Shown here piece by piece: positions 1 to 64,000 of a stretch of DNA of 64,000 nt. Every line of letters begins with the position of its first letter. Position 1 is the first letter of the stretch. The notes under the pieces were generated by a model. That model did not search any database, was not told the DNA's origin, and was given only the letters and a program-made list of their open reading frames with translations. The stretch lies in IMG/VR virus record IMGVR_UViG_3300029915_000003; one strand, written 5' to 3'. This DNA is from a virus. The position numbers and the translations under genes were made by a program.

Positions 1-3
1 AAA

Positions 4-198
4 TTACCTCTTACGTTTCTGGGTGGAATGGTAAGACCAATTACAGCCTAATTTGATGGCCTCTCTAGTGGAGTCGTTCATTGTATATATTAATCCACAA
101 GACGTACAATAAGGCCATTTAAGTATTTTACCGCTTGACTTATGCGGTTCATAAGAGTAAGATATACGTTTGGTTTCATTAACTTCATCTATAGTCAT
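4..198 (-). CDS. small hypothetical protein with CxxC motif
   Basis: 64-aa ORF with YCTSCG; sigma70-like TTGACT-17-TAGGGT immediately upstream on the minus strand. Confidence 0.5.
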   Translation of the reverse strand: MTIDEVNETKRISYSYEPHKSSGKILKWPYCTSCGLIYTMNDSTREAIKLGCNWSYHSTQKRKR

Positions 199-253
199 AG
201 TTATACCCTAACCCAAAGCAACAAGCAAGTCAAGTATCAACAAAAGGAAACAC

Positions 254-643
254 ATGTTAAAGTCAGAACCAGTTGATTTTGAAATAAATGTAATTGCCGA
301 AAACGGAGAAGAATACCGGGGTTTCTTTTCAGCCCTACCCCAACTATCCCATCGCCTAACCCTCCAAAAGGATCGTAAGTACCGAGAACTATTAGGAGAC
401 AAACCCGATCAGGCTGATGAGTATTCCAAGCTCCTAAGTATTTACTTGGCAGATTTAGGTGTACGTTTAGTACGCACCCCCAATTGGTGGAAGGAAACGG
501 ACGGGGGTCTAGAATTGGAATCTTTCAATGTAATTAGCGAAATAGCTCAAAAAGTAAGTGAAATCATCAAAAAGGCAAACGATGAAATTCAAGCCAAAGC
601 GGAAAAGTCTCGTAAAGAACTAAAAGACACAAAACCGCTATAA
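254..643 (+). CDS. putative tail assembly chaperone
   Basis: 129 aa, AAGGA RBS, position upstream of tape measure, GxF..RLVRTPNWW pattern seen in myovirus tail chaperones. Confidence 0.55.
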   Translation: MLKSEPVDFEINVIAENGEEYRGFFSALPQLSHRLTLQKDRKYRELLGDKPDQADEYSKLLSIYLADLGVRLVRTPNWWKETDGGLELESFNVISEIAQKVSEIIKKANDEIQAKAEKSRKELKDTKPL

Positions 644-649
644 TTCAAT

Positions 650-1066
650 ATGAATAAGTATCGGGCTATTCAAACAATAGCCCTAAACTCAGTTCTCAAG
701 AAAACCACTGAATCCCAATTAAACCATATATTTCGGTGGTTTAGCAGGGAATTTAGCACTCCATTGCATTTAGTGGAAGAAATGAGTTTAGAGTACATTT
801 TAACACAATACTATGAAGACTGTTATGAAAACATGACCAAAGAAGAACTAGAAAAGGAACGAATAGATCTATCTTTGGACGAAAATGACATAATAGCCCG
901 AGAAGAAGAGGACGATGAGTTCGTAGAAACCATCAAAAAACAGATCAAACAGGCGTCAGTACCCACCCCCATAGCTAGTTCCGTTAAAAACATACATCCC
1001 ATAACCAAAGAAGAACTGGAAAAAGAACTAGAGCAATGGAAAGACATTAAAATGACCTTCGATTAG
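650..1066 (+). CDS. putative second tail assembly chaperone / pre-tape-measure protein
   Basis: 138-aa acidic ORF directly before the tape measure gene; same reading frame as 254..643. Confidence 0.45.
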   Translation: MNKYRAIQTIALNSVLKKTTESQLNHIFRWFSREFSTPLHLVEEMSLEYILTQYYEDCYENMTKEELEKERIDLSLDENDIIAREEEDDEFVETIKKQIKQASVPTPIASSVKNIHPITKEELEKELEQWKDIKMTFD

Positions 1067-1077
1067 ATTTCTGCCCT

Positions 1078-1084
1078 AATTTTA
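1078..1084 (+). promoter_or_regulatory. putative late promoter motif AATTTTA
   Basis: In the intergenic gap before the tape measure gene; the same motif recurs before four other structural genes. Confidence 0.45.
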
Positions 1085-1109
1085 ATAAGTTAACCCCGGA
1101 AAATAAGAT

Positions 1110-3251
1110 ATGTCTGACCCCAAAAAACCCAAATTAGAGATAGGTATTGAAGTTGACAAAAAAGGCGACGCTGAAACCTTAAAAATTCTAAAAGGAACTA
1201 AGAGTGAAATCAAAGGGATAAGCCAAGAGGCAAAGGAAGCCACCAAAAGCCTTAAGGAAATGAAGAGTGCTCTCGATTCTGTTAAATCGACAAGAACGGG
1301 AGGAGTTAAAAACGGAGGGGGATTTGGGAAACCACCAGACAATGGCGATAGAGGAACTCCGGGAACCAATGGAGGTACTATCGGGGGAAGTGGGAATAAT
1401 TTTAAATTTCCAGAAGCTCCAGGTATAGATGAATCGAGATTCTCTCCAAGGAGCAGTCTAGGGGGAAAGTCTTTGGCTGGCATTGCAGCATTGGCCTACA
1501 GTGGACTCCGAATTCCACAATTAATAACATCTGGATTGGACGCAAACAATCTACAATATAGTCAATATGCCAGTTCTTTTGGGATTCAACAACAGTTTTC
1601 CCAGGGTAAGATGAATAGGGATCTATCCAGCCAAGTGGCGCTCAATAGAATAATGGCGAATCCAAACCGTAGAGCCGAATACGAAGGATTGTCAAATTAC
1701 AATACAAGATATACAGATGCAATCGGAAAAGGATTAGCCAATGTTGGAGGGTTTGCCTCTGGGGCCATTACCGCTGGAACCGGTATAGGACTCATGACTG
1801 GAAGTGGTGGGTTGGGAGCAGGAGTCGGATTGGGAATGTTTGGCTTTGGAGTCAACATGATGAGTGGCTCCAACTTAGCAGAGGGATTGAATTTATTAGG
1901 CAATAGCGAAGTTAGAGATGCATATATAAAGAAAAATATATTAGAAAAACAAAAAATGATGATAGATTCTCAAAAAGAACAAAATCCAATACTTATGGCT
2001 GGATTAAGTGCTGTTGCTGGAAACTCTTCTTCGGATGTCGATCTTCAGCGCAGATTATTTGGAGGTATGTCCAAAGACAATCCTCTACGTAAAAACAATA
2101 ACAACTTCCAGGACTTTTACCAATCAATTGGAAGTGAATATAAATTCAGAGGAAATCAAAAGTTATCACCTGACGACCAAAGGACTTTACTTTCAAATTT
2201 AGCGGCGGCCGGAACAGCTACTACGGCCGTTAATAGAGGTGTGTTAAATACAGCTATAGACATGAAACTGGCAGGTATAAGTCCACAGGCGGCTGCTACC
2301 TTATTGGGAACATACGCCAATGGAAGTATCGTTGGAGCCAAAGCCATGGGAGCCCAACTGGCACACATGTTAGGAGACAATAGAGTGAAGGATCAGGCAG
2401 CTGCCTTTGTTGGAAATCAAGCCTATAGTCTAAATTATGGAGCTACTGACGGCTCAGGTCTATTGAGCACATTAGCGGTAAGGCGTGGAATGAGCGATCC
2501 AAACAAAATGTTAGCCAACACGGCAGCGGTAGCCTCTTTTCCTCAGTGGCAGACAAAAGATCAATATCAAATGGCTTACGGACAGGTTCAAGACTTAAAA
2601 TTCGCAAAAGCAAACGGAGGAAATGTAAATCTAGCCTATGCGTTGGATAGATTTCGACAAAACCCTCAATTTATGAAAATAATGCAAAACGGCTCCTTGC
2701 CCCAGGAATTAATTGATGAGGGAATGACCCCAAAGGGATGGGAAGACTTTAAACAACACTACGATGTTTATGGAACAAAAACAATTATGGCCAGAAGGAT
2801 ACCATCTGGTATTCCGGGAAACAAAGGCGACAAAATAGCCAAATTACTAATGGAGCACAATGGAGATTTAAGGGATCCATCAATTACGGACGACCTAAGA
2901 GATGCTTACGCAAGTGACATGGCCGGATTAGGTGTTGATCGGGAAACAGCTCTTTCTCAATGGGACGAAAGACGAAGGGGCTTAGGGGTTAAACACAAAA
3001 AACGGAAAGGGAACGGGTCCTCATCGGCAGGAGAAGATGTTGCTGAGCAAGGAACAGGGGCAGCTCTTGGGGTTAATTCTGGAGCAGCAGACGAAGCAAG
3101 CAGAGCGTACAATCAAGGGGTAGGGGCGGTTCTTAATGCTCAATTGTCAGAACAACAGAAAACAAACGTATTCCTAGAGAGATTATTAGGTAAACCTGGA
3201 GCATTTTCTGTTGATTATTCACACAAACCAAAGAAAACTGGTGGGAAATAA
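1110..3251 (+). CDS. tape measure protein
   Basis: 713 aa, Ala/Gly-rich and helical with a hydrophobic Gly-rich segment; lies between chaperones and baseplate hub. Confidence 0.7.
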   Translation: MSDPKKPKLEIGIEVDKKGDAETLKILKGTKSEIKGISQEAKEATKSLKEMKSALDSVKSTRTGGVKNGGGFGKPPDNGDRGTPGTNGGTIGGSGNNFKFPEAPGIDESRFSPRSSLGGKSLAGIAALAYSGLRIPQLITSGLDANNLQYSQYASSFGIQQQFSQGKMNRDLSSQVALNRIMANPNRRAEYEGLSNYNTRYTDAIGKGLANVGGFASGAITAGTGIGLMTGSGGLGAGVGLGMFGFGVNMMSGSNLAEGLNLLGNSEVRDAYIKKNILEKQKMMIDSQKEQNPILMAGLSAVAGNSSSDVDLQRRLFGGMSKDNPLRKNNNNFQDFYQSIGSEYKFRGNQKLSPDDQRTLLSNLAAAGTATTAVNRGVLNTAIDMKLAGISPQAAATLLGTYANGSIVGAKAMGAQLAHMLGDNRVKDQAAAFVGNQAYSLNYGATDGSGLLSTLAVRRGMSDPNKMLANTAAVASFPQWQTKDQYQMAYGQVQDLKFAKANGGNVNLAYALDRFRQNPQFMKIMQNGSLPQELIDEGMTPKGWEDFKQHYDVYGTKTIMARRIPSGIPGNKGDKIAKLLMEHNGDLRDPSITDDLRDAYASDMAGLGVDRETALSQWDERRRGLGVKHKKRKGNGSSSAGEDVAEQGTGAALGVNSGAADEASRAYNQGVGAVLNAQLSEQQKTNVFLERLLGKPGAFSVDYSHKPKKTGGK

Positions 3252-3254
3252 AGA

Positions 3255-5093
3255 ATGGCTCAAACATATGATTTGGTTAAGGATTTTAATATAACCTCGA
3301 ATTCAAGCACTCCTCAAACCGTCTCAGTTTCGAGTGGATGGGTAGTGGCTATATTTCCCTATCAAAATCAAATTACGGGGAATAGAAGTAAATTATTATC
3401 AAGCAATGTCAACGACGTGTCTTTCACTAAAGAAGCGGACGTAAAAACCAATCCAACAATAATAATATCCCATGGATGTGTTAGTTTAACTGTTTCTGCA
3501 CAAAAAGAAAACCACACAATGTCTCTTCAGGCAGAGCTAGCCCCCACCAGGAATTTCATAAAAGAGTGCCATCCGGGAGACTGGGTGATGGCCTGGATGT
3601 GTCAAAATCAGGAAGAAATTAACAAAATCATAAAAATTATTAATACAACCAATACATATGTGGGTGGTTCGGCAAGAGCTAATTACTTCAATTCAGGACT
3701 TAAATTCGTAGGGAAAATTTGGAGCGTATCTCAAAATGGTTCAATTGATGGATCTGGAGACAAGAGGATCTCTTATAGCTTAAATGCTTATGGATTTAGT
3801 GAATTAGATAATGAAATATTATACTTTTACGCTATAGAGTTAGCGTCTCAAACCTATGGTGATTGGATGAGTAGGATGGGTATATTGTTTAATGATATAG
3901 TAGTGGAGGGGGAGGCTGATATAAACTTATTGTATCCAGCAATGATACAAGCCACCCTTGGAAATAAAACAGCCACAGGAACACCAAATCCGGCTGGAAG
4001 TATACCGGAACTCCCCCTAACTCCAAACGTACCATACGCCATTCCCGGCAACGTATATTCATATTTAACAGGGAATCCATACAGCGGAGGAACAAAAGCC
4101 TATACGGACATAATGGCTGCTTTTATTGGAATACAGGACTATGGTAGTAGCAGTTTAACTGAAAATAATACTTTTGGTATATTTTTACCAAAAACCTCCA
4201 CTCCTATCGAATCTGATTTTCCTAAATTATACGCAACTAAAACTCCAATGATAGGCAGAACCCCTCCCATCCCTCCATCCTTGGATTATAAACCTATATG
4301 GAATATGCTGGGTGAATTTTTAAATCCTGGATTAAATGAAATGTACATGGCGTTAAGAGTTGCCGATAATTCCGGAAATATATATCCTACATTTGTCTCT
4401 AGACAAAAACCATTCACTACGAATGAATTAGATCAAGACATAAAAACAGCCAACTCTAGTAGTTCGAGTCTTAATACTACGAATTTTCCATATACAAAAT
4501 TTACGGATCTACCAAGATGGTTAATAGATGATGAAATCATTTTAAATTATTCCGTTTCAAATGACAATTCACTTAGGCATAATATGATAGATATTGTCGG
4601 AGTTAGTCCTGCCTTCGATACAGTTCAAAATGCTCCAAGGGATAGATTTTTAAGAGCTAGTCCAAAATGGGACTCAACAGACATATCAAGAAATGGGGTC
4701 CGGGCCTTTATGCAAAACGTAAACGCAACGATACAGGATGTAAATCAAAATAACCCCCAGTGGGTTGCTTTTAATGCTGATATATTAATGAATCAACAAT
4801 TACAGTTAACGGGCACCTTTGTTGTTCATGGCATACAGTCCCCCATTGCAATAGGGGACAACCTGCAATACAAAGACGTTGTATACCATATAGAGGGACT
4901 AGCGCATTCTTGCTCCATAGATAGGGGTGGGAACAAAAGATTCTTTACTACCATACAGGTTACAAATGGAATGACATCAGATAAATACGGAGAATACATT
5001 GGGGTATACATGTATCCCACTCTGACCAAAAACATCAACATAGGCAACGAACCGGCTATCGATGGAACACAAATAACCAAAGGATCTCAATAA
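3255..5093 (+). CDS. baseplate hub protein (gp27/gp44-like)
   Basis: 612 aa after tape measure; C-terminal LTGTFVVHG..IAIGDNL..YHIEGLAHS..FFTTIQV pattern typical of hub proteins. Confidence 0.6.
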   Translation: MAQTYDLVKDFNITSNSSTPQTVSVSSGWVVAIFPYQNQITGNRSKLLSSNVNDVSFTKEADVKTNPTIIISHGCVSLTVSAQKENHTMSLQAELAPTRNFIKECHPGDWVMAWMCQNQEEINKIIKIINTTNTYVGGSARANYFNSGLKFVGKIWSVSQNGSIDGSGDKRISYSLNAYGFSELDNEILYFYAIELASQTYGDWMSRMGILFNDIVVEGEADINLLYPAMIQATLGNKTATGTPNPAGSIPELPLTPNVPYAIPGNVYSYLTGNPYSGGTKAYTDIMAAFIGIQDYGSSSLTENNTFGIFLPKTSTPIESDFPKLYATKTPMIGRTPPIPPSLDYKPIWNMLGEFLNPGLNEMYMALRVADNSGNIYPTFVSRQKPFTTNELDQDIKTANSSSSSLNTTNFPYTKFTDLPRWLIDDEIILNYSVSNDNSLRHNMIDIVGVSPAFDTVQNAPRDRFLRASPKWDSTDISRNGVRAFMQNVNATIQDVNQNNPQWVAFNADILMNQQLQLTGTFVVHGIQSPIAIGDNLQYKDVVYHIEGLAHSCSIDRGGNKRFFTTIQVTNGMTSDKYGEYIGVYMYPTLTKNINIGNEPAIDGTQITKGSQ

Positions 5094-6034
5094 TGTCTAC
5101 AGTAATTCCTCATTATCTAAAATCATACGAAACGGATTCCTCCAAAACAGATTCAGAGCATTTTACCAATAAATCATTAAGATACGGCGTCGTAATAAAA
5201 GCTTACTATCCAAAAGATCCTAAAAACACCAATAAAAACTTCATGGAGTATGATGTAAATGTTAATGTAAGAAATGGTCTCAACACCCGAGAGGTGAATA
5301 CCGTTTATCGTTGCATTTGTGCAAATTTATTAGGAAGTACCGATTATATCAAATTTGCACTAAGGGTAGATCCATCTCAATTACAAAACAATCAAATATC
5401 CGAGGGGGCCAACGTGTTGATACTTTGTGCCAACGGAGAGACTACAAATGCAATAATAATAGGCGGAACAAGTAACGGCGGTTCTCATTCAAACAACAAA
5501 TCAACAACTCCTCCAGATCCAAATTCCGGCCTATTTTATCAATTTTTATACAACGGAGTAGGTATAAATGTAGACAACGATGGACAACTATCCATATCTG
5601 CGGCTGGAGCTACCAAAATAGACGGCTCTCCAGACGACAATAGACCAGAAACCAACAAAACACCTACCATTAATTTCACCAAAGAGGGGAATCTGCAATT
5701 AACTGACAATACTACTGAATCAGTACTATTGGACACGGTTAATTCTGCCCTAAACATAGAAGCTGGCAAACAAATAGAGGTTACGGCCCCTCAGGTAGGT
5801 CTTGGACCAGATCCAATAGGTGGGGCTCTAAATGGAATTGCCTATAACGAAGCCCTAGCACCTATAAACCAGACATTAATACCCCTGTTGACCACAATAG
5901 CGGCTCTTTCGGCTCTACCTGTTGTTCCTGGAGCTACTCTGGTTCCAATTCTGACAGACATAGTAGCTGCCCTTCAAGCCATAATTGGTTCAATCCAACC
6001 ATCCACCTCTCAATCTGTAATTATATCTAAGTAA
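5093..6034 (+). CDS. baseplate central spike (gpV/gp5-like)
   Basis: N-terminal OB-fold-like region (YGVVIK..EGANVLILC..AIIIGG) then beta-repeat region; follows the hub. Confidence 0.6.
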   Translation: MSTVIPHYLKSYETDSSKTDSEHFTNKSLRYGVVIKAYYPKDPKNTNKNFMEYDVNVNVRNGLNTREVNTVYRCICANLLGSTDYIKFALRVDPSQLQNNQISEGANVLILCANGETTNAIIIGGTSNGGSHSNNKSTTPPDPNSGLFYQFLYNGVGINVDNDGQLSISAAGATKIDGSPDDNRPETNKTPTINFTKEGNLQLTDNTTESVLLDTVNSALNIEAGKQIEVTAPQVGLGPDPIGGALNGIAYNEALAPINQTLIPLLTTIAALSALPVVPGATLVPILTDIVAALQAIIGSIQPSTSQSVIISK

Positions 6035-6039
6035 GGAGC

Positions 6040-6046
6040 AATTTTA
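6040..6046 (+). promoter_or_regulatory. putative late promoter motif AATTTTA
   Basis: Motif ends 7 nt before ATG 6054. Confidence 0.5.
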
Positions 6047-6053
6047 ATCAATT

Positions 6054-8588
6054 ATGGCTACTACTTATGCAAATCCACCCCAAGATACCACTCCGCTAGA
6101 TACTATAGACCACACAATCATTCCGATTGGTGGTAACAATCTCAATCCTACCCTATTTGCCCAGGTAGGCACGGATGCCACCTTATGGAATAAAGCTTTC
6201 CCTTATAGATTTCAGATACTTGAACAGGATCCCATTAAAGGTCTAATGAATACAGGTAGATATTTCGACCTACCCATCCCACCGGAAGCTTTGGAAATCA
6301 ACACACCCTTTGCCATTAATACATCTGTAACCCTAAATGGTATTATAGAACAACACAATGCGTTCCCATTGCTCAATATCTTTCTTAGGGGCTCTACGGG
6401 TGTATTAAACAAACTAAACGTAAGGACTGGGAGTAATCAATTACCAGCCAAAGGTATTCTTGCTGGTACAATAAACGCTGTAAATGCCTTTGCTAAAGAT
6501 ATTAAAAGCTTAAATGCACAACCAGGACCAAATACGGCTATTTATTCTCCTTCACTGATAGGAAATACAGATTTTTCAGGAAGCGGTCAGTCTCTTTCAG
6601 ATGCAGTAACTGGAGCTGTTAATGCCTCTTTGGCTGGAACCGGCTATTCCAGGTTCCTGGCCTTACGTAACTTCTTAGAATCATACGCTATTTTGAAGAA
6701 ACAACAAGCCTACCAAGGATATCGATTAGCATTTACCACCTACAAAGACCAATATAGTTATATTTGTACTCCCAAGATGTTCCGTATGGTAAGATCTGCG
6801 GAAAGTCCTTTCGAGTTTAAATACGAAATACAATTGGAATCTTGGCAAAGAATCAAAGCTGACCAAATTAAACCAAATTTTAGCGGTCAGCATCGTGCAT
6901 CGCAAGCCAATAATAGTACTTGGCAAAACATACTGAAATACGTTCAATTAGGATTGACCTTACTAAACGACCTTTCCGGTATAATTTCAGGTGTAATCAG
7001 TGACGTTCAAGGCATTTTGAATGTTGTTAGGGAAATATCATTATTCCTTAAGAATCTGGTAGGAGTAGCGTTACAAGCTGCCGACATGCCTGCGGTCATT
7101 GTTAATAACCTAAAAAATGCTATTTTAGCTTCTATAAATAATATAGCTACCGCTACTGCTGGTTCCAATGGTCAATTTCCGTCCAGTCAACAAGTTCAAG
7201 CAGATTATCAAGCCTGTTTAAGATGGTGGACGACCCAGCAAATGGTTAATCCAATAGTGATAAACGGTCCTGTTAACAATATGTTAAGGACTAATGTGGA
7301 TTACATATTTGAAAATCCAAGCCAGCACTATGGGTTTTTCAACTCTATTGCTTTGAATAGTCTAAACAACATGACTTCAGCTATACAAGCTCAAATCAAT
7401 ACAGAGATTCAAAATGTATCGGCTTACAGTGTGGTTGATTTTAAGAACGCAGTAGCCACCCTACAGAACGCATCGAATGTATATGCTCAAGCGGTAGGAG
7501 CTAGTGACCCAACCTATATAGAAACCTACCAATTGGGATCTGTAAATCAAATAAGGGACACACCTACAGATGATGATTATGCGGTATTAAATACCATTAA
7601 TGATATGATCATTCAAACCAACAATATAATAGCAGCTCTACAAAGCAATACAAACATCACAACACCTCAAGCGGTTACATTTGTTGCAAATCTAGCAAAT
7701 CAGGCCGGAATACCGTTTGATATTCCTTTAAGTAAATATCCAATTCCATTTCCTTACGGTGGAACCCTTGAAATGATAGCTCAAAATTACCTAGGAGATC
7801 CAGATAAATGGATAGAAATAGCCACCCTGAATGGCTTAAGGTCTCCCTATGTAGACGAAATAGGATTTTTGCTAGATTTAACCACCAATGGCAACAACGA
7901 CACTATTACCGTAGCGGATGTAAGCAATCTAATACTAGGGCAAACAGTATGGATTGGTTCCAATACGGTGCCAGTACAATCCAGGTCTATTTTGGCAATT
8001 AATAATCTAAGTCCAGATAGCTGGTCTGTGACCTTGGATGGTCCAGATGATCTAGGTATACTAAAAACTAGTGACAATGCCTATTTACATGCATTTTTAC
8101 CATTTACCGTAAACTCACAAGGATTCGTAGCTATTCCATCTCAAAATCCACCGGTTGGAGCTAGCGATCCTGTATCTAGAAACGATCAAATCAGTGTTGC
8201 CCAGCAAATATTCGATGCTGCTGGTACAGATTTATTAATAGACTCCGACAACGACCTAATTATAACTCAAAACGGTGATTGCAGATTAAGCCAAGGTGTC
8301 CAAAATATCATCCAAACCCTCAAAATTCTTATCGAATTACCAAGAGGGTCTCTCCTACATCACCCTACAATAGGTGTAAATCTAGTAGGTGGCAGTTTGG
8401 CAGACCTGAGCGCTACAGACATAGCATCTACCATCAAAACAGCTATAGATCAAGATGGTTTTTTCAGCAATTGGACATATTCCGTTACAGTAAAGGTTGA
8501 CTCCAATTGGGCCAATGTAACCATTAACCTAAATGTAAGCAATGTACAACAATTACTGCCAATTACATTCAAGCTAAACATTAACTAA
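6054..8588 (+). CDS. multidomain baseplate protein (tube-initiator-like N-terminus, LysM/gpX-like domain, C-terminal gp25/gpW-like domain)
   Basis: GGTLEMIAQNYLGDPDKWIEIATLNGL is LysM-like; LSQGVQNIIQTLKILIELPRGSLLHHPTIG is gp25-like. Confidence 0.65.
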   Translation: MATTYANPPQDTTPLDTIDHTIIPIGGNNLNPTLFAQVGTDATLWNKAFPYRFQILEQDPIKGLMNTGRYFDLPIPPEALEINTPFAINTSVTLNGIIEQHNAFPLLNIFLRGSTGVLNKLNVRTGSNQLPAKGILAGTINAVNAFAKDIKSLNAQPGPNTAIYSPSLIGNTDFSGSGQSLSDAVTGAVNASLAGTGYSRFLALRNFLESYAILKKQQAYQGYRLAFTTYKDQYSYICTPKMFRMVRSAESPFEFKYEIQLESWQRIKADQIKPNFSGQHRASQANNSTWQNILKYVQLGLTLLNDLSGIISGVISDVQGILNVVREISLFLKNLVGVALQAADMPAVIVNNLKNAILASINNIATATAGSNGQFPSSQQVQADYQACLRWWTTQQMVNPIVINGPVNNMLRTNVDYIFENPSQHYGFFNSIALNSLNNMTSAIQAQINTEIQNVSAYSVVDFKNAVATLQNASNVYAQAVGASDPTYIETYQLGSVNQIRDTPTDDDYAVLNTINDMIIQTNNIIAALQSNTNITTPQAVTFVANLANQAGIPFDIPLSKYPIPFPYGGTLEMIAQNYLGDPDKWIEIATLNGLRSPYVDEIGFLLDLTTNGNNDTITVADVSNLILGQTVWIGSNTVPVQSRSILAINNLSPDSWSVTLDGPDDLGILKTSDNAYLHAFLPFTVNSQGFVAIPSQNPPVGASDPVSRNDQISVAQQIFDAAGTDLLIDSDNDLIITQNGDCRLSQGVQNIIQTLKILIELPRGSLLHHPTIGVNLVGGSLADLSATDIASTIKTAIDQDGFFSNWTYSVTVKVDSNWANVTINLNVSNVQQLLPITFKLNIN

Positions 8589-8593
8589 GCACC

Positions 8594-8600
8594 AATTTTA
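8594..8600 (+). promoter_or_regulatory. putative late promoter motif AATTTTA
   Basis: In the 30-nt gap before the baseplate J-like gene. Confidence 0.45.
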
Positions 8601-8618
8601 TCATCAGAACCCCAAATT

Positions 8619-11600
8619 ATGGCAAACTCTCCCCAACCACAGCCGTTGTCGTATCAACAATTGCTAGGTAATAGCGTAAATACGCTTTTAACCAAGCTTG
8701 GTCTATCCGGTTTAACTGTCGGAGGTCCCCTATTATCAGTAATGGAGACCGTAGCTACCGGTCAGGCACGCACCAATGCCGACCTGTTTGCCATGTTGGC
8801 TTCTCAGGACTTGGACAATTGCACTGGAACCGCCCTAATTAATCGGGGAGCAGATGAGGGCTTGACTCCCATCAATGCCACCTACGCCCAGCAAAACAAC
8901 CTAGTAATTACAGATACTTCTTTTACTCCAATTACTTCTTCTGTATACCAAGGGGCTCCAGCCCCAATTGCGGGAAGTTCGGCTGTAGTGATCTTGACTA
9001 ATACCTCATTCCCTTCTACCGGAGCTATTTACATCGGTAGGGGTACTCTGAACTACGAAGGCCCTTTAAATTATAGTTCCATAACAAATTCAGGTGCTTA
9101 CTCTACTATTAATTTGACTACCCCCACAACCCGTTACCACAACAAGGGTGAATCAGTAATTCTATCTCAAGGTGGAAGTCGGTTAATCCAAACCGGTACT
9201 ATTTGCTCCACCCAGCCAAACAACAACGTATCAGTAGCCCAATACAGTATTTTGAATGATTACACCATTTTAGATGGTGATAATACCTTGGGTGGTATAG
9301 CGATTATAGCTCTAAATCCTGGAAGTGGTGGGAATGCCGCTGCTAATAGTATTACATATTTCCCAACCCCTCCGTTCAATGGTGCTACTATTAACAATCC
9401 ACAGCCACTCACCAATGGGTTAGACCAAGAATCAGAAGACTCCTTCCGGCAACGTATAAAAGACGTTATCTCCAGCCGGAACACTGGTACCAACCTAGCC
9501 ATTACGACCGCCGTTACAGGGGCTACGGCTCCAGACGAGTCAGCTGTAGTGGTATCAGCTACCACCTATGCCAGTCCGGTAAACACATTATATATTGATG
9601 ATGGAACCGGTTACGAAGAGAAATCCGAAGGAATTGGGCTTGAAACCATTTATGTGGATCCTAGCGGTGGAAGCCAATACGTTGGCCTTACCGGTGGGAC
9701 CCCAATGGCTAAGGCTTTCGTTCAAACAACGATTCAAGAACCATACGCTTTGGTCGATGGAGCCGAACTAAGGGTGGCGGTAAACGGAGTAGCCTACAGC
9801 GTATTCTTTGACAGTTATGAGTTTAACAATATTAACAATGCTACGGCCTATGAGGTAGTTGCGGCTATCAATAACGACCCCCAAGCTCCGTTTTTAGCCA
9901 GAGTTTGCAATGTTGGTAATTCAGTAGCCATTCAAGCTAAAGCCGACACAGACGAAGACATTCAAGTTGTATCAGCTTTAAGCACAATTGATGCCAATAA
10001 TTACCTACAGTTCCCTCTAACGCATACCTATACGTTAGATCTATACAAAAACGACCGTCTACTAAGTAAAGACGGAGTGTTAGCCCAAGTATACTCTGCC
10101 GACCAATCTGTTTGGGGTGGTATTTCAGATGGAGCTACTTTAGATATAGCCATAGATGGAACCTCTACCCAATCAATAACCTTTACCAATGCAGATTTTA
10201 TTGCGTTAGGACAGTTGGGGGTAAGTGCTTCTGTTCCCTTGAGCATATGGGCTCAAGTATTTAATAACAAAATAGCCGGTATCACCGCTACCGTACAAAA
10301 TGGACAATTATTGGTAACTTCCAATGCCGGACCGGTTAGCAGGGCTGAAGTATCTATCATAAGTGGTTCTTTAATTACGTCTGGTATGTTTATTGTACAA
10401 ACAGCCATGGGTCAACCAAATGATTACACCCTTAATAGAAATACAGCTACTATTAGTTTGACCAATCCACTACTAATCGGAGATACCCTATCGGCCGGTA
10501 GTGAATACACTCGCAGTTATATTAAAAGCCAATCATTTACAACCATAACCACCCCAACGGGAACATCCAATCAGTGGTGGGTTGTAGATGGTAATGTAAA
10601 TATCATTCAAACTGGTCTAAATAACAATATATCTATAGCGGTAACATACAATTCAGCTAGGAATTCAACTACCTTAACTGACTCTACCTTTGGTACTGCT
10701 TTTTCAACCCTATCAGATGGCGATTGGATTATAGTTTGGGACCCAAGTTTAGCCGGAGTGGGAATATCGGGTGTTTTTCGGGTATATTCTTGCAATCCAG
10801 CTTCCATTTCTTTCCGTCAAGCATCCACTCCTACTGTTGGTAGTATTACCATGTCAAACAATGGAGTTACAGCCTTGAGTTGTACCGCTCCAATACAGAA
10901 GTTCACAGTAAGCTCATCAACAACCTATTCTGCCGCTACGCTGCTAAATCTATACCTAGCTCAGCTAGAAGGGGTAGATGTTTACCAAACCAACACGACC
11001 AGCTTAAGGGTAGCCACCAAGACGTGGGGAACTTCTGGTCAAATAGCTTTGGTTGCCGCTGATTTAAATGGCCAATTATTGCCATTTAGTACTGGAATTG
11101 TATCCAATCAGTTTTACCATTATGGATTTGATGTCTCTAAATCTGTACTAGGAACCCCGGAATTCTACTGGTTGGGACAAACTGGCTCCCCTAGTGGTTC
11201 TACCATACCTGTTGATTATGCCCAAGCTAGCTTTATTGGTCTACAGGCTAATTATGAGGATCCAATAAAACTTGGGATAGGACCTCCCACAAGTGCCTGG
11301 AACGCATTGTTAACTTCCGATAAATACAGTTTCAATAATATTTACGATTTCACCAGTACTTCAATCACTACGGATACCATTACCAATCCATCTATAACAA
11401 ATGACAGTTTGTTTTTAACTAATCCTTTTGCCTTGTTACCAACAGACACCCTAGATGTAGTATTTGATGGCGACAATACCTCCAAGAACTACTCGGTACC
11501 ATTAGGGTATCCAGTAAAGCCATACTCTCCATCCCCTTCAGATGTAGGTTGGTATCAAACCAATAGTTATCTAACAAATCCAGACGGTACGTCCCTAAAT

Positions 11601-14315
11601 GTACAGTTTGGCAATTCAAATGATTTTAGTCAATACAAGATATTTGCCCATCCAAGGACCTATCTCCAATACCCTCCAAGTTCCAATACGGAAACTCAAG
11701 GAATGTTGTTTAGATTAAATACCTATGGTTCTTCAGCGGGTACATTCTATAATAACCAGAACAACTTTAGTGGAAATACCTACGTTCAGTACGTAAATCC
11801 ACCGGTACCCAACGCTCCTGTAACTGTTACTGCTGGACCGCAAGTAAGTGGTACGCCCCCTTACAATCTAGATGGATTTGTAATTAATATAGCCCTACCA
11901 TCAACTCCCCAATTAACTGGATTCCAACCCCAACCCTTATGGGCTGCGGAGTACATAGCTGGCTCTTCAACCTCACCCCAAGGTGCAGCCATTATGATGT
12001 GTGGCGTTACTGGAAATGCCACGTATATTAGTTCTAATCTTTGGAGTTTTTCAGTTACAGCTAATGCTTATACCGGAAATCATCACTTCAAAAATGGGGA
12101 CTATTTTTATATATTTTCTGGTTCTGGATTACCTGCGGGCCAATGCCAAGTTCAAGCTGCTGGATTAACTTCTACTGGTTTTGAGTTTGTTTATGTAATT
12201 GCAAATGGAAGCACGGCAAGTTCAACCAACTCCGTATTGGTTGCCATACCCAACCCCACATACGTACCGGCCACGCCAGCTTGGGGTACCGGAGCGGGAC
12301 CTGGAGATTTGATGTCCTTTTATGGGGCTGGATTCAACAATGCTTTTCTCGATAATGCATTTAGAATCAAAGCCATGGATAATACCAATAGGTTGTGGGT
12401 ATTAATTTATGGTGATTACACTTTGTTTGCATCCTTGGGTACGACCTTAAACTACACGACCCTACAACAACCCAACTCACTCTACGCTCCAGACCTTAGC
12501 CAAACAACTGCCAATTCTGCATTTGCCAACCTAATAAATAGTGCCCCTGGCAATCAATGGGTGACAGCGGCTGCTCCAGTCTGGACTCTTAGCGCCGGAC
12601 CAGTCACTCAAGTGAGTGAATCATCTAGCGATCGTTTGTGGTTTCTCGGAGACACCTATTTTGACCAGGGTTTATTTACAGGAGGGGATTTCTATGTGGA
12701 ATCGTCTGTATACAACCCAGGTTCAGCACCAAATGAATACCAATTACAAAGTGGTGTTTTCGCTACGGTCCCAAATCCATCCAACTCGGCATGGGCTACA
12801 AACGAAGACTGGCCATACGAAACAGCATATTTAGTGCCAGTAACCATTAAAAGTTTATTGAATTACCTTAATAATCTCTCCATTAATGGTATTAGTAATA
12901 CCGGGAACGTAGAAGCCGCCAATAATATGTTGGAACTACAGATTAATACCGACACTATTGGATCTACCGGTAGTGTGCAAATATCTGCCACTAAGGGCAA
13001 TACCGCTACCGCCTCTGTGGTTGGTATGGCCACGCCCCAACTTAATGGTAATTGTACCATGTTCGATGTAGAGACTTCCCAAGCGTTGGGTTTCTGTGCC
13101 AATCAATGGGTTTCTTTACAAAATACTACTCCGGTATCGTTGAACCTAGGTTTTGGTTCAACATCAACAATGACGGTTACCAATCCAACATCAACAACCA
13201 GTAGTCTTACGGTTGGTACTGCTGGTCAATGGGGAACCCAACTTGCTGATATATCGGGAGGAATATGGAGAGTAGAAAAACAAGGTAATTTCGCTTGCTA
13301 TATACTAATGCCCGATAATTATTCCAGTTTTGGTGGACCAGACGAGCTATGCTGGGTTAATTTTGCAGATTCTGGTCTTCCGGCTGGGAATCAGGGATAT
13401 TTCCGTATAGTAAACTTCGTAAACAATGGTTCTTCTGGAGCCTTCAAACGTAACGCTATTTGGGTTGAAAATCCAAATGCGGTCGAGGGTGTTTATACTA
13501 TTTCAGACGTATTTATTTACGACCAAAATTCAGTACGACCAGGAGACACTCTAAATATAAATGGAACAGTGCTTGGTGCGTCTGTTTCGGGGAGTTATAA
13601 AGTATCTGAAATCACAGATGCCGGAACCGTAACAACCATAACAGTTACCGGAAACATACCAGCCCAAGGACCTGTAACCCTATCGGGTTCAACTTATGGT
13701 CAATTCCAGGTAGTACCTCAAAAACCAGCTAGATTAATTGAAAAGCTAGCATACGTTCAACCGGATGGAGCCAATATTGGTTATACATTAATGGGTATTT
13801 GCTCCGGAAACGGGTCAGAATACATCTCTGCGGCCCTGGGAACGGTAGTGACAGCCTTGGACAAGCTAGATTTCAATACGGATCTTCTAAGTGGTATCGA
13901 TGCCTACAGAGTAAATACAGGTCTAATAGCCCAATGCAACAAAATAGTATATGGAGATCCATCCGATACGGTAACATTTCCAGGAGTATTAAGCTCTGGT
14001 ACCAATATAAATATAAATGGTCCAATTGTAACCAGGGTTGTATTAAGCATGGCTGTTAGAATAGTTCAAGGAATCCAAAACAACATCGTTCCTCAAGTAC
14101 AGAACGCTGTTACTCAGTTGATTAATTCAAACACCATAGGAACTCCAATAGCTCTAAGCTCAATAATCGATGCGGCCAGCAATGTTCCAGGAGTGGAATC
14201 GGTCGTAATGATATCTCCCCCCTTAACAGATTCTACAGATACCATTTCGGTTCAACCATACGAAAAGGCTATGGTAATTAACGTAAACGATATAGCGGTA
14301 AGTGTGTTATCCTAA
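8619..14315 (+). CDS. giant baseplate wedge protein (baseplate J/gp6-like) with large beta-rich insertion
   Basis: N-terminal GLDQESEDSFRQRI and C-terminal IGTPIALSSIIDAASNVPGVESV are baseplate-J hallmarks; 1898 aa total. Confidence 0.75.
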   Translation: MANSPQPQPLSYQQLLGNSVNTLLTKLGLSGLTVGGPLLSVMETVATGQARTNADLFAMLASQDLDNCTGTALINRGADEGLTPINATYAQQNNLVITDTSFTPITSSVYQGAPAPIAGSSAVVILTNTSFPSTGAIYIGRGTLNYEGPLNYSSITNSGAYSTINLTTPTTRYHNKGESVILSQGGSRLIQTGTICSTQPNNNVSVAQYSILNDYTILDGDNTLGGIAIIALNPGSGGNAAANSITYFPTPPFNGATINNPQPLTNGLDQESEDSFRQRIKDVISSRNTGTNLAITTAVTGATAPDESAVVVSATTYASPVNTLYIDDGTGYEEKSEGIGLETIYVDPSGGSQYVGLTGGTPMAKAFVQTTIQEPYALVDGAELRVAVNGVAYSVFFDSYEFNNINNATAYEVVAAINNDPQAPFLARVCNVGNSVAIQAKADTDEDIQVVSALSTIDANNYLQFPLTHTYTLDLYKNDRLLSKDGVLAQVYSADQSVWGGISDGATLDIAIDGTSTQSITFTNADFIALGQLGVSASVPLSIWAQVFNNKIAGITATVQNGQLLVTSNAGPVSRAEVSIISGSLITSGMFIVQTAMGQPNDYTLNRNTATISLTNPLLIGDTLSAGSEYTRSYIKSQSFTTITTPTGTSNQWWVVDGNVNIIQTGLNNNISIAVTYNSARNSTTLTDSTFGTAFSTLSDGDWIIVWDPSLAGVGISGVFRVYSCNPASISFRQASTPTVGSITMSNNGVTALSCTAPIQKFTVSSSTTYSAATLLNLYLAQLEGVDVYQTNTTSLRVATKTWGTSGQIALVAADLNGQLLPFSTGIVSNQFYHYGFDVSKSVLGTPEFYWLGQTGSPSGSTIPVDYAQASFIGLQANYEDPIKLGIGPPTSAWNALLTSDKYSFNNIYDFTSTSITTDTITNPSITNDSLFLTNPFALLPTDTLDVVFDGDNTSKNYSVPLGYPVKPYSPSPSDVGWYQTNSYLTNPDGTSLNVQFGNSNDFSQYKIFAHPRTYLQYPPSSNTETQGMLFRLNTYGSSAGTFYNNQNNFSGNTYVQYVNPPVPNAPVTVTAGPQVSGTPPYNLDGFVINIALPSTPQLTGFQPQPLWAAEYIAGSSTSPQGAAIMMCGVTGNATYISSNLWSFSVTANAYTGNHHFKNGDYFYIFSGSGLPAGQCQVQAAGLTSTGFEFVYVIANGSTASSTNSVLVAIPNPTYVPATPAWGTGAGPGDLMSFYGAGFNNAFLDNAFRIKAMDNTNRLWVLIYGDYTLFASLGTTLNYTTLQQPNSLYAPDLSQTTANSAFANLINSAPGNQWVTAAAPVWTLSAGPVTQVSESSSDRLWFLGDTYFDQGLFTGGDFYVESSVYNPGSAPNEYQLQSGVFATVPNPSNSAWATNEDWPYETAYLVPVTIKSLLNYLNNLSINGISNTGNVEAANNMLELQINTDTIGSTGSVQISATKGNTATASVVGMATPQLNGNCTMFDVETSQALGFCANQWVSLQNTTPVSLNLGFGSTSTMTVTNPTSTTSSLTVGTAGQWGTQLADISGGIWRVEKQGNFACYILMPDNYSSFGGPDELCWVNFADSGLPAGNQGYFRIVNFVNNGSSGAFKRNAIWVENPNAVEGVYTISDVFIYDQNSVRPGDTLNINGTVLGASVSGSYKVSEITDAGTVTTITVTGNIPAQGPVTLSGSTYGQFQVVPQKPARLIEKLAYVQPDGANIGYTLMGICSGNGSEYISAALGTVVTALDKLDFNTDLLSGIDAYRVNTGLIAQCNKIVYGDPSDTVTFPGVLSSGTNININGPIVTRVVLSMAVRIVQGIQNNIVPQVQNAVTQLINSNTIGTPIALSSIIDAASNVPGVESVVMISPPLTDSTDTISVQPYEKAMVINVNDIAVSVLS

Positions 14316-14318
14316 TAT

Positions 14319-15662
14319 ATGGCATTTACAGTTACAAACTCAGTTCAAAATAGTAACTTTTCGATCAGGTTAACCTTTTCGTTGCCACCTAGAGCTTTAG
14401 GGGATGGAAACTTTGCCGATGCATTAAATCCTATAAATTATCTGATTAAATCACCAAGTGCGGCTACTGCTCCTACTAGCAACATAAATACAGTTCCAGG
14501 AGATCCTCTATCTATAGACTTGGTATTCACTCAAATATTAAACACGGGTAATTATCTGGTTCAAGTAGGACCCAATATCGAATCAGCGGGTAACTTACCG
14601 GAATCTATAGGTATTATTACCAATCTAACGGTGCCCATAGATATATCTATACCCCAAAGCCTTACGGTTGGAATAGACGCCCAAACAAGCGAAACGCAAT
14701 TAATGGATAATTTCAATTTAGCCCTTAGGGGTGACAATTGGACTGCCTTGATTTCTTCTTTGGCCGTTGGACAACAAGCCATATCTGAAAACTCAGAAGC
14801 TGTATTTAATCAATTATTCTACTCTACAGCTCAAGGACAATATCTAGACAAAAAGATGGCTGAGATTAACTTAACCAGACCTATAAATTTTGGTTTAAAT
14901 GATGAGGTATTTAGAGAAGTTGGATTGGTTACAAAAAACCATAAGCTGTTAAATAGTTCTATTTGGAAAATACTAGACGCCTATTACGGCGACAACGAAG
15001 TTAAAGTATTTCAAGAAACCACCACATTCCAACCATGGGCTCTATCCAATGGGCAGCAATTATTCATACAAATAGATGGTTTTCCAATGATTAAAGCAAC
15101 ATTTAATACGGCTAATTTTACAGATATAGCCAATGCCACAGCTATAGAATGTGCGGGAGTAATCAATAGAGCCTTTACGTTAAACAATATAAACGCTTAT
15201 GCTATAGATTATTTCAATCCAGAAGATTCAAATACATATTTACGTATATTTTCAAATACATACAGTTTGGCTGCGGACGTAAGGATATTGGGTGGTGAAG
15301 CTCAAAATGAGTTCCTTTTTGCTCTGTTGGTCGGAAGGTCGTTGGGAGAACTACCAACCGTTCCTACTTGGCATATAGTCCCTCAAGGCAACGGAATAGT
15401 TAGAATGACTTACTATGCTGGACCGACTCCTGATATTTCTGGGGTACAAGTAGGAGATTACCTTAATTTTTATGGTACAACAACAACTAATAGGGGTACC
15501 TGGGTTATAACAGCTATATATGTAGATCCAGTATCCAATACCTATTGGTTTGAATTTTTCAATCTAAATGGAGTTACAGAGACATTTATAGAATCCACAA
15601 ATACTGATTTGATGTTCTTTAGACCGGTTAGGGGAAGTGTTCAGAAGGGGTATGTAGTATAA
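14319..15662 (+). CDS. baseplate wedge protein (gpI/gp7-like), N-terminal part
   Basis: TAQGQYLD...LTRP...LNDEVFRE motif; follows the J-like gene. Confidence 0.55.
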   Translation: MAFTVTNSVQNSNFSIRLTFSLPPRALGDGNFADALNPINYLIKSPSAATAPTSNINTVPGDPLSIDLVFTQILNTGNYLVQVGPNIESAGNLPESIGIITNLTVPIDISIPQSLTVGIDAQTSETQLMDNFNLALRGDNWTALISSLAVGQQAISENSEAVFNQLFYSTAQGQYLDKKMAEINLTRPINFGLNDEVFREVGLVTKNHKLLNSSIWKILDAYYGDNEVKVFQETTTFQPWALSNGQQLFIQIDGFPMIKATFNTANFTDIANATAIECAGVINRAFTLNNINAYAIDYFNPEDSNTYLRIFSNTYSLAADVRILGGEAQNEFLFALLVGRSLGELPTVPTWHIVPQGNGIVRMTYYAGPTPDISGVQVGDYLNFYGTTTTNRGTWVITAIYVDPVSNTYWFEFFNLNGVTETFIESTNTDLMFFRPVRGSVQKGYVV

Positions 15663-16630
15663 TGTCAGATAATTCAATACTGGTTGTATTACCTGTAACT
15701 ACTACCTCTTTATCCAGGGAAGAGGGTACAGGCTCTTACCTGCACGCCTCCACTGTACACAACATAACAGACTATTCGATTACCATAGCCTCCAACCAAA
15801 CCACAGCCAGCATCATAGTGACTACGGTAGACAACCACGGCCTACAAGTTGGCGATTGGGTGTTTATCGATGGAGTACAATGGCCAGTCACTTTGGTTAG
15901 TGGAGATTGGGTTATCAATGGAAACGATCCATCCATTATTTTTGCTGCGGGTAGATTAAATGGATTATTCAGGGTCAGCATAATAGGTACCAGCACAATA
16001 TTTGGTTTTAATATAGAAAATACTATTTTAGGACCGTTACCAACCCAACATATTACCAATACAGGTACAGTGGCTGCTGTTGCACAACCAGTAAATACAG
16101 AGTTTCCGGGTCCTTATATATTTGATCCTGTCGATGGTATAAGTATAACCGATACCTCTACTGATATAGAACAATCAATTCCGGTTGGTTCCACCAATCC
16201 TGTCTTGACCGTATCATCTACAAACGGCTGGCCAAATACTCCTGGCTGGGTAGCCATAGGATATGGTTCTAGTTATTTCGATAGGCCGATTAAATATGTA
16301 GGAGTGCAAGATTCTACCCATTTACAAATAGACCCCAACTATGTTTTTCCAAAGAACATAAGTTCTGGTACAGACGTAACCTTACTATACAGCAAGGCTC
16401 CTTGGATTCCTCCCAATATAACGTCAGTAGGGGCTTTTTGGGCTACCGCCAATACAGCCGGAGTAAATGCAGCCATTACGGATATAACAGCCATAGTTGC
16501 TTCAGGAGTGGATTTGACCTTTGACGTTATTTATCCAGGAGATACAGGCTTGGGGGCCGCAGGTTATCCTACCAGTGGTAACGGTAAATTATCAAGTATT
16601 ACGCAGGTATACGATATTAACGGGGAATAA
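15662..16630 (+). CDS. baseplate/tail structural protein
   Basis: 322 aa beta-rich; TAATG-coupled to the upstream gene; HGLQVGDWVFIDG module shared with other virion proteins. Confidence 0.5.
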   Translation: MSDNSILVVLPVTTTSLSREEGTGSYLHASTVHNITDYSITIASNQTTASIIVTTVDNHGLQVGDWVFIDGVQWPVTLVSGDWVINGNDPSIIFAAGRLNGLFRVSIIGTSTIFGFNIENTILGPLPTQHITNTGTVAAVAQPVNTEFPGPYIFDPVDGISITDTSTDIEQSIPVGSTNPVLTVSSTNGWPNTPGWVAIGYGSSYFDRPIKYVGVQDSTHLQIDPNYVFPKNISSGTDVTLLYSKAPWIPPNITSVGAFWATANTAGVNAAITDITAIVASGVDLTFDVIYPGDTGLGAAGYPTSGNGKLSSITQVYDINGE

Positions 16631-17077
16631 ATGACCCAAGCTGCTTCCAATAAAGTAATGGGTGGTTCCCAAATACTGGTATTTATTAACGGATTTCCAT
16701 GGGGAAACTGCCGTAGCATAAGGTTGCGTATCGTAAACACATCCAAAAAGCTGTTTGGATTAGATAGCGCCTTTCCTTTTGATAACATCCCTACCACAAT
16801 ACAGGTAGATGGAACCATAGAACTATATAAACTGGTGGGGGATGGAGGGTTGGAGGGACAAGAAATAACAGCCCCTCCTCTTTTGGTTCAAAACTCCATG
16901 TTTGCCAGCATAATTTTAATAAACAGAATAAGCCAAGAAGTGATATTTCGTTCCGATACCTGTTTGGTCCAATCTCAAGATTGGGATATACCCTCCAGAG
17001 GTATAATTAGTGGGTCAGTAGGCTTTACGGCCATCGATTGGACCAGCGACGGTATCCAACTAGAAAGCACGATTTAA
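16631..17077 (+). CDS. tail tube-like protein (tube paralogue)
   Basis: 148 aa, all-beta pattern resembling the tail-tube fold; within the baseplate operon. Confidence 0.45.
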   Translation: MTQAASNKVMGGSQILVFINGFPWGNCRSIRLRIVNTSKKLFGLDSAFPFDNIPTTIQVDGTIELYKLVGDGGLEGQEITAPPLLVQNSMFASIILINRISQEVIFRSDTCLVQSQDWDIPSRGIISGSVGFTAIDWTSDGIQLESTI

Positions 17078-17088
17078 AAGGATAGACT

Positions 17089-17151
17089 ATGAAAAAACAA
17101 CAACTTGAAAATCCAAAAATGGCTAAAAAAGAACAAAAAGGCGGTATATAA
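17089..17151 (+). CDS. possible 20-aa micro-ORF (MKKQQLENPKMAKKEQKGGI)
   Basis: AAGGA upstream; fills the gap and its TAA overlaps the fibre ATG (TAATG). Confidence 0.3.
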   Translation: MKKQQLENPKMAKKEQKGGI

Positions 17152-19460
17152 TGTCTGTACTTAGAGCGGCTGCTTTATATAGTCAACAGCGCGTAGACGT
17201 TTCTACATTGCGGCTTTTTGACGCAGGAGTGCAAGGAGATTTTGACTGTTTAGCCGGTCAAATTATGAGTGGTAGGGATCCTTTGGTGATCAGAGGGGCT
17301 ACTATCAATCCAGCCGGTATTGGTGGTCCTCCTACGGCCCTACAATTAGACCTTTCCGATACAGCGCTGCTCCATTATGGAGCCACCTCTTCGGGAACCA
17401 TATTTTATACAGCTGAATCAGAGCCAGTACAAATACTATCCACCACAAATCCACTAATTGTTGGTTCCTTTACGGCAAATACAGTAAATTATGTTGGTTT
17501 GGATTTGGTCCGAATACCAGACGACACAACTGCCGACCAAGTAGCTTTTTTGATACCCAATTTGGATCAAGAAGTATACCGCGAAACAGATACAGGGCAA
17601 ATTCTACAATACCGTATTTACATTTCTACTACCCTTTTCGGTTCTAGTCCAAATGTTTGCCCGGTAGCTCAAGTCGCTGTAGATGACCGTGGCAACGTAA
17701 CGAGCATAGAGGACTGCCGACCCATGTCGTTCCGGCTAGGAAGCGGTGGAGACAGTCCTAGCGCCTCAAATAGCTATGTTTGGCCTTCGTCCACCCTGCG
17801 CTTAGTAGAACCAAATATAAGTTCGACCAGCACCAGCAATAATCCATTCGTTTCTGCTGATAAGTCTATTTACAGCCAAAAAGCTTGGCAAGATGCCGTA
17901 ATGTCTCGTATATGGGAAATAGGTGGTGGTAGCAATTGGTACAGCCCATCCACAGGTGCAAACGATGTTGTAACGGCCATAGGTGCTGGAGGTGGATTTA
18001 CCTATGTATCTCCAACACTTACATGGACCGGAATAACTGTTGGTTTTACAAATTCAAACGCCAACTACAATACCATTACAAATGGTACTGCCGATTTAAG
18101 CGCTACAGGTAGTGTACTTTACATACTATTAGACAGAAGCGATACCAGCCCTAGTACCGCTTTAGTTCCTGCTGTTTGTCAGTGGAACAACCTATACTTA
18201 CAGGGATCTGGGACTCCTGGAATCCCATATGCTTTGGCTTGGAATTTCAACGGTACGGTTTACGCTAGAGGAGATGGAAATCCAGTTCCTATTGTTTTAG
18301 GAGGGGTTGCTACGGTTAGCTCTGGAGGTACTGGCACTACTGGTATCGTTGAAATCTACAACGACCCCACTAGCTTATACACAAACAGTGGAACCTCCAG
18401 TACCTCCACCCCTATTGTACCGGTGATGTCTGGAGCCCATAGCGGACAAATATTAGCTCTAGGCTTAACACGTCCAGCTTCAGGAACAATAATGATTGGT
18501 GCCAATACCTATGATACTGGAGTGAGTATTGGTCAATCTGGATTTGGAACAAGTTTAACTTTAACTGGCGCTCTTAATCATCACAACTCAGTTTCATCAG
18601 GAGTTACATGGTTTCAGACAGACAACGTAATTGGTGGATATTCAGACGTGTTCCGGGGAAAAGCTGGAAATTCAACCACAAATGCCTTAATTGAGGTGGT
18701 TGGACAAACCCCTGGCGCTCAAATTAAACTAGAAAACGACTCTTCTACTTTATTGAGTTTGGTAGGAAATACAACCGCCTACCCTGCCGCTGGAACAGGA
18801 ACAGGAGCTACAAATACTGGTTCTCAAATCAATACGGGGACATCAGGCCCATTGGTTCTAGTTGGAGGTGGAGTGTCAACTAGCGGTCCTGGAGTGATTT
18901 TAAATACAGAAGCAGCGTTAGTAAGTGGGAAAGCTGTGTCTATTAGAAATTTCAACACAGAAATAGCATCAATAGACTATCAAGGTTATATAACAAGTGC
19001 CGGAAATCTAATTCCACCTCCAGGTGTTGGTATGTGTAATTATGCATCAGCCGCCGTAAGCGTTACAAATAGTCAAAGTCATTTATGGGTAGGTTCCGTA
19101 AGTGCAAACCCCGTAACACCAATTGGCGGTGTTACAATTTCTACAACCGCTGGAGCTACAAATGGAGCACTTACAATACCAGCGACTCAGGGTACATACA
19201 TAATAACCATTGGAGGGACGGCCCTTTTTTCAAGCGCTGCAAATTATACCTACTCAATTTATAACATGACTGTTGGTTCGGCATCTTTTACTGGAACAGT
19301 CACACTAAGCTCCACGGCAGCCGTCGTATTGTCTGGAGCCTATGTCTTCCAGCCACTTGGGATTTCAAATACATTTATTATTTCATTGGTAGCTGGTCTT
19401 GCTGGACCATACACTGTCACAAGTGATAGTTTGTTTTTAATGGCACAAAGAGTGGCTTAA
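17151..19460 (+). CDS. tail fibre / receptor-binding protein
   Basis: 769 aa Gly/Thr/Ser-rich at the end of the baseplate operon. Confidence 0.6.
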   Translation: MSVLRAAALYSQQRVDVSTLRLFDAGVQGDFDCLAGQIMSGRDPLVIRGATINPAGIGGPPTALQLDLSDTALLHYGATSSGTIFYTAESEPVQILSTTNPLIVGSFTANTVNYVGLDLVRIPDDTTADQVAFLIPNLDQEVYRETDTGQILQYRIYISTTLFGSSPNVCPVAQVAVDDRGNVTSIEDCRPMSFRLGSGGDSPSASNSYVWPSSTLRLVEPNISSTSTSNNPFVSADKSIYSQKAWQDAVMSRIWEIGGGSNWYSPSTGANDVVTAIGAGGGFTYVSPTLTWTGITVGFTNSNANYNTITNGTADLSATGSVLYILLDRSDTSPSTALVPAVCQWNNLYLQGSGTPGIPYALAWNFNGTVYARGDGNPVPIVLGGVATVSSGGTGTTGIVEIYNDPTSLYTNSGTSSTSTPIVPVMSGAHSGQILALGLTRPASGTIMIGANTYDTGVSIGQSGFGTSLTLTGALNHHNSVSSGVTWFQTDNVIGGYSDVFRGKAGNSTTNALIEVVGQTPGAQIKLENDSSTLLSLVGNTTAYPAAGTGTGATNTGSQINTGTSGPLVLVGGGVSTSGPGVILNTEAALVSGKAVSIRNFNTEIASIDYQGYITSAGNLIPPPGVGMCNYASAAVSVTNSQSHLWVGSVSANPVTPIGGVTISTTAGATNGALTIPATQGTYIITIGGTALFSSAANYTYSIYNMTVGSASFTGTVTLSSTAAVVLSGAYVFQPLGISNTFIISLVAGLAGPYTVTSDSLFLMAQRVA

Positions 19461-19469
19461 CGGAAAGGT

Positions 19470-19476
19470 AATTTTA
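19470..19476 (+). promoter_or_regulatory. putative late promoter motif AATTTTA
   Basis: Motif ends 7 nt before ATG 19484. Confidence 0.5.
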
Positions 19477-19483
19477 CTAAATT

Positions 19484-19882
19484 ATGGCTCAACCAACCAC
19501 TTTACAACAATTTAACGTAGCATTATCCTCCAACGGCGCTGCCAATGGAACCGTAGTTATTCCAACAAACAACGCATCTATGACTATGGTAGGAGCTACT
19601 GTGTTCTTGAACGACAGTACCAATACCATTGGGCAAGAATGCGTTGTAACGTCTGTAGACGGGACCACCGGTACGATAGGTATACGGTTTGTACGTAATG
19701 AGCAAACTACCAACAATGACTATGGTTTCGGTGGAAGCGCCAATTACGGACCGCCTCAATATGGCAGGACTAGTTGTGCGGCTTACCTAACAGCCAATAG
19801 TGCCTACATGTTACAGCCGGCCCAGCTATTGTTTAATGGTAAATCAGACGATAGCTCAACTGCTGGCCCTCTAACAACCTAG
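19484..19882 (+). CDS. putative virion structural protein
   Basis: 132 aa Thr/Asn/Gly-rich; preceded by the late-type motif. Confidence 0.5.
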   Translation: MAQPTTLQQFNVALSSNGAANGTVVIPTNNASMTMVGATVFLNDSTNTIGQECVVTSVDGTTGTIGIRFVRNEQTTNNDYGFGGSANYGPPQYGRTSCAAYLTANSAYMLQPAQLLFNGKSDDSSTAGPLTT

Positions 19883-19884
19883 AC

Positions 19885-20331
19885 CTATTTATGGCCCTTG
19901 CTGGTCATAAGGACACCCCAAGCATGATCTATTTCATGTTGTATACATTGAGCTTTTAAGCCCGTAGCTGTGTCGGTCCATGTAGTACCATGTGGGTCTT
20001 GGTAGGTTACCTTGATTTTATCAAATCTAGATACAAACAGATAATTACCTTTATCAGATAAACACCCTTCGTATTTTTCCACCAAAACACTTCTCGGAGT
20101 TGTAACCCAGGAAGCATTTATGTATACCTTTTTGATACCGTCAATATAGGTAACAAATACTTGTACCGGCACACCTATCTGTACGGCTGATAATCCAACT
20201 CCACCCTCTACCATTAAGGTGTCTTGAAGATTTTTGATTAAATCAAGGATTTCACTGTTAAATTCAGTAACAGGAGCCGACTTTTGGGAAAGTAACGGCT
20301 CTGATATAGAGAGAACTGGATATACAGCCAT
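19885..20331 (-). CDS. def: peptide deformylase
   Basis: All three PDF motifs: GVGLSAVQ, EGCLS, QHEIDH. Confidence 0.95.
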   Translation of the reverse strand: MAVYPVLSISEPLLSQKSAPVTEFNSEILDLIKNLQDTLMVEGGVGLSAVQIGVPVQVFVTYIDGIKKVYINASWVTTPRSVLVEKYEGCLSDKGNYLFVSRFDKIKVTYQDPHGTTWTDTATGLKAQCIQHEIDHAWGVLMTSKGHK

Positions 20332-20339
20332 GGTATTCC

Positions 20340-20624
20340 TTAAGGCAAGAAACCATCTGGAATGCTATTGTTGCTTAGATGGGCTCGTACTTCTTCTTGA
20401 CTTGGAGGAAGTCCAAGGACCTGAATTTTCTTGACCCACCGAAACGCATTCATTTGTGACTCAACTGTAGGTTTAGAGGAATTGTCAAAAAAATTACTGT
20501 AAACTTTATAGACTGGCCAGCCATCTTCCTTGCGTACTAACTCTCCTCGGTACTCAGCTACTATTTTGGTACCAGTAAATGGATCATTAACAAATACTTC
20601 GTATTGTTGCTTTGGAATTGCCAT
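20340..20624 (-). CDS. hypothetical protein
   Basis: 94-aa ORF with AAGGA RBS and own sigma70-like promoter. Confidence 0.6.
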   Translation of the reverse strand: MAIPKQQYEVFVNDPFTGTKIVAEYRGELVRKEDGWPVYKVYSNFFDNSSKPTVESQMNAFRWVKKIQVLGLPPSQEEVRAHLSNNSIPDGFLP

Positions 20625-20669
20625 GTGTTTTTCTTCCTTTTAGTTTAGTTAGGTAGAGACTACCCAAGC

Positions 20670-20697
20670 ACTATACCAGACTCTCAATAAAAGTCAA
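20670..20697 (-). promoter_or_regulatory. sigma70-type promoter
   Basis: TTGACT-16-TATAGT with TG extended -10 on the minus strand. Confidence 0.6.
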
Positions 20698-20804
20698 GGC
20701 TTGCGATTGGAATTGATTGCTTTTGTTAATGGGGCCAAAATAACCATTAACAACACAGAACCAAATACAAACTCAGCGATTAATAGCTTTTTAAGCTTAA
20801 ACAT
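20694..20804 (-). CDS. small membrane peptide (36 aa, MFKLKKLLIAEFVFGSVLLMVILAPLTKAINSNRKP)
   Basis: Hand translation; ATG overlaps the upstream TAA; one hydrophobic segment. Confidence 0.45.
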   Translation of the reverse strand: MFKLKKLLIAEFVFGSVLLMVILAPLTKAINSNRKP

Positions 20805-21115
20805 TACGCAGCCTTACGGAATTTACAATCCGAGCAGATCAAAAACACCTTAAATCCTAGATCGTGGACATCTAATTCCCCCTCACAATTAGGGCAGGGA
20901 GGCTTAGTAGAAGGTGGTTGGTCGAATGGCTCGTCTTCTTCTTCAAACGCTTCAGGAGACCCACCCTCGGCCCTAGATAGGGCCTTTCTAGCCTTAGCTA
21001 GCTGTCGGGTTAGGTGTTTGACTTCTGACTCGAGTTCCCTCTCTCGACGACTGAGTTTTGCTTCTCTGCTTGGACGATGTTGTGTTGCTTGCCTATTGAG
21101 AGTTCCATGTGCCAT
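20804..21115 (-). CDS. coiled-coil protein with C-terminal zinc ribbon
   Basis: CPNC...CSDC; start moved to ATG 21115, which has an AGAGG RBS. Confidence 0.6.
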   Translation of the reverse strand: MAHGTLNRQATQHRPSREAKLSRRERELESEVKHLTRQLAKARKALSRAEGGSPEAFEEEDEPFDQPPSTKPPCPNCEGELDVHDLGFKVFLICSDCKFRKAA

Positions 21116-21169
21116 GATGCCTCTTGTATATAAATTGTCTCTACAGAAGCGACAACCCAAGCAGAAAAG

Positions 21170-21412
21170 TTACTTCTTAACAACAGCCTCCATACGGACT
21201 ATCCAGTACCCATCTCTAAAATACATCTCCAAATAGTCAAACGGTTTTCCATCACAAAGAGCGTTGTTTGGGTCCATAAGGAATGTAAGCAAAATACCCC
21301 TCTCTTCCAGACCTTGAAGAGAAAGGGGTTCTTGACAAAAACTAGACTTCAAAACAGTAGAAATTTTCTTGCTACCGTAATCCAAATCTGAGGTATAAAC
21401 CTTGCGGTCCAT
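21170..21412 (-). CDS. hypothetical protein
   Basis: 80-aa ORF in operon, AAGGA RBS. Confidence 0.55.
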   Translation of the reverse strand: MDRKVYTSDLDYGSKKISTVLKSSFCQEPLSLQGLEERGILLTFLMDPNNALCDGKPFDYLEMYFRDGYWIVRMEAVVKK

Positions 21413-21424
21413 TCGATCCTTTAG

Positions 21425-21610
21425 TTAGTCTGCAAATGAGAGTTCTTCTTCTTCATCTTTTTTGGCAGGATCATCATGAGCTTCCAAACTCTCTTCCAGC
21501 CGAGTAATTACACTTTCAATAATATCTGGAATAAGTTCTTCATCTACTTTATTTTCAACCAAAACATCCTCCAAAGAGGATTCCAGCAACTTATAGGCGA
21601 GACGGTTCAT
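21425..21610 (-). CDS. small acidic hypothetical protein
   Basis: 61 aa, Glu/Asp-rich, AAGGA RBS. Confidence 0.55.
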   Translation of the reverse strand: MNRLAYKLLESSLEDVLVENKVDEELIPDIIESVITRLEESLEAHDDPAKKDEEEELSFAD

Positions 21611-21618
21611 GTTTTTCC

Positions 21619-22248
21619 TTAAAATGTTATACTTGCTTGAATTCCTACGTTTTTTTGCTTATCCGCATAAATTCCCAACCAAATGGGACCTACAATGCGT
21701 CTATCTAATTGCAACCCAAAGTTTATATTGTCTTTAGTTGGAGTCTGAGTTACGTTCAGGCCAGCATAGATCCCCAACCGCCAGTTTAATGGATCATTTG
21801 TTACGGTAACAGTGTTGATTTTGGTATCTTTATCTATGGTTTTTGTATCTGTAGCTACTTTAGTTTCGGTGGTAGGAATGGATGCTGTTTGATTTTTGTT
21901 ACTGTAGTCTGTTTGGTTGTTCCAGTCAATGGTTTTCTTTATGGTTACGTTACCTTGAGGATCCTTATGCTCTTCCACGACTACATGACCGGACCTATGA
22001 ACCTCTTGGGCTTTCTCTTCATTCTTTATGGTAGGAGTGGTCGTGACCTGGGTTGTAACGGTTTGACCTACAGTCTTATCGTCATTTTTAATGATTTGTT
22101 GCTGTACGGTCTTTAATGGCTTAGACATCTTACCAGTACCAAAACCTATTAAAAACATAACTATAAGAGCTACGGTAATTCCACCAAGCTTCTTCCAATT
22201 AGTCTTTAAATAAGCTAAAATGTCTGTCAATATAGTAACTTCACTCAT
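21619..22248 (-). CDS. membrane-anchored protein with C-terminal amphipathic beta strands (possibly lysis/spanin-like)
   Basis: N-terminal TM helix, Thr/Lys-rich linker, C-terminal beta strands ending in Phe (VGIQASITF). Confidence 0.5.
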   Translation of the reverse strand: MSEVTILTDILAYLKTNWKKLGGITVALIVMFLIGFGTGKMSKPLKTVQQQIIKNDDKTVGQTVTTQVTTTPTIKNEEKAQEVHRSGHVVVEEHKDPQGNVTIKKTIDWNNQTDYSNKNQTASIPTTETKVATDTKTIDKDTKINTVTVTNDPLNWRLGIYAGLNVTQTPTKDNINFGLQLDRRIVGPIWLGIYADKQKNVGIQASITF

Positions 22249-22892
22249 TAATTCTTCTTCTTTTTGGTATAAGGTACAATTTCATCAACCAAACCAAGGT
22301 CTATAGCCTGTTGAGCATCGTAATAGGTATCTTTCTTGCAAGCCTTAACTACGTCCGAATGACTCATTTTACCCTTAGACGAATTAGCTAAAACATTGTA
22401 ATACCGTTCGTTGTTTTCTTTTAGATCTTCTGCGTGTTCAAGCATTTCGTGAGCTTGAAATTGGTTCTCGCCAGAAATAAATAGTTTCCCCTGGTGAATC
22501 ATGATCCTACTTTCCGGCATCATCCTGCGGGTGTCTGCGGCTTGAAGGATAAGGGCTCCAATGCTACTTGCGGCTCCAGCCACGTCCATAGTAACGTGGT
22601 TTCGGGCCGTTCTAATGGCATCGTAGATAGCCATCCCTATCTCCATGGAGCCGCCATTGGAGTGAAAGGTTATATAGATAGGAGCTTCAAAAGTATCCAT
22701 AACTGAAAATGCAGTTATAAATGCCTTAAATAGTTCTTCATCTACATCCCCAACCAGAAACAGTCTACGCTCCCTAAGGCTGACACCCATGCTGACGGCT
22801 ATTTGTAACTCACCAGCTACAGTACTAATTTCTACTAACTCACCAGGATCTGTCCTGGTTGTGGTTTTCGTCTTTTTGGGGGCTTTAGGCAT
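22248..22892 (-). CDS. clpP: ClpP-family serine protease
   Basis: RERRLFL, SNGGS..GMAIYD, AASS (Ser), RIMIHQ (His), DTYY (Asp), GLVDEI. Confidence 0.9.
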   Translation of the reverse strand: MPKAPKKTKTTTRTDPGELVEISTVAGELQIAVSMGVSLRERRLFLVGDVDEELFKAFITAFSVMDTFEAPIYITFHSNGGSMEIGMAIYDAIRTARNHVTMDVAGAASSIGALILQAADTRRMMPESRIMIHQGKLFISGENQFQAHEMLEHAEDLKENNERYYNVLANSSKGKMSHSDVVKACKKDTYYDAQQAIDLGLVDEIVPYTKKKKN

Positions 22893-24386
22893 TTATTGAC
22901 CATTTCCTTGATTTTGATAGGCTGCTAAGAACTCATCCGTTACAAACTTATTGGGGTACTGTAGCATTAAGTACTGGGCCATGTCAATGTCTGAGGATGT
23001 ACCCCTATATGCTACCCCTCCGAGTTCATTACTATGGGTAGTAGTAGTACCGAAATTACTATTACAGGTAACAGCTATACCGGTTTCGCTGCCACGGGAT
23101 TTATCCACATAATACGTAATCAAGTTCTTGGCTTGAGATTCAGGGTTACGATTGACAGTTATGATGTTAGAGGCTGTTTGCATAGGTCCGTAAGCTTCGG
23201 CTGCATCTTCTTGCGTTAGGAACCTTGAGTCGTCAGCCTTGTTCACCTTAGCCCCCTCACGGTTGGATTGGTAGGCAACAATGCTATGCCAATTAAATTC
23301 CAAAGCGTAATTAACGTAATAATCATAGACAATATCCAAGCTAAAACGCTTTTCTAGCTTGCCCCCAGCATTTTGCTTGGTCCGTAGTTTGGCCGGGTAG
23401 TCACAAACAAACAGGTCGTATCCTTTGCCAAACTTAGCGACACGCTCATCCTGCTTGGTTCGGATGATAGGTTCAACGTCTTCAATACTCATTCCGGCTT
23501 TAGCGTAATGAATAAATGTTAGATTGCGCTTTAGTTGAGCCAAAGCTGTATCTAGACGCTTCTTTCCTTCTGGATCGGTTAGCATCTTAAATAGTTCGGC
23601 TCGTTTAACCCCAAGCATGCATTGCCAGATTTTGAAGTTAATATCTGCTGGACGGCCCTCATGAACCATGAATAATACTGATTTATTGCGCTTTACGTTG
23701 GCACAGATGGTAGTTATTAGGGTTGAAGTTTTGCCAGTATTACTTGGAGCAAGTACGATAGTCTGGTCGCCAGGGAGGAGTCCTCCCCCCTGATTGTCTG
23801 GCAGTAAAACCTTATCCATAACTCCAATACCAAATGTTAAAGCCTTGTCCCGATCTACTAGTTCTTGTTGGAAATCAGTAAGATAGTTCTCGAATTGAAA
23901 TTCCTTGTCTTCTACGAAGCGGGTGGTTTTAATGTCTTCTATCTTTTTACCAAAAAAATGATAACACTCCTGAAATCGTTGTTGTAGGAACAACGTCTTA
24001 GCTTCTTGGGCTGTACCTTGAAACATTACAGCCTGTAGCCATCCTTGTAGTTCGGTAGCAATTACATCCTTACCATAGTTTTTGGACTCCAAAAGGGAAA
24101 GCTTAACCTTTTGTTGCATTTTGCTACGAACCAAAGGTTCTTCCGTAACGAAGTCTCCCCACTCCGTAAGTTCTTCTACGGTTGGAATGCGCTTAAATTC
24201 ATCATAAAACTTTATCTTGGTGGTCCAAACCTTGCTAGAAATGGCATCTAAAAACCAATTAGCTTGGATTTTATAACGGGAAAGAGTAAAAAACTGAGGA
24301 TCTGTAAGTAAGTGACCCAAAACGGCATCTTGTTTTTTAGCACTAAAGGGGAGTTGAATTGCGTCTAGATCGTTTTCGACAGACAT
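22893..24386 (-). CDS. replicative DNA helicase (DnaB/gp41-like)
   Basis: Walker A APSNTGKTS, Walker B FVCDY, QSNR and KSR motifs. Confidence 0.85.
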   Translation of the reverse strand: MSVENDLDAIQLPFSAKKQDAVLGHLLTDPQFFTLSRYKIQANWFLDAISSKVWTTKIKFYDEFKRIPTVEELTEWGDFVTEEPLVRSKMQQKVKLSLLESKNYGKDVIATELQGWLQAVMFQGTAQEAKTLFLQQRFQECYHFFGKKIEDIKTTRFVEDKEFQFENYLTDFQQELVDRDKALTFGIGVMDKVLLPDNQGGGLLPGDQTIVLAPSNTGKTSTLITTICANVKRNKSVLFMVHEGRPADINFKIWQCMLGVKRAELFKMLTDPEGKKRLDTALAQLKRNLTFIHYAKAGMSIEDVEPIIRTKQDERVAKFGKGYDLFVCDYPAKLRTKQNAGGKLEKRFSLDIVYDYYVNYALEFNWHSIVAYQSNREGAKVNKADDSRFLTQEDAAEAYGPMQTASNIITVNRNPESQAKNLITYYVDKSRGSETGIAVTCNSNFGTTTTHSNELGGVAYRGTSSDIDMAQYLMLQYPNKFVTDEFLAAYQNQGNGQ

Positions 24387-24410
24387 TTAGATGGTATTCC
24401 TTGTTAGAAG

Positions 24411-24728
24411 TTAGGGTAATTGAGACTTCTTAAATTTATATCCGTACTGCTTTTTCTTTATTATGTCGGGCGAGCACTCTGATACCATATAGGCTTTCGC
24501 TGCATTTAATTGTCTCAAAAGTTCGTCAATCCAAGTACTAGACGCACACATCTGATTAAACCAAACACCATCATCCTCCATTAATATATTAATCATAACG
24601 TGTGGGTCTTTATCGCCATTGCGAGGGGATAATCCAACCCCAAGACACTTTCCTTTGAATTCTTCGGTGTAATCCATCTCATTGTCTCCATCATACCCAA
24701 AATCTGTCATGTCGTCTGTATCTGCCAT
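24411..24728 (-). CDS. hypothetical protein
   Basis: 105-aa ORF with strong AAGGAG RBS. Confidence 0.6.
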   Translation of the reverse strand: MADTDDMTDFGYDGDNEMDYTEEFKGKCLGVGLSPRNGDKDPHVMINILMEDDGVWFNQMCASSTWIDELLRQLNAAKAYMVSECSPDIIKKKQYGYKFKKSQLP

Positions 24729-24736
24729 AACTCTCC

Positions 24737-26812
24737 TTAGAAGTTAAAAGCTTGATCAAAAATCAGTTTGGCTTTATTTATTCGTTTTGCCACACTATAC
24801 TGCTCAAGTACTTCTTCAAATGTCATTTCGCCTAGGTCTTTGTGGCCCTTAGAGGGTTCCATCAAATACAAATCAAACTCATCTTCGTATTTTTGAACCA
24901 ATTTAATAGTCTCATCTAAAGCGTCTGGGTCTAATCCAAGGTATATTTTCTTAATGCCGAGATGGCGTAACAGTTGTATTTGGTGTTTAGTGACGATTTT
25001 GCCCATAGAGGCTACGTTCCCGCCAATCATATCACAGTTGTGTACAACTGTAAAGTCTTTAAGAAGAAACAAATGATCTCCGTCTGTTTCAATACCATAA
25101 AAAACCCCATCTTCAACTGAATTTATTTTGAACTGGCTTTTTGTTGGAATATGTTTTGGGGTGTAGGAAGTAGGAACTTTTTTTCTAGGGACGCGCAAGG
25201 GAATTTCAGACAAATCACCACCAATCGTAACACTATAATATAAACTTGGTCTGCCGGGAGTTTTGCTCGTAGAACGCACATAAGGCGTCAGACATGTTTT
25301 AAACCCCAAGGATCTGGATAGCCACACAAAAGAATCTACGATAACTTTGGATTTTTGAGTAAACCTTATATGATTTTTGTTAGTAGTACCGTCCGTATCA
25401 ATCAAACCCGCTAAAAGTTCTAGTCTTTGTTGTCTAGATCCATGTAAATAAATGTCTGGAATGTGTTTATTATTTAATACTCCCAATTCATTTAATTTTA
25501 ATTTAGAATTAGTCATTATTGTTCGAGCTTTACCCTTACACCCATTTCTCTTTCTTAGTACCTTTCCTGACAAAAATTCCAAAGCGATAGTAAATGGTTT
25601 AGCTGCATATTTTGAAGCTTTGTTTCCCGTCCTATCTAAAATTTCTACAAAATCATCATTTTTATTGACCCAATTACACCACTCTTGGGCTATCTCACTA
25701 TCCATACTAGTCAAAAGAGCTTGATCAGAATCTCCGTCACCCAGCCAAATACCAAGAATATACGGTGGAATGGACAACGATTTTTCTGGAAATTCTAAAA
25801 TAGCTCGATATAAAGAAAAGTGTTGTTGAGTGTTATGCTTGTATTTTAAATAATTATTGACCGAAATTTCTATTTTATTATATATAGGTTTTTTATCGTG
25901 TCTCTTTTCCAATGACAAAATATGTTCTCCATTACAAACCCACGAGTCCCCACCGCCAGATGGAGTGATCTTATATAGCGGACCAAATCCATCATTAACA
26001 GAAAGAACGTTACGGGCGTTGCCGTCTGGACCCATTAGTTGGTCACCCACTACAATATTTTGAACGGCTTTTGAAGAGCCATCCGACATCATAACCATTG
26101 TATCGATACCAAAACATTTCATAGAATCCAGAGGCCCCTCGCTTATAACAGCTTTGTCGCCGGGAGTCAAGCGGTCATAAAACATCACCAATTTATCCCT
26201 AGGAGTTCCATTTTCTGTAAGGATCTTGGGGATCCTTCTTACTTGACCATCCTTAAAGTAGGTGGTTTCACCCGTAAAGCGACCTTGCCAGCCGTAAAGG
26301 GTACCACCGGCTTTGACCGGGAAGACCACCCGTCTCGACGTAATGTCATAGTGCAGGTCGTATTTAACGGCAACTTCCAGGGGGATTCCACGGGATTCCA
26401 AATAGCGGAGCCCTCGGGAGGACAACTTGTGCGAGATAGGGTAATAACCATACGGATATACTTTCGGTTCTAATACTAAAGGTTCTTCTGGTTCTGGTTC
26501 TTGCTGAAAATCTAAAAAATTAAATACAAATGTCTCTTCAAAATTACTTAAGGTTATTTCCCCATACAGCTTGGATTTCATTTCACTTAAGGGAATACCA
26601 GTCAACACAGATAGAGCGTATTCTGCTTTGCCCTTGAAATTATTAGTTTCAGCGCAACTAAAGCATATAAACGCTCCATCTTTCTTACGTATATAGAGTT
26701 TGTCAGGCTTGTCGCATAACGGACATCTAAATACGTAAGAATTTGTTGTTGTTCGAAAATTAAGACCCAGGTCGTCTATGACCTTAAATAATTGTTTGGG
26801 TTCTATAGACAT
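24737..26812 (-). CDS. DNA primase (zinc finger + TOPRIM) containing an intein
   Basis: CPLC..CFSC zinc finger, YLESRGI, SEGPLD and LDPD TOPRIM motifs; 331-aa extein after intein removal. Confidence 0.9.
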   Translation of the reverse strand: MSIEPKQLFKVIDDLGLNFRTTTNSYVFRCPLCDKPDKLYIRKKDGAFICFSCAETNNFKGKAEYALSVLTGIPLSEMKSKLYGEITLSNFEETFVFNFLDFQQEPEPEEPLVLEPKVYPYGYYPISHKLSSRGLRYLESRGIPLEVAVKYDLHYDITSRRVVFPVKAGGTLYGWQGRFTGETTYFKDGQVRRIPKILTENGTPRDKLVMFYDRLTPGDKAVISEGPLDSMKCFGIDTMVMMSDGSSKAVQNIVVGDQLMGPDGNARNVLSVNDGFGPLYKITPSGGGDSWVCNGEHILSLEKRHDKKPIYNKIEISVNNYLKYKHNTQQHFSLYRAILEFPEKSLSIPPYILGIWLGDGDSDQALLTSMDSEIAQEWCNWVNKNDDFVEILDRTGNKASKYAAKPFTIALEFLSGKVLRKRNGCKGKARTIMTNSKLKLNELGVLNNKHIPDIYLHGSRQQRLELLAGLIDTDGTTNKNHIRFTQKSKVIVDSFVWLSRSLGFKTCLTPYVRSTSKTPGRPSLYYSVTIGGDLSEIPLRVPRKKVPTSYTPKHIPTKSQFKINSVEDGVFYGIETDGDHLFLLKDFTVVHNCDMIGGNVASMGKIVTKHQIQLLRHLGIKKIYLGLDPDALDETIKLVQKYEDEFDLYLMEPSKGHKDLGEMTFEEVLEQYSVAKRINKAKLIFDQAFNF
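25037..26116 (-). mobile_element. intein (360 aa) with LAGLIDADG homing endonuclease, in primase
   Basis: K|CFGIDT start, CNGEHIL block B, LGIWLGDG and LLAGLIDTDG, ends VVHN|C. Confidence 0.93.
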
Positions 26813-26821
26813 GGGCTCATC

Positions 26822-27907
26822 TTACTTCGATACGATGCCCAAGTCCAGTTCTTTGATTTTCTTTAAAACATCATTATAAAGGACATTATCGTCACGCAAA
26901 CCTAGTAAAAAGGCTTCCTTACTAGTAAAAGTCTTACCTCCAAATTCATAGGTGCGATTATTTGGGCGATGAATGATATTTTGGTTTACAGATAGGGTGA
27001 AAAGCTCTTCGTGTTGATTAATAATACCCTTCTTGTAATCAAAAAGGAATTCACCGGTACGACCTACGCAAGAACCGTCAGCTGAACTTCCCTTCATAGT
27101 AACTTTGATTTTATGACCAGTTAAAATGGGCTTTTCATTAAAGTCCAAACGAGTATCATCTTCAAACTTATTCCCTAATTCATCAACCTTACCGTCTGCA
27201 TTCATAAGTCTCTGAACATGCATAAAGTACTCAGCATAGTGTTGGACGCCCCAGCTAGCAGACATCTTGGTTGTGTTTCCACGCATACGTTCAACTTGGT
27301 CCAGTTCGGCCCTAACGTGGGCTGTGGCAATAACAGCAAACTTGTATTTACGTTGAACAGGAAGTATGCGCTTGAAGCCTTCTTGTAGGGTCTGGGCTAC
27401 ATCACCAATGGTCATATCCATAATAGACTCATTATTTAAACCTCTGCGTCCTTGAATTTGAGTGATAGAGTCTATAATAATAAGTTTAATCGGCGCGCCC
27501 TCTTCGCATTGTTCAGCTATATTATGCTCAATAGTATCAAATATAGAAGGAGAATTGGTTTGGATAGTGCGAATACGGTCCGGATCTATTCCAAACAGCT
27601 TATTGGCTTGTTCTGTATCATCCTGGCCTCCCTGTAGACCTTCTCTGAACTCAGTGTCGAACTTAATAACCAAAGCTTCCGGATCGTATTTATGAAGGTG
27701 ACCTGCAAAGTAATTACTTAAAACACTTTTTCCACACTTTGGAGGACCATACATAATAAGGCTATAAGCAAGAGGTAAGCCGTGAGACTTCCCAAAAGTA
27801 TAATTTACACTAGGTGAAGGAGTTTCGATTGTATGAGCAAATGGGTTATAGTTCTTTTGCATTACACCGTCCCATTTGTCTATTTTTGCCATCCATTTAT
27901 TAGCCAT
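26822..27907 (-). CDS. RecA/UvsX-like recombinase
   Basis: YGPPKCGKS Walker A, DTE, IIIDSI Walker B. Confidence 0.88.
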   Translation of the reverse strand: MANKWMAKIDKWDGVMQKNYNPFAHTIETPSPSVNYTFGKSHGLPLAYSLIMYGPPKCGKSVLSNYFAGHLHKYDPEALVIKFDTEFREGLQGGQDDTEQANKLFGIDPDRIRTIQTNSPSIFDTIEHNIAEQCEEGAPIKLIIIDSITQIQGRRGLNNESIMDMTIGDVAQTLQEGFKRILPVQRKYKFAVIATAHVRAELDQVERMRGNTTKMSASWGVQHYAEYFMHVQRLMNADGKVDELGNKFEDDTRLDFNEKPILTGHKIKVTMKGSSADGSCVGRTGEFLFDYKKGIINQHEELFTLSVNQNIIHRPNNRTYEFGGKTFTSKEAFLLGLRDDNVLYNDVLKKIKELDLGIVSK

Positions 27908-28474
27908 TTATTTAATATCTCCAAAATACGTATCTACTCTTGCTTTACTATTAAAACCAAGCCGACGATTAGCCTCATCGGCACCATTTAATTCAGATTG
28001 ACGATTATTTAGGTTAGGATTATGCTCACCAATCTGCTTCTTGGCTCCAGTATAGCCCATCTCTAAAGACTTTAAATGATGCTTTAGGAGTTCTTGAAGA
28101 GCCGCCAATTGCTCTACTACGTCCTTAATTTGAACGTAGTCAGAATCAGTCTCCATCATTGCGTCTATATTACTTTTAGTGTCTTTGAGGTGCTTTTCCT
28201 TTAGTTTAGTAGGTATTTCATCCAAAACAAGGATACTCTTACGCTTGTTAAGAGCAGCAACAGCATTGATTTCTTCCAAGCGAACAACATTTAAATATTT
28301 TCCTAATACCAAATAAGCCTTATTAAAAGTACTCATTAGCTCGGGTGCTTTCATTGGGCTTAGGCTTCCAACCTCAGATATGCGACCCAAAACTTCGTAT
28401 ACATGGGTTAGATCAACCTCTAGACCATCTGTTCTTCCAGGTAGGGTTGGGATTTTTACTATTAAGTTTGACAT
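27908..28474 (-). CDS. putative recombination mediator (UvsY-like)
   Basis: Helical 188 aa; KSNIDAMMETDSDYVQIK resembles UvsY; adjacent to the recombinase and SSB. Confidence 0.45.
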   Translation of the reverse strand: MSNLIVKIPTLPGRTDGLEVDLTHVYEVLGRISEVGSLSPMKAPELMSTFNKAYLVLGKYLNVVRLEEINAVAALNKRKSILVLDEIPTKLKEKHLKDTKSNIDAMMETDSDYVQIKDVVEQLAALQELLKHHLKSLEMGYTGAKKQIGEHNPNLNNRQSELNGADEANRRLGFNSKARVDTYFGDIK

Positions 28475-28492
28475 AATTTAGATTTATAAAAG

Positions 28493-28643
28493 CTCCCTCT
28501 TGTGAAAAATAGCGTTCAGTCCTAACCCATGGTGGAATTCGTTTACTACTTATCCACATCTCCGGGCCATCCTCCAGGGATACCCGGTATTTTGATTAAA
28601 ATAGGAGTCGGTTCCAGCCCGGTTATTTTCCAACAAGAGAGAG
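28493..28643 (-). ncRNA. candidate structured non-coding RNA (~150 nt)
   Basis: 5' and 3' ends pair over ~20 bp; three internal hairpins; G-U pairs favour the minus strand; TGnTACTAT just upstream. Confidence 0.6.
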
Positions 28644-28696
28644 AAGTATAGTAACATCTATAATACTGCGTTATATTACCTCACCACAACTACATT

Positions 28697-29773
28697 TTAC
28701 TGACTTAGGTGATCCATTAGTTCTTGTTCGGTAGGGGTAGCTACCGTGACTGATTTGTGTTTAGTGGCTGCCCGTAGGTAGTCCAACCCGCTGTCCTCCG
28801 AAGCAACAGGAGCTACGGTACGCTTTACCTCGACAACCCCAGGAGCGGTCGGTTTGGCCTGATTGACTTCGCCTGGAGCTAGCTCTATGACATTATGCAG
28901 GGTAGTTTGGGCTGCATCCATGATTGTATCTACTAGTTCTAGGTTCCCCTCACCATTATCAACCAATTGTTGAATTTGAACTTCCGTTAATACCGGTGTA
29001 GCGTGGGCATGATTTAGATCCATGCAGAAACGGCTGATCTTCTCAACATCGTCTTGGACCAGAGGAGCCTTTACGCGCTTCTGGAGAGCCTCTCCGTCAA
29101 CATTGACTTCAACGCTGTAAGGTTTGGCTGAATATACAGTCTTACCAGAAGAATCAACTCCCCGACTAAACTCAAAGAAGCAACCTTCCTTGGGGCTAAT
29201 GGTCTTCTCTTCGCCCATCTTATCGATGCAATCCTTTACATCGTTATAGGCCCCAGCCCCAATGCACATATTTCCAAAGGTTCCGTCTAGGTACTTAACA
29301 GCGATATAGTACTTGCGATCACAGTTGAAGTTGCGAATCCAAGCTGATAGGTTAACCCAACGGGCATCGGCCTTCTTGGCGACTTTGATTTGTTCCTTGC
29401 TGGGATTTGCCCCTAGGCTGTTCTCAATGTCACTCTCTAGCTTCTTGAGGGTGTTGGATTGTTCCTCAAACGAGGTGCATTGAGGGCAGTTTTGGGTAAC
29501 CATCTTGGTCTTCCAGTCTCTTTCTTCAATGCAAAGAAACGGAGCGATCCAGGGAGAACCATTTACGTCCTTTTTGTTGGTACGCTTGAAGCCCCAATGG
29601 ACGCCATGGCGCTTGGCCCAGCGACCAATACTCCTATTGCTCTTAAAGGGTGGAACGACCCTGGCAACTACCGTTTCGCCTTCTTTTAGCTTACGGGCAC
29701 TAAGATAAGTGCGCTTTGAAAGGGTTTCATTTTTACCAGCTACTCCAAATACATCATCGAAATTATTGTCCAT
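28697..29773 (-). CDS. single-stranded DNA-binding protein (gp32-like)
   Basis: RVVPP, HGVHW, FLC..NCPQC zinc ligands, PKEGCFFEF; likely start MDNNFDD at 29773 (GAGG upstream). Confidence 0.7.
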   Translation of the reverse strand: MDNNFDDVFGVAGKNETLSKRTYLSARKLKEGETVVARVVPPFKSNRSIGRWAKRHGVHWGFKRTNKKDVNGSPWIAPFLCIEERDWKTKMVTQNCPQCTSFEEQSNTLKKLESDIENSLGANPSKEQIKVAKKADARWVNLSAWIRNFNCDRKYYIAVKYLDGTFGNMCIGAGAYNDVKDCIDKMGEEKTISPKEGCFFEFSRGVDSSGKTVYSAKPYSVEVNVDGEALQKRVKAPLVQDDVEKISRFCMDLNHAHATPVLTEVQIQQLVDNGEGNLELVDTIMDAAQTTLHNVIELAPGEVNQAKPTAPGVVEVKRTVAPVASEDSGLDYLRAATKHKSVTVATPTEQELMDHLSQ

Positions 29774-30488
29774 TTTTGTTTTTCCTCTTTGACTTGTTGC
29801 TGCTTTTTGGGGACGACATGTCCACTTGGTTTTCAGTGCTAGGTTCAATATTAGGACTCTGTTCGGTCCCAATTGACTTCGTGTAAGTACCCGAAAACAT
29901 ACGGGAAATTGTACTTACTTTATTTGGTTTTACATTTTTAATAACAACATTTGGAAGTGTTTCCTTGGTATCCTTGCGTTCGAATAGCTTATCCAAAATA
30001 GACTTACTTAGGTATCGGTCAGCAAAGTAATCTATATGGGCTTTTTCAAATAGCTCTTTAAGGTGTACTGGTAGTCCTTGAGCGTCTGTTGCAACCGCAA
30101 ATAAACGACTATAATCAATAGCATCGAACTCCATTATACCTAACTCTAGCGCGTTTTCAAGCATAAAATTACGCATGTGAGCTATATTGTTTACATCAAA
30201 ACGTCCCTTAACGAAGTTAGGAATAGACTTACCCATATCGACGTAAAACTGATTTGCATCAAACACCAGCGTATCTACCGAAGGCTCTACATCATCGGCA
30301 AATACAGGCGTAACCGCCTTAGCAATGAGACCACCGTATGAAGAACGTAAGTTCTTTAGCTCTTCCACAGATTGGTTCTTACGCATGGTCCAAGCCGCAC
30401 GAACGTTCAAGGGAACCTCATCCACATTCATAGTGCTGGCCTTGACAGCCAATTTGGCCTTGTCTACGATAATATCTATTTTATCCAT
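29763..30488 (-). CDS. hypothetical protein
   Basis: 241-aa ORF in operon. Confidence 0.6.
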   Translation of the reverse strand: MDKIDIIVDKAKLAVKASTMNVDEVPLNVRAAWTMRKNQSVEELKNLRSSYGGLIAKAVTPVFADDVEPSVDTLVFDANQFYVDMGKSIPNFVKGRFDVNNIAHMRNFMLENALELGIMEFDAIDYSRLFAVATDAQGLPVHLKELFEKAHIDYFADRYLSKSILDKLFERKDTKETLPNVVIKNVKPNKVSTISRMFSGTYTKSIGTEQSPNIEPSTENQVDMSSPKSSNKSKRKNKNGQ

Positions 30489-30511
30489 TATTAGATTTTC
30501 CTTTAAACTAT

Positions 30512-30721
30512 TTACGTAACCACTTGAAATAACTTAGCGAATGCAGTTTGGTCCAATACTTGAACAATACCAGTTTCATGGTCCCTGACAACCCAGTCGC
30601 CAGGATTGGCGTTAAGTGCAAAACCAAAGGGGGTTTCGACTTGAATATAATCATCAACTTGATACGCTATTGCCGGTGTAGGTTGATGTACCACCTGTAA
30701 ATATACGATTTCTTTAGCCAT
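30512..30721 (-). CDS. small protein, PGDYG-like
   Basis: ANPGDWVVRD...FAKLF pattern. Confidence 0.5.
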   Translation of the reverse strand: MAKEIVYLQVVHQPTPAIAYQVDDYIQVETPFGFALNANPGDWVVRDHETGIVQVLDQTAFAKLFQVVT

Positions 30722-31127
30722 TTTTATTCTTCCTTTTTACCTTCAGCACGTCCGCTAGATTAAGAAGAGGAAACACAAGACGATCTGCTTGATTTTCGTC
30801 GTAATAAGCATGATCATTCGCCTCCATTACAAGGTCGGCAGCGGTTTCAAATGAAGTCGGATTGCGACTCCAAGGCATTTGTTCGTCATGAAGGTAGTTA
30901 GCTTCCCACTTGACGTGACCAAGAGCGCAGCTTGGGCCAATGATCTTATCTTTTGAATCAACATTCAATAAATCATTAAATGAATAAAATGTATTATTTG
31001 AAACAATAGGTTCCTTTTTGAATTCCTGTCCAATGTCAAAATGCTTTACTTCCCCACTTGCACATTTTAACGCTAGATTGCGCGCTGCTCGTGCCATTCG
31101 TGTACGGATCTTATCTTGTGTAGCCAT
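30714..31127 (-). CDS. hypothetical protein
   Basis: 137 aa; preceded by a duplicated dnaE 3' end and a promoter. Confidence 0.6.
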   Translation of the reverse strand: MATQDKIRTRMARAARNLALKCASGEVKHFDIGQEFKKEPIVSNNTFYSFNDLLNVDSKDKIIGPSCALGHVKWEANYLHDEQMPWSRNPTSFETAADLVMEANDHAYYDENQADRLVFPLLNLADVLKVKRKNKNG

Positions 31128-31326
31128 TTTTTATTCTTCCTTTTGGGTTATAGGTTCTCTTATTACATTGATTAAAAACTTAACAACAAGATACACTAAA
31201 AAAACTTACTTGTCAAGCAAGACGGGTGGATTTTAAATAATTTGCAGCATTAACACAAAATTATCAATATCTTCCATTTTTTATTCTTCCTTTTGGGTTA
31301 TAGGTTCTCTTATTACATTGATTAAA
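31124..31326. repeat. 53-bp perfect direct repeat (31124-31176 and 31274-31326), duplicating the 3' end of dnaE
   Basis: CCATTTTTTATTCTTCCTTTTGGGTTATAGGTTCTCTTATTACATTGATTAAA occurs twice, 150 bp apart; partial third copy at ~30715-30737. Confidence 0.95.
31188..31216 (-). promoter_or_regulatory. sigma70-type promoter between the repeat copies
   Basis: TTGACA-17-TATCTT on the minus strand. Confidence 0.6.
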
Positions 31327-34300
31327 TCAAGTGAAGGATCTTTCCCCTTCTTTGATTTAGTTAAAACAGCAATAACTATACAGCCTGTCAAGTCTTTTTT
31401 GAAGGAAGATATTAACTCTCCTGTATTGTAATCTGGCCACTTTACCACTTTAATTTGTTGTCCAGCTACATCCAATACATACTCCGCAGCTTCCTTGGTT
31501 CCATGGTAAGTAAACAACCTATACTCCAAAACAACCGCCGCTACAGCCACTGTTGTCTTATTTGGCAATACGGGTAAATCTTCAAGCATAGACAAATAGG
31601 AGGGGTTAACAAACGGATATCGATCTAGGTAAACATACATCCGTTTTTCTTCATTCCTGGTAACATCCTGGATTTTAGAATCTACCATAATAGGAAGAAC
31701 AGATCCAGCAAAATAAGGCATAAGTTGTTTACGGTACTGGTATCGAGTCAAAGCGTCAAATTTAAGAAACTTTTGTTCTATTGATTTTTGTTTAGATCCA
31801 GTAATTAATGCTTTTTCTTGTTCATACAGTTGTAATTTAGACAATATGTCCATATTTTCAGGAAATAGAGAATCAGCAATACCAGATATAATCAAATTAT
31901 AAGCAACCTTGCGATTTATAGCAGAGTGAGCTTTTTTAATCTTTGGTGGTTCGTTAGGAGTGGAGAATAGGTCTATTTGTTTGGATTCCTTAACCTCTGG
32001 CTCTATTGTAGTTCCATTGGCAATACTTTCGTTTTCTATCTTTTGCAAGAAATCCTTAATATCAGTAAATGGACCAAGCTTGGTCAATTCCAAATACGCC
32101 TTTTCTCCAACCCCCTCTAATAACCATAGCGGGGCTCTTAGTTTGTTTCCTTCTACGATAAAGCCAGAACCGGAGTATTTAATGTCCGGCAACAAAACAA
32201 AGCTAGAGCAATACTTCCAAAACTTTTCTTGTATTTCATTTCTATTAGAGTTGGAGAGAACAGCGCACCACCACTGCAAGGGGTAGAAATGTTTTAAATA
32301 GGCAGTAGCGTAAGCCGTAACTGCATAGCAGCAGGCATGGGACTTGTTGAAAGAATAACGACTAGAAGTCACCAATTGCTCCCAGACCTTTTCTCCCACT
32401 TCTTCCCCAACCGTATCCTTGGCTCCACGCATGAAAATTTCTTTATCTTTAAGGACCTTTTCGGTGTTTTTCTTGGATGCATGACTACGGAACCCTTCGG
32501 CTTCTACCGATGTAGCCCTACCTACCTCTCGAAAAACCTTAGAGGCAGTTTCTTGGAATACCAAAACCCCGTATGTATCGGGGGAAATATCTTGAAGTTC
32601 CTGAATCAAACCAATAGGTTTATCACCTTTGGCCCTTGCTACATATTCCTCCAACATGTTCCGAGATGTGGTTCCATCTGAAACAACAGCATCTAGTGTT
32701 CCTGGACGATCCAAAGCTGTAAATACAGCTATATCGGAAATACTGTTTATACCCATCTTTCCGTTTGATTTTTGAAAGTTGAATAACTGTAAGTATTTTT
32801 TCGCACCAGACGTGTTTAATTGAAAGACAGTTTCAGTTTTACCGTCTAATATATCTTTGAATACTTCATCTTTTTCTGGTAAATCCCATATATCATGTAA
32901 ATTACCCTCTAAATCAGGAACAAGCCTAAAACCAGGAACCCTACGACCATTTAAGGTGTGATCGTTTAGGTATTTAGGATCATTAGCTTGAATAATTTCT
33001 ATACACTTAGAGATATCTTCCAATATCTTAATTACCAGGAAGTCTATCTTAATACCACCAGCCTCTTCTACCTCGTCTTTGGTCCATTGGGTTGCGGTAA
33101 CTCCATCAATATTCATTGTAGGTAGGAAACTAGAGATAGGCATATCTCTGTCAGTGATTACATACCCTCCGGCGTGTACCCCTTTGCCCTTTACCAAAGA
33201 TAGGGCAAGTTTTGCTGTTTCCCATGCTTCGGGATAATTCAATACAAACTCTTTAAGGGCTGGATCGGTGTCTATAGCCCCTGGAACGAAGTCTTCATCC
33301 TTGGGTTGGTACCCAAACACATGGGCTTGGTCTGTAACGCCCTGAGGGGCATCCGCCATGCGTTTAGTCAAGGCATGGACCTCTTTAGAGACCTCACCGT
33401 AAAGAGCCCTACATACATCCTTAATAGCTGATTTCAAGCGGAGGGTACCATTTGTAGAAATCTTAGCTACATGGTTCTTACCAAACCTACGCTCTAGGAA
33501 GCCAGGACGACCTTCGGTGCCATCAAGAATATCTCTATTGAATAAATCATGGTCAATGTCAGGATAAGAACCGCCCTGGATACGATCTGGAGTAATAAAT
33601 CGAGATAAAGACAAATCATCTTTAAATGGATCTACATGGGTAATACCCAATAGATAAGCAATAAATACGCCAGCTGCGCTGCCCCTTCCTGGACCAGTAA
33701 GAAGACGGGCCTTTTCATATTCAGACAAAACCTCTTCCTGCGTAAAGAAATATGGCAAGAAGTCAGTAACACCATTCTTTTGTAGTAAAACAACCTCTTC
33801 CTTGAGACGTTCTACATATTTAGGGTTACTCCAGTCCATCCTTCCATGCTTACGGATCAACTCAAATAGATACTTTACTGTATCGTGAGGATAGAATTGG
33901 GCTGGAAGTGACTTCTTATCTTGAAACTTAAAGTCCTTAAAACCAGAAGCCCAATTACGGCTATTCTCCACCCAAGAACGGAACTCATCCTCTTGTATCC
34001 CCATGTTTTGATTGAAAAATTCAAAACACTCGCTGGAGCTTTTACGCCAATAACCTTCTGAAAAGTGCCAATTGCCAGACTGTAATAGTCTAACCTTTTG
34101 AACAACCACATGTTCAGGAATAGCTACGTGGGAATCGTCTGATACTACAATTGGATCCCCATATTTTTTAGCTAAATCTATAACAAATTGATTGGCACCT
34201 ATTTGCACGGCTCCATTGGGAGCGTATGGGGAGCATTCATTTTGTATGAATCCCTCCACCAGACGTATATTATTAAAATGAAACGGCTCTTCTTCAGTCA

Positions 34301-35108
34301 AAACCTTATAACGAAAGGTTCCGACCAGCCTATAATCGGCTTGTTTGTCCTTGAAACGCTTAGCGAGCGTCTTTCCGTCAATTTCATGACGCTTTCCTTT
34401 TGCATCTAGGACCAAAAGACGTTTATTTGGATGCAACCGTTTTTCGGTACCATCTGGATTGATTAAATATAGAGATTCCTCCCAGTTAGTATCACATTTA
34501 TGTGGAAATACTTCCACAATAAAGTTTCCAGGTTTAACAATAGACCGTAGCTTTTCGTAGTATTTAACAGCGATATCTGGACGGTTCAGAGCAAGGTGGC
34601 CTTGAACAGCCCCAATTAAGCAGCTAGAGCCCATAGTCACGTTCTTGGACCCAAGCTCTTCAAGTTCTTCCCAGCCGAAGATCGGCTTCTTCTCAGATCC
34701 CCACGTTTCTGCCGTTTCGTCTGCAATTGAGATAAGACGTGCCGCTGTCTGGAAGGCTTCATAGTCCTTAAAATGCATTGTTACGTGAAAGTATTTACGA
34801 TAATCAATATACGATAATTGGTCTTTGGTTGGACCCTTTTCGGCTATTGTCTTGGATACACCCATAGACTTGAGAATTTCACACTCACGAGGGCGTAAAT
34901 ACGACTCCAAACCAAGTATTGGGGTAATCTTAGCCTTTTTAGCTAAATCGTAAATCTTGCGAACGCCAGCAAGAGTTCCATGGTCCGTAGTAGTAATATA
35001 GCCAGTGTTCAGGTCCAATTCTCTACGCAAAAAAGATTCTGGTGTTGAGCCAGAATCAAGAGAAAGGGTGTGACAATGTGGTGTAACTAGTGGATCGAAA
35101 TCTTTCAT
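31281..35108 (-). CDS. dnaE: DNA polymerase III alpha subunit (family C)
   Basis: PHP motifs HCH/TDHG/DSH, GPGRGSAAG, PDIDHD, KIDFL, YSFNKSHA, C-terminal OB fold. Confidence 0.95.
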   Translation of the reverse strand: MKDFDPLVTPHCHTLSLDSGSTPESFLRRELDLNTGYITTTDHGTLAGVRKIYDLAKKAKITPILGLESYLRPRECEILKSMGVSKTIAEKGPTKDQLSYIDYRKYFHVTMHFKDYEAFQTAARLISIADETAETWGSEKKPIFGWEELEELGSKNVTMGSSCLIGAVQGHLALNRPDIAVKYYEKLRSIVKPGNFIVEVFPHKCDTNWEESLYLINPDGTEKRLHPNKRLLVLDAKGKRHEIDGKTLAKRFKDKQADYRLVGTFRYKVLTEEEPFHFNNIRLVEGFIQNECSPYAPNGAVQIGANQFVIDLAKKYGDPIVVSDDSHVAIPEHVVVQKVRLLQSGNWHFSEGYWRKSSSECFEFFNQNMGIQEDEFRSWVENSRNWASGFKDFKFQDKKSLPAQFYPHDTVKYLFELIRKHGRMDWSNPKYVERLKEEVVLLQKNGVTDFLPYFFTQEEVLSEYEKARLLTGPGRGSAAGVFIAYLLGITHVDPFKDDLSLSRFITPDRIQGGSYPDIDHDLFNRDILDGTEGRPGFLERRFGKNHVAKISTNGTLRLKSAIKDVCRALYGEVSKEVHALTKRMADAPQGVTDQAHVFGYQPKDEDFVPGAIDTDPALKEFVLNYPEAWETAKLALSLVKGKGVHAGGYVITDRDMPISSFLPTMNIDGVTATQWTKDEVEEAGGIKIDFLVIKILEDISKCIEIIQANDPKYLNDHTLNGRRVPGFRLVPDLEGNLHDIWDLPEKDEVFKDILDGKTETVFQLNTSGAKKYLQLFNFQKSNGKMGINSISDIAVFTALDRPGTLDAVVSDGTTSRNMLEEYVARAKGDKPIGLIQELQDISPDTYGVLVFQETASKVFREVGRATSVEAEGFRSHASKKNTEKVLKDKEIFMRGAKDTVGEEVGEKVWEQLVTSSRYSFNKSHACCYAVTAYATAYLKHFYPLQWWCAVLSNSNRNEIQEKFWKYCSSFVLLPDIKYSGSGFIVEGNKLRAPLWLLEGVGEKAYLELTKLGPFTDIKDFLQKIENESIANGTTIEPEVKESKQIDLFSTPNEPPKIKKAHSAINRKVAYNLIISGIADSLFPENMDILSKLQLYEQEKALITGSKQKSIEQKFLKFDALTRYQYRKQLMPYFAGSVLPIMVDSKIQDVTRNEEKRMYVYLDRYPFVNPSYLSMLEDLPVLPNKTTVAVAAVVLEYRLFTYHGTKEAAEYVLDVAGQQIKVVKWPDYNTGELISSFKKDLTGCIVIAVLTKSKKGKDPSLDLINVIREPITQKEE

Positions 35109-35117
35109 TGGTTAATC

Positions 35118-35146
35118 AATGTAGCACAACGACCAACACTAGTCAA
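35118..35146 (-). promoter_or_regulatory. sigma70-type promoter of dnaE
   Basis: TTGACT-17-TACATT, 9 nt before the ATG. Confidence 0.6.
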
Positions 35147-35581
35147 CTAACCATTGAGGAATCTTAAGAATCCATGCAAAAAATCACTAATTCTATTGAA
35201 TTCCAAAGAAACCAAAAACCACAAAGGAAAATAATGCCAATTAATCATACCTAGTATGCTTCCAGAACCTTTGTATTCCCAGGGGTTTCTATCTGTGAAT
35301 CTTTTATAAATAAAAGCCCATATGAATTCAGAACTGTATATAACTAAAACATACAATATGGAGGTCAAAAACCAACCACAATGCATATTCACCTTAAGAC
35401 ACTCTAAGGCCATACCAGCTGTACTATATACAGGTATTACGCTAAGATGACTGTACGTTACAAAGTGTACATCTCTATGTTTTATATAGGATTTTAGACC
35501 GGTAAATAGGTTTTCAAGTAATAAACCTACAACCCCTATGGCCAGAGCGTGTTGTAGCCATAGAAGTTGCATAGGAATCAC
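35147..35581 (-). CDS. membrane protein, CmpB/TMEM229-like (putative ABC transporter permease family)
   Basis: Four hydrophobic segments; EF..(PW)EY..G.I.W..FPLW pattern. Confidence 0.6.
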   Translation of the reverse strand: MIPMQLLWLQHALAIGVVGLLLENLFTGLKSYIKHRDVHFVTYSHLSVIPVYSTAGMALECLKVNMHCGWFLTSILYVLVIYSSEFIWAFIYKRFTDRNPWEYKGSGSILGMINWHYFPLWFLVSLEFNRISDFLHGFLRFLNG

Positions 35582-35598
35582 CCTATGTTTAAATATTA

Positions 35599-35946
35599 CT
35601 AGAGATTTTTATGCAAATGAGGTAATGAAAGTAAAATAGTATTAAATAGTTTATCTATAGTGGGATCCCAAGACTTTTCTACACTATTTTCCATGATTAT
35701 TTGCTGTAGATAGGCTAGAAGGTCCAAAGCCTCCATTAAGGCATCAGCTCTGGCGTTACGACCATTAAAGGGCATCAAAGGAACACCATACCTTTTAATT
35801 CCAACCTCATTACGCTCTACCATTAAATCTATAATAGATTCTGGAAGATCTACATTTCGGGCCTTTTCAAGAACCTCATGCCAACAACTATTAAAATCAG
35901 CAGACTTATTGACTGGTTCTGGTTGGTCCAGACTATAAGCTTCCAC
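35599..35946 (-). CDS. all-alpha NTP pyrophosphohydrolase-like protein
   Basis: R.EVGIKRYG..L...DALMEALDLLAYL pattern of phage MazG-like/dNTP diphosphohydrolase proteins. Confidence 0.5.
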   Translation of the reverse strand: MEAYSLDQPEPVNKSADFNSCWHEVLEKARNVDLPESIIDLMVERNEVGIKRYGVPLMPFNGRNARADALMEALDLLAYLQQIIMENSVEKSWDPTIDKLFNTILLSLPHLHKNL

Positions 35947-36248
35947 TAAATAACTCCTAGGATTACCCTGAGTTTACTTACTATGTCTGAATATAATTCA
36001 TCCAGGTCTTCAGTGGAAATAAGAAGACTTTGAGCTATAGTGTGATCTGGTATTGGACCATCAAAACGTTCAATCATCTTATCCAAAGAATAACCATAAC
36101 GTTTGCAGTACACGTAATCAGGATCGGTATGTATTTTTTCTCTTATCTCTTTAGGGTTTAAGGACACTAGGGACTCGAAACTGTAAAATCTTTGCGGTTG
36201 CGGGAGGAGGTTTGGACTTATTGATGCGTTCAAGTGTTTTAAGTTCAT
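35946..36248 (-). CDS. small protein with sigma-region-4-like HTH (possible late-transcription coactivator)
   Basis: PDHTIAQSLLISTEDLDELYSDIVSKLR aligns by eye to the sigma70 region 4.2 pattern. Confidence 0.45.
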   Translation of the reverse strand: MNLKHLNASISPNLLPQPQRFYSFESLVSLNPKEIREKIHTDPDYVYCKRYGYSLDKMIERFDGPIPDHTIAQSLLISTEDLDELYSDIVSKLRVILGVI

Positions 36249-36537
36249 CCTCTATTTTCTTCTTTTGATTATTAGCCTGTTGACAATCTTGTTTGGTTTT
36301 AGCTAGGCATTCCTTGATTTTAATAATATCTTCCTTGGTCTTTAAGTACTCAAACATCTTGACTATCTTGGCGTCTTTCATGTTCCGATGGTGTTTTGTT
36401 AGCTTTTTCAGCTCAGAAACCAATTCAACTGAAAAAACAGACATTTTGGTTATAATGTCATTTACACCGCTAAGTTTGATATTTACGTCAAGTATATCTG
36501 AATCAATCTGTCCCATACCATTAATATTGGCAGTCAT
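36151..36537 (-). CDS. coiled-coil hypothetical protein
   Basis: 128 aa; abuts the upstream stop. Confidence 0.55.
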   Translation of the reverse strand: MTANINGMGQIDSDILDVNIKLSGVNDIITKMSVFSVELVSELKKLTKHHRNMKDAKIVKMFEYLKTKEDIIKIKECLAKTKQDCQQANNQKKKIEDELKTLERINKSKPPPATAKILQFRVPSVLKP

Positions 36538-37791
36538 CTAAGCTGGGAAACCGGGCCAAGCAGGTATAATGGAGTCCAAAGTAGTATCACGGTCTGTTTC
36601 TTCAGATACTTCAATAAACCTATAGTCGCCAAAGGGATGATCTGGGACTGATTCCCATAGAGTTTGACCATTGGCCATATCCATAGAACCTATAGATTGG
36701 GAGTAAGGATCCGGAGGAATAAGGGCTCCGTTTGTAATAATTACCTTGTGGGGTAGTCTTACTACCGAAGCTGTATGTACGTGCCCTACGGCAAACATAT
36801 CATAAGACACACCCAACGGCTTAGCGGCATTTATCTTATTTGTTTGATTTTCCAATGATTTAATGTTGATATTACTGGAAGGGAACCCTACATTGAGGAC
36901 AGTATCACCGTGAGTTAAAAACAAATGAGAATTATGAATAGGTACATCTACGTATGGAGTTAGGGGTATATGGAACCTAACATTTGACAATCCAATCGTA
37001 GCCCTATAAACTCCATAGTATATATCCATTTCATTGGAATCCCACTTTTGGTCTACGCCCCGGTCTTTGTGACGGGACTTATCTCTTCCGTGGTTACCAG
37101 TGGTACAATAGACATCAACCAATGGAAATTCCTTGCTAAATATCTTAACGGCTTTTTCTATTAGCCACATAGCCCTAGCAACCTGTTCTCTAACAGGAGC
37201 GCCCTGGCGAGGATCGTGTAGGCATCCTTGAATTATATCCCCTCCAAGCAATAAGTTTAACTTGGTTTCTTTTCGATATTGGGGCTTATAATTAACCGTC
37301 TCTAATATAACCTTTGAAAACCTACGAGCCTCTTCAGTCTTGCCATAAGGCAGGGGACATTCTGCTCCATTTAGGTCTGAACCGAAGTGGGTGTCAGATA
37401 TAAACAGAGTAACCTCCCTGGTGGTCTTTACGTTGACCTTTTTGATATTAGGAGGGGTCCATTTATAATTTGAAAACCCCTTATCGATATAATTACAAAG
37501 ATCTTCCCCTACTACTTGTCGGAAAATAGCCTCCTCTTTGGTCTTTTTGACTGTTTTTGCGGTTGTCTTGTCCCGTTTGGACTCTATGTCTGATTCGGTA
37601 ATAGGAGTAAAAAGGGTATTTCTAAATTCATTGAACTTTTTGGAACCCAACTTGGACCAATATTCAATCAATGAATGATTATAACCGGTTTCGTTTTCCA
37701 GAATGTCTTTAAATTCCTTTAAAGTAATCCTGGATGGCTCTGTCGAATGAGCCAATATCAGTTTTTCTGTTATTTTACGGGGTTGAGACAT
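36538..37791 (-). CDS. calcineurin-like metallophosphoesterase with N-terminal extension
   Basis: SDTHFG, GGDII, GNHGR, THGD, GHVH motifs. Confidence 0.85.
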   Translation of the reverse strand: MSQPRKITEKLILAHSTEPSRITLKEFKDILENETGYNHSLIEYWSKLGSKKFNEFRNTLFTPITESDIESKRDKTTAKTVKKTKEEAIFRQVVGEDLCNYIDKGFSNYKWTPPNIKKVNVKTTREVTLFISDTHFGSDLNGAECPLPYGKTEEARRFSKVILETVNYKPQYRKETKLNLLLGGDIIQGCLHDPRQGAPVREQVARAMWLIEKAVKIFSKEFPLVDVYCTTGNHGRDKSRHKDRGVDQKWDSNEMDIYYGVYRATIGLSNVRFHIPLTPYVDVPIHNSHLFLTHGDTVLNVGFPSSNINIKSLENQTNKINAAKPLGVSYDMFAVGHVHTASVVRLPHKVIITNGALIPPDPYSQSIGSMDMANGQTLWESVPDHPFGDYRFIEVSEETDRDTTLDSIIPAWPGFPA

Positions 37792-38399
37792 TAAGCTACC
37801 GCCTGGGTTGATTCCTTACTGGCAGCAGCCTTCTGTAGAGCCTCTTGATCTACATCCCAAAGCTCTAGAACCTCGGTACGGACGCCCGGTTGAACACTGA
37901 AGGTGTCTCCAACCTTCTTTCCAGCAACGAGAGCCTTGTATTCGTCCTTAAAGTCTACAAACTTAGTTAGGGCAAAGCCAGGACCGATTACTTTCTCGGG
38001 TGTCGTCTCGGTAGCCTCAGCAACGTCTCGAGTGACAAGAAATGTTAATTCTGACACGCTCTCGGCAGTACGAACCAGCCCCTGAGTCTTCCAACCCTCT
38101 AGCATGGCTTTTTGATTGTCAGCTTCAGTTTTAGCCTTGACTTCCCGATTTTCCTTAATACGATTGGAAATCAGATCGGCAATGTCACTTTTTAGAGTTG
38201 TACCGATAACTTCTACCATTGCTGTAATAATTTCAGATTGAAGACCAATGGCTTCTTTGTGATTCTTACTCATCTTATTGAAGCCAGCTTGTGTTTGCTC
38301 TAATAGATTGACAACATCTTTTTGGACGCCCTCTAATTGTTGCTCTAGAGCTAGTTGCTTTGTTTTCATACCGCTGAAGGGGATTTTAGGTGAAGACAT
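37791..38399 (-). CDS. coiled-coil protein with C-terminal GreA/FKBP-like domain
   Basis: KALVAGKKVGDTFSVQPGVRTEVLEL resembles the Gre factor C-terminal / FKBP-type pattern. Confidence 0.4.
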   Translation of the reverse strand: MSSPKIPFSGMKTKQLALEQQLEGVQKDVVNLLEQTQAGFNKMSKNHKEAIGLQSEIITAMVEVIGTTLKSDIADLISNRIKENREVKAKTEADNQKAMLEGWKTQGLVRTAESVSELTFLVTRDVAEATETTPEKVIGPGFALTKFVDFKDEYKALVAGKKVGDTFSVQPGVRTEVLELWDVDQEALQKAAASKESTQAVA

Positions 38400-38423
38400 T
38401 TTATTGGATTCCTTTGTTTTGGT

Positions 38424-39380
38424 TTATTCTTCTACTACATTACGAGTCATTCCACGTTGGACTAATCCAGCAACGCTACTTTCAGCCACTCCAGAACGAA
38501 GACCTGGAACCGCTGACACATTTAAAGCAGCTATTCTTTGATTGTATTGAGTTTGAGCATGAGCACTTGCGTTTAAATTAGTTTCCCATTCCTGTTTCGA
38601 AGGGGCTGGTTTCATTTGAGAGGTGTCGGTGGGGTATACTTGACCACTCTTGGTTACTTCTACTTCTTTTTCATACACTTCATTAGTTTCTATATTATGG
38701 ACTAAAGCCTTCCTGGTTTCAACTGTTTTTTTAAACTTGGCTTTAGGTGTTTTAACCTTAACGGGCTCAACAGGAGGATTTTTTGATTTCTTTTCCTTGA
38801 CCATTTGAAGACCAGACTTAGTTTTTACCAAAATACGAGGAGGTTTAGTCTCCACCGATGGTGTTGGGGGAGGCAGGGTCTCTGGTTCTTTGACTGTGGG
38901 CTTCTTGGCTTTTGGTTTCTTAGGAGCGTCAGGAGGCTTGGGGGACATTTCGGGCTTCGGGGGTAGGCTTTGAGCCATGCTACTGGCGAACTGCACTATA
39001 TTGGGCTCTGGAGGCTTAATTTCAGACATTGGAGAGGGGCTGGAACCCATGATCTTGGCGGCTAGGATCTTTAAAGCTAAAATCTCTTCCCTGGTAAGGC
39101 CACTATTGGTATCTTGCTGTTTTAGACCAAACAGACTTTCTATTTCTGATTTGGCAAAATTCTTAAGTTTGTCAGATATGTAAACGGTAATACGATTTTG
39201 CTCTTCAAATAATACAGTGTTGATAAACTCTTGTAAATACTTGATAATTTCTACTCTAGATTCTATTTCGGCAGCAAAATTTGTAGTTGTAGCATGAACA
39301 GGGACAACACCCCTAACCTGTGGCTTAATAGGTTGGGGTGTCTCCTCTTCTATTTCTGTGTCAAAAGCTGATTCGTTCAT
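38424..39380 (-). CDS. hypothetical protein with Pro/Lys-rich disordered linker
   Basis: 318-aa ORF. Confidence 0.6.
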   Translation of the reverse strand: MNESAFDTEIEEETPQPIKPQVRGVVPVHATTTNFAAEIESRVEIIKYLQEFINTVLFEEQNRITVYISDKLKNFAKSEIESLFGLKQQDTNSGLTREEILALKILAAKIMGSSPSPMSEIKPPEPNIVQFASSMAQSLPPKPEMSPKPPDAPKKPKAKKPTVKEPETLPPPTPSVETKPPRILVKTKSGLQMVKEKKSKNPPVEPVKVKTPKAKFKKTVETRKALVHNIETNEVYEKEVEVTKSGQVYPTDTSQMKPAPSKQEWETNLNASAHAQTQYNQRIAALNVSAVPGLRSGVAESSVAGLVQRGMTRNVVEE

Positions 39381-39400
39381 CTAAATATACCCTATCAGAC

Positions 39401-40048
39401 TTACTTCTTAAAGTCAACATCTATTACCACGGGAGCATGGATAGGTCGGTAATACTCGTCTACGGAAGACACATTGTAATAGGAGATCCCGTTTTGGTCT
39501 GTACTTCCACGACCCTCATGGATGTGACCAAAAACTACAACTTTTGGCTTAACCTCTTGTATTTTATAAAGCAAAGCCAAAGATCCTACACTTAAGCCAC
39601 CATCACGTCCAACATAATCTAAAATACCATACGGCGGACCGTGACTAATTACAAGGTCGGTATCTGCACTCATCGCTTCAAAATGTTTTGTAAGTTGAGT
39701 ATCTGTACCCATAAAAGTCCAATTATAGAAATTGGGAGTATACGGAGTACCAAATATTTTAACACCATTTATTTCTATATTTTCATTAATTAGCAATTTA
39801 ATACCAGCATCATTAAATTGTACTTTAGTCAAATCAGGAGCAGACTCAACAAATCTATCGTGATTACCAGGAACACAAACTACACCATAGGTATAGTTTT
39901 GTTTTACAGAAGACATCCACTTTATAAAATAAAAAGTCTCTACATATGCTCCCCCTCCAGACCAATCCCCACAATGAACCAAAAGATCTCCATGGGGTAG
40001 ATCTTTGAGTTCATAGCCATGGGTATCACTTATTAATACTATTTTCAT
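39401..40048 (-). CDS. metallophosphoesterase (MPPED/239FB-like)
   Basis: ISDTH, HCGD, PGNHD, SHGPP, FGHIHE; start at MKIVLISD (40048). Confidence 0.88.
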   Translation of the reverse strand: MKIVLISDTHGYELKDLPHGDLLVHCGDWSGGGAYVETFYFIKWMSSVKQNYTYGVVCVPGNHDRFVESAPDLTKVQFNDAGIKLLINENIEINGVKIFGTPYTPNFYNWTFMGTDTQLTKHFEAMSADTDLVISHGPPYGILDYVGRDGGLSVGSLALLYKIQEVKPKVVVFGHIHEGRGSTDQNGISYYNVSSVDEYYRPIHAPVVIDVDFKK

Positions 40049-40050
40049 TT

Positions 40051-42993
40051 TTAGGTCCTTACGACTTCGCAAGCACCACCACCACATGCGACAGAGCCAG
40101 AGAAATCGGTATTGTTGTCCTCTTCTTTTACTTCTCTTAAATCTATTGACTTGACTAAAGAACTTAAAGTATTAAATGTATCTTCCGTGCAATCCTCAAA
40201 AGGCATTTGAACATAAGAAGAATTGTCGTAAGGAAGTAGGGAGATGCCAGCGTAATGATTACGATTATCCCACATATACTTACATACACCATCCCACTCT
40301 TCTTCCTTAACAGATACCGTACACGATACGTTGTGTTTATCAACTCCAGACACATGTCCTGCTGCCACCCAATACTTATTGTAAGCAATTGCTCGTTCCA
40401 GCAAATCCAGAGCAGACTCTTTCTCCCTTACAATAGCGTTACTTGGAGACATTTGAGGTATAGTAACTACGGTAGTATTTACCTCATTTTTTGCATCTTC
40501 ACAAAGATCAGGAATAACCATTTGTAAATATTTTGTTAGAGCGTCGTCCTTTACCATCCTGATCCTGCGTAGGTAATAGGGTGAGTGGCGTGCATGGATT
40601 CCACTAGAACTACCCACAACGCAAGAACTAGAACCCTCCGGCTTGATTGTGGTGGTCCTGGCGGCTGGACGTATACCAATAGCCTTGGCAATAGATTGAT
40701 TGGTCTCCAACACCAGCTTGGCTCCTTCTTCTAGCCATTCATTTGTTACTATTCCATTGGCATCAGCAACTCCTGTTAATGAAACACCAATTAAGGCTTC
40801 ATAATCTGTAATCTGCTTCCAAGCTTGACGTAGGTATGGGAAATCAGTATATGAAGCTTGCAATGTTCCAATAATAGAAGCTGCCTTAACCCTATTAAGA
40901 AAATCTTGTTTGGTTTTAATACCAGTTTGATTTACTGAGGTGAGATTGCAAAATTGACCCCCAAAGACTTGACCTACATCGGGTATATTCATTGAAGCAT
41001 TTAATGATATTTCATGGCACTGTCCAATATGAATACCTATGCCAATCGATAGTGAATGACTGCCATCTACAGTACAACAGTAAACTTTTTCATCCACACC
41101 ATCATCAACTATAGAGACTATTTGATTATATTTATTTTTCAATGAATAGGTCGTGGTTTTATTAGAAAAAGAAATAAGTCTCTCGAATTTAACCTGTTTG
41201 GCCAAACAAATAGAAGAACTTTGACTGATAGTTAAACGATAAGCGTCTTTAGAATCATACGCTCCATATCCATCGTTAAAGTCTACTTTACATGCTTTTT
41301 TGGTTAACTTCAACTTACTTCTAACACCAATAGTCTTAAGAAGTGTTTGAAAATCAGAAAGCCACTGCTTGTTTATTGAAGTGATTTGATACATAAATCC
41401 ATTACGAGTGTCACTTGAGGTTCCATCTGAATCCATGACTCCTGCGATAAAATCTAATTTAGACTGAAGATCCCAGACGAATACTTCTTTAGGTAGGGAG
41501 TGTTTGTATATAGTTGCCCAGTTTATAAGATCTTCTCGTCTTGGAGAAAGTCCCCTCATCCTCTTTCTGTTTTCACCAGAAGCAACAAAGTCTAAAGTGG
41601 AGACCTCATTATTTGTTTTGTCAGTATTGATGCAATCCAGCTCATTTGCTGATTTTAACAAGCGATCCTCACATGCATACTTGGTATCATAAAGGTACAA
41701 AAGTGGTATAATACCATTACTCGCAGATCCGTCTCCAACTAGGAAACCTTTTAAATAGGCGGCTCTGGTTTTAACATTTCCGTTATTTAAAATAACCGAT
41801 GGCCATAACTTATTGCCAACAACTAAATCTTTAGCCTCTAAACGATCGCCGTTTTCCAATATAAAAGAGTGATATGGAGTTGTACGAACAATTGAACCAT
41901 CTTGTAGTTCAATCTTCAACATCTTTTGGTTTTCTCCAGTTACGCGGAAGTTATCAACTGACTGCCATTCGAAACCATTCCAGATATCTACTGTTTTACC
42001 TACCAAATCCTCAACCGGAAATGTTCCCTGTTTGGTAACAATAAGAGTACCAGCACCAAAACATGGATTAAATCCAGTAACCAACGGATTACCAGACCAC
42101 GAGAATCCAGGTTCACCAGAACCTGATTTACGACAAATATCAAATATATGGTAAAACTCATCCTTGGTAACTTCACCTCTAGGAAGGACGGCGCTGTTAT
42201 TTGCACGGGCGCGATATGGGTGTTTCTCCCACCAGTTACCTGATTTAGACTTAAGCATCTCTTCATCGTCACGACTGAATAAACAAATTAACGCGGCGCG
42301 TCTAATTCCCCCAGCAAGAACACAATCAGATCCAATACAAATAATATCGTGTACCTCTATTGGTTTAAGTTTACGACCAACAGCCGCTTTGAGTCTTATT
42401 TCAATTTCCTTCAAGGCATGCTTGAGTGGCTCTGGACCAGGAGCCTTTGCACCCGTAGTGACAAGAGGACTACCTTTTGCGCGAATCATACTAAAATCAA
42501 ACTGAGGTTTTACTTTACGATAAAAGTAAGCATCCATCAAAGCATCAAGGGCCTGAGCCCATCCCTCTATTGAGTCGTGAACTGTAAAATATCCCTCATC
42601 CCGAGGAAGTTGGATTGTTGGTAGTTTAACTACATGTTCCTTTTGAACACTATATCCCACCCCAGTCCCAGAAAGCAGACAAAATAGAATTTCACCAAAA
42701 ACTCTAGTATCATCTATGGCGGTAAAAGCACAATTAAACAGACGGAGGTTGTTCTTAAGTACACCTTGTCCCCCAAACTGCATCCCTCTCATAGACGTTA
42801 AGCACTCTTTGTCCAAAACAAATTCGAAGGCATTCATTATCTTCTTTGATAGTTTTGGGAACCTGTCCAAATGCATAACCATTGAACGATTAACAGTTTC
42901 CTCCCAAGTCTCTCTACGGGAAAGATGAGATAAATGCTTGGCGTATGTACGAAATGATACTATCTGGGATAGAAGTGCAGATGAATTGTCCAT
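40051..42993 (-). CDS. nrdJ: class II (adenosylcobalamin-dependent, RTPR-type) ribonucleotide reductase containing an intein
   Basis: RTYA..RRETW, FNCAF, GGIRRAA, NP|C.EI, FCNLT, TTIKPEG, C-terminal ACGGGACE. Confidence 0.92.
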   Translation of the reverse strand: MDNSSALLSQIVSFRTYAKHLSHLSRRETWEETVNRSMVMHLDRFPKLSKKIMNAFEFVLDKECLTSMRGMQFGGQGVLKNNLRLFNCAFTAIDDTRVFGEILFCLLSGTGVGYSVQKEHVVKLPTIQLPRDEGYFTVHDSIEGWAQALDALMDAYFYRKVKPQFDFSMIRAKGSPLVTTGAKAPGPEPLKHALKEIEIRLKAAVGRKLKPIEVHDIICIGSDCVLAGGIRRAALICLFSRDDEEMLKSKSGNWWEKHPYRARANNSAVLPRGEVTKDEFYHIFDICRKSGSGEPGFSWSGNPLVTGFNPCFGAGTLIVTKQGTFPVEDLVGKTVDIWNGFEWQSVDNFRVTGENQKMLKIELQDGSIVRTTPYHSFILENGDRLEAKDLVVGNKLWPSVILNNGNVKTRAAYLKGFLVGDGSASNGIIPLLYLYDTKYACEDRLLKSANELDCINTDKTNNEVSTLDFVASGENRKRMRGLSPRREDLINWATIYKHSLPKEVFVWDLQSKLDFIAGVMDSDGTSSDTRNGFMYQITSINKQWLSDFQTLLKTIGVRSKLKLTKKACKVDFNDGYGAYDSKDAYRLTISQSSSICLAKQVKFERLISFSNKTTTYSLKNKYNQIVSIVDDGVDEKVYCCTVDGSHSLSIGIGIHIGQCHEISLNASMNIPDVGQVFGGQFCNLTSVNQTGIKTKQDFLNRVKAASIIGTLQASYTDFPYLRQAWKQITDYEALIGVSLTGVADANGIVTNEWLEEGAKLVLETNQSIAKAIGIRPAARTTTIKPEGSSSCVVGSSSGIHARHSPYYLRRIRMVKDDALTKYLQMVIPDLCEDAKNEVNTTVVTIPQMSPSNAIVREKESALDLLERAIAYNKYWVAAGHVSGVDKHNVSCTVSVKEEEWDGVCKYMWDNRNHYAGISLLPYDNSSYVQMPFEDCTEDTFNTLSSLVKSIDLREVKEEDNNTDFSGSVACGGGACEVVRT
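41020..42063 (-). mobile_element. intein (348 aa) with LAGLIDADG endonuclease and C-terminal Gln, in nrdJ
   Basis: NP|CFGAGT start, TTPYH block B, KGFLVGDG and IAGVMDSDG, KVYC block F, ends HIGQ|CHEI. Confidence 0.92.
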
Positions 42994-43007
42994 TTTTTCC
43001 TTGTAAT

Positions 43008-43083
43008 TGGCAGAGGGGGTTGGGATCGAACCAACTATTTACGCTTTTGGAGAGCGTCGTCTTACCGTTAAGACTTCCCCTCT
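43008..43083 (-). tRNA. tRNA-Trp (CCA)
   Basis: Cloverleaf: AGAGGGG/CCCCTCT acceptor, ACGCT-CT CCA AA-AGCGT anticodon arm, GTTGG-TTCGATC-CCAAC T arm, encoded 3' CCA. Confidence 0.93.
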
Positions 43084-43104
43084 ATTTGTGAGTGAGTTTA
43101 GATA

Positions 43105-43133
43105 ACATTATCACTTCGAAGAGAGTCAGTCAA
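43105..43133 (-). promoter_or_regulatory. sigma70-type promoter for tRNA-Trp/nrdJ
   Basis: TTGACT-17-TAATGT. Confidence 0.55.
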
Positions 43134-43137
43134 GCCA

Positions 43138-43758
43138 TTATTTTCCTTGATTTATTTTAGCACCTTTTAGATAAGAAAGGGCTTGAAGGATCGCATCTGC
43201 TTCGTCATCCTGAGTACGACCCAAAGTTACACCAAATATCTTAAAAACTAAATCGACAGCAAGATGTTTCTTTGTAATCTTACCAGTAATACCTAGTTTC
43301 TTTTTATCTAAAGGCTTCCCATCTCTTTTTGCTTGGGATTTAGCCCTGGAAAGAGTTTGGTTTTGCTTACGTTGCTCTTTCGTTAGGGAAAGTCCGACCA
43401 CTTTACGCCATTCGCTTGTGTCAATATATTGGACTTTATCTATAATATCCACATCCCAAAGAGCGTACAACACAGAGTAATGGATGAAAGCGAGCAAAGT
43501 CTGAGAGTGTCTGTTCATCCCTCGGTTTAATTGCTCGATTACTATAATATCTGGATTACAGTCCGTAACTTTATCAAATATATCTGTAGCTAAATCAAAT
43601 ACCCTCACGATGTTGTTTTTAGGATATTTTAATGTTTTATCTAGTTCCGGGGCTTCTATACGACCATAATCAAGCAACTTAGGCCCTACTGGAGTATCTT
43701 CCAGTAAGGCCCAACCTGCGCTAAGTGACAAATCTAAAGAAAGTACCTTAGTCCCCAT
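43138..43758 (-). CDS. RuvC-like Holliday junction resolvase
   Basis: VLSLDLS..GWA, IIVIEQ, EWRK, DDEADAI. Confidence 0.85.
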   Translation of the reverse strand: MGTKVLSLDLSLSAGWALLEDTPVGPKLLDYGRIEAPELDKTLKYPKNNIVRVFDLATDIFDKVTDCNPDIIVIEQLNRGMNRHSQTLLAFIHYSVLYALWDVDIIDKVQYIDTSEWRKVVGLSLTKEQRKQNQTLSRAKSQAKRDGKPLDKKKLGITGKITKKHLAVDLVFKIFGVTLGRTQDDEADAILQALSYLKGAKINQGK

Positions 43759-43760
43759 TT

Positions 43761-44174
43761 TTATCCGAATTTAGATTCTACTATATAATTAATTTTTTCC
43801 TTTATTTCTTTAATGGAATCGGTATAGGGACCTTTTAGATTTGAAAGGTCGGCTTCTGCATCGGCAAGAGCAACGTCGTTTGACATGGCATCTTGGTTGC
43901 TCCATTCCTCGCCTAGAATCTCCATCAGTTTGTCGGCCTTATTGTCATTACGAGCCTTCTGAGCAGCTAGTTTGTTTTGTTTGGTGACAAGCTTGTAAGG
44001 TCCAAATAGACGTTCTACCTCTAGACTGGCAGCTTGTAGTTCACAATCATTACGCATAGCGTCATGAACGCTGTTTAGTTCGATATAGAGACTAATGAGT
44101 TTCTTTTGCTTTTCAGCATCAGGCATTGAGTCTATGATTGTTTGAAACTCTTGGGATAGTTCAACTTTGGCCAT
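43761..44174 (-). CDS. helical hypothetical protein with internal duplication
   Basis: Two copies of DAMxNDxxL...LxGPY. Confidence 0.6.
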   Translation of the reverse strand: MAKVELSQEFQTIIDSMPDAEKQKKLISLYIELNSVHDAMRNDCELQAASLEVERLFGPYKLVTKQNKLAAQKARNDNKADKLMEILGEEWSNQDAMSNDVALADAEADLSNLKGPYTDSIKEIKEKINYIVESKFG

Positions 44175-44186
44175 TTTTAATACCTT

Positions 44187-44735
44187 TTAATTAAGGGTTA
44201 CTTTTGAATCGTGGACGTTTTGGAAAAGTACTTCTAATTCTTTGATTTTACCATTAGTAAAAGCACACTTGGTGATACACAGCTTATGAGGGATGGTGTC
44301 ATCTAAAGATGGGTCTTTTTCGGACTCTAGTTCAGATATTGATTTTAGCAATTTGTCCTTCAAAACAGACAGATTTGTAATCTTGTCTTGACAAATGGTG
44401 TAATCAATAGCCTCTAGCTTTATCTCGTTACTAATGATCTTGTCCGAAACATAGTCACGAGCTGACTTGGCGTCTTGTTCTGTTTCAAACACCCTCATTA
44501 TACAAATATTCAAATAAGAACCATCTGGTTTTTCTAAAGGAAGAAGCTCCACCATAGGTAGTTCGGAATAGCCCTTTTCGGGCTCATCTCCCTCCTTGTA
44601 AACTAAACCGACATACCAAAAATCATCTGGATGGCCAATTACTAGATTTTCATTATCCAATTTTACTTTTCCCACTTTCGTTATATACGGTAATTGTTTG
44701 GTTGAAACGATCTTGATATTCTGAATCGTGCTCAA
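44187..44735 (-). CDS. hypothetical protein
   Basis: 182-aa ORF overlapping the sbcC 3' end; start uncertain. Confidence 0.55.
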   Translation of the reverse strand: MSTIQNIKIVSTKQLPYITKVGKVKLDNENLVIGHPDDFWYVGLVYKEGDEPEKGYSELPMVELLPLEKPDGSYLNICIMRVFETEQDAKSARDYVSDKIISNEIKLEAIDYTICQDKITNLSVLKDKLLKSISELESEKDPSLDDTIPHKLCITKCAFTNGKIKELEVLFQNVHDSKVTLN

Positions 44736-46767
44736 TCAGTAAAAGCAACGTATCATGCGCAACAGTGACTGTCAAGAGTTCAATCAGAGCATCTTTTTCG
44801 GCCCTTCCTAGGCCAGTAAACACCTCATCCAGAACGATCCAGTTGAATTTGATGCCAACCCTTCGAGCGATTACCTCCCTAACGGCTAGGTCTGAAACCA
44901 ACTCTATTACAGATGATTGACCTCCAGAAAGTTCATTAAATGGTATTTTAACGCCTTGTAGGTCTACGATAGGGGTGATGGTCTTGCGTACTTTTCCTGT
45001 TTTGGCCACCTTATCCCCAAAACTGAAGTTTATATTAGATGTGTTTGGAACTTTTCCCAATAGGTTGTTGATTTCCATGGAGATTTCTTCTAATATTTGC
45101 TCAAAATAATAAGCAGGGAAACCATCCTTATGAACTATGGATAAAACGTCCTTTTCTATCTTGAGTATATTCTCTAATTGGTATTTTTCGTGGATTACGG
45201 ATTGTATTTTGGCTTCCAATTCATTTACTGTAGCTAGTACACCTTGGATACGAGCCTTTTCTTTATCCAAAGAAAGGTTTTCGTATTGAAGGGTCCGCAA
45301 AAGCGACTCTTGTACCTTATATTGTTCTAATATACCATTTAATTGAACACCAAGAACCTTAGTTTCCTTGTCTTTTTGGACGGTAATCTCTTTTTGTTCA
45401 GCTAGGTATTTTTCTTGAGCCAAGATAATATCATCATCAAACTTTTTAATTATGTTCTGTTTAATGATTTCAAATAAACTTCTATTCTCATTACGAGAAA
45501 TCGTCCATTCATCTGTTTTCTTGGTAAGATCTAGTAATTCTTGTTCTAATTGGTATTTAGAGGGAGATAAATGTTCTAGTTGGTGTTTTTTTAACCTATT
45601 TAAATCATCTAATTGGGTATTTAATTTGTTTTTAAGATTATTTTGATTTAACTTTAGGTTTTCTATTTTTATATTAATTGATTGTTTTTGTAAATCTGTA
45701 ATGGGTTGTCCGCAGGCACCACAATTAACATCTGACTCCAGGTCTATAATTGTTAATTCTATATTTTTAATGTCTTTTTTGGTAGAATCAATCTCGTAGG
45801 AAATCTTATTTATCATCAAATTAGAATTTTCAATAGACTTGGATGTCTTTTGAATCTCATCATTAATAGTCTTACTGTTAAAATCTATATTTTTGTATTG
45901 TACATCTAATTCATCTAGTTTTTGTTGTAAATTAATTAATTCAATAGATTCTTCTAATTGTTTCTTCTTGTTTTCAGATGAATTTTTGATAATCTCTCTG
46001 GATATATTGGCCACCTGAGACGCACGGTGGGTGTACATCTCGTCCACATCCCTCATTTTAGCTAAAAACAAATCTTTCTCTATATTTAACATGTCTATTT
46101 GAGATACCAGCGTTGACATGTTATGTTCATTTTCTTCTATCTTTGAGTCTATATCCAGTATAGTCTTAGGATCTAGATTGTTAACCTTACGCAACATGTC
46201 AATTTGACCATTAAGATTATTAATCTGATTTTCTTTAACAAGTATTTGATTCTCTAACGATTTAATCGTATTAGAAGAAGTATCTGAGGCAGTATCAAAA
46301 CTATTAATACCTAAAATCTCTGAAAGGAAGGTCTTTTTCTCTTCATCAGACAAACTCAAAAACATACCATTGGTACGTTGTGTACGGTAGGTAAGGTATT
46401 TAATGAGATTAGTGTTTATACCAAAGATTTGGGATAGCTTATCCTTCTTTTGAGCTACAGTACCATGAACGGTACCCTCAAAAAACAATTCGGGGGTAGA
46501 GCCCCTGGTAGAAACAAGGGGAGAACCGTTCAATTCTAATTCTACGGAGCTATACCAAACGTCTGGGTCTATGTTGGATTTAAGGACTGTAGCCGATTTA
46601 GAACAATAATCCAACGAAAAAGCAAGTCCGTGGGTTAGATTGGACTTACCTACACCCGAAGAACCCTTAATATGAAGAATGCCATTTTCTGGAAACTTTA
46701 TGGTGGTCTTGTCGTAAAATGACCTAAAACCATACATTTCCAGTGATTTTAGTTTGGCTAGTTTCAT
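44653..46767 (-). CDS. SbcC/Rad50/gp46-like recombination ATPase
   Basis: GFRSF, GSSGVGKS, CGAC zinc hook in coiled coil, LSGGQ signature, IVLDE, IEH. Confidence 0.92.
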   Translation of the reverse strand: MKLAKLKSLEMYGFRSFYDKTTIKFPENGILHIKGSSGVGKSNLTHGLAFSLDYCSKSATVLKSNIDPDVWYSSVELELNGSPLVSTRGSTPELFFEGTVHGTVAQKKDKLSQIFGINTNLIKYLTYRTQRTNGMFLSLSDEEKKTFLSEILGINSFDTASDTSSNTIKSLENQILVKENQINNLNGQIDMLRKVNNLDPKTILDIDSKIEENEHNMSTLVSQIDMLNIEKDLFLAKMRDVDEMYTHRASQVANISREIIKNSSENKKKQLEESIELINLQQKLDELDVQYKNIDFNSKTINDEIQKTSKSIENSNLMINKISYEIDSTKKDIKNIELTIIDLESDVNCGACGQPITDLQKQSINIKIENLKLNQNNLKNKLNTQLDDLNRLKKHQLEHLSPSKYQLEQELLDLTKKTDEWTISRNENRSLFEIIKQNIIKKFDDDIILAQEKYLAEQKEITVQKDKETKVLGVQLNGILEQYKVQESLLRTLQYENLSLDKEKARIQGVLATVNELEAKIQSVIHEKYQLENILKIEKDVLSIVHKDGFPAYYFEQILEEISMEINNLLGKVPNTSNINFSFGDKVAKTGKVRKTITPIVDLQGVKIPFNELSGGQSSVIELVSDLAVREVIARRVGIKFNWIVLDEVFTGLGRAEKDALIELLTVTVAHDTLLLLIEHDSEYQDRFNQTITVYNESGKSKIG

Positions 46768-47037
46768 TTACTCTTTAACCCCAGATCTATAGAAATCAGC
46801 ATTTTCTATAGCGTCCTGCCTTGAACGCTCTTTTACTATTTCCTCAGCATCAACTAGACGCTCTATAGACCTTACCATTAAACCGTTATCTAATACCTCT
46901 TTAGTAGAAGTAGTCAAGGGCTTGGGATCCCTTAATAGCAACTCACCGCAAAGTTTGCACAATACGGGGATTTCTTGAGGCAGTAAACGCCTGGAACTCT
47001 TTTGGCATTTAACGCACTGAAAATGATAAATAGGCAT
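46768..47037 (-). CDS. FmdB-family zinc ribbon protein
   Basis: MPIYHFQCVKC...CKLCG. Confidence 0.75.
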   Translation of the reverse strand: MPIYHFQCVKCQKSSRRLLPQEIPVLCKLCGELLLRDPKPLTTSTKEVLDNGLMVRSIERLVDAEEIVKERSRQDAIENADFYRSGVKE

Positions 47038-48837
47038 TTAATCTTCTAAGGAAGTATTAGAAGACCGCTCGAACGACAAAGCTTCCCTAGCCTCTTGGCG
47101 CTCTAGTTCTGCATCCCGATGATAAACTACACATCCCCCTAGGGTGCCTAACTGGCTGGCAATTGATAAACTATTACGAACAGCCTCAAGCACAGCGGGA
47201 GTTGAATCAAGAAGACCAGCATCCTTAGCGTTTACCCATTCGTTAGCCATGCAATCATAAATACTGGCTGTTTTGCTTGTCTGATTGGAAGCATTACCAG
47301 TAAGAGTACGAATGTTAGCATCTACCTCTTCGTTATTTAGACCAATATTTGAATAAAGCCTACGAATAGGTTCTAGAAGGCTGGGAACCAGGATTTTATT
47401 AACTATATCCTTGTCTTGGTCATTTAGGTCTTTGATTTTAGGTAACTCAGTAGTGATTTTAGCTAAGGTCCAACCACCCGCAGGAAGGCAACCATGAGAA
47501 AGAGCGCCCTGTACGGCCCTTACCGCATCTTCAGCCCTATCCTTCTTTTCACGGATCTCTCCACTAGAAGAACCGGACACAATTAGACGAGCTATACCCC
47601 CTGTTATCTTGCCAATACGCTCCTCTATGATTGATTTGTCTAATTGAGACGAGGCTGACTTTGCTTGGGTTTTTAGTACATCCACCCTAGCTAAAACTAG
47701 CTCCTCATCACACTTACCAATAATAGTAGACTTGTTGCGATACATTTCAAACATAGAAACGTCGCCTCCACCAAAGATACATTCATCGAATTCTTCTATT
47801 TCTTGTTCTGGAAGCAATCCAGGTAGTGGTTCAGAAATAGGATTAAATACAACCGCTCCGGTAATTGCAGATAGGTCTTCCAGGAAATCTAATTGACCAT
47901 TAGGCATTTGGCTTAGGGGAGCCACAACCGGTACGATCTTAAGACCGTTAGGAGCCTTGAAATTGGTAGCTAGGTTAGCTATTACGTTTTCAGAAAAACC
48001 AGTGGCAACCATCACTACGTTTGGTGATTTATTGTGTATTTGCCATTTATGTTCAAGTATTTGAGCCAGACCAACAATTGACTGGATATCGTTAATTACA
48101 CCAAAATACAGTACGAAAAAGGGACGTTCTAGCAAAACACGTTGATTTGTAGAGTCGTTTATGTATTCATGATAGAATTTACCCATTGTATCCTCATAGC
48201 CACGAGGAATGGGAAATCCTTCTATTTTTTCTACTTTATACTCTGATTCACCGGAGATCTCAGAAATGGTCACATTACCATCGTCTCCTACAAGCTCGAA
48301 ACACTTAATAACAGCATCGGCTAATTCTGAATCACCGTTAGCAGAAACCTTAGCAATGGAGTATTGGGTATCCTTGGCTACCTTGAAGGCTTGTTTCCTG
48401 ACCAATGGTTCGATAGAGGTCTTAAATAGCCTCTCTAGGGTCCTAACAGCCTTCTGGGGACTGACCTTTGGGTTTTTGATACAGAACTCTTGTACGTTAC
48501 GAACGATGCTCTCAGAGAGGATGGCGCAGGTAGTTGTACCATCACCAGCGTCATGCGCGGTTTTGGCAGCACCATCTCTAGCCGCTTCCATAATAGCATG
48601 CTGGGTGGGATTTGAGAATCCAAGGCTTTTAAAGACAGTAACACCGTCTTTTGTTATAATGTTGGGCATGCCAATTTCTTGACGCTCAATAATTACGACC
48701 TTACCGCCAGGACCAAGGGTTGAACCTACTATTTCAGAAATAGTAGCCATGGTATTTAATACCATTTGGTTCAAACCGTTGCGTACAGTTGTAACAGACT
48801 TAGGGGGAGACTTTACTTTAGAATATTGGGTAGCCAT
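47038..48837 (-). CDS. groEL: chaperonin GroEL-like
   Basis: TLGPGG, ITKDGVTV, AGDGTTT, SANGD, EKKDRAEDA, AGG. Confidence 0.95.
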   Translation of the reverse strand: MATQYSKVKSPPKSVTTVRNGLNQMVLNTMATISEIVGSTLGPGGKVVIIERQEIGMPNIITKDGVTVFKSLGFSNPTQHAIMEAARDGAAKTAHDAGDGTTTCAILSESIVRNVQEFCIKNPKVSPQKAVRTLERLFKTSIEPLVRKQAFKVAKDTQYSIAKVSANGDSELADAVIKCFELVGDDGNVTISEISGESEYKVEKIEGFPIPRGYEDTMGKFYHEYINDSTNQRVLLERPFFVLYFGVINDIQSIVGLAQILEHKWQIHNKSPNVVMVATGFSENVIANLATNFKAPNGLKIVPVVAPLSQMPNGQLDFLEDLSAITGAVVFNPISEPLPGLLPEQEIEEFDECIFGGGDVSMFEMYRNKSTIIGKCDEELVLARVDVLKTQAKSASSQLDKSIIEERIGKITGGIARLIVSGSSSGEIREKKDRAEDAVRAVQGALSHGCLPAGGWTLAKITTELPKIKDLNDQDKDIVNKILVPSLLEPIRRLYSNIGLNNEEVDANIRTLTGNASNQTSKTASIYDCMANEWVNAKDAGLLDSTPAVLEAVRNSLSIASQLGTLGGCVVYHRDAELERQEAREALSFERSSNTSLED

Positions 48838-48848
48838 TATTAAAAGGA

Positions 48849-48877
48849 ATTATAATACTAAAATACTACAATGTCAA
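48849..48877 (-). promoter_or_regulatory. consensus sigma70 promoter of groEL
   Basis: TTGACA-17-TATAAT, 11 nt before the ATG, no SD. Confidence 0.8.
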
Positions 48878-48893
48878 CATTAAAATACTACCG

Positions 48894-49079
48894 CTACCGC
48901 TTACCACTGAAGCGTTTTATTCTATTAATTAATGTTAGCAAATCTCCAGGGTATCTGTAATCACCATAATCAAAAGCTAAAAAGTTATACTCATAGTTAA
49001 CTTCATATAAATAATCGTGAATATCTTTGGCTTCTTTTGGAGTTCTGGTTAAATAAGGTTCTTTTGGTTTAATTGGCAT
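48894..49079 (-). CDS. hypothetical protein
   Basis: 61 aa; abuts the upstream stop. Confidence 0.5.
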   Translation of the reverse strand: MPIKPKEPYLTRTPKEAKDIHDYLYEVNYEYNFLAFDYGDYRYPGDLLTLINRIKRFSGKR

Positions 49080-50015
49080 TTAAAAAATATCCTTACTGAA
49101 TCCTACCTTGGAATCGGTTGATTCTGACTTTGGTTTGTTCTTCAATGCTTTTATACGGGCTGCTACTTCGTGGAGTTCCCCACCCATACATTTAACAGAA
49201 ACTACCAATTCCTTAATATGACCAAGACTAAAACCTTTAGTTAAACCAAGCCACTCTTGGTATTGTTCTTCTGTTAATTCATCTGTTAGCTTATACTTTA
49301 GGTATTGTAACTTTACATCATCATCTGGCAAGCCAAACTCAAGTCTCCTATCGAAACGGGAGGGACGGTCGGTGAGTCTACCATCTAACTTTTCTGGGTA
49401 ATTTGTGGTAGCTATATTGACGGTATTGGCAACAGAAAATTGACCATCCAAAATAGCCAAAAGGTCTGCTTCGTTACCCTTTTCAATCATTGCGTCTATA
49501 TCTTCCAAAAGCACCAATAAGGGGGTATCTTTGTTAACCTTACGTATATCCTGTAGGGCGTTTTTAAGATACCAAGCGTTATCAGCCATGAGAACGATTC
49601 CTCCGTTGCGGAAGAACTCTCTGGCTATTAAAGCAGTTATACTACTTTTACCACAACCAGGGGGACCATGTAAAAGATACCCACGTTTATGACTAAATCC
49701 ATATTTAAGGTAAACTTCTTTTTTGGTGAAAAACTCCTGTATTTCTTGTAATATAATATTTACAGGTCCCTTTTCGGATACTATTAAATCATCCGTAGAA
49801 ATCTTTATACTACGTAAGGAAACATTTGATAACCCATCTCCATCTACCGCTACGTAGTAACCAGGAGGAAGGGTTTCTTGTATACCCAAGGTACTACCCA
49901 TCTCCATCCATTTTTCCAATGGACGCATTTTGGATTTATCCGGAACGGTTGACACCGATATGGTATCGTTGCCAAGGTAAATATACTTCGGTTCTTTTTT
50001 AGGGTTATCAGTCAT
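49080..50015 (-). CDS. AAA+ ATPase (classic AAA clade, single domain)
   Basis: LLHGPPGCGKS, LLEDID, TTNY, RPSRFDR. Confidence 0.9.
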   Translation of the reverse strand: MTDNPKKEPKYIYLGNDTISVSTVPDKSKMRPLEKWMEMGSTLGIQETLPPGYYVAVDGDGLSNVSLRSIKISTDDLIVSEKGPVNIILQEIQEFFTKKEVYLKYGFSHKRGYLLHGPPGCGKSSITALIAREFFRNGGIVLMADNAWYLKNALQDIRKVNKDTPLLVLLEDIDAMIEKGNEADLLAILDGQFSVANTVNIATTNYPEKLDGRLTDRPSRFDRRLEFGLPDDDVKLQYLKYKLTDELTEEQYQEWLGLTKGFSLGHIKELVVSVKCMGGELHEVAARIKALKNKPKSESTDSKVGFSKDIF

Positions 50016-50034
50016 TTTTTACCTATTTTAAATT

Positions 50035-50110
50035 TGGCTGTGGAGGATGGGGTTGAACCATCGACATTCGGATTAACAGTCCGACGCTCTGCCAACTGAG
50101 CTACTCCACA
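50035..50110 (-). tRNA. tRNA-Asn (GTT)
   Basis: TGTGGAG/CTCCACA acceptor, GCTC/GAGC D arm, TCGGA-CT GTT AA-TCCGA anticodon arm, encoded 3' CCA. Confidence 0.94.
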
Positions 50111-50154
50111 TTTTCTATAAAGAACCTTAACATAGGTATCCTTGCGTTGTCAAT

Positions 50155-50655
50155 CATTAAAAGTTACTTTACATTACAACCGTTACGTATTTAGCTTTAT
50201 CTCCCTTTCTTTACGTTAAGCAAATTCTATTGGGTTCCTTAGCAAGATAGGGTTTCTACGTTTACCGGTGTTTGGGTATTTACAGAGTTTAGGGCAGCTT
50301 ATTCAGCTTTAATTGGCATTTACGGGGATTTACTGTTGTCTAATAGTATAGACATAGCTATTCATTGATTTATCTTATTTGCTTTGGGTTGATAATTTTA
50401 TTAGGTAAGGTTTCTTTAGAATCTATTTAGTTTAATTATCTTCTAAAGGGATCTATTTAGAACCAGGGGTTGCTTTTCTTATCTAATTAAGGTAAGGTTG
50501 TTTTTAACTTTTTCGAAGGTAACCGTTACGTTTGTTACCAAAGATGGAGAAGCCCTATTATACTGGTTTCAAAAAACGTGTCAAGACAATTCTTTAGTAA
50601 CGGTACTTTTTGTTGTAAGTGCCCAAGGTTCCTACCGAAAAGTTACTTTTCTTCT
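50155..50655. other. non-coding strand-switch region with short repeats; candidate replication origin
   Basis: No ORF; strong T skew on the + strand; repeated AACCGTTACGT, AAAAGTTACTTT, ATCTATTTAG, AGGTAAGGTT; divergent promoters. Confidence 0.5.
50557..50584 (-). promoter_or_regulatory. consensus sigma70 promoter firing into the non-coding region
   Basis: TTGACA-16-TATAAT on the minus strand. Confidence 0.7.
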
Positions 50656-50683
50656 TGACTTCTATTGAAAATACCGGTAATAT
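50655..50683 (+). promoter_or_regulatory. sigma70-type promoter, probably giving a leaderless mRNA
   Basis: TTGACT-17-TAATAT, 7 nt before ATG 50691. Confidence 0.65.
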
Positions 50684-50690
50684 ACCTTAT

Positions 50691-51275
50691 ATGAACAACA
50701 AAAAGCCTTTACTGGTTAACTTTATAGGGGCTCCAGCCAGTGGTAAGACCACCGTAGCTGCCCTCACCTTCGGTGCTCTTAAGGAAGCTTCGGTACCCTG
50801 CGAACTGCTTACAGAGGTAGCGAGGAAACACATAGTTGGTCTTAAATATGTTAATAGGTGGAGCAATCCCCCCTGGAATGGTATTTTAACCGATAGAGAC
50901 CAGAACGATATCTACATTGGCGAACTCTACCAAACAGAACGCTACGTTACGGTTTGTTCCCCAGAAACTGTTATAATTAGTGATTCCAGTCCAATAAATG
51001 CTATTATTTATAACCGTAGGTTGTCTAGTGACAAAATCATAATTAACGACTGGTTAGCTTACTGTAATCCCTTGTTCTTCTACTCCACCCCGGTACCTAA
51101 TAATTTGGACACCTTGGACTCCAACCGAGTCCACTCTATCGAACAAATACACAATGCAGACCGGGAGATCCCCGGAATTATAGAAGAGTTAGGGTTGGAA
51201 GTTATTACCCTTAATGGTAATTCCAACCAACGCCAACTTCAATGTCTTCATGCAATATATGACAGGTTGGCCTAA
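50691..51275 (+). CDS. NadR/Ttd14-type P-loop kinase/ATPase
   Basis: GAPASGKTT, TEVAR, IISDSSP, NRVH; start moved to ATG 50691. Confidence 0.75.
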   Translation: MNNKKPLLVNFIGAPASGKTTVAALTFGALKEASVPCELLTEVARKHIVGLKYVNRWSNPPWNGILTDRDQNDIYIGELYQTERYVTVCSPETVIISDSSPINAIIYNRRLSSDKIIINDWLAYCNPLFFYSTPVPNNLDTLDSNRVHSIEQIHNADREIPGIIEELGLEVITLNGNSNQRQLQCLHAIYDRLA

Positions 51276-51280
51276 ACCAG

Positions 51281-52759
51281 TTGTTATCAATAGTAGAACC
51301 CACCAGGGTTAATATAGATGAAAACGCTCCCATAGATGCCATTCGTAAGTATTTGGCATTTAAAGACATGGGTGTTTTATATCAAATAAAACAATTTAAA
51401 GCCAACAAGTGGTTATTGAAGAAAATAACCAACGAAGAGTGGAGTGAACGCCTACACTCCCTAGAGGCTCAAGTTGACCGTTCTGCTTTGTTTGAAGACT
51501 CGAATGGGTACTACACCTATAGTGGTTTAGCTGAAGATTTATCCCAGCAGTTTGGGCTGCATTTAACCAATACAATTAAATACACCAAACCAACTCCGTT
51601 GTCTTGGACCCATACTCCTCCAGATTTAAGGTACTTTCAAGAGGATGTAGTTAAGTTGTTTCTACAGCACAAACACGCTGCGGTTAATCTTGCCGTAGGT
51701 ATGGGGAAATCCTACATAGCCCTACATATAGCCCAAAGGCTAGGATTGAAAACCGTTGTAATGGTACCCTTTTCAGCTATAGCAAACCAATTGTACGCTA
51801 CGTTCACTAAACATCTCGGTAAATATAGGGTGGGCATGTTTGGGGACGGTCGCAAGGACACCAGTAAACTCATAACCATAGCCGTGGCTCAATCGTTGGT
51901 TAGGGTCGAGGAGGGAACACCCGAATGGGACGACCTGCAAGGGGTCAAGGTGCTCGTTTCAGATGAGTCCCATATGAACCCAGCCTCAACCCTGGAGGGT
52001 GTCTGTATGGGGCTCCTACGCAACGCAGAGTACCGTTTTGCTTTGTCTGGTACTCAGCTGCGTAGCGATGGTAGCGAAATTGTCCTTAAGGGTCTAGTAG
52101 GGCCTATTGTTTACAGTAAAAACATACAAGACGGAGTTAGAGAGGGTTTTCTAGCCAAACCCAAGTTTATTGTATATCGCTATAACAGCCAAGATCCCTA
52201 TCGCTCTGCCGATACCAACAAGATGACCCAAAAACATTTATACTTAAATCCGGATATAAACACCCTGGTTGCCAATATAGTAAACATCAGTTCTGGCAAG
52301 ATGGGTCAGTCCGTTTTGGTGTTAATTGATGAGTTTGGTCAATTTAATATGATTTACCCTCAATTTACATCAAATTTCAAATTTGCCCATGGGGGAGCCA
52401 CCAAGGCCAACAAAAAACACATTCCTCCTGAATTCTGGAAATCAGAACCATTGGATTTAATTGAAGAATTTAACCAGTTAAAGTTTCCGGTAATGGTTGG
52501 AACCTCTTGTTGCTCAACCGGAGCTGACTTTAAGGTGCCCAAAACCGTTATTTACCTAAGAGGGGGAAAGTCTGAAATAGATTTCACCCAAAGTCTAGGT
52601 AGAGGAGTAAGGAAATTTGATAATGGTACTTATAAGAAGGACTCCTTCACCTTTATTGATTTTTGGTGTCGGAACGTACCAGCCTTGGATCGTCACGCTA
52701 AGGCCAGAATAGCTTATATGAAAGCTATTGGTGGGGATATAAAGATTATTGATATTTAA
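51281..52759 (+). CDS. superfamily 2 DNA helicase (UvsW-like)
   Basis: LRYFQ, AVGMGKS, DESH, SGT, TGAD, QSLGRGVR. Confidence 0.9.
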   Translation: MLSIVEPTRVNIDENAPIDAIRKYLAFKDMGVLYQIKQFKANKWLLKKITNEEWSERLHSLEAQVDRSALFEDSNGYYTYSGLAEDLSQQFGLHLTNTIKYTKPTPLSWTHTPPDLRYFQEDVVKLFLQHKHAAVNLAVGMGKSYIALHIAQRLGLKTVVMVPFSAIANQLYATFTKHLGKYRVGMFGDGRKDTSKLITIAVAQSLVRVEEGTPEWDDLQGVKVLVSDESHMNPASTLEGVCMGLLRNAEYRFALSGTQLRSDGSEIVLKGLVGPIVYSKNIQDGVREGFLAKPKFIVYRYNSQDPYRSADTNKMTQKHLYLNPDINTLVANIVNISSGKMGQSVLVLIDEFGQFNMIYPQFTSNFKFAHGGATKANKKHIPPEFWKSEPLDLIEEFNQLKFPVMVGTSCCSTGADFKVPKTVIYLRGGKSEIDFTQSLGRGVRKFDNGTYKKDSFTFIDFWCRNVPALDRHAKARIAYMKAIGGDIKIIDI

Positions 52760-52768
52760 ATAAGATAC

Positions 52769-52796
52769 TTGACAATTGCTTTCTTTAGTATATACT
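52769..52796 (+). promoter_or_regulatory. sigma70-type promoter upstream of the sigma-factor operon
   Basis: TTGACA-16-TATACT, 10 nt before ATG 52807. Confidence 0.65.
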
Positions 52797-52806
52797 GGTA
52801 AAAAAA

Positions 52807-53154
52807 ATGAATATCGAACTAAAATTAATAGGTTATCACTTAACGGATGGTTCCAAGAAGGAATTTGAATGTCCTGGGTGTGGACTTTGGTATCCAACTA
52901 AAGAAAAAACCCTTAACTGTATCAAAAAGTTCCATTCAATGTCTAATGATTGGGAATACAAGAAGATAGAGGCTAATAATGGAGATATACTCCATATGGC
53001 TCAAGGCGTTGCTTCCAAGCCCAAATCAGAAGAAATTACCGATGAGTTCGACATAGTTAACAGTATGGCTAGTTCAGGAGAAGTTCCCCCAGAAGTAGTC
53101 AAAATACTCAAAAACCGTATACCTAAAAAGGCAACAAAAGGAAAGAACGAATAG
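52807..53154 (+). CDS. hypothetical zinc-finger protein
   Basis: FECPGCG...NCIKKFH. Confidence 0.55.
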   Translation: MNIELKLIGYHLTDGSKKEFECPGCGLWYPTKEKTLNCIKKFHSMSNDWEYKKIEANNGDILHMAQGVASKPKSEEITDEFDIVNSMASSGEVPPEVVKILKNRIPKKATKGKNE

Positions 53155-53160
53155 ATATTA

Positions 53161-55428
53161 ATGGCTTCATCTCAAGACCAGCATTTTGCTAACTTTCAAA
53201 AGATACTATCCTCCAAGATAGTTGCCTATGGAGAGCACCAAGGCTCTGAAAAGGACTTTATTAAGTCTCAAAAGAAGCAAGTTCTTAAGCTTTCAAAGCT
53301 GGAAGAGATGTTTCGTAAGGAACTATTACGAACTCCTCATGGTTTGCAGGTCTACATGGAATTTATCAACTTCATTAGGGATGACCGAAAGAATATATTA
53401 GATGCCAGACCTTACTTTCGTATAAGACAAGACGTGTTCACCAAGAAGGTATCCCCAGCCTTACGAACCAGGGATCCAAAGAACATACAAAAGTGTCATT
53501 TTAACTTTACCTTTATTTCATTTGCCATGAAATATGTAGTGTTATCACCCAATGACCCATTAACAGATATTTACGAAGAACTTAAAGAAGTAAGGAATAA
53601 GCTAATAGAAGTGAACACACCTTTGGCAATAGCCAGAAGCAGCCAATTCTATCGTAAAACTAAAAGAAATCACTTAACCCGCATGGACCTAATCCAGGTG
53701 GCGTTGGAAGGTTTGACTGCTGGAATAGACAAGTTTTGCGGTATTTACGACAATACCAAATACCGTCATATGCTTATAGGCAGAATTACGGGCAATCTAA
53801 TTGAGGCTTATTGTATTGACGAAAACACAATATTAAACCCAATAGGCCAGCCTCCAAAGAAGATTTCAGAGTTTATTCCTGGTGATAAGATTTTAGGAAT
53901 TGATGATTCTGGGGCTATTATAGAAACAGAAGTTGTAGCATTACACGATCATGGCGTCGTGGACGGCTATGAGGTTGAATTTGCCGATGGGTATAAGATA
54001 ATATGCTCAAAAAATCACAAATTCCTTACAGAAGAAGGTCAAATCCCAATTCACGAAATAGTATCCAGAGGCTTGGGTGTGCTTTGTGAGCCCACCAATG
54101 AAAACTGGTGGTTGGACAACTCATTGCCAAATGGTTCTACCGTCCAAGAGAAAGATGTATGCTCACAAAAAAGTATGTCCAATCTGCAAAACACTGGTAT
54201 ACGAGACCCGGCGCTCGAATGGGCTGAAACTAACCTTACATCAAACTCTAACCGAAGGATGGAAAAGTCTGTGCGGTCAGACTTTTCGAACACGTCGATT
54301 GTTTTACAGTCACAGAAAAAACTGTCAGGTTTGTCAAAAAGCCATATTGGAGGGACTTGTCGCAAGGGCCAAGAATTGGCGGAACAAGAACATGGAACGT
54401 GTTCTAGAGCACATGCGGAATATTTCGATAGCATTTCAGGAGTCTTTACAAAAAAGACCAGACCTAAAATCGAAACACACAGAAAAGGTGAAACAAGCTT
54501 CCATGGAATGGAGGTCGAAGAATCCAGAGGAATTCATCCTCAACATGAAAAAAGCCTGGGCCGCTCAGAAACCATCCAAGATGGAAGCGTGGTTACGGTC
54601 AAGCGGAACTATAACCTGGGACGATGTTCAAATCAGATGCGGAAAGGAAAGAAAGCAGGTGGACTTCGTTTCTCCGGATCACAAAATATGGGTAGAAGTG
54701 GATGGGAGCTTTCACTTCAAAGAAGTATCGACGAAGCCGTTGAAGCAGAGATTGCCAAAGATTCAGCAACGGGATGCCATGTTGAAGACGGAGGCCCTAT
54801 TGAGGAAAGATGTGACTTTGATCCGATTAGCGGCGGATTGTTTCTATGCGACTGGCATACTAAAAGAGCCTTGGAGGGTGTGGCTATCAAACATGCTCCT
54901 CTCACCTCGACCAGGGGTTTGGTGTTGCGGAAAGTTGTACGATTTAGCCCCATGGGCACAAGAAGGATGTACGATCTTGAGGTCGCCCACCCCAAACATA
55001 ACTTCCTTTTGCCTAACGGAATAGTTACTAGCAATTCCGAAACAATGGTTCATTTTTACCCAACAGACAAGAGAAAACTGTATAATGCAAACAAAGTAAT
55101 GAATAAATGTCGTACAGAGGATTTTCAAGAAATATCTGCCAGGGTAAATGATTTAGCTAAAGAGCATTTATACACCACTACCCCAGAAGAAGTAACACAT
55201 TTAGTGGCAGCTAGTAATCTAATTAATGCCGACTTCTCACCTCCCGCCCATTCCGGTGATAACCAAACCAAGACTATACAAGATACGATGCAGTATGCCG
55301 ATGTACCGGAAAAACAACCAGATATAGGTTATGAAGCACATGAATTGAGCGGCAAGTTAGCACAAGCAATACGCAAATTAACAGTATTTGAGCAAAAACT
55401 ACTAAGACTCAAGGGAATGGAATTTTAA
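53161..55428 (+). CDS. phage sigma70-family RNA polymerase sigma factor containing an intein; region 4.2 missing
   Basis: RNKLIEVNTPLAIARSSQF..MDLIQVALEGLTAGIDKF is region 2; ends LAQAIRKLTVFEQKLLRLKGMEF (region 4.1 only); 347-aa extein. Confidence 0.85.
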   Translation: MASSQDQHFANFQKILSSKIVAYGEHQGSEKDFIKSQKKQVLKLSKLEEMFRKELLRTPHGLQVYMEFINFIRDDRKNILDARPYFRIRQDVFTKKVSPALRTRDPKNIQKCHFNFTFISFAMKYVVLSPNDPLTDIYEELKEVRNKLIEVNTPLAIARSSQFYRKTKRNHLTRMDLIQVALEGLTAGIDKFCGIYDNTKYRHMLIGRITGNLIEAYCIDENTILNPIGQPPKKISEFIPGDKILGIDDSGAIIETEVVALHDHGVVDGYEVEFADGYKIICSKNHKFLTEEGQIPIHEIVSRGLGVLCEPTNENWWLDNSLPNGSTVQEKDVCSQKSMSNLQNTGIRDPALEWAETNLTSNSNRRMEKSVRSDFSNTSIVLQSQKKLSGLSKSHIGGTCRKGQELAEQEHGTCSRAHAEYFDSISGVFTKKTRPKIETHRKGETSFHGMEVEESRGIHPQHEKSLGRSETIQDGSVVTVKRNYNLGRCSNQMRKGKKAGGLRFSGSQNMGRSGWELSLQRSIDEAVEAEIAKDSATGCHVEDGGPIEERCDFDPISGGLFLCDWHTKRALEGVAIKHAPLTSTRGLVLRKVVRFSPMGTRRMYDLEVAHPKHNFLLPNGIVTSNSETMVHFYPTDKRKLYNANKVMNKCRTEDFQEISARVNDLAKEHLYTTTPEEVTHLVAASNLINADFSPPAHSGDNQTKTIQDTMQYADVPEKQPDIGYEAHELSGKLAQAIRKLTVFEQKLLRLKGMEF
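53812..55035 (+). mobile_element. intein (408 aa) in the sigma factor, with no in-frame endonuclease
   Basis: Y|CIDENT start, ICSKNHKFLT block B, MYDLEV..HNFLL block F, ends IVTSN|S. Confidence 0.9.
54077..55024 (+). CDS. Vsr/DUF559-like (PD-(D/E)XK fold) endonuclease overprinted in the +1 frame inside the sigma intein
   Basis: KPSKME..VDFVSPDHKIWVEVDGSFHF..QRD..VTLIRL; N-terminal CPIC, C..HRKNC and CQVC zinc-type motifs; AGAGG before GTG 54077 (alternative ATG 54098). Confidence 0.8.
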   Translation: MCFVSPPMKTGGWTTHCQMVLPSKRKMYAHKKVCPICKTLVYETRRSNGLKLTLHQTLTEGWKSLCGQTFRTRRLFYSHRKNCQVCQKAILEGLVARAKNWRNKNMERVLEHMRNISIAFQESLQKRPDLKSKHTEKVKQASMEWRSKNPEEFILNMKKAWAAQKPSKMEAWLRSSGTITWDDVQIRCGKERKQVDFVSPDHKIWVEVDGSFHFKEVSTKPLKQRLPKIQQRDAMLKTEALLRKDVTLIRLAADCFYATGILKEPWRVWLSNMLLSPRPGVWCCGKLYDLAPWAQEGCTILRSPTPNITSFCLTE

Positions 55429-55429
55429 T

Positions 55430-55825
55430 ATGGACAAACCTACTTTCGTTATAGATAATTTTACAGACGCAACGCCTGCTCCGGAATGGTTTAAATCACC
55501 TGAAGGTCCAGTTAATGGACAAACCAAAACTGTAGCTTTTACAGTGAATGGACAAATAGCGGTAGAACCTTTTCAGGCCACCACGACCCTTAAGACTGTT
55601 AAGAGGGGTGGTTTGAGGGTGTTAGACCAAACAATTAGCCTTATTAAGACCAAAGCCGTATTTGACTACAAGGATTCAGATCTAGAGGTTTGCAGAGGAG
55701 GAAGTATTTATCTCAAGGGGAATGTAGGATTCCAAGCTTGGGCCAAACAGGTTTATGAATACGAGGGGATTAAATTCGTATTAGTTCCAAAGACTGAAAT
55801 CGTAATGGTTAACAATAATGGCTAA
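55430..55825 (+). CDS. GroES/gp31-like co-chaperonin
   Basis: GQIAVEP..KRGGLRVL, LEVCRGGSIYL, YEGIKFVLVPKTEIVMV align by eye to GroES strands and mobile loop. Confidence 0.6.
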   Translation: MDKPTFVIDNFTDATPAPEWFKSPEGPVNGQTKTVAFTVNGQIAVEPFQATTTLKTVKRGGLRVLDQTISLIKTKAVFDYKDSDLEVCRGGSIYLKGNVGFQAWAKQVYEYEGIKFVLVPKTEIVMVNNNG

Positions 55826-56837
55826 TTATTTAGTAGTTGGAGATTATCATGCGGTAGCTACGGAGTTGGACGAGTGCGCTCGTCTGATGGAGCGAATTTA
55901 CAAACTCCAAGAAACCGATAAGTGGGATGGTATTGTATTCTTGGGAGACCAATATCACTCATTTGCTAATATAAACGCATATGTAATGGATTTTTGGACT
56001 AAATCATTTTCTGAACTAAAGACAAGATTTAAGGATGTGATAGCTCTGGTTGGTAATCACGACCAACCTGGAGACAATACGGATGAAGTCAAGATCCACT
56101 CCATGATTCCTCATAAATCACAAATTACAGTAATAGATAAGCCAACTATTATAGATAATATGCTGTTTATGCCTTATTATCACAAGGAGGAAACTTGGTT
56201 GAATCACTATAATGAGCAAAATCACTCTTCATTTCATACAGTTGTAGCACATCAAACATTCCAAGGGTGCATGTACGAAAACGGATTTTACGCCAAAGAT
56301 GGTTTTGGTGTAGAAAACGTCCAGCACAATATAATCAGCGGTCACATTCATAAATTCCAAGATCTACGTAACAATCAACATCCATACAAAATGATTTATC
56401 CTGGAAGTCCCCGTTGGAGAAATGTCAGTGATACAAATGAAGGTAAATCTCTTTTTGATTTACATGTAAATCAGGATACTTTCCAACTAGCAGAAGCGTT
56501 AGATACAAATGAGGTTTGCTCTAAAATGCATCATATTGAGTTTGTCGAACCAGAAAGCACCAACAAGTTTCTTCCTAAAATTAAGGATAACGATAGGATT
56601 GTAGTGGATATTAAAGGTTCAGAAGCTTATATTAAGTCTGTTTTACCAGAAATATCTACCTGGGCTACTAGAATCAGGGTGTTTCCACAAAATCAAAAGA
56701 AGGTAACCGTTTCCGAGCAAAAATCCATAGAGGAGAGCTTGAAGGATTTTCTTTCCAACATCAAGGCCCCCAACGGAACACATCCAGACTGTTTATTAAG
56801 TAACGTAAAACGGAGGTTACATGCAGAGGAAGAATAG
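55818..56837 (+). CDS. SbcD/Mre11/gp47-like nuclease
   Basis: GDYH, FLGD, GNHD, AHQ, SGHIH, YPGSP. Confidence 0.9.
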   Translation: MANYLVVGDYHAVATELDECARLMERIYKLQETDKWDGIVFLGDQYHSFANINAYVMDFWTKSFSELKTRFKDVIALVGNHDQPGDNTDEVKIHSMIPHKSQITVIDKPTIIDNMLFMPYYHKEETWLNHYNEQNHSSFHTVVAHQTFQGCMYENGFYAKDGFGVENVQHNIISGHIHKFQDLRNNQHPYKMIYPGSPRWRNVSDTNEGKSLFDLHVNQDTFQLAEALDTNEVCSKMHHIEFVEPESTNKFLPKIKDNDRIVVDIKGSEAYIKSVLPEISTWATRIRVFPQNQKKVTVSEQKSIEESLKDFLSNIKAPNGTHPDCLLSNVKRRLHAEEE

Positions 56838-57168
56838 AGAAGAACCAGAAGTAACACCTCAAGCTAAAGAGATTATTACCAAGATAAAATTGGCAATGGA
56901 TCTCTTTAGACGTACAGGTGTCTTACACGATGTGCTAGCAGAACAATTAAAGCATTTATGTAGGTTTTATCTATTGGACCAAATATCCAGACTAGACCGT
57001 CTTGAGTTGGATTACGATTTGGAGGATCCCGATTACCCAAGGAAGGTAATCTTTATAGTAAACTCACCTTCAAAAACCATTAAATGTCCGCCGTTATTAA
57101 AGAAATTCACTAAATACTTACTTGGTGAAGAGTTCAAAGTAATGGTAAAAGTAGAAAAGAAACCTTAA
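56821..57168 (+). CDS. hypothetical protein
   Basis: 115 aa, GGAGG RBS. Confidence 0.6.
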   Translation: MQRKNREEPEVTPQAKEIITKIKLAMDLFRRTGVLHDVLAEQLKHLCRFYLLDQISRLDRLELDYDLEDPDYPRKVIFIVNSPSKTIKCPPLLKKFTKYLLGEEFKVMVKVEKKP

Positions 57169-57169
57169 A

Positions 57170-57868
57170 ATGACCACCCTGACCCTCCCAGATTCAAAAC
57201 TAGCTCTATTGAGCGAAGGTGAACTAAAGGAATACGAAGATTTCCAACAATCGTTCCAAATGCCGCTGGCATACGATGTTGCGGAGGGATTCTACAAGAC
57301 ATTCGAAAAAGGTCGTACCTGCGAAGAGATATGCTCTGCAAACCTAGGTGTGGGGCTTGGATCTGTACTTGACGCTAGGATTAGGTTTAATTGGGATGCC
57401 CGGCGTGGACGCTATGAGTCTATGTTGGAATCTACCATGAAGTCAAAGTCACTTCATTCTCAGGCTACTGCTCTGAGTTTCGTTTCAGATCTTATAAGTG
57501 TAACCCAAATGAAACACCAAGAAGCCATTAATAACTATATGGCCACCAAGGATCCTAAGTTCTTAGAAAATACAATACAAATAACCAATGTTAGGGATTA
57601 CAAATGCCTCGTGGAAATTCAAATGTTACTTTCTGGCCCTCCCGGTGGCCCCATACCGGTTCCCGGCAATACAGTTGTATATAATCAACAATTAGTAAAT
57701 ATGCCGGGAAATGGTCAGCCTCCCATTACGGTAACAATTGAACCCGAGGACCACCGTAAGTTCTTAGCCGAAAAGGCAGAAGAAATCAGCAAAGCAGACG
57801 AGGAGAGGGCTCGTGTAGCGGCAGCTGTAAGGAAACACAAAAAGAATGCAGAATCAGAGAATGGCTAG
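57170..57868 (+). CDS. probable terminase small subunit
   Basis: Helical 232 aa directly upstream of terL; HTH-like segment followed by FNWDARR. Confidence 0.5.
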   Translation: MTTLTLPDSKLALLSEGELKEYEDFQQSFQMPLAYDVAEGFYKTFEKGRTCEEICSANLGVGLGSVLDARIRFNWDARRGRYESMLESTMKSKSLHSQATALSFVSDLISVTQMKHQEAINNYMATKDPKFLENTIQITNVRDYKCLVEIQMLLSGPPGGPIPVPGNTVVYNQQLVNMPGNGQPPITVTIEPEDHRKFLAEKAEEISKADEERARVAAAVRKHKKNAESENG

Positions 57869-59804
57869 TAAGAAACCAGTTGCAATAGCCCCCGCAGACC
57901 CTCTTAATCAATCCAAAGAGCGTCGGTATCTGTTTGTTCCTTGCCAATCCAAGAAGGAACTCAAAAACTGGATCCGAGTCTATTTGGGTTTAGATTATCC
58001 AGACGGAAGAGTAGATCCTTCTTCTAATTCAGATCCAATGAGTTTGCTTTGGGAATTATACAGTGCGGCTGTAGATCCAGACAGAGAATGGGAGCGTTTA
58101 TTGGGGTATGCTTCACGATTCTCGTTTAAGACGCTATCCGCCTCTATTTTGGAGTTATTGTTTTTGATCCATCATGGTCGCAACATAGCCCATATGGCTG
58201 CCCTAGAAGCTCAAGCCCAAAACTCTCAAGAATATATCAAGAAGTTCCTTAAATTACCTATATTTAATGGATTCTTATTAAAAGATAACACTCGCGAGCT
58301 ATTCTTTAGTCGTTACTTAGATCCAGTAACAAACATGTCCTTTACCGAAAAGGAAGTACCTCTCCTACCAACAGAAATAAGGGATAGGCTACAAAATTTA
58401 GTAAATTACATTAAAATCATTGTTGCCACTACGGCTTCAGCTAATGGTCTGCACACCAATCTGGTTGTATTGGACGAAGTAGATCTTATAACAAATAAAG
58501 AAGCCTACAATGAAGCAAAACTCATACCAACCGAAGAAAAGGGTTTTAGACCTATAACTTTTTTGACTTCTACCCGTAAATACTCTATTGGTTTAGTCCA
58601 AAAAGAAATAGACGCAGCGGCTGAAACTGGTCTTGAGGTAAGACACTGGAATATTTTAGACGTTACCGAGCGTTGTACAGAGGCTAGACACCAACCAACC
58701 AAAACCAAACTACCTATATATCGTTCTCAGAAACTACTCAAGGCTATTTCAGAAGAAGACTTTGAGCGATTGGATATAGCTTCCAAAGAAAAATACGTAA
58801 AAGATGAAGGGTATTGGGGGTGCTTGAATGAATGTAAGTTATTTGCTGCCTGCAAGGGGAACCTAGTCAAACAAACCAATGGTTCTTCTATATTGAAGTC
58901 TATTGGCCATATTATACAACAGTTCTCTATTAATGACCCAGAGAGAGCTAACGCTCAATTGCTTTGCAATAAACCCTCCAAAGAGGGTATGATTTACCCA
59001 AATCTTGATGCAGAGATCCATTTTAAATCAGCCCAGCAAATTGCCAATATGATTACGGGGGAGGAGTTCCCAGAAAAATACACCCAAAAAGAACTAATAG
59101 GATTGGCTCAATCTCTAGATTGTAGATTCGTGTCTGGTATGGATCATGGCTATACCCATAACTTTGCGGTATGTACTGGATTCATATATGGTAATAAGTT
59201 ATTTATGATTGATTCTTTTGCTGTTCCAGAACTAGAAATAAGCCAAAAGATCAATTTGTGCAACGATCGTATTAAACACCTAGACCCAACTATATATCCA
59301 GACCCAGCCGATCCGGGTTCCAGGAAGACTTTTATTAATCACGGATACAAATGTAAGGAATTCAAAAAAGGTCCCGGTTCTGTATTGGAGGGTATCAATG
59401 CAGTTAGAACCAAACTCATGCCCTCTTTAGGTAGGGAACCAGAGGTTTATTTCATTAAGGACAACGATGGTGTATTGAATTTATTTGGAGATCTATCTAA
59501 ATACCATTGGATCGTAGGTGTAGACGAAAAACCAACAGATGTTCCAGATGACGATAACGATGACAGTGCTGATGCCTTTAGATATCTTATTATGAATGAG
59601 TTTCCACTCAAAAAGAAGAACAGAAACGCTTCGGAAGGCTCCGAATTACCCTATCTTTACCAAGAAAAGCCAATTTCCGAGCCTACTGTTGAGAATTTCA
59701 TCACAAATCGCCTAGAAGCACTGGGAGTTTCACGTTCAAATGAAGATTTAGACCAAAATACCAACAAAAACGACTCCAAGTCTAGCATAAAGTGGAGATT
59801 TTAA
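57861..59804 (+). CDS. terL: terminase large subunit
   Basis: ASRFSFKT (variant Walker A), VVLDEVD, TST, EGMIYP, GMDHG, DPADP, DDSADAFRY; start 57861 or 57846. Confidence 0.9.
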   Translation: MASKKPVAIAPADPLNQSKERRYLFVPCQSKKELKNWIRVYLGLDYPDGRVDPSSNSDPMSLLWELYSAAVDPDREWERLLGYASRFSFKTLSASILELLFLIHHGRNIAHMAALEAQAQNSQEYIKKFLKLPIFNGFLLKDNTRELFFSRYLDPVTNMSFTEKEVPLLPTEIRDRLQNLVNYIKIIVATTASANGLHTNLVVLDEVDLITNKEAYNEAKLIPTEEKGFRPITFLTSTRKYSIGLVQKEIDAAAETGLEVRHWNILDVTERCTEARHQPTKTKLPIYRSQKLLKAISEEDFERLDIASKEKYVKDEGYWGCLNECKLFAACKGNLVKQTNGSSILKSIGHIIQQFSINDPERANAQLLCNKPSKEGMIYPNLDAEIHFKSAQQIANMITGEEFPEKYTQKELIGLAQSLDCRFVSGMDHGYTHNFAVCTGFIYGNKLFMIDSFAVPELEISQKINLCNDRIKHLDPTIYPDPADPGSRKTFINHGYKCKEFKKGPGSVLEGINAVRTKLMPSLGREPEVYFIKDNDGVLNLFGDLSKYHWIVGVDEKPTDVPDDDNDDSADAFRYLIMNEFPLKKKNRNASEGSELPYLYQEKPISEPTVENFITNRLEALGVSRSNEDLDQNTNKNDSKSSIKWRF

Positions 59805-59828
59805 TCGTAAAATAGCCAAAAGGCCCGC

Positions 59829-59835
59829 AATTTTA
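59829..59835 (+). promoter_or_regulatory. putative late promoter motif AATTTTA
   Basis: Motif ends 7 nt before ATG 59843. Confidence 0.5.
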
Positions 59836-59842
59836 AGGAAAT

Positions 59843-60814
59843 ATGGCTACTTTCAACGAACAATCCAATATTCAGTCGTTTTTCGACAACCCCAGAGCTA
59901 TCCCCCAGCAATTTGCCTTTAATACTATTCAAAATATAGTAAATTTACCGGTAAATAATCCCACTGAGGTTAATTTAACCGTTCAGGCTGGATCTACTCT
60001 TTCCGCTTTCAACACATCTGTAGCTACCTCTATAGATAGTACTACTGTTTTTAGTCTTTCTGCCAATCCAATCATCTCTGGTACTTATAGATTTACCAAC
60101 ACGGGAGGTACGGCTCCTGCCTTTAGGACCGATAGGGGTCTTGCTCTTAACGGCCAAACCGCTTCTATTTCAACCAATACAAATGGAAGTGTTACTTTTT
60201 CTATTGTAGCTGGCTCTTTGGCGGCTCTTCAGGTCGGTGATTCTCTATTCATCCCCGGATTGTCCACTGGAGACGCTACGGGACCGTTTAATCCATCAAA
60301 TGAGGGGCTTTGGACGGTTACCTCAACCGGAACCCTATCTGTTACCCTGGTGCGTCCTGGGACGTTCAGTGCGTACTCCCAAGCTGGAGTAGTTATAACC
60401 TCCAACAGTCAAGTCCTCGGGTACTCATCTACCGGTGTTCAAATTGGTAATTTAGTCGATATACTAAGTGGGTTCAACGCTTATACCACAGGTACCTACA
60501 CTGTAAGTCAAGTAACTCCTGGTTGGGTAGAGGTACAATCAGCTCAAGCCCTTCCTCCTCAAACAGGGATTATGCCCGGTGCTTCTGGAATGAATTTTTA
60601 CAGTGGAGCTAAACGCTGGATTAGGGTTCAAGTTAATCAATCAGCCGCCTTACAGTTAAATGGAGATACCACCATAGACACCCGTTTGGATCCAATTGTA
60701 ATACAAGATGGTTCTCAATATGCCTTTATGGAAAAAATAGGTTCTGTATTCAGCCTATCAATTGTAAATCGCTCTCTTTATTCAATGGCAGTACGAATTA
60801 TGAGTTTTGAATAA
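59843..60814 (+). CDS. putative virion structural protein
   Basis: 323 aa Thr/Ser/Gly-rich; LQVGDSLFIPG and VQIGNLVDIL modules resemble the baseplate proteins. Confidence 0.55.
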   Translation: MATFNEQSNIQSFFDNPRAIPQQFAFNTIQNIVNLPVNNPTEVNLTVQAGSTLSAFNTSVATSIDSTTVFSLSANPIISGTYRFTNTGGTAPAFRTDRGLALNGQTASISTNTNGSVTFSIVAGSLAALQVGDSLFIPGLSTGDATGPFNPSNEGLWTVTSTGTLSVTLVRPGTFSAYSQAGVVITSNSQVLGYSSTGVQIGNLVDILSGFNAYTTGTYTVSQVTPGWVEVQSAQALPPQTGIMPGASGMNFYSGAKRWIRVQVNQSAALQLNGDTTIDTRLDPIVIQDGSQYAFMEKIGSVFSLSIVNRSLYSMAVRIMSFE

Positions 60815-60826
60815 AGGATACCTACA

Positions 60827-62767
60827 ATGGCCAAGAAAAAACAACCAGAATTAAATGCCCTGGAAGAGGTTCTGAGTCTAAATAAGACAGAAGTTGGTCC
60901 TCATCTGGGGAAACGCTTAATTACTGCTTTGGAAAATACAGTAGAATCAGATGTTAAATCTGTTAATCGTATAGGTTTTACTGTAGATCCGGTATCTGAG
61001 TCCCAAAATTCTTACTCTACTATTTTCGTATACAAACCCCAATTCCTCTTAAGCGACATAATGCTTAAAAGGGTCGCCAGGGGAGATGAACTTGTAGCTG
61101 CCATAGCTACTGCCCGCTCAAACATGCTTGGTAGCTTTGGAGCACCAAGGGCGGATCGGTTTTCGTTTGGTCATAAAATTGTAATTAAACCAGAACTGGC
61201 CCATGAGTTAGATCAAGACACAAAGGATGGTTTAAAGAAAAAGGTAGACGTTGTTGTTGATAAATTGGTAAAATGCGGTTCAGATCTTAAGGATGGAGAC
61301 CATCTAAGCCTACGAGAGTTCCTGCACATCCAAGCTCGCTCAGCCATTATTTTGGGTAGATTTGCTACGGAGCGCATTTACAGGGATAATCCTTTTACTA
61401 ATAAGAAGGAATTCTTCGCCTTCCGCCCTATAGATGCGGGCACTATATATGTAGCTACCAATCAACAACGGGCAGCAGCTAAGATCCGGGAAGAAGCCCG
61501 CAAGACCCTTAAAAGACTACGTAGGGACAAGCATATAGATGAAACTTTCGAAATAGACCGTTTCGAAAACGATGAATATAAATGGATTCAAGTAATTAAC
61601 AATCAACCCAAACAAGCATTTACTGATGATGAGTGCTGTGTAATTAATTGCTATCCCGTTCAAGACTTTGAGTTGTGCGGGTATCCCTTAACTCCTATAG
61701 ATACGGTTATTTCGGCTATTACCACTCACATTAATATCTCTGTATGGAATAAAGGCTATTTCCAGAACGGAAGAGCCAGCAGGGGTATGTTGGTTATTAA
61801 ATCGGACGATGTTACAGAGCGGGAAGTTGGCTTGATTAGACAGCAATTCCAAGCCTCTATTAATGGGGCCAGCGCAGCCTTCCGTATGCCTGTCTTTGGC
61901 GTTCCTGAAAAGTCGGATATCAACTGGATGCCAATTGATGCTGGCTCTAGGGATATGGAATTTCAATACCTTTCAGACTCCAATGCCCGTACTATCTTGT
62001 CTGCCTTTCAAATCTCTCCGGAAGAAATTCCAGGTCTGGCCCATCTTTCCAGGGGTAGCAGTGCTCAAGACACCTCTGAATCTAATGGCGAATACATGCT
62101 TACCGCTCATAGAGATGTAGGCTTGCGCCCCCTGGTAAACATCTTTGAGACTTTCTTGAATGAACAAATCCTACCCCTTCTAGACGAAGAGGTAGCTCGC
62201 TATTGTACAGTTAAATTACTAGGATTAGAAGCCGATACCGCCGAAAAGGAATCAGTACGATTCCAAACTGACGGCCCCATCCACATGGAGTATGATGAGA
62301 TCCTACAACGGGTAGAGAAACCTACTGTTGGTAAGGAATGGGGAGGTAAATTCCCTCTAAATCCTCAATGGCAGTCAATTATAGATAAATATCTATATGT
62401 GGATGAAATTCGTACACATTTCTTTGGATTGCCCCCAGATCCAAATTTCCACTACGTAAGGGACCCTTATAATTTTCAATTTCTCCAGTTTAATTTCCAA
62501 AAACAACAAATGGAAATGCAAATGAAAATGCAGGAACAAGCAATGGCCGAACAGGGAGCCCAAGCCCCTTCTTCTCCAGCAGGCGGGAGTATGAGCCCCA
62601 CACCCCCTGGAGAAGAAGGAGTGAATGCACAAAACCTACCTAAAACCAAGGATCCCAACTATGTCAATGCCCAAAATGAAAAACCCAATATGGCAGTAAA
62701 TGCCACAGAGGGTCAACTTTCAGAAGCTGCGGGGAAAGCAGGAGAAGCTTTTGGAGCTAAACCCTAA
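60827..62767 (+). CDS. portal protein
   Basis: FRPIDAGTI, GYPLTPI, GYFQNG..RGML, RDMEF, AFQISPEEI, GLRPL; downstream of terL. Confidence 0.9.
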   Translation: MAKKKQPELNALEEVLSLNKTEVGPHLGKRLITALENTVESDVKSVNRIGFTVDPVSESQNSYSTIFVYKPQFLLSDIMLKRVARGDELVAAIATARSNMLGSFGAPRADRFSFGHKIVIKPELAHELDQDTKDGLKKKVDVVVDKLVKCGSDLKDGDHLSLREFLHIQARSAIILGRFATERIYRDNPFTNKKEFFAFRPIDAGTIYVATNQQRAAAKIREEARKTLKRLRRDKHIDETFEIDRFENDEYKWIQVINNQPKQAFTDDECCVINCYPVQDFELCGYPLTPIDTVISAITTHINISVWNKGYFQNGRASRGMLVIKSDDVTEREVGLIRQQFQASINGASAAFRMPVFGVPEKSDINWMPIDAGSRDMEFQYLSDSNARTILSAFQISPEEIPGLAHLSRGSSAQDTSESNGEYMLTAHRDVGLRPLVNIFETFLNEQILPLLDEEVARYCTVKLLGLEADTAEKESVRFQTDGPIHMEYDEILQRVEKPTVGKEWGGKFPLNPQWQSIIDKYLYVDEIRTHFFGLPPDPNFHYVRDPYNFQFLQFNFQKQQMEMQMKMQEQAMAEQGAQAPSSPAGGSMSPTPPGEEGVNAQNLPKTKDPNYVNAQNEKPNMAVNATEGQLSEAAGKAGEAFGAKP

Positions 62768-62994
62768 TAACCTTGAATGGTGCCATCCCCGATATATAAT
62801 TCCCTACCTGCGGTGGTTGTTACCCTGTGGGGGTCGTAGGGATTATTGAATGGATTATAGGTGGTTTCTCCAGCCAAAATCCAAACACTAGGTATATTTT
62901 GTGTGTATTGGGATTGAATTAGTCTCTGACATTCCTCTGCGGTTCCTTCGGCATCAACAATCGTACCGTCTGTTTTGGTTATTTTGATTTTCAT
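62764..62994 (-). CDS. hypothetical protein
   Basis: 76-aa ORF convergent with the portal. Confidence 0.55.
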   Translation of the reverse strand: MKIKITKTDGTIVDAEGTAEECQRLIQSQYTQNIPSVWILAGETTYNPFNNPYDPHRVTTTAGRELYIGDGTIQGY

Positions 62995-63001
62995 AAGTTC
63001 C

Positions 63002-63106
63002 CTAAGCCTCTTCCATATAATAGTTATCTAAAGCGTCGAATTCTTCTTGATTGAATGTATTGTAAAGAGCATCCATCTGATTGGATAATTCTTCCATTTC
63101 ATCCAT
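63002..63106 (-). CDS. possible 34-aa acidic peptide (MDEMEELSNQMDALYNTFNQEEFDALDNYYMEEA)
   Basis: Hand translation; fills the intergenic gap in the same orientation as its neighbours. Confidence 0.4.
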   Translation of the reverse strand: MDEMEELSNQMDALYNTFNQEEFDALDNYYMEEA

Positions 63107-63158
63107 ATCCTCGCTTTGATTGGATTTATTTAATAAATTAATATACTTTACAACCTTG

Positions 63159-63617
63159 TCAGGGTAAGACATTGTGCGCTCCTATATACATTTGGGATAA
63201 TACTGATTTAACCTTATTTCTGCCAGATAGAACCCTTATGTAGGGTATAAATAGGGATTCTATGACTAATTCTTTTGATGGTAGGTGCTTATCACCCTGG
63301 TCTCGCTCACCACAAGCCATACTTATATTTAACTTGATTTCTGGAGTAAAATCTAGGTGAAACTCATCGTTGTCTATATCTAGACGTTCGGATGTTTCAT
63401 ATATAATATTCATGCTCAAACACAAGGTATGGTCTCCAGACTTTTCCAGCACTCCATACCCAATAATCCTATCATCATATCCAAGGATTTTAATTAAATC
63501 AGAGTTAAACTTTGTAACGTAAGTTACATTTATACCAAATTCATTAAAAGGAATGACTATATTCCTCATTTCTTTGATTTTGGCTCTAGATAGGTCGAAG
63601 GCTTCGTTGGAGTTCAT
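63159..63617 (-). CDS. hypothetical protein
   Basis: 152-aa ORF. Confidence 0.55.
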   Translation of the reverse strand: MNSNEAFDLSRAKIKEMRNIVIPFNEFGINVTYVTKFNSDLIKILGYDDRIIGYGVLEKSGDHTLCLSMNIIYETSERLDIDNDEFHLDFTPEIKLNISMACGERDQGDKHLPSKELVIESLFIPYIRVLSGRNKVKSVLSQMYIGAHNVLP

Positions 63618-63620
63618 TGG

Positions 63621-63875
63621 TTACACGTAGTTTTTAGTGGTTTCATTTAACACATTGATATCTACATCTGGATTGGGAAGTAATTTAGCTATAATTTGAA
63701 CTATTAGATCTACTTCTTGCTGAAAGATAGCATCCTTTTCCAAATCTTTCAACAGGTCGGTACGTATGTAGTCTGGATCTACTTCTCCCAGGAAGGTGAC
63801 AGCATCCAACGGAAACCCTTCCTTGATAGCCCTGGCAGCTAAAACAACCAAGGTCAAATTGTAATCTCCATACAA
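63621..63875 (-). CDS. hypothetical protein (may extend upstream)
   Basis: 84-aa ORF with TTG start near the window edge. Confidence 0.45.
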   Translation of the reverse strand: MYGDYNLTLVVLAARAIKEGFPLDAVTFLGEVDPDYIRTDLLKDLEKDAIFQQEVDLIVQIIAKLLPNPDVDINVLNETTKNYV

Positions 63876-64000
63876 AATGGAACCCTCCAGATACCCTTCT
63901 TGTAGTTGTTTGAAGATAATTTGGTTTAATTCTTGCTTTGTTTCTAGTTCTTTACGGCTCTTGGTGAAGGGGACTATATCTTTTAGTATTTTTAGTATAT

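Follow-up and report, generated by a model that had tools for sequence, protein, structure and literature searches.

The general design of an intein whose nuclease is encoded out of frame is already published. A cyanobacterial dnaX intein carries a LAGLIDADG "+2 ORF" on the same strand, together with a putative Shine-Dalgarno (SD) sequence (Phillips 2026; bioRxiv 10.64898/2026.09.14.751524). Non-canonical inteins of actinobacteriophages, which supply the phage precedent that the original prediction had surmised, encode Endo VII-like nucleases in frame 3 or Vsr-like (possibly EDxHD) nucleases in antisense, and were proposed to originate from a free-standing nuclease invading an intein (Gosselin, Arsenault and Gogarten 2025; bioRxiv 10.1101/2025.01.02.630785). 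Fractured genes combine a split intein and an endonuclease that is free-standing and Vsr-like (Dassa et al. 2009, PMC2677866). Comparable in part are I-Bth0305I, a nuclease with NUMOD repeats encoded by a group I intron (Taylor et al. 2011, PMC3239194), and the ShiLan element, whose HNH nuclease lies out of frame in a host gene without a splicing domain (Arsenault et al. 2025, PMC11855218).

The locus described here lies in a 64,000-nucleotide stretch (the window) of the virus record IMGVR_UViG_3300029915_000003, a 126-kb record from peat metagenomes, and most probably (we would put it at roughly 85%) represents a mobile, cis-splicing class 1 intein that carries its homing endonuclease as a separate overlapping gene, with splicing, internal initiation and DNA cleavage all predicted activities. 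Like the actinobacteriophage elements, it is a full intein with a nuclease in another frame. With the dnaX intein it shares a contiguous intein, a same-strand overlapping nuclease ORF, a putative SD, a disordered host-frame loop, purifying selection on the nuclease frame and the existence of empty and mini alleles; the dnaX element differs, however, in pairing a LAGLIDADG nuclease with bacterial dnaX where the present family pairs a Vsr/EDxHD fold with phage sigma factor, DnaE and other hosts, and an overlap reaching the C-terminal splicing strands belongs to the present family. The fractured genes are alike in nuclease type, strand and position between the intein halves, but their host frame is broken and spliced in trans whereas the host frame here is continuous, and their nuclease end overlaps the start of IntC by 6-69 bp, compared with about 130 nt here. 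I-Bth0305I resembles our nuclease in its C-terminal Vsr fold, its E-D-x-H-D pattern and an N-terminal putative DNA-binding part, which consists here of Cys/His repeats and a helical region rather than NUMOD repeats; no match between the two was detected at the sequence level. The ShiLan element likewise has a GTG start and an open host frame. Within the literature accessible outside subscription journals, we found no description of a same-strand out-of-frame Vsr-type intein, a sigma-70-like intein host, an overlap into the splicing strands or a continuous-to-split transition. With this locus, the range of out-of-frame intein nucleases comes to include a same-strand Vsr/EDxHD type and, as a host, a phage sigma factor, which lies beyond the usual DNA-metabolism targets.

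The host ORF (53161-55428, + strand) encodes a stop-free sigma-70-like protein of 755 aa interrupted by a 408-aa intein at 53812-55035 (IEAY|CIDENT ... VTSN|SETM). Nested within it on the same strand, the likewise stop-free +1 ORF (54077-55024, 315 aa) lies in a frame that opens after the TAG at 54059-54061 and closes with the TAG at 55022-55024, 11 nt short of the intein end [Table 1]. That both frames are open over the same DNA, as first noticed from the letters, thus stands, and the third frame contains 23 stops over this DNA. The doubly open stretch of 960 nt is the longest on one strand within the 126-kb record, the runner-up measuring 666 nt. The genome, which had been called AT-rich, is so just moderately (41.9% GC, and 44% in the intein).

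Table 1. Features of the double-coded intein locus (positions in the window)
Feature	Position	Strand	Remarks
N-extein, phage sigma-70-like factor	53161..53811	+	217 aa; ends in region-2 segment (..GRITGNLIEAY)
Intein N-terminal splicing region	53812..54085	+	Cys1 at 53812, block-B His at 54016-18
SD-like GGGTG, 6-nt spacer and GTG	54075..54088	+	overprints last N-terminal intein strand (GVLCEP)
Predicted endonuclease gene, +1 frame	54086..55024	+	312 aa; Vsr/EDxHD-fold catalytic domain
Host-frame filler loop, about 270 aa	54089..54895	+	stop-free, predicted disordered, little conserved
Double-function overlap	54896..55024	+	nuclease terminal core strand and tail over intein C-terminal strands and block F
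Block G Val-Thr-Ser-Asn, then +1 Ser	55024..55035	+	sequence
C-extein, sigma-like factor	55036..55428	+	130 aa; aligns with intein-less alleles P0158-P0161

We propose that two proteins would be made from a single mRNA. Ribosomes that initiate at the ATG of the sigma gene would read the entire host frame, after which the Hint domain would fold around the disordered 270-aa loop, excise itself and join IEAY to SETM, yielding a 347-aa sigma factor. Other ribosomes would start at the internal SD and the GTG at 54086 and produce a 312-aa nuclease of the Vsr/EDxHD type, which would cut intein-less sigma alleles of co-infecting phages at a presumed target site, and repair would copy the whole element in.

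The profile matches identify the host as a divergent phage sigma-70-like factor. A profile of the intein-less alleles matched sigma70/SigA region 2 in the PDB over profile positions 128-204 (best E 9.4e-5), the intein-less protein P0160 matched PHROG 351, annotated as sigma factor (E 1.9e-7), and the nearest Atlas clusters of the host are viral, one of them being named SigB/F/G (score 0.98). The Pfam sigma match of the host reached an E value of only 0.014, and the end of the protein, for which helices are predicted, carries no clear region-4 match. Both exteins find counterparts, at 41-60% identity, in four proteins of 348-360 aa that have no intein. The intein-less alleles expected at IEAY|SETM exist: P0160 has exactly this uninterrupted junction, and 24 empty sigma alleles align across the insertion site. 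When the intein was removed in silico, the product aligned end to end with the intein-less alleles.

The intein itself is, on the evidence of its motifs and predicted structure, of class 1 and of Hint fold, and would be expected to splice. Its ends were modeled as confident beta strands, the N-terminal splicing region at a pLDDT of about 90, and a Foldseek search with the host-frame model retrieved the Npu DnaE intein (E 1.5e-6, rmsd 1.5 A, 98 columns) in addition to Ssp DnaE, Mtu RecA and further inteins of Hint fold. The Pfam Intein_splicing match (PF14890; E 1.1e-6) falls below the curated gathering cut-off. The class 1 residues are present (C1, KNHKF, MYDLEV, HNF, the terminal Asn and +1 Ser), and the block-B His, the block-F Asp and His and the terminal Asn are invariant in 19 inteins. 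A penultimate His is usual, although not universal, in class 1 inteins. The penultimate residue is Ser here and in most members, His being confined to the L032-L034 branch and Cys to L031, and several relatives begin with Ser or Thr instead of Cys; efficient splicing is for these reasons an assumption. The intein holds no in-frame nuclease: between the splicing halves the host frame runs on continuously and the nuclease occupies another frame. Residues 322-583 of the host-frame model have a pLDDT of about 30, such that the anticipated combination of a Hint fold with a disordered loop was recovered, and mean amino-acid identity in this filler is 0.14-0.26 in the host frame as opposed to 0.26-0.49 in the nuclease frame.

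The +1 product consists of two Cys/His zinc-type repeats, a basic helical region and a C-terminal domain that is, according to its structure model, a nuclease of Vsr/EDxHD fold, as first suggested from its core motif, and is predicted to cut DNA. AlphaFold modeled the protein with a mean pLDDT of 81.8, and the best matches of this model among 48,161 chains were Vsr itself (1cw0; Z 10.1, rmsd 2.9, 118 aligned) and I-Bth0305I (3r3p; Z 8.1, rmsd 2.8, 92 aligned); the DUF559 structure 3hrl followed with Z 6.9. Foldseek matched the nuclease to Vsr weakly (E 0.011), and nuclease profiles found no solved structure by sequence search of the PDB. Pfam DUF559 was reached with E 0.07 by this nuclease and at best 6e-5 among its relatives, and its Atlas neighbors are DUF559/zf-C2H2 proteins. 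The putative catalytic positions are E 54584, D 54662, an E-x-D motif, H 54713 and D 54773. In the 315-aa numbering, all 14 close homologs in alignment A1 share E170, D196, E207, D209, H213 and D233 without variation; the same residues are invariant in alignment A6 except for E170, which is there outside the alignment or variable. The I-Bth0305I counterparts E170/D196/N208/H213/D222 were matched by order and motif and not by residue-level superposition.

Selection on the host frame was assessed by shuffling synonymous codons within each nuclease gene (5000 shuffles per locus). At this locus, no host-frame stop is seen against a mean expectation of 12.3, and 0/5000 shuffles were stop-free; the same holds for 19 full-length loci, each with 0 host-frame stops where 7-21 were expected and with no shuffle reaching zero. 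Over these 19 loci, synonymous T-ending codons that would make a host-frame stop are used in none of 938 instances, whereas elsewhere such codons are used 24-56% of the time. Natural controls are provided by alleles in which the frame has been freed, namely L080, with 30 host-frame stops, and the fractured relatives, with 34-59; in internally deleted alleles, the nuclease is mostly lost and the host frame is still open. Codon-position conservation tracks the nuclease frame mid-intein (0.57/0.65/0.40, the third position being most variable), where amino-acid identity is 0.49 in that frame and 0.26 in the host frame; in the N-terminal splicing region, it tracks the host frame instead (0.57/0.68/0.34). 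That conservation follows the nuclease frame mid-intein indicates that the host-frame filler has no sequence function. Together, these results suggest that selection on the host frame solely preserves the absence of stops and the two splicing halves, and that selection on the +1 frame acts on the nuclease. Selection for an open host frame, previously a conjecture, is well borne out by these counts.

The nuclease had been pictured as a free-standing gene using the intein as a harmless shelter. A separate gene within an intein it does appear to be, but this picture understates the coupling between the two: in all members examined, the nuclease extends over the C-terminal splicing region and the pair moves together between host genes. 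In the overlap at 54896-55024, where both protein models are confident, the nuclease strand PGVWCCGKLY and the following tail are paired with intein GLVLRKV ... MYDLEV ... HNF. PGVWCCGKLY lies inside the structural alignment with Vsr, and its DNA also encodes the GLVLRKV strand of the intein; distant nucleases retain the PG-x-x-x-G-x-x-Y strand and terminate at it. Identity at four-fold degenerate sites of the host frame reaches 0.72 within the overlap (0.87 in its first half); the N-terminal region, which codes in one frame only, has 0.27. The last ~20 nuclease residues, at 0.48, look more like read-through of block F. These observations suggest that the same doubly constrained DNA encodes both the last core strand of the nuclease and the intein's C-terminal splicing strands, making these about 130 nt a clean natural case of double protein constraint.

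A continuous host frame is likewise seen at about 27 further distinct loci, mostly from phages and including four partial ones, and wherever the DNA of a close nuclease homolog could be read, the gene occupied the +1 frame of an intein of this family. The family's hosts are the sigma factor, DnaE (GFNK|SHA), a gene recognized as TOPRIM-like by its motif alone and another of unknown family. In 17 of the 20 full-length members, 8 or 11 nt separate the nuclease stop from the intein end. In the sigma tree (SH-aLRT support only), which has 24 empty alleles, the five intein-bearing alleles fall in three separate clades, each of them adjoining empty alleles. The patchy distribution is as expected for homing and suggests that it occurs, although losses could be included. 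In the nuclease tree, the DnaE nucleases are separated from a single clade (100/99) that unites those from the sigma, TOPRIM-like and unknown hosts, which is consistent with host switching. No obvious DNA target motif is shared across the flanks of the different host sites. The locus's own virus record contains no other member of the family, no relative was found among 50,697 GenBank phage records, and a scan of viral contigs with a single nuclease sequence returned none. L002, considered as a relative, was a false match. Species genomes yielded one relative only; the 164-kb contig that bears it belongs to a Myxococcales MAG and may be a phage binned into it.

Whether the nuclease is translated separately or by a +1 frameshift had been left undecided, and the start signals favor the former. 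The start originally chosen, the GTG at 54077, is found at this locus only and has the weaker SD (-5.8); the conserved start, from which the nuclease is probably translated, lies three codons downstream at 54086-54088 (SD pairing -8.9 kcal/mol). Counted from the block-B His, a GTG or ATG start lies at +21 to +24 codons in 15 of 20 loci, mostly with GGAGG or GGGGTG 5-7 nt ahead of it. Loci that have lost the GTG, or whose GTG has no SD (L017, L019, L021), show instead an ATG 7-8 codons further on with an SD of -6.5 to -7.7. An SD of -5.9 or lower precedes 18/19 of the chosen starts and 21% of 1418 background NTG codons, a contrast that is somewhat inflated because the starts were picked partly by SD strength; first-ATG starts of the genome score weakly in the same test (median -3.95). 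We consider it improbable that ribosomes instead shift by +1 between 54062 and about 54100 to make a fusion of N-extein, IntN and nuclease. The +1 frame is already open 24 nt ahead of the GTG, IntN is naturally fused in frame to the nuclease in a distant relative (P0085/L059), and the GTG and its G-rich SD might be by-products of the conserved xGVLCEP codons; yet the aligned DNA contains no conserved slippery sequence, and the SD-start spacing is maintained despite differing amino acids and re-created where the GTG was lost. The conserved start and SD, with no conserved slippery site, thus lead us to prefer internal initiation. Pieces from two metatranscriptome runs are too short to inform on expression level or start.

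Less probable still is that the nuclease is real but homing has been lost in this lineage, or that the intein persists as a switch by which splicing controls phage transcription. A sigma factor dependent on splicing could in principle be regulated, and the family includes decayed alleles and a DnaE member (L018/L027) with Tyr in place of the last catalytic Asp; at this locus, however, the putative catalytic residues are all intact, and the closest sigma relatives, P0158 and P0159 (about 60% identical), have no intein, from which it follows that the intein is not needed. Finally, we attach almost no weight to an assembly or sequencing artifact with compensating indels, or to an RNA intron excising the middle. 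The identical 755-aa protein occurs on 15 contigs, which rules out an indel artifact, contigs from two further DNA runs contain no indels or joints, L003 shows 0 differences over 2268 nt in a base-by-base comparison, and the phase is the same in all relatives; a C>T at 54573 in a single low-depth contig may be an error. Since the nuclease tail overlaps essential block F in another frame, nuclease and intein cannot be one polypeptide, and no Rfam match was found for an RNA intron.

Besides continuous members, the family comprises a mini-intein (L094) and, as a sister clade, fractured loci of the Dassa type (L084-L093), a layout found at the DnaE site. A split host gene of this type is not present at the sigma locus; apart from that clade, it is seen only in L006 and L080, two fractured alleles nested among continuous members of a family tree rooted by midpoint only. 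L006 is sister to the continuous L012 (100/100). It uses 11/20 stop opportunities before position 2730 and 0/40 after (p 5e-7), the switch falling directly behind a new ATG with an SD of -8.9. L080 clusters with L017/L019/L021/L064 (SH-aLRT 99), and its IntC ATG overlaps the last 51 nuclease codons. The simplest reading of these sequences is that continuous double coding decayed in both alleles to trans-splicing split inteins, although they could also be dead genes. The model of Dassa et al. (PMC2677866) contains no continuous-to-fractured step; in L006 and L080, fracture apparently came later. We lean somewhat toward the view that double coding in this intein is a long-standing and stable condition, with shared DNA locking the nuclease strand to the splicing strands, and that it leads directly to split inteins, since synonymous nuclease changes would create host-frame stops and a new internal SD and ATG would rescue the C-terminal half, L006 representing an early and L080 a late stage. 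With empty, mini, fractured, double-coded, deleted and newly split states occurring side by side, the order of events in split-intein origin becomes testable, and the family is a source of candidate split inteins.

Two minor observations concern the surroundings of the nuclease start and the annotation of such loci. A T4-style arrangement of hairpin and late promoter was considered and not supported: a hairpin at 54050-54090 covers the SD and GTG (-12.5 kcal/mol) but is not significant (z about -1; family-wide p = 0.13), TATAAT and ATA codons are not enriched, no promoter-like site was found at the start, and the DNA just upstream of it lacks CAATTTTA, the candidate late motif of this genome. 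Hairpins over the nuclease ribosome-binding site are also a mark of the fractured genes. We also note that gene calls kept the sigma factor and missed the nuclease in L003 and L004, and kept the nuclease and fragmented the host in L007 and L010; because gene callers keep one frame only, double-coded elements are mis-annotated and undercounted.

The sigma allele at locus L006 (2515-2743), whose sister is the continuous locus L012, carries 11 host-frame stops within 215 nt of this region, followed by an ATG with a strong SD from which the frame is open through to the end. The lengths of the called genes are identical in a second assembly, and L006 is probably a newly split intein whose C-terminal half (IntC) bears a 180-aa junk leader. 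Among DnaE alleles, L080 (854-1737) is fully fractured even though it is nested within the double-coded clade, with 30 host-frame stops and an IntC start (ATG 1573) that overlaps the end of the nuclease. A DnaE fragment from another relative, L059 (4003-5340; protein P0085), encodes first one complete mini-intein and then a related nuclease fused in frame to the N-terminal intein half (IntN), after which comes a stop; no IntC is called in the 3 kb downstream of this IntN-nuclease fusion.

Internal deletions are found in alleles L071, L072, L077, L078, L082 and L083, where the host frame stays open and remnants of the +1-frame nuclease persist. Thr, unusual as the first residue of inteins, replaces Cys or Ser at this position in family members L018, L021, L070, L078 and L083, all of which have a penultimate Ser. 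In some empty sigma alleles (P0159, P0161, L050, L052/L053) the +1 position is occupied by Asn. Sigma alleles of this type could not take a splicing intein, and the empty Asn+1 alleles are possibly resistant ones.

The gene neighbourhood of sigma (49826-59804 in the window) is kept in relatives, and this DNA is present in peat metagenomes. The motif CAATTTTA/AATTTTAA, a candidate promoter at which the phage sigma factor would act, is enriched about tenfold ahead of gene starts in the full virus record, its sites lying upstream of genes between about 1.5 and 41 kb, at 91.6 kb and at 104-105 kb.

Features around the sigma gene of the window
Feature	Position (nt)	Setting
tRNA-Trp	43008-43083	window
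tRNA-Asn	50035-50110	window
Helicase	51281-52759	conserved neighbourhood
Sigma	between helicase and metallophosphoesterase	conserved neighbourhood
Metallophosphoesterase	55818-56837	conserved neighbourhood
Terminase large subunit	57846-59804	conserved neighbourhood

A further host gene for the family, belonging to no Pfam family (..PVQELMY|STL..), was seen in L008, L011, L014, L015 and L066, the insertion site being different in L008/L011; in L007 this gene is followed by a PBECR5-domain protein. The 40-kb contig IMGVR_UViG_3300037520_002447 holds two different members of the intein family (L015 and L020), one in the no-Pfam gene and one in DnaE.
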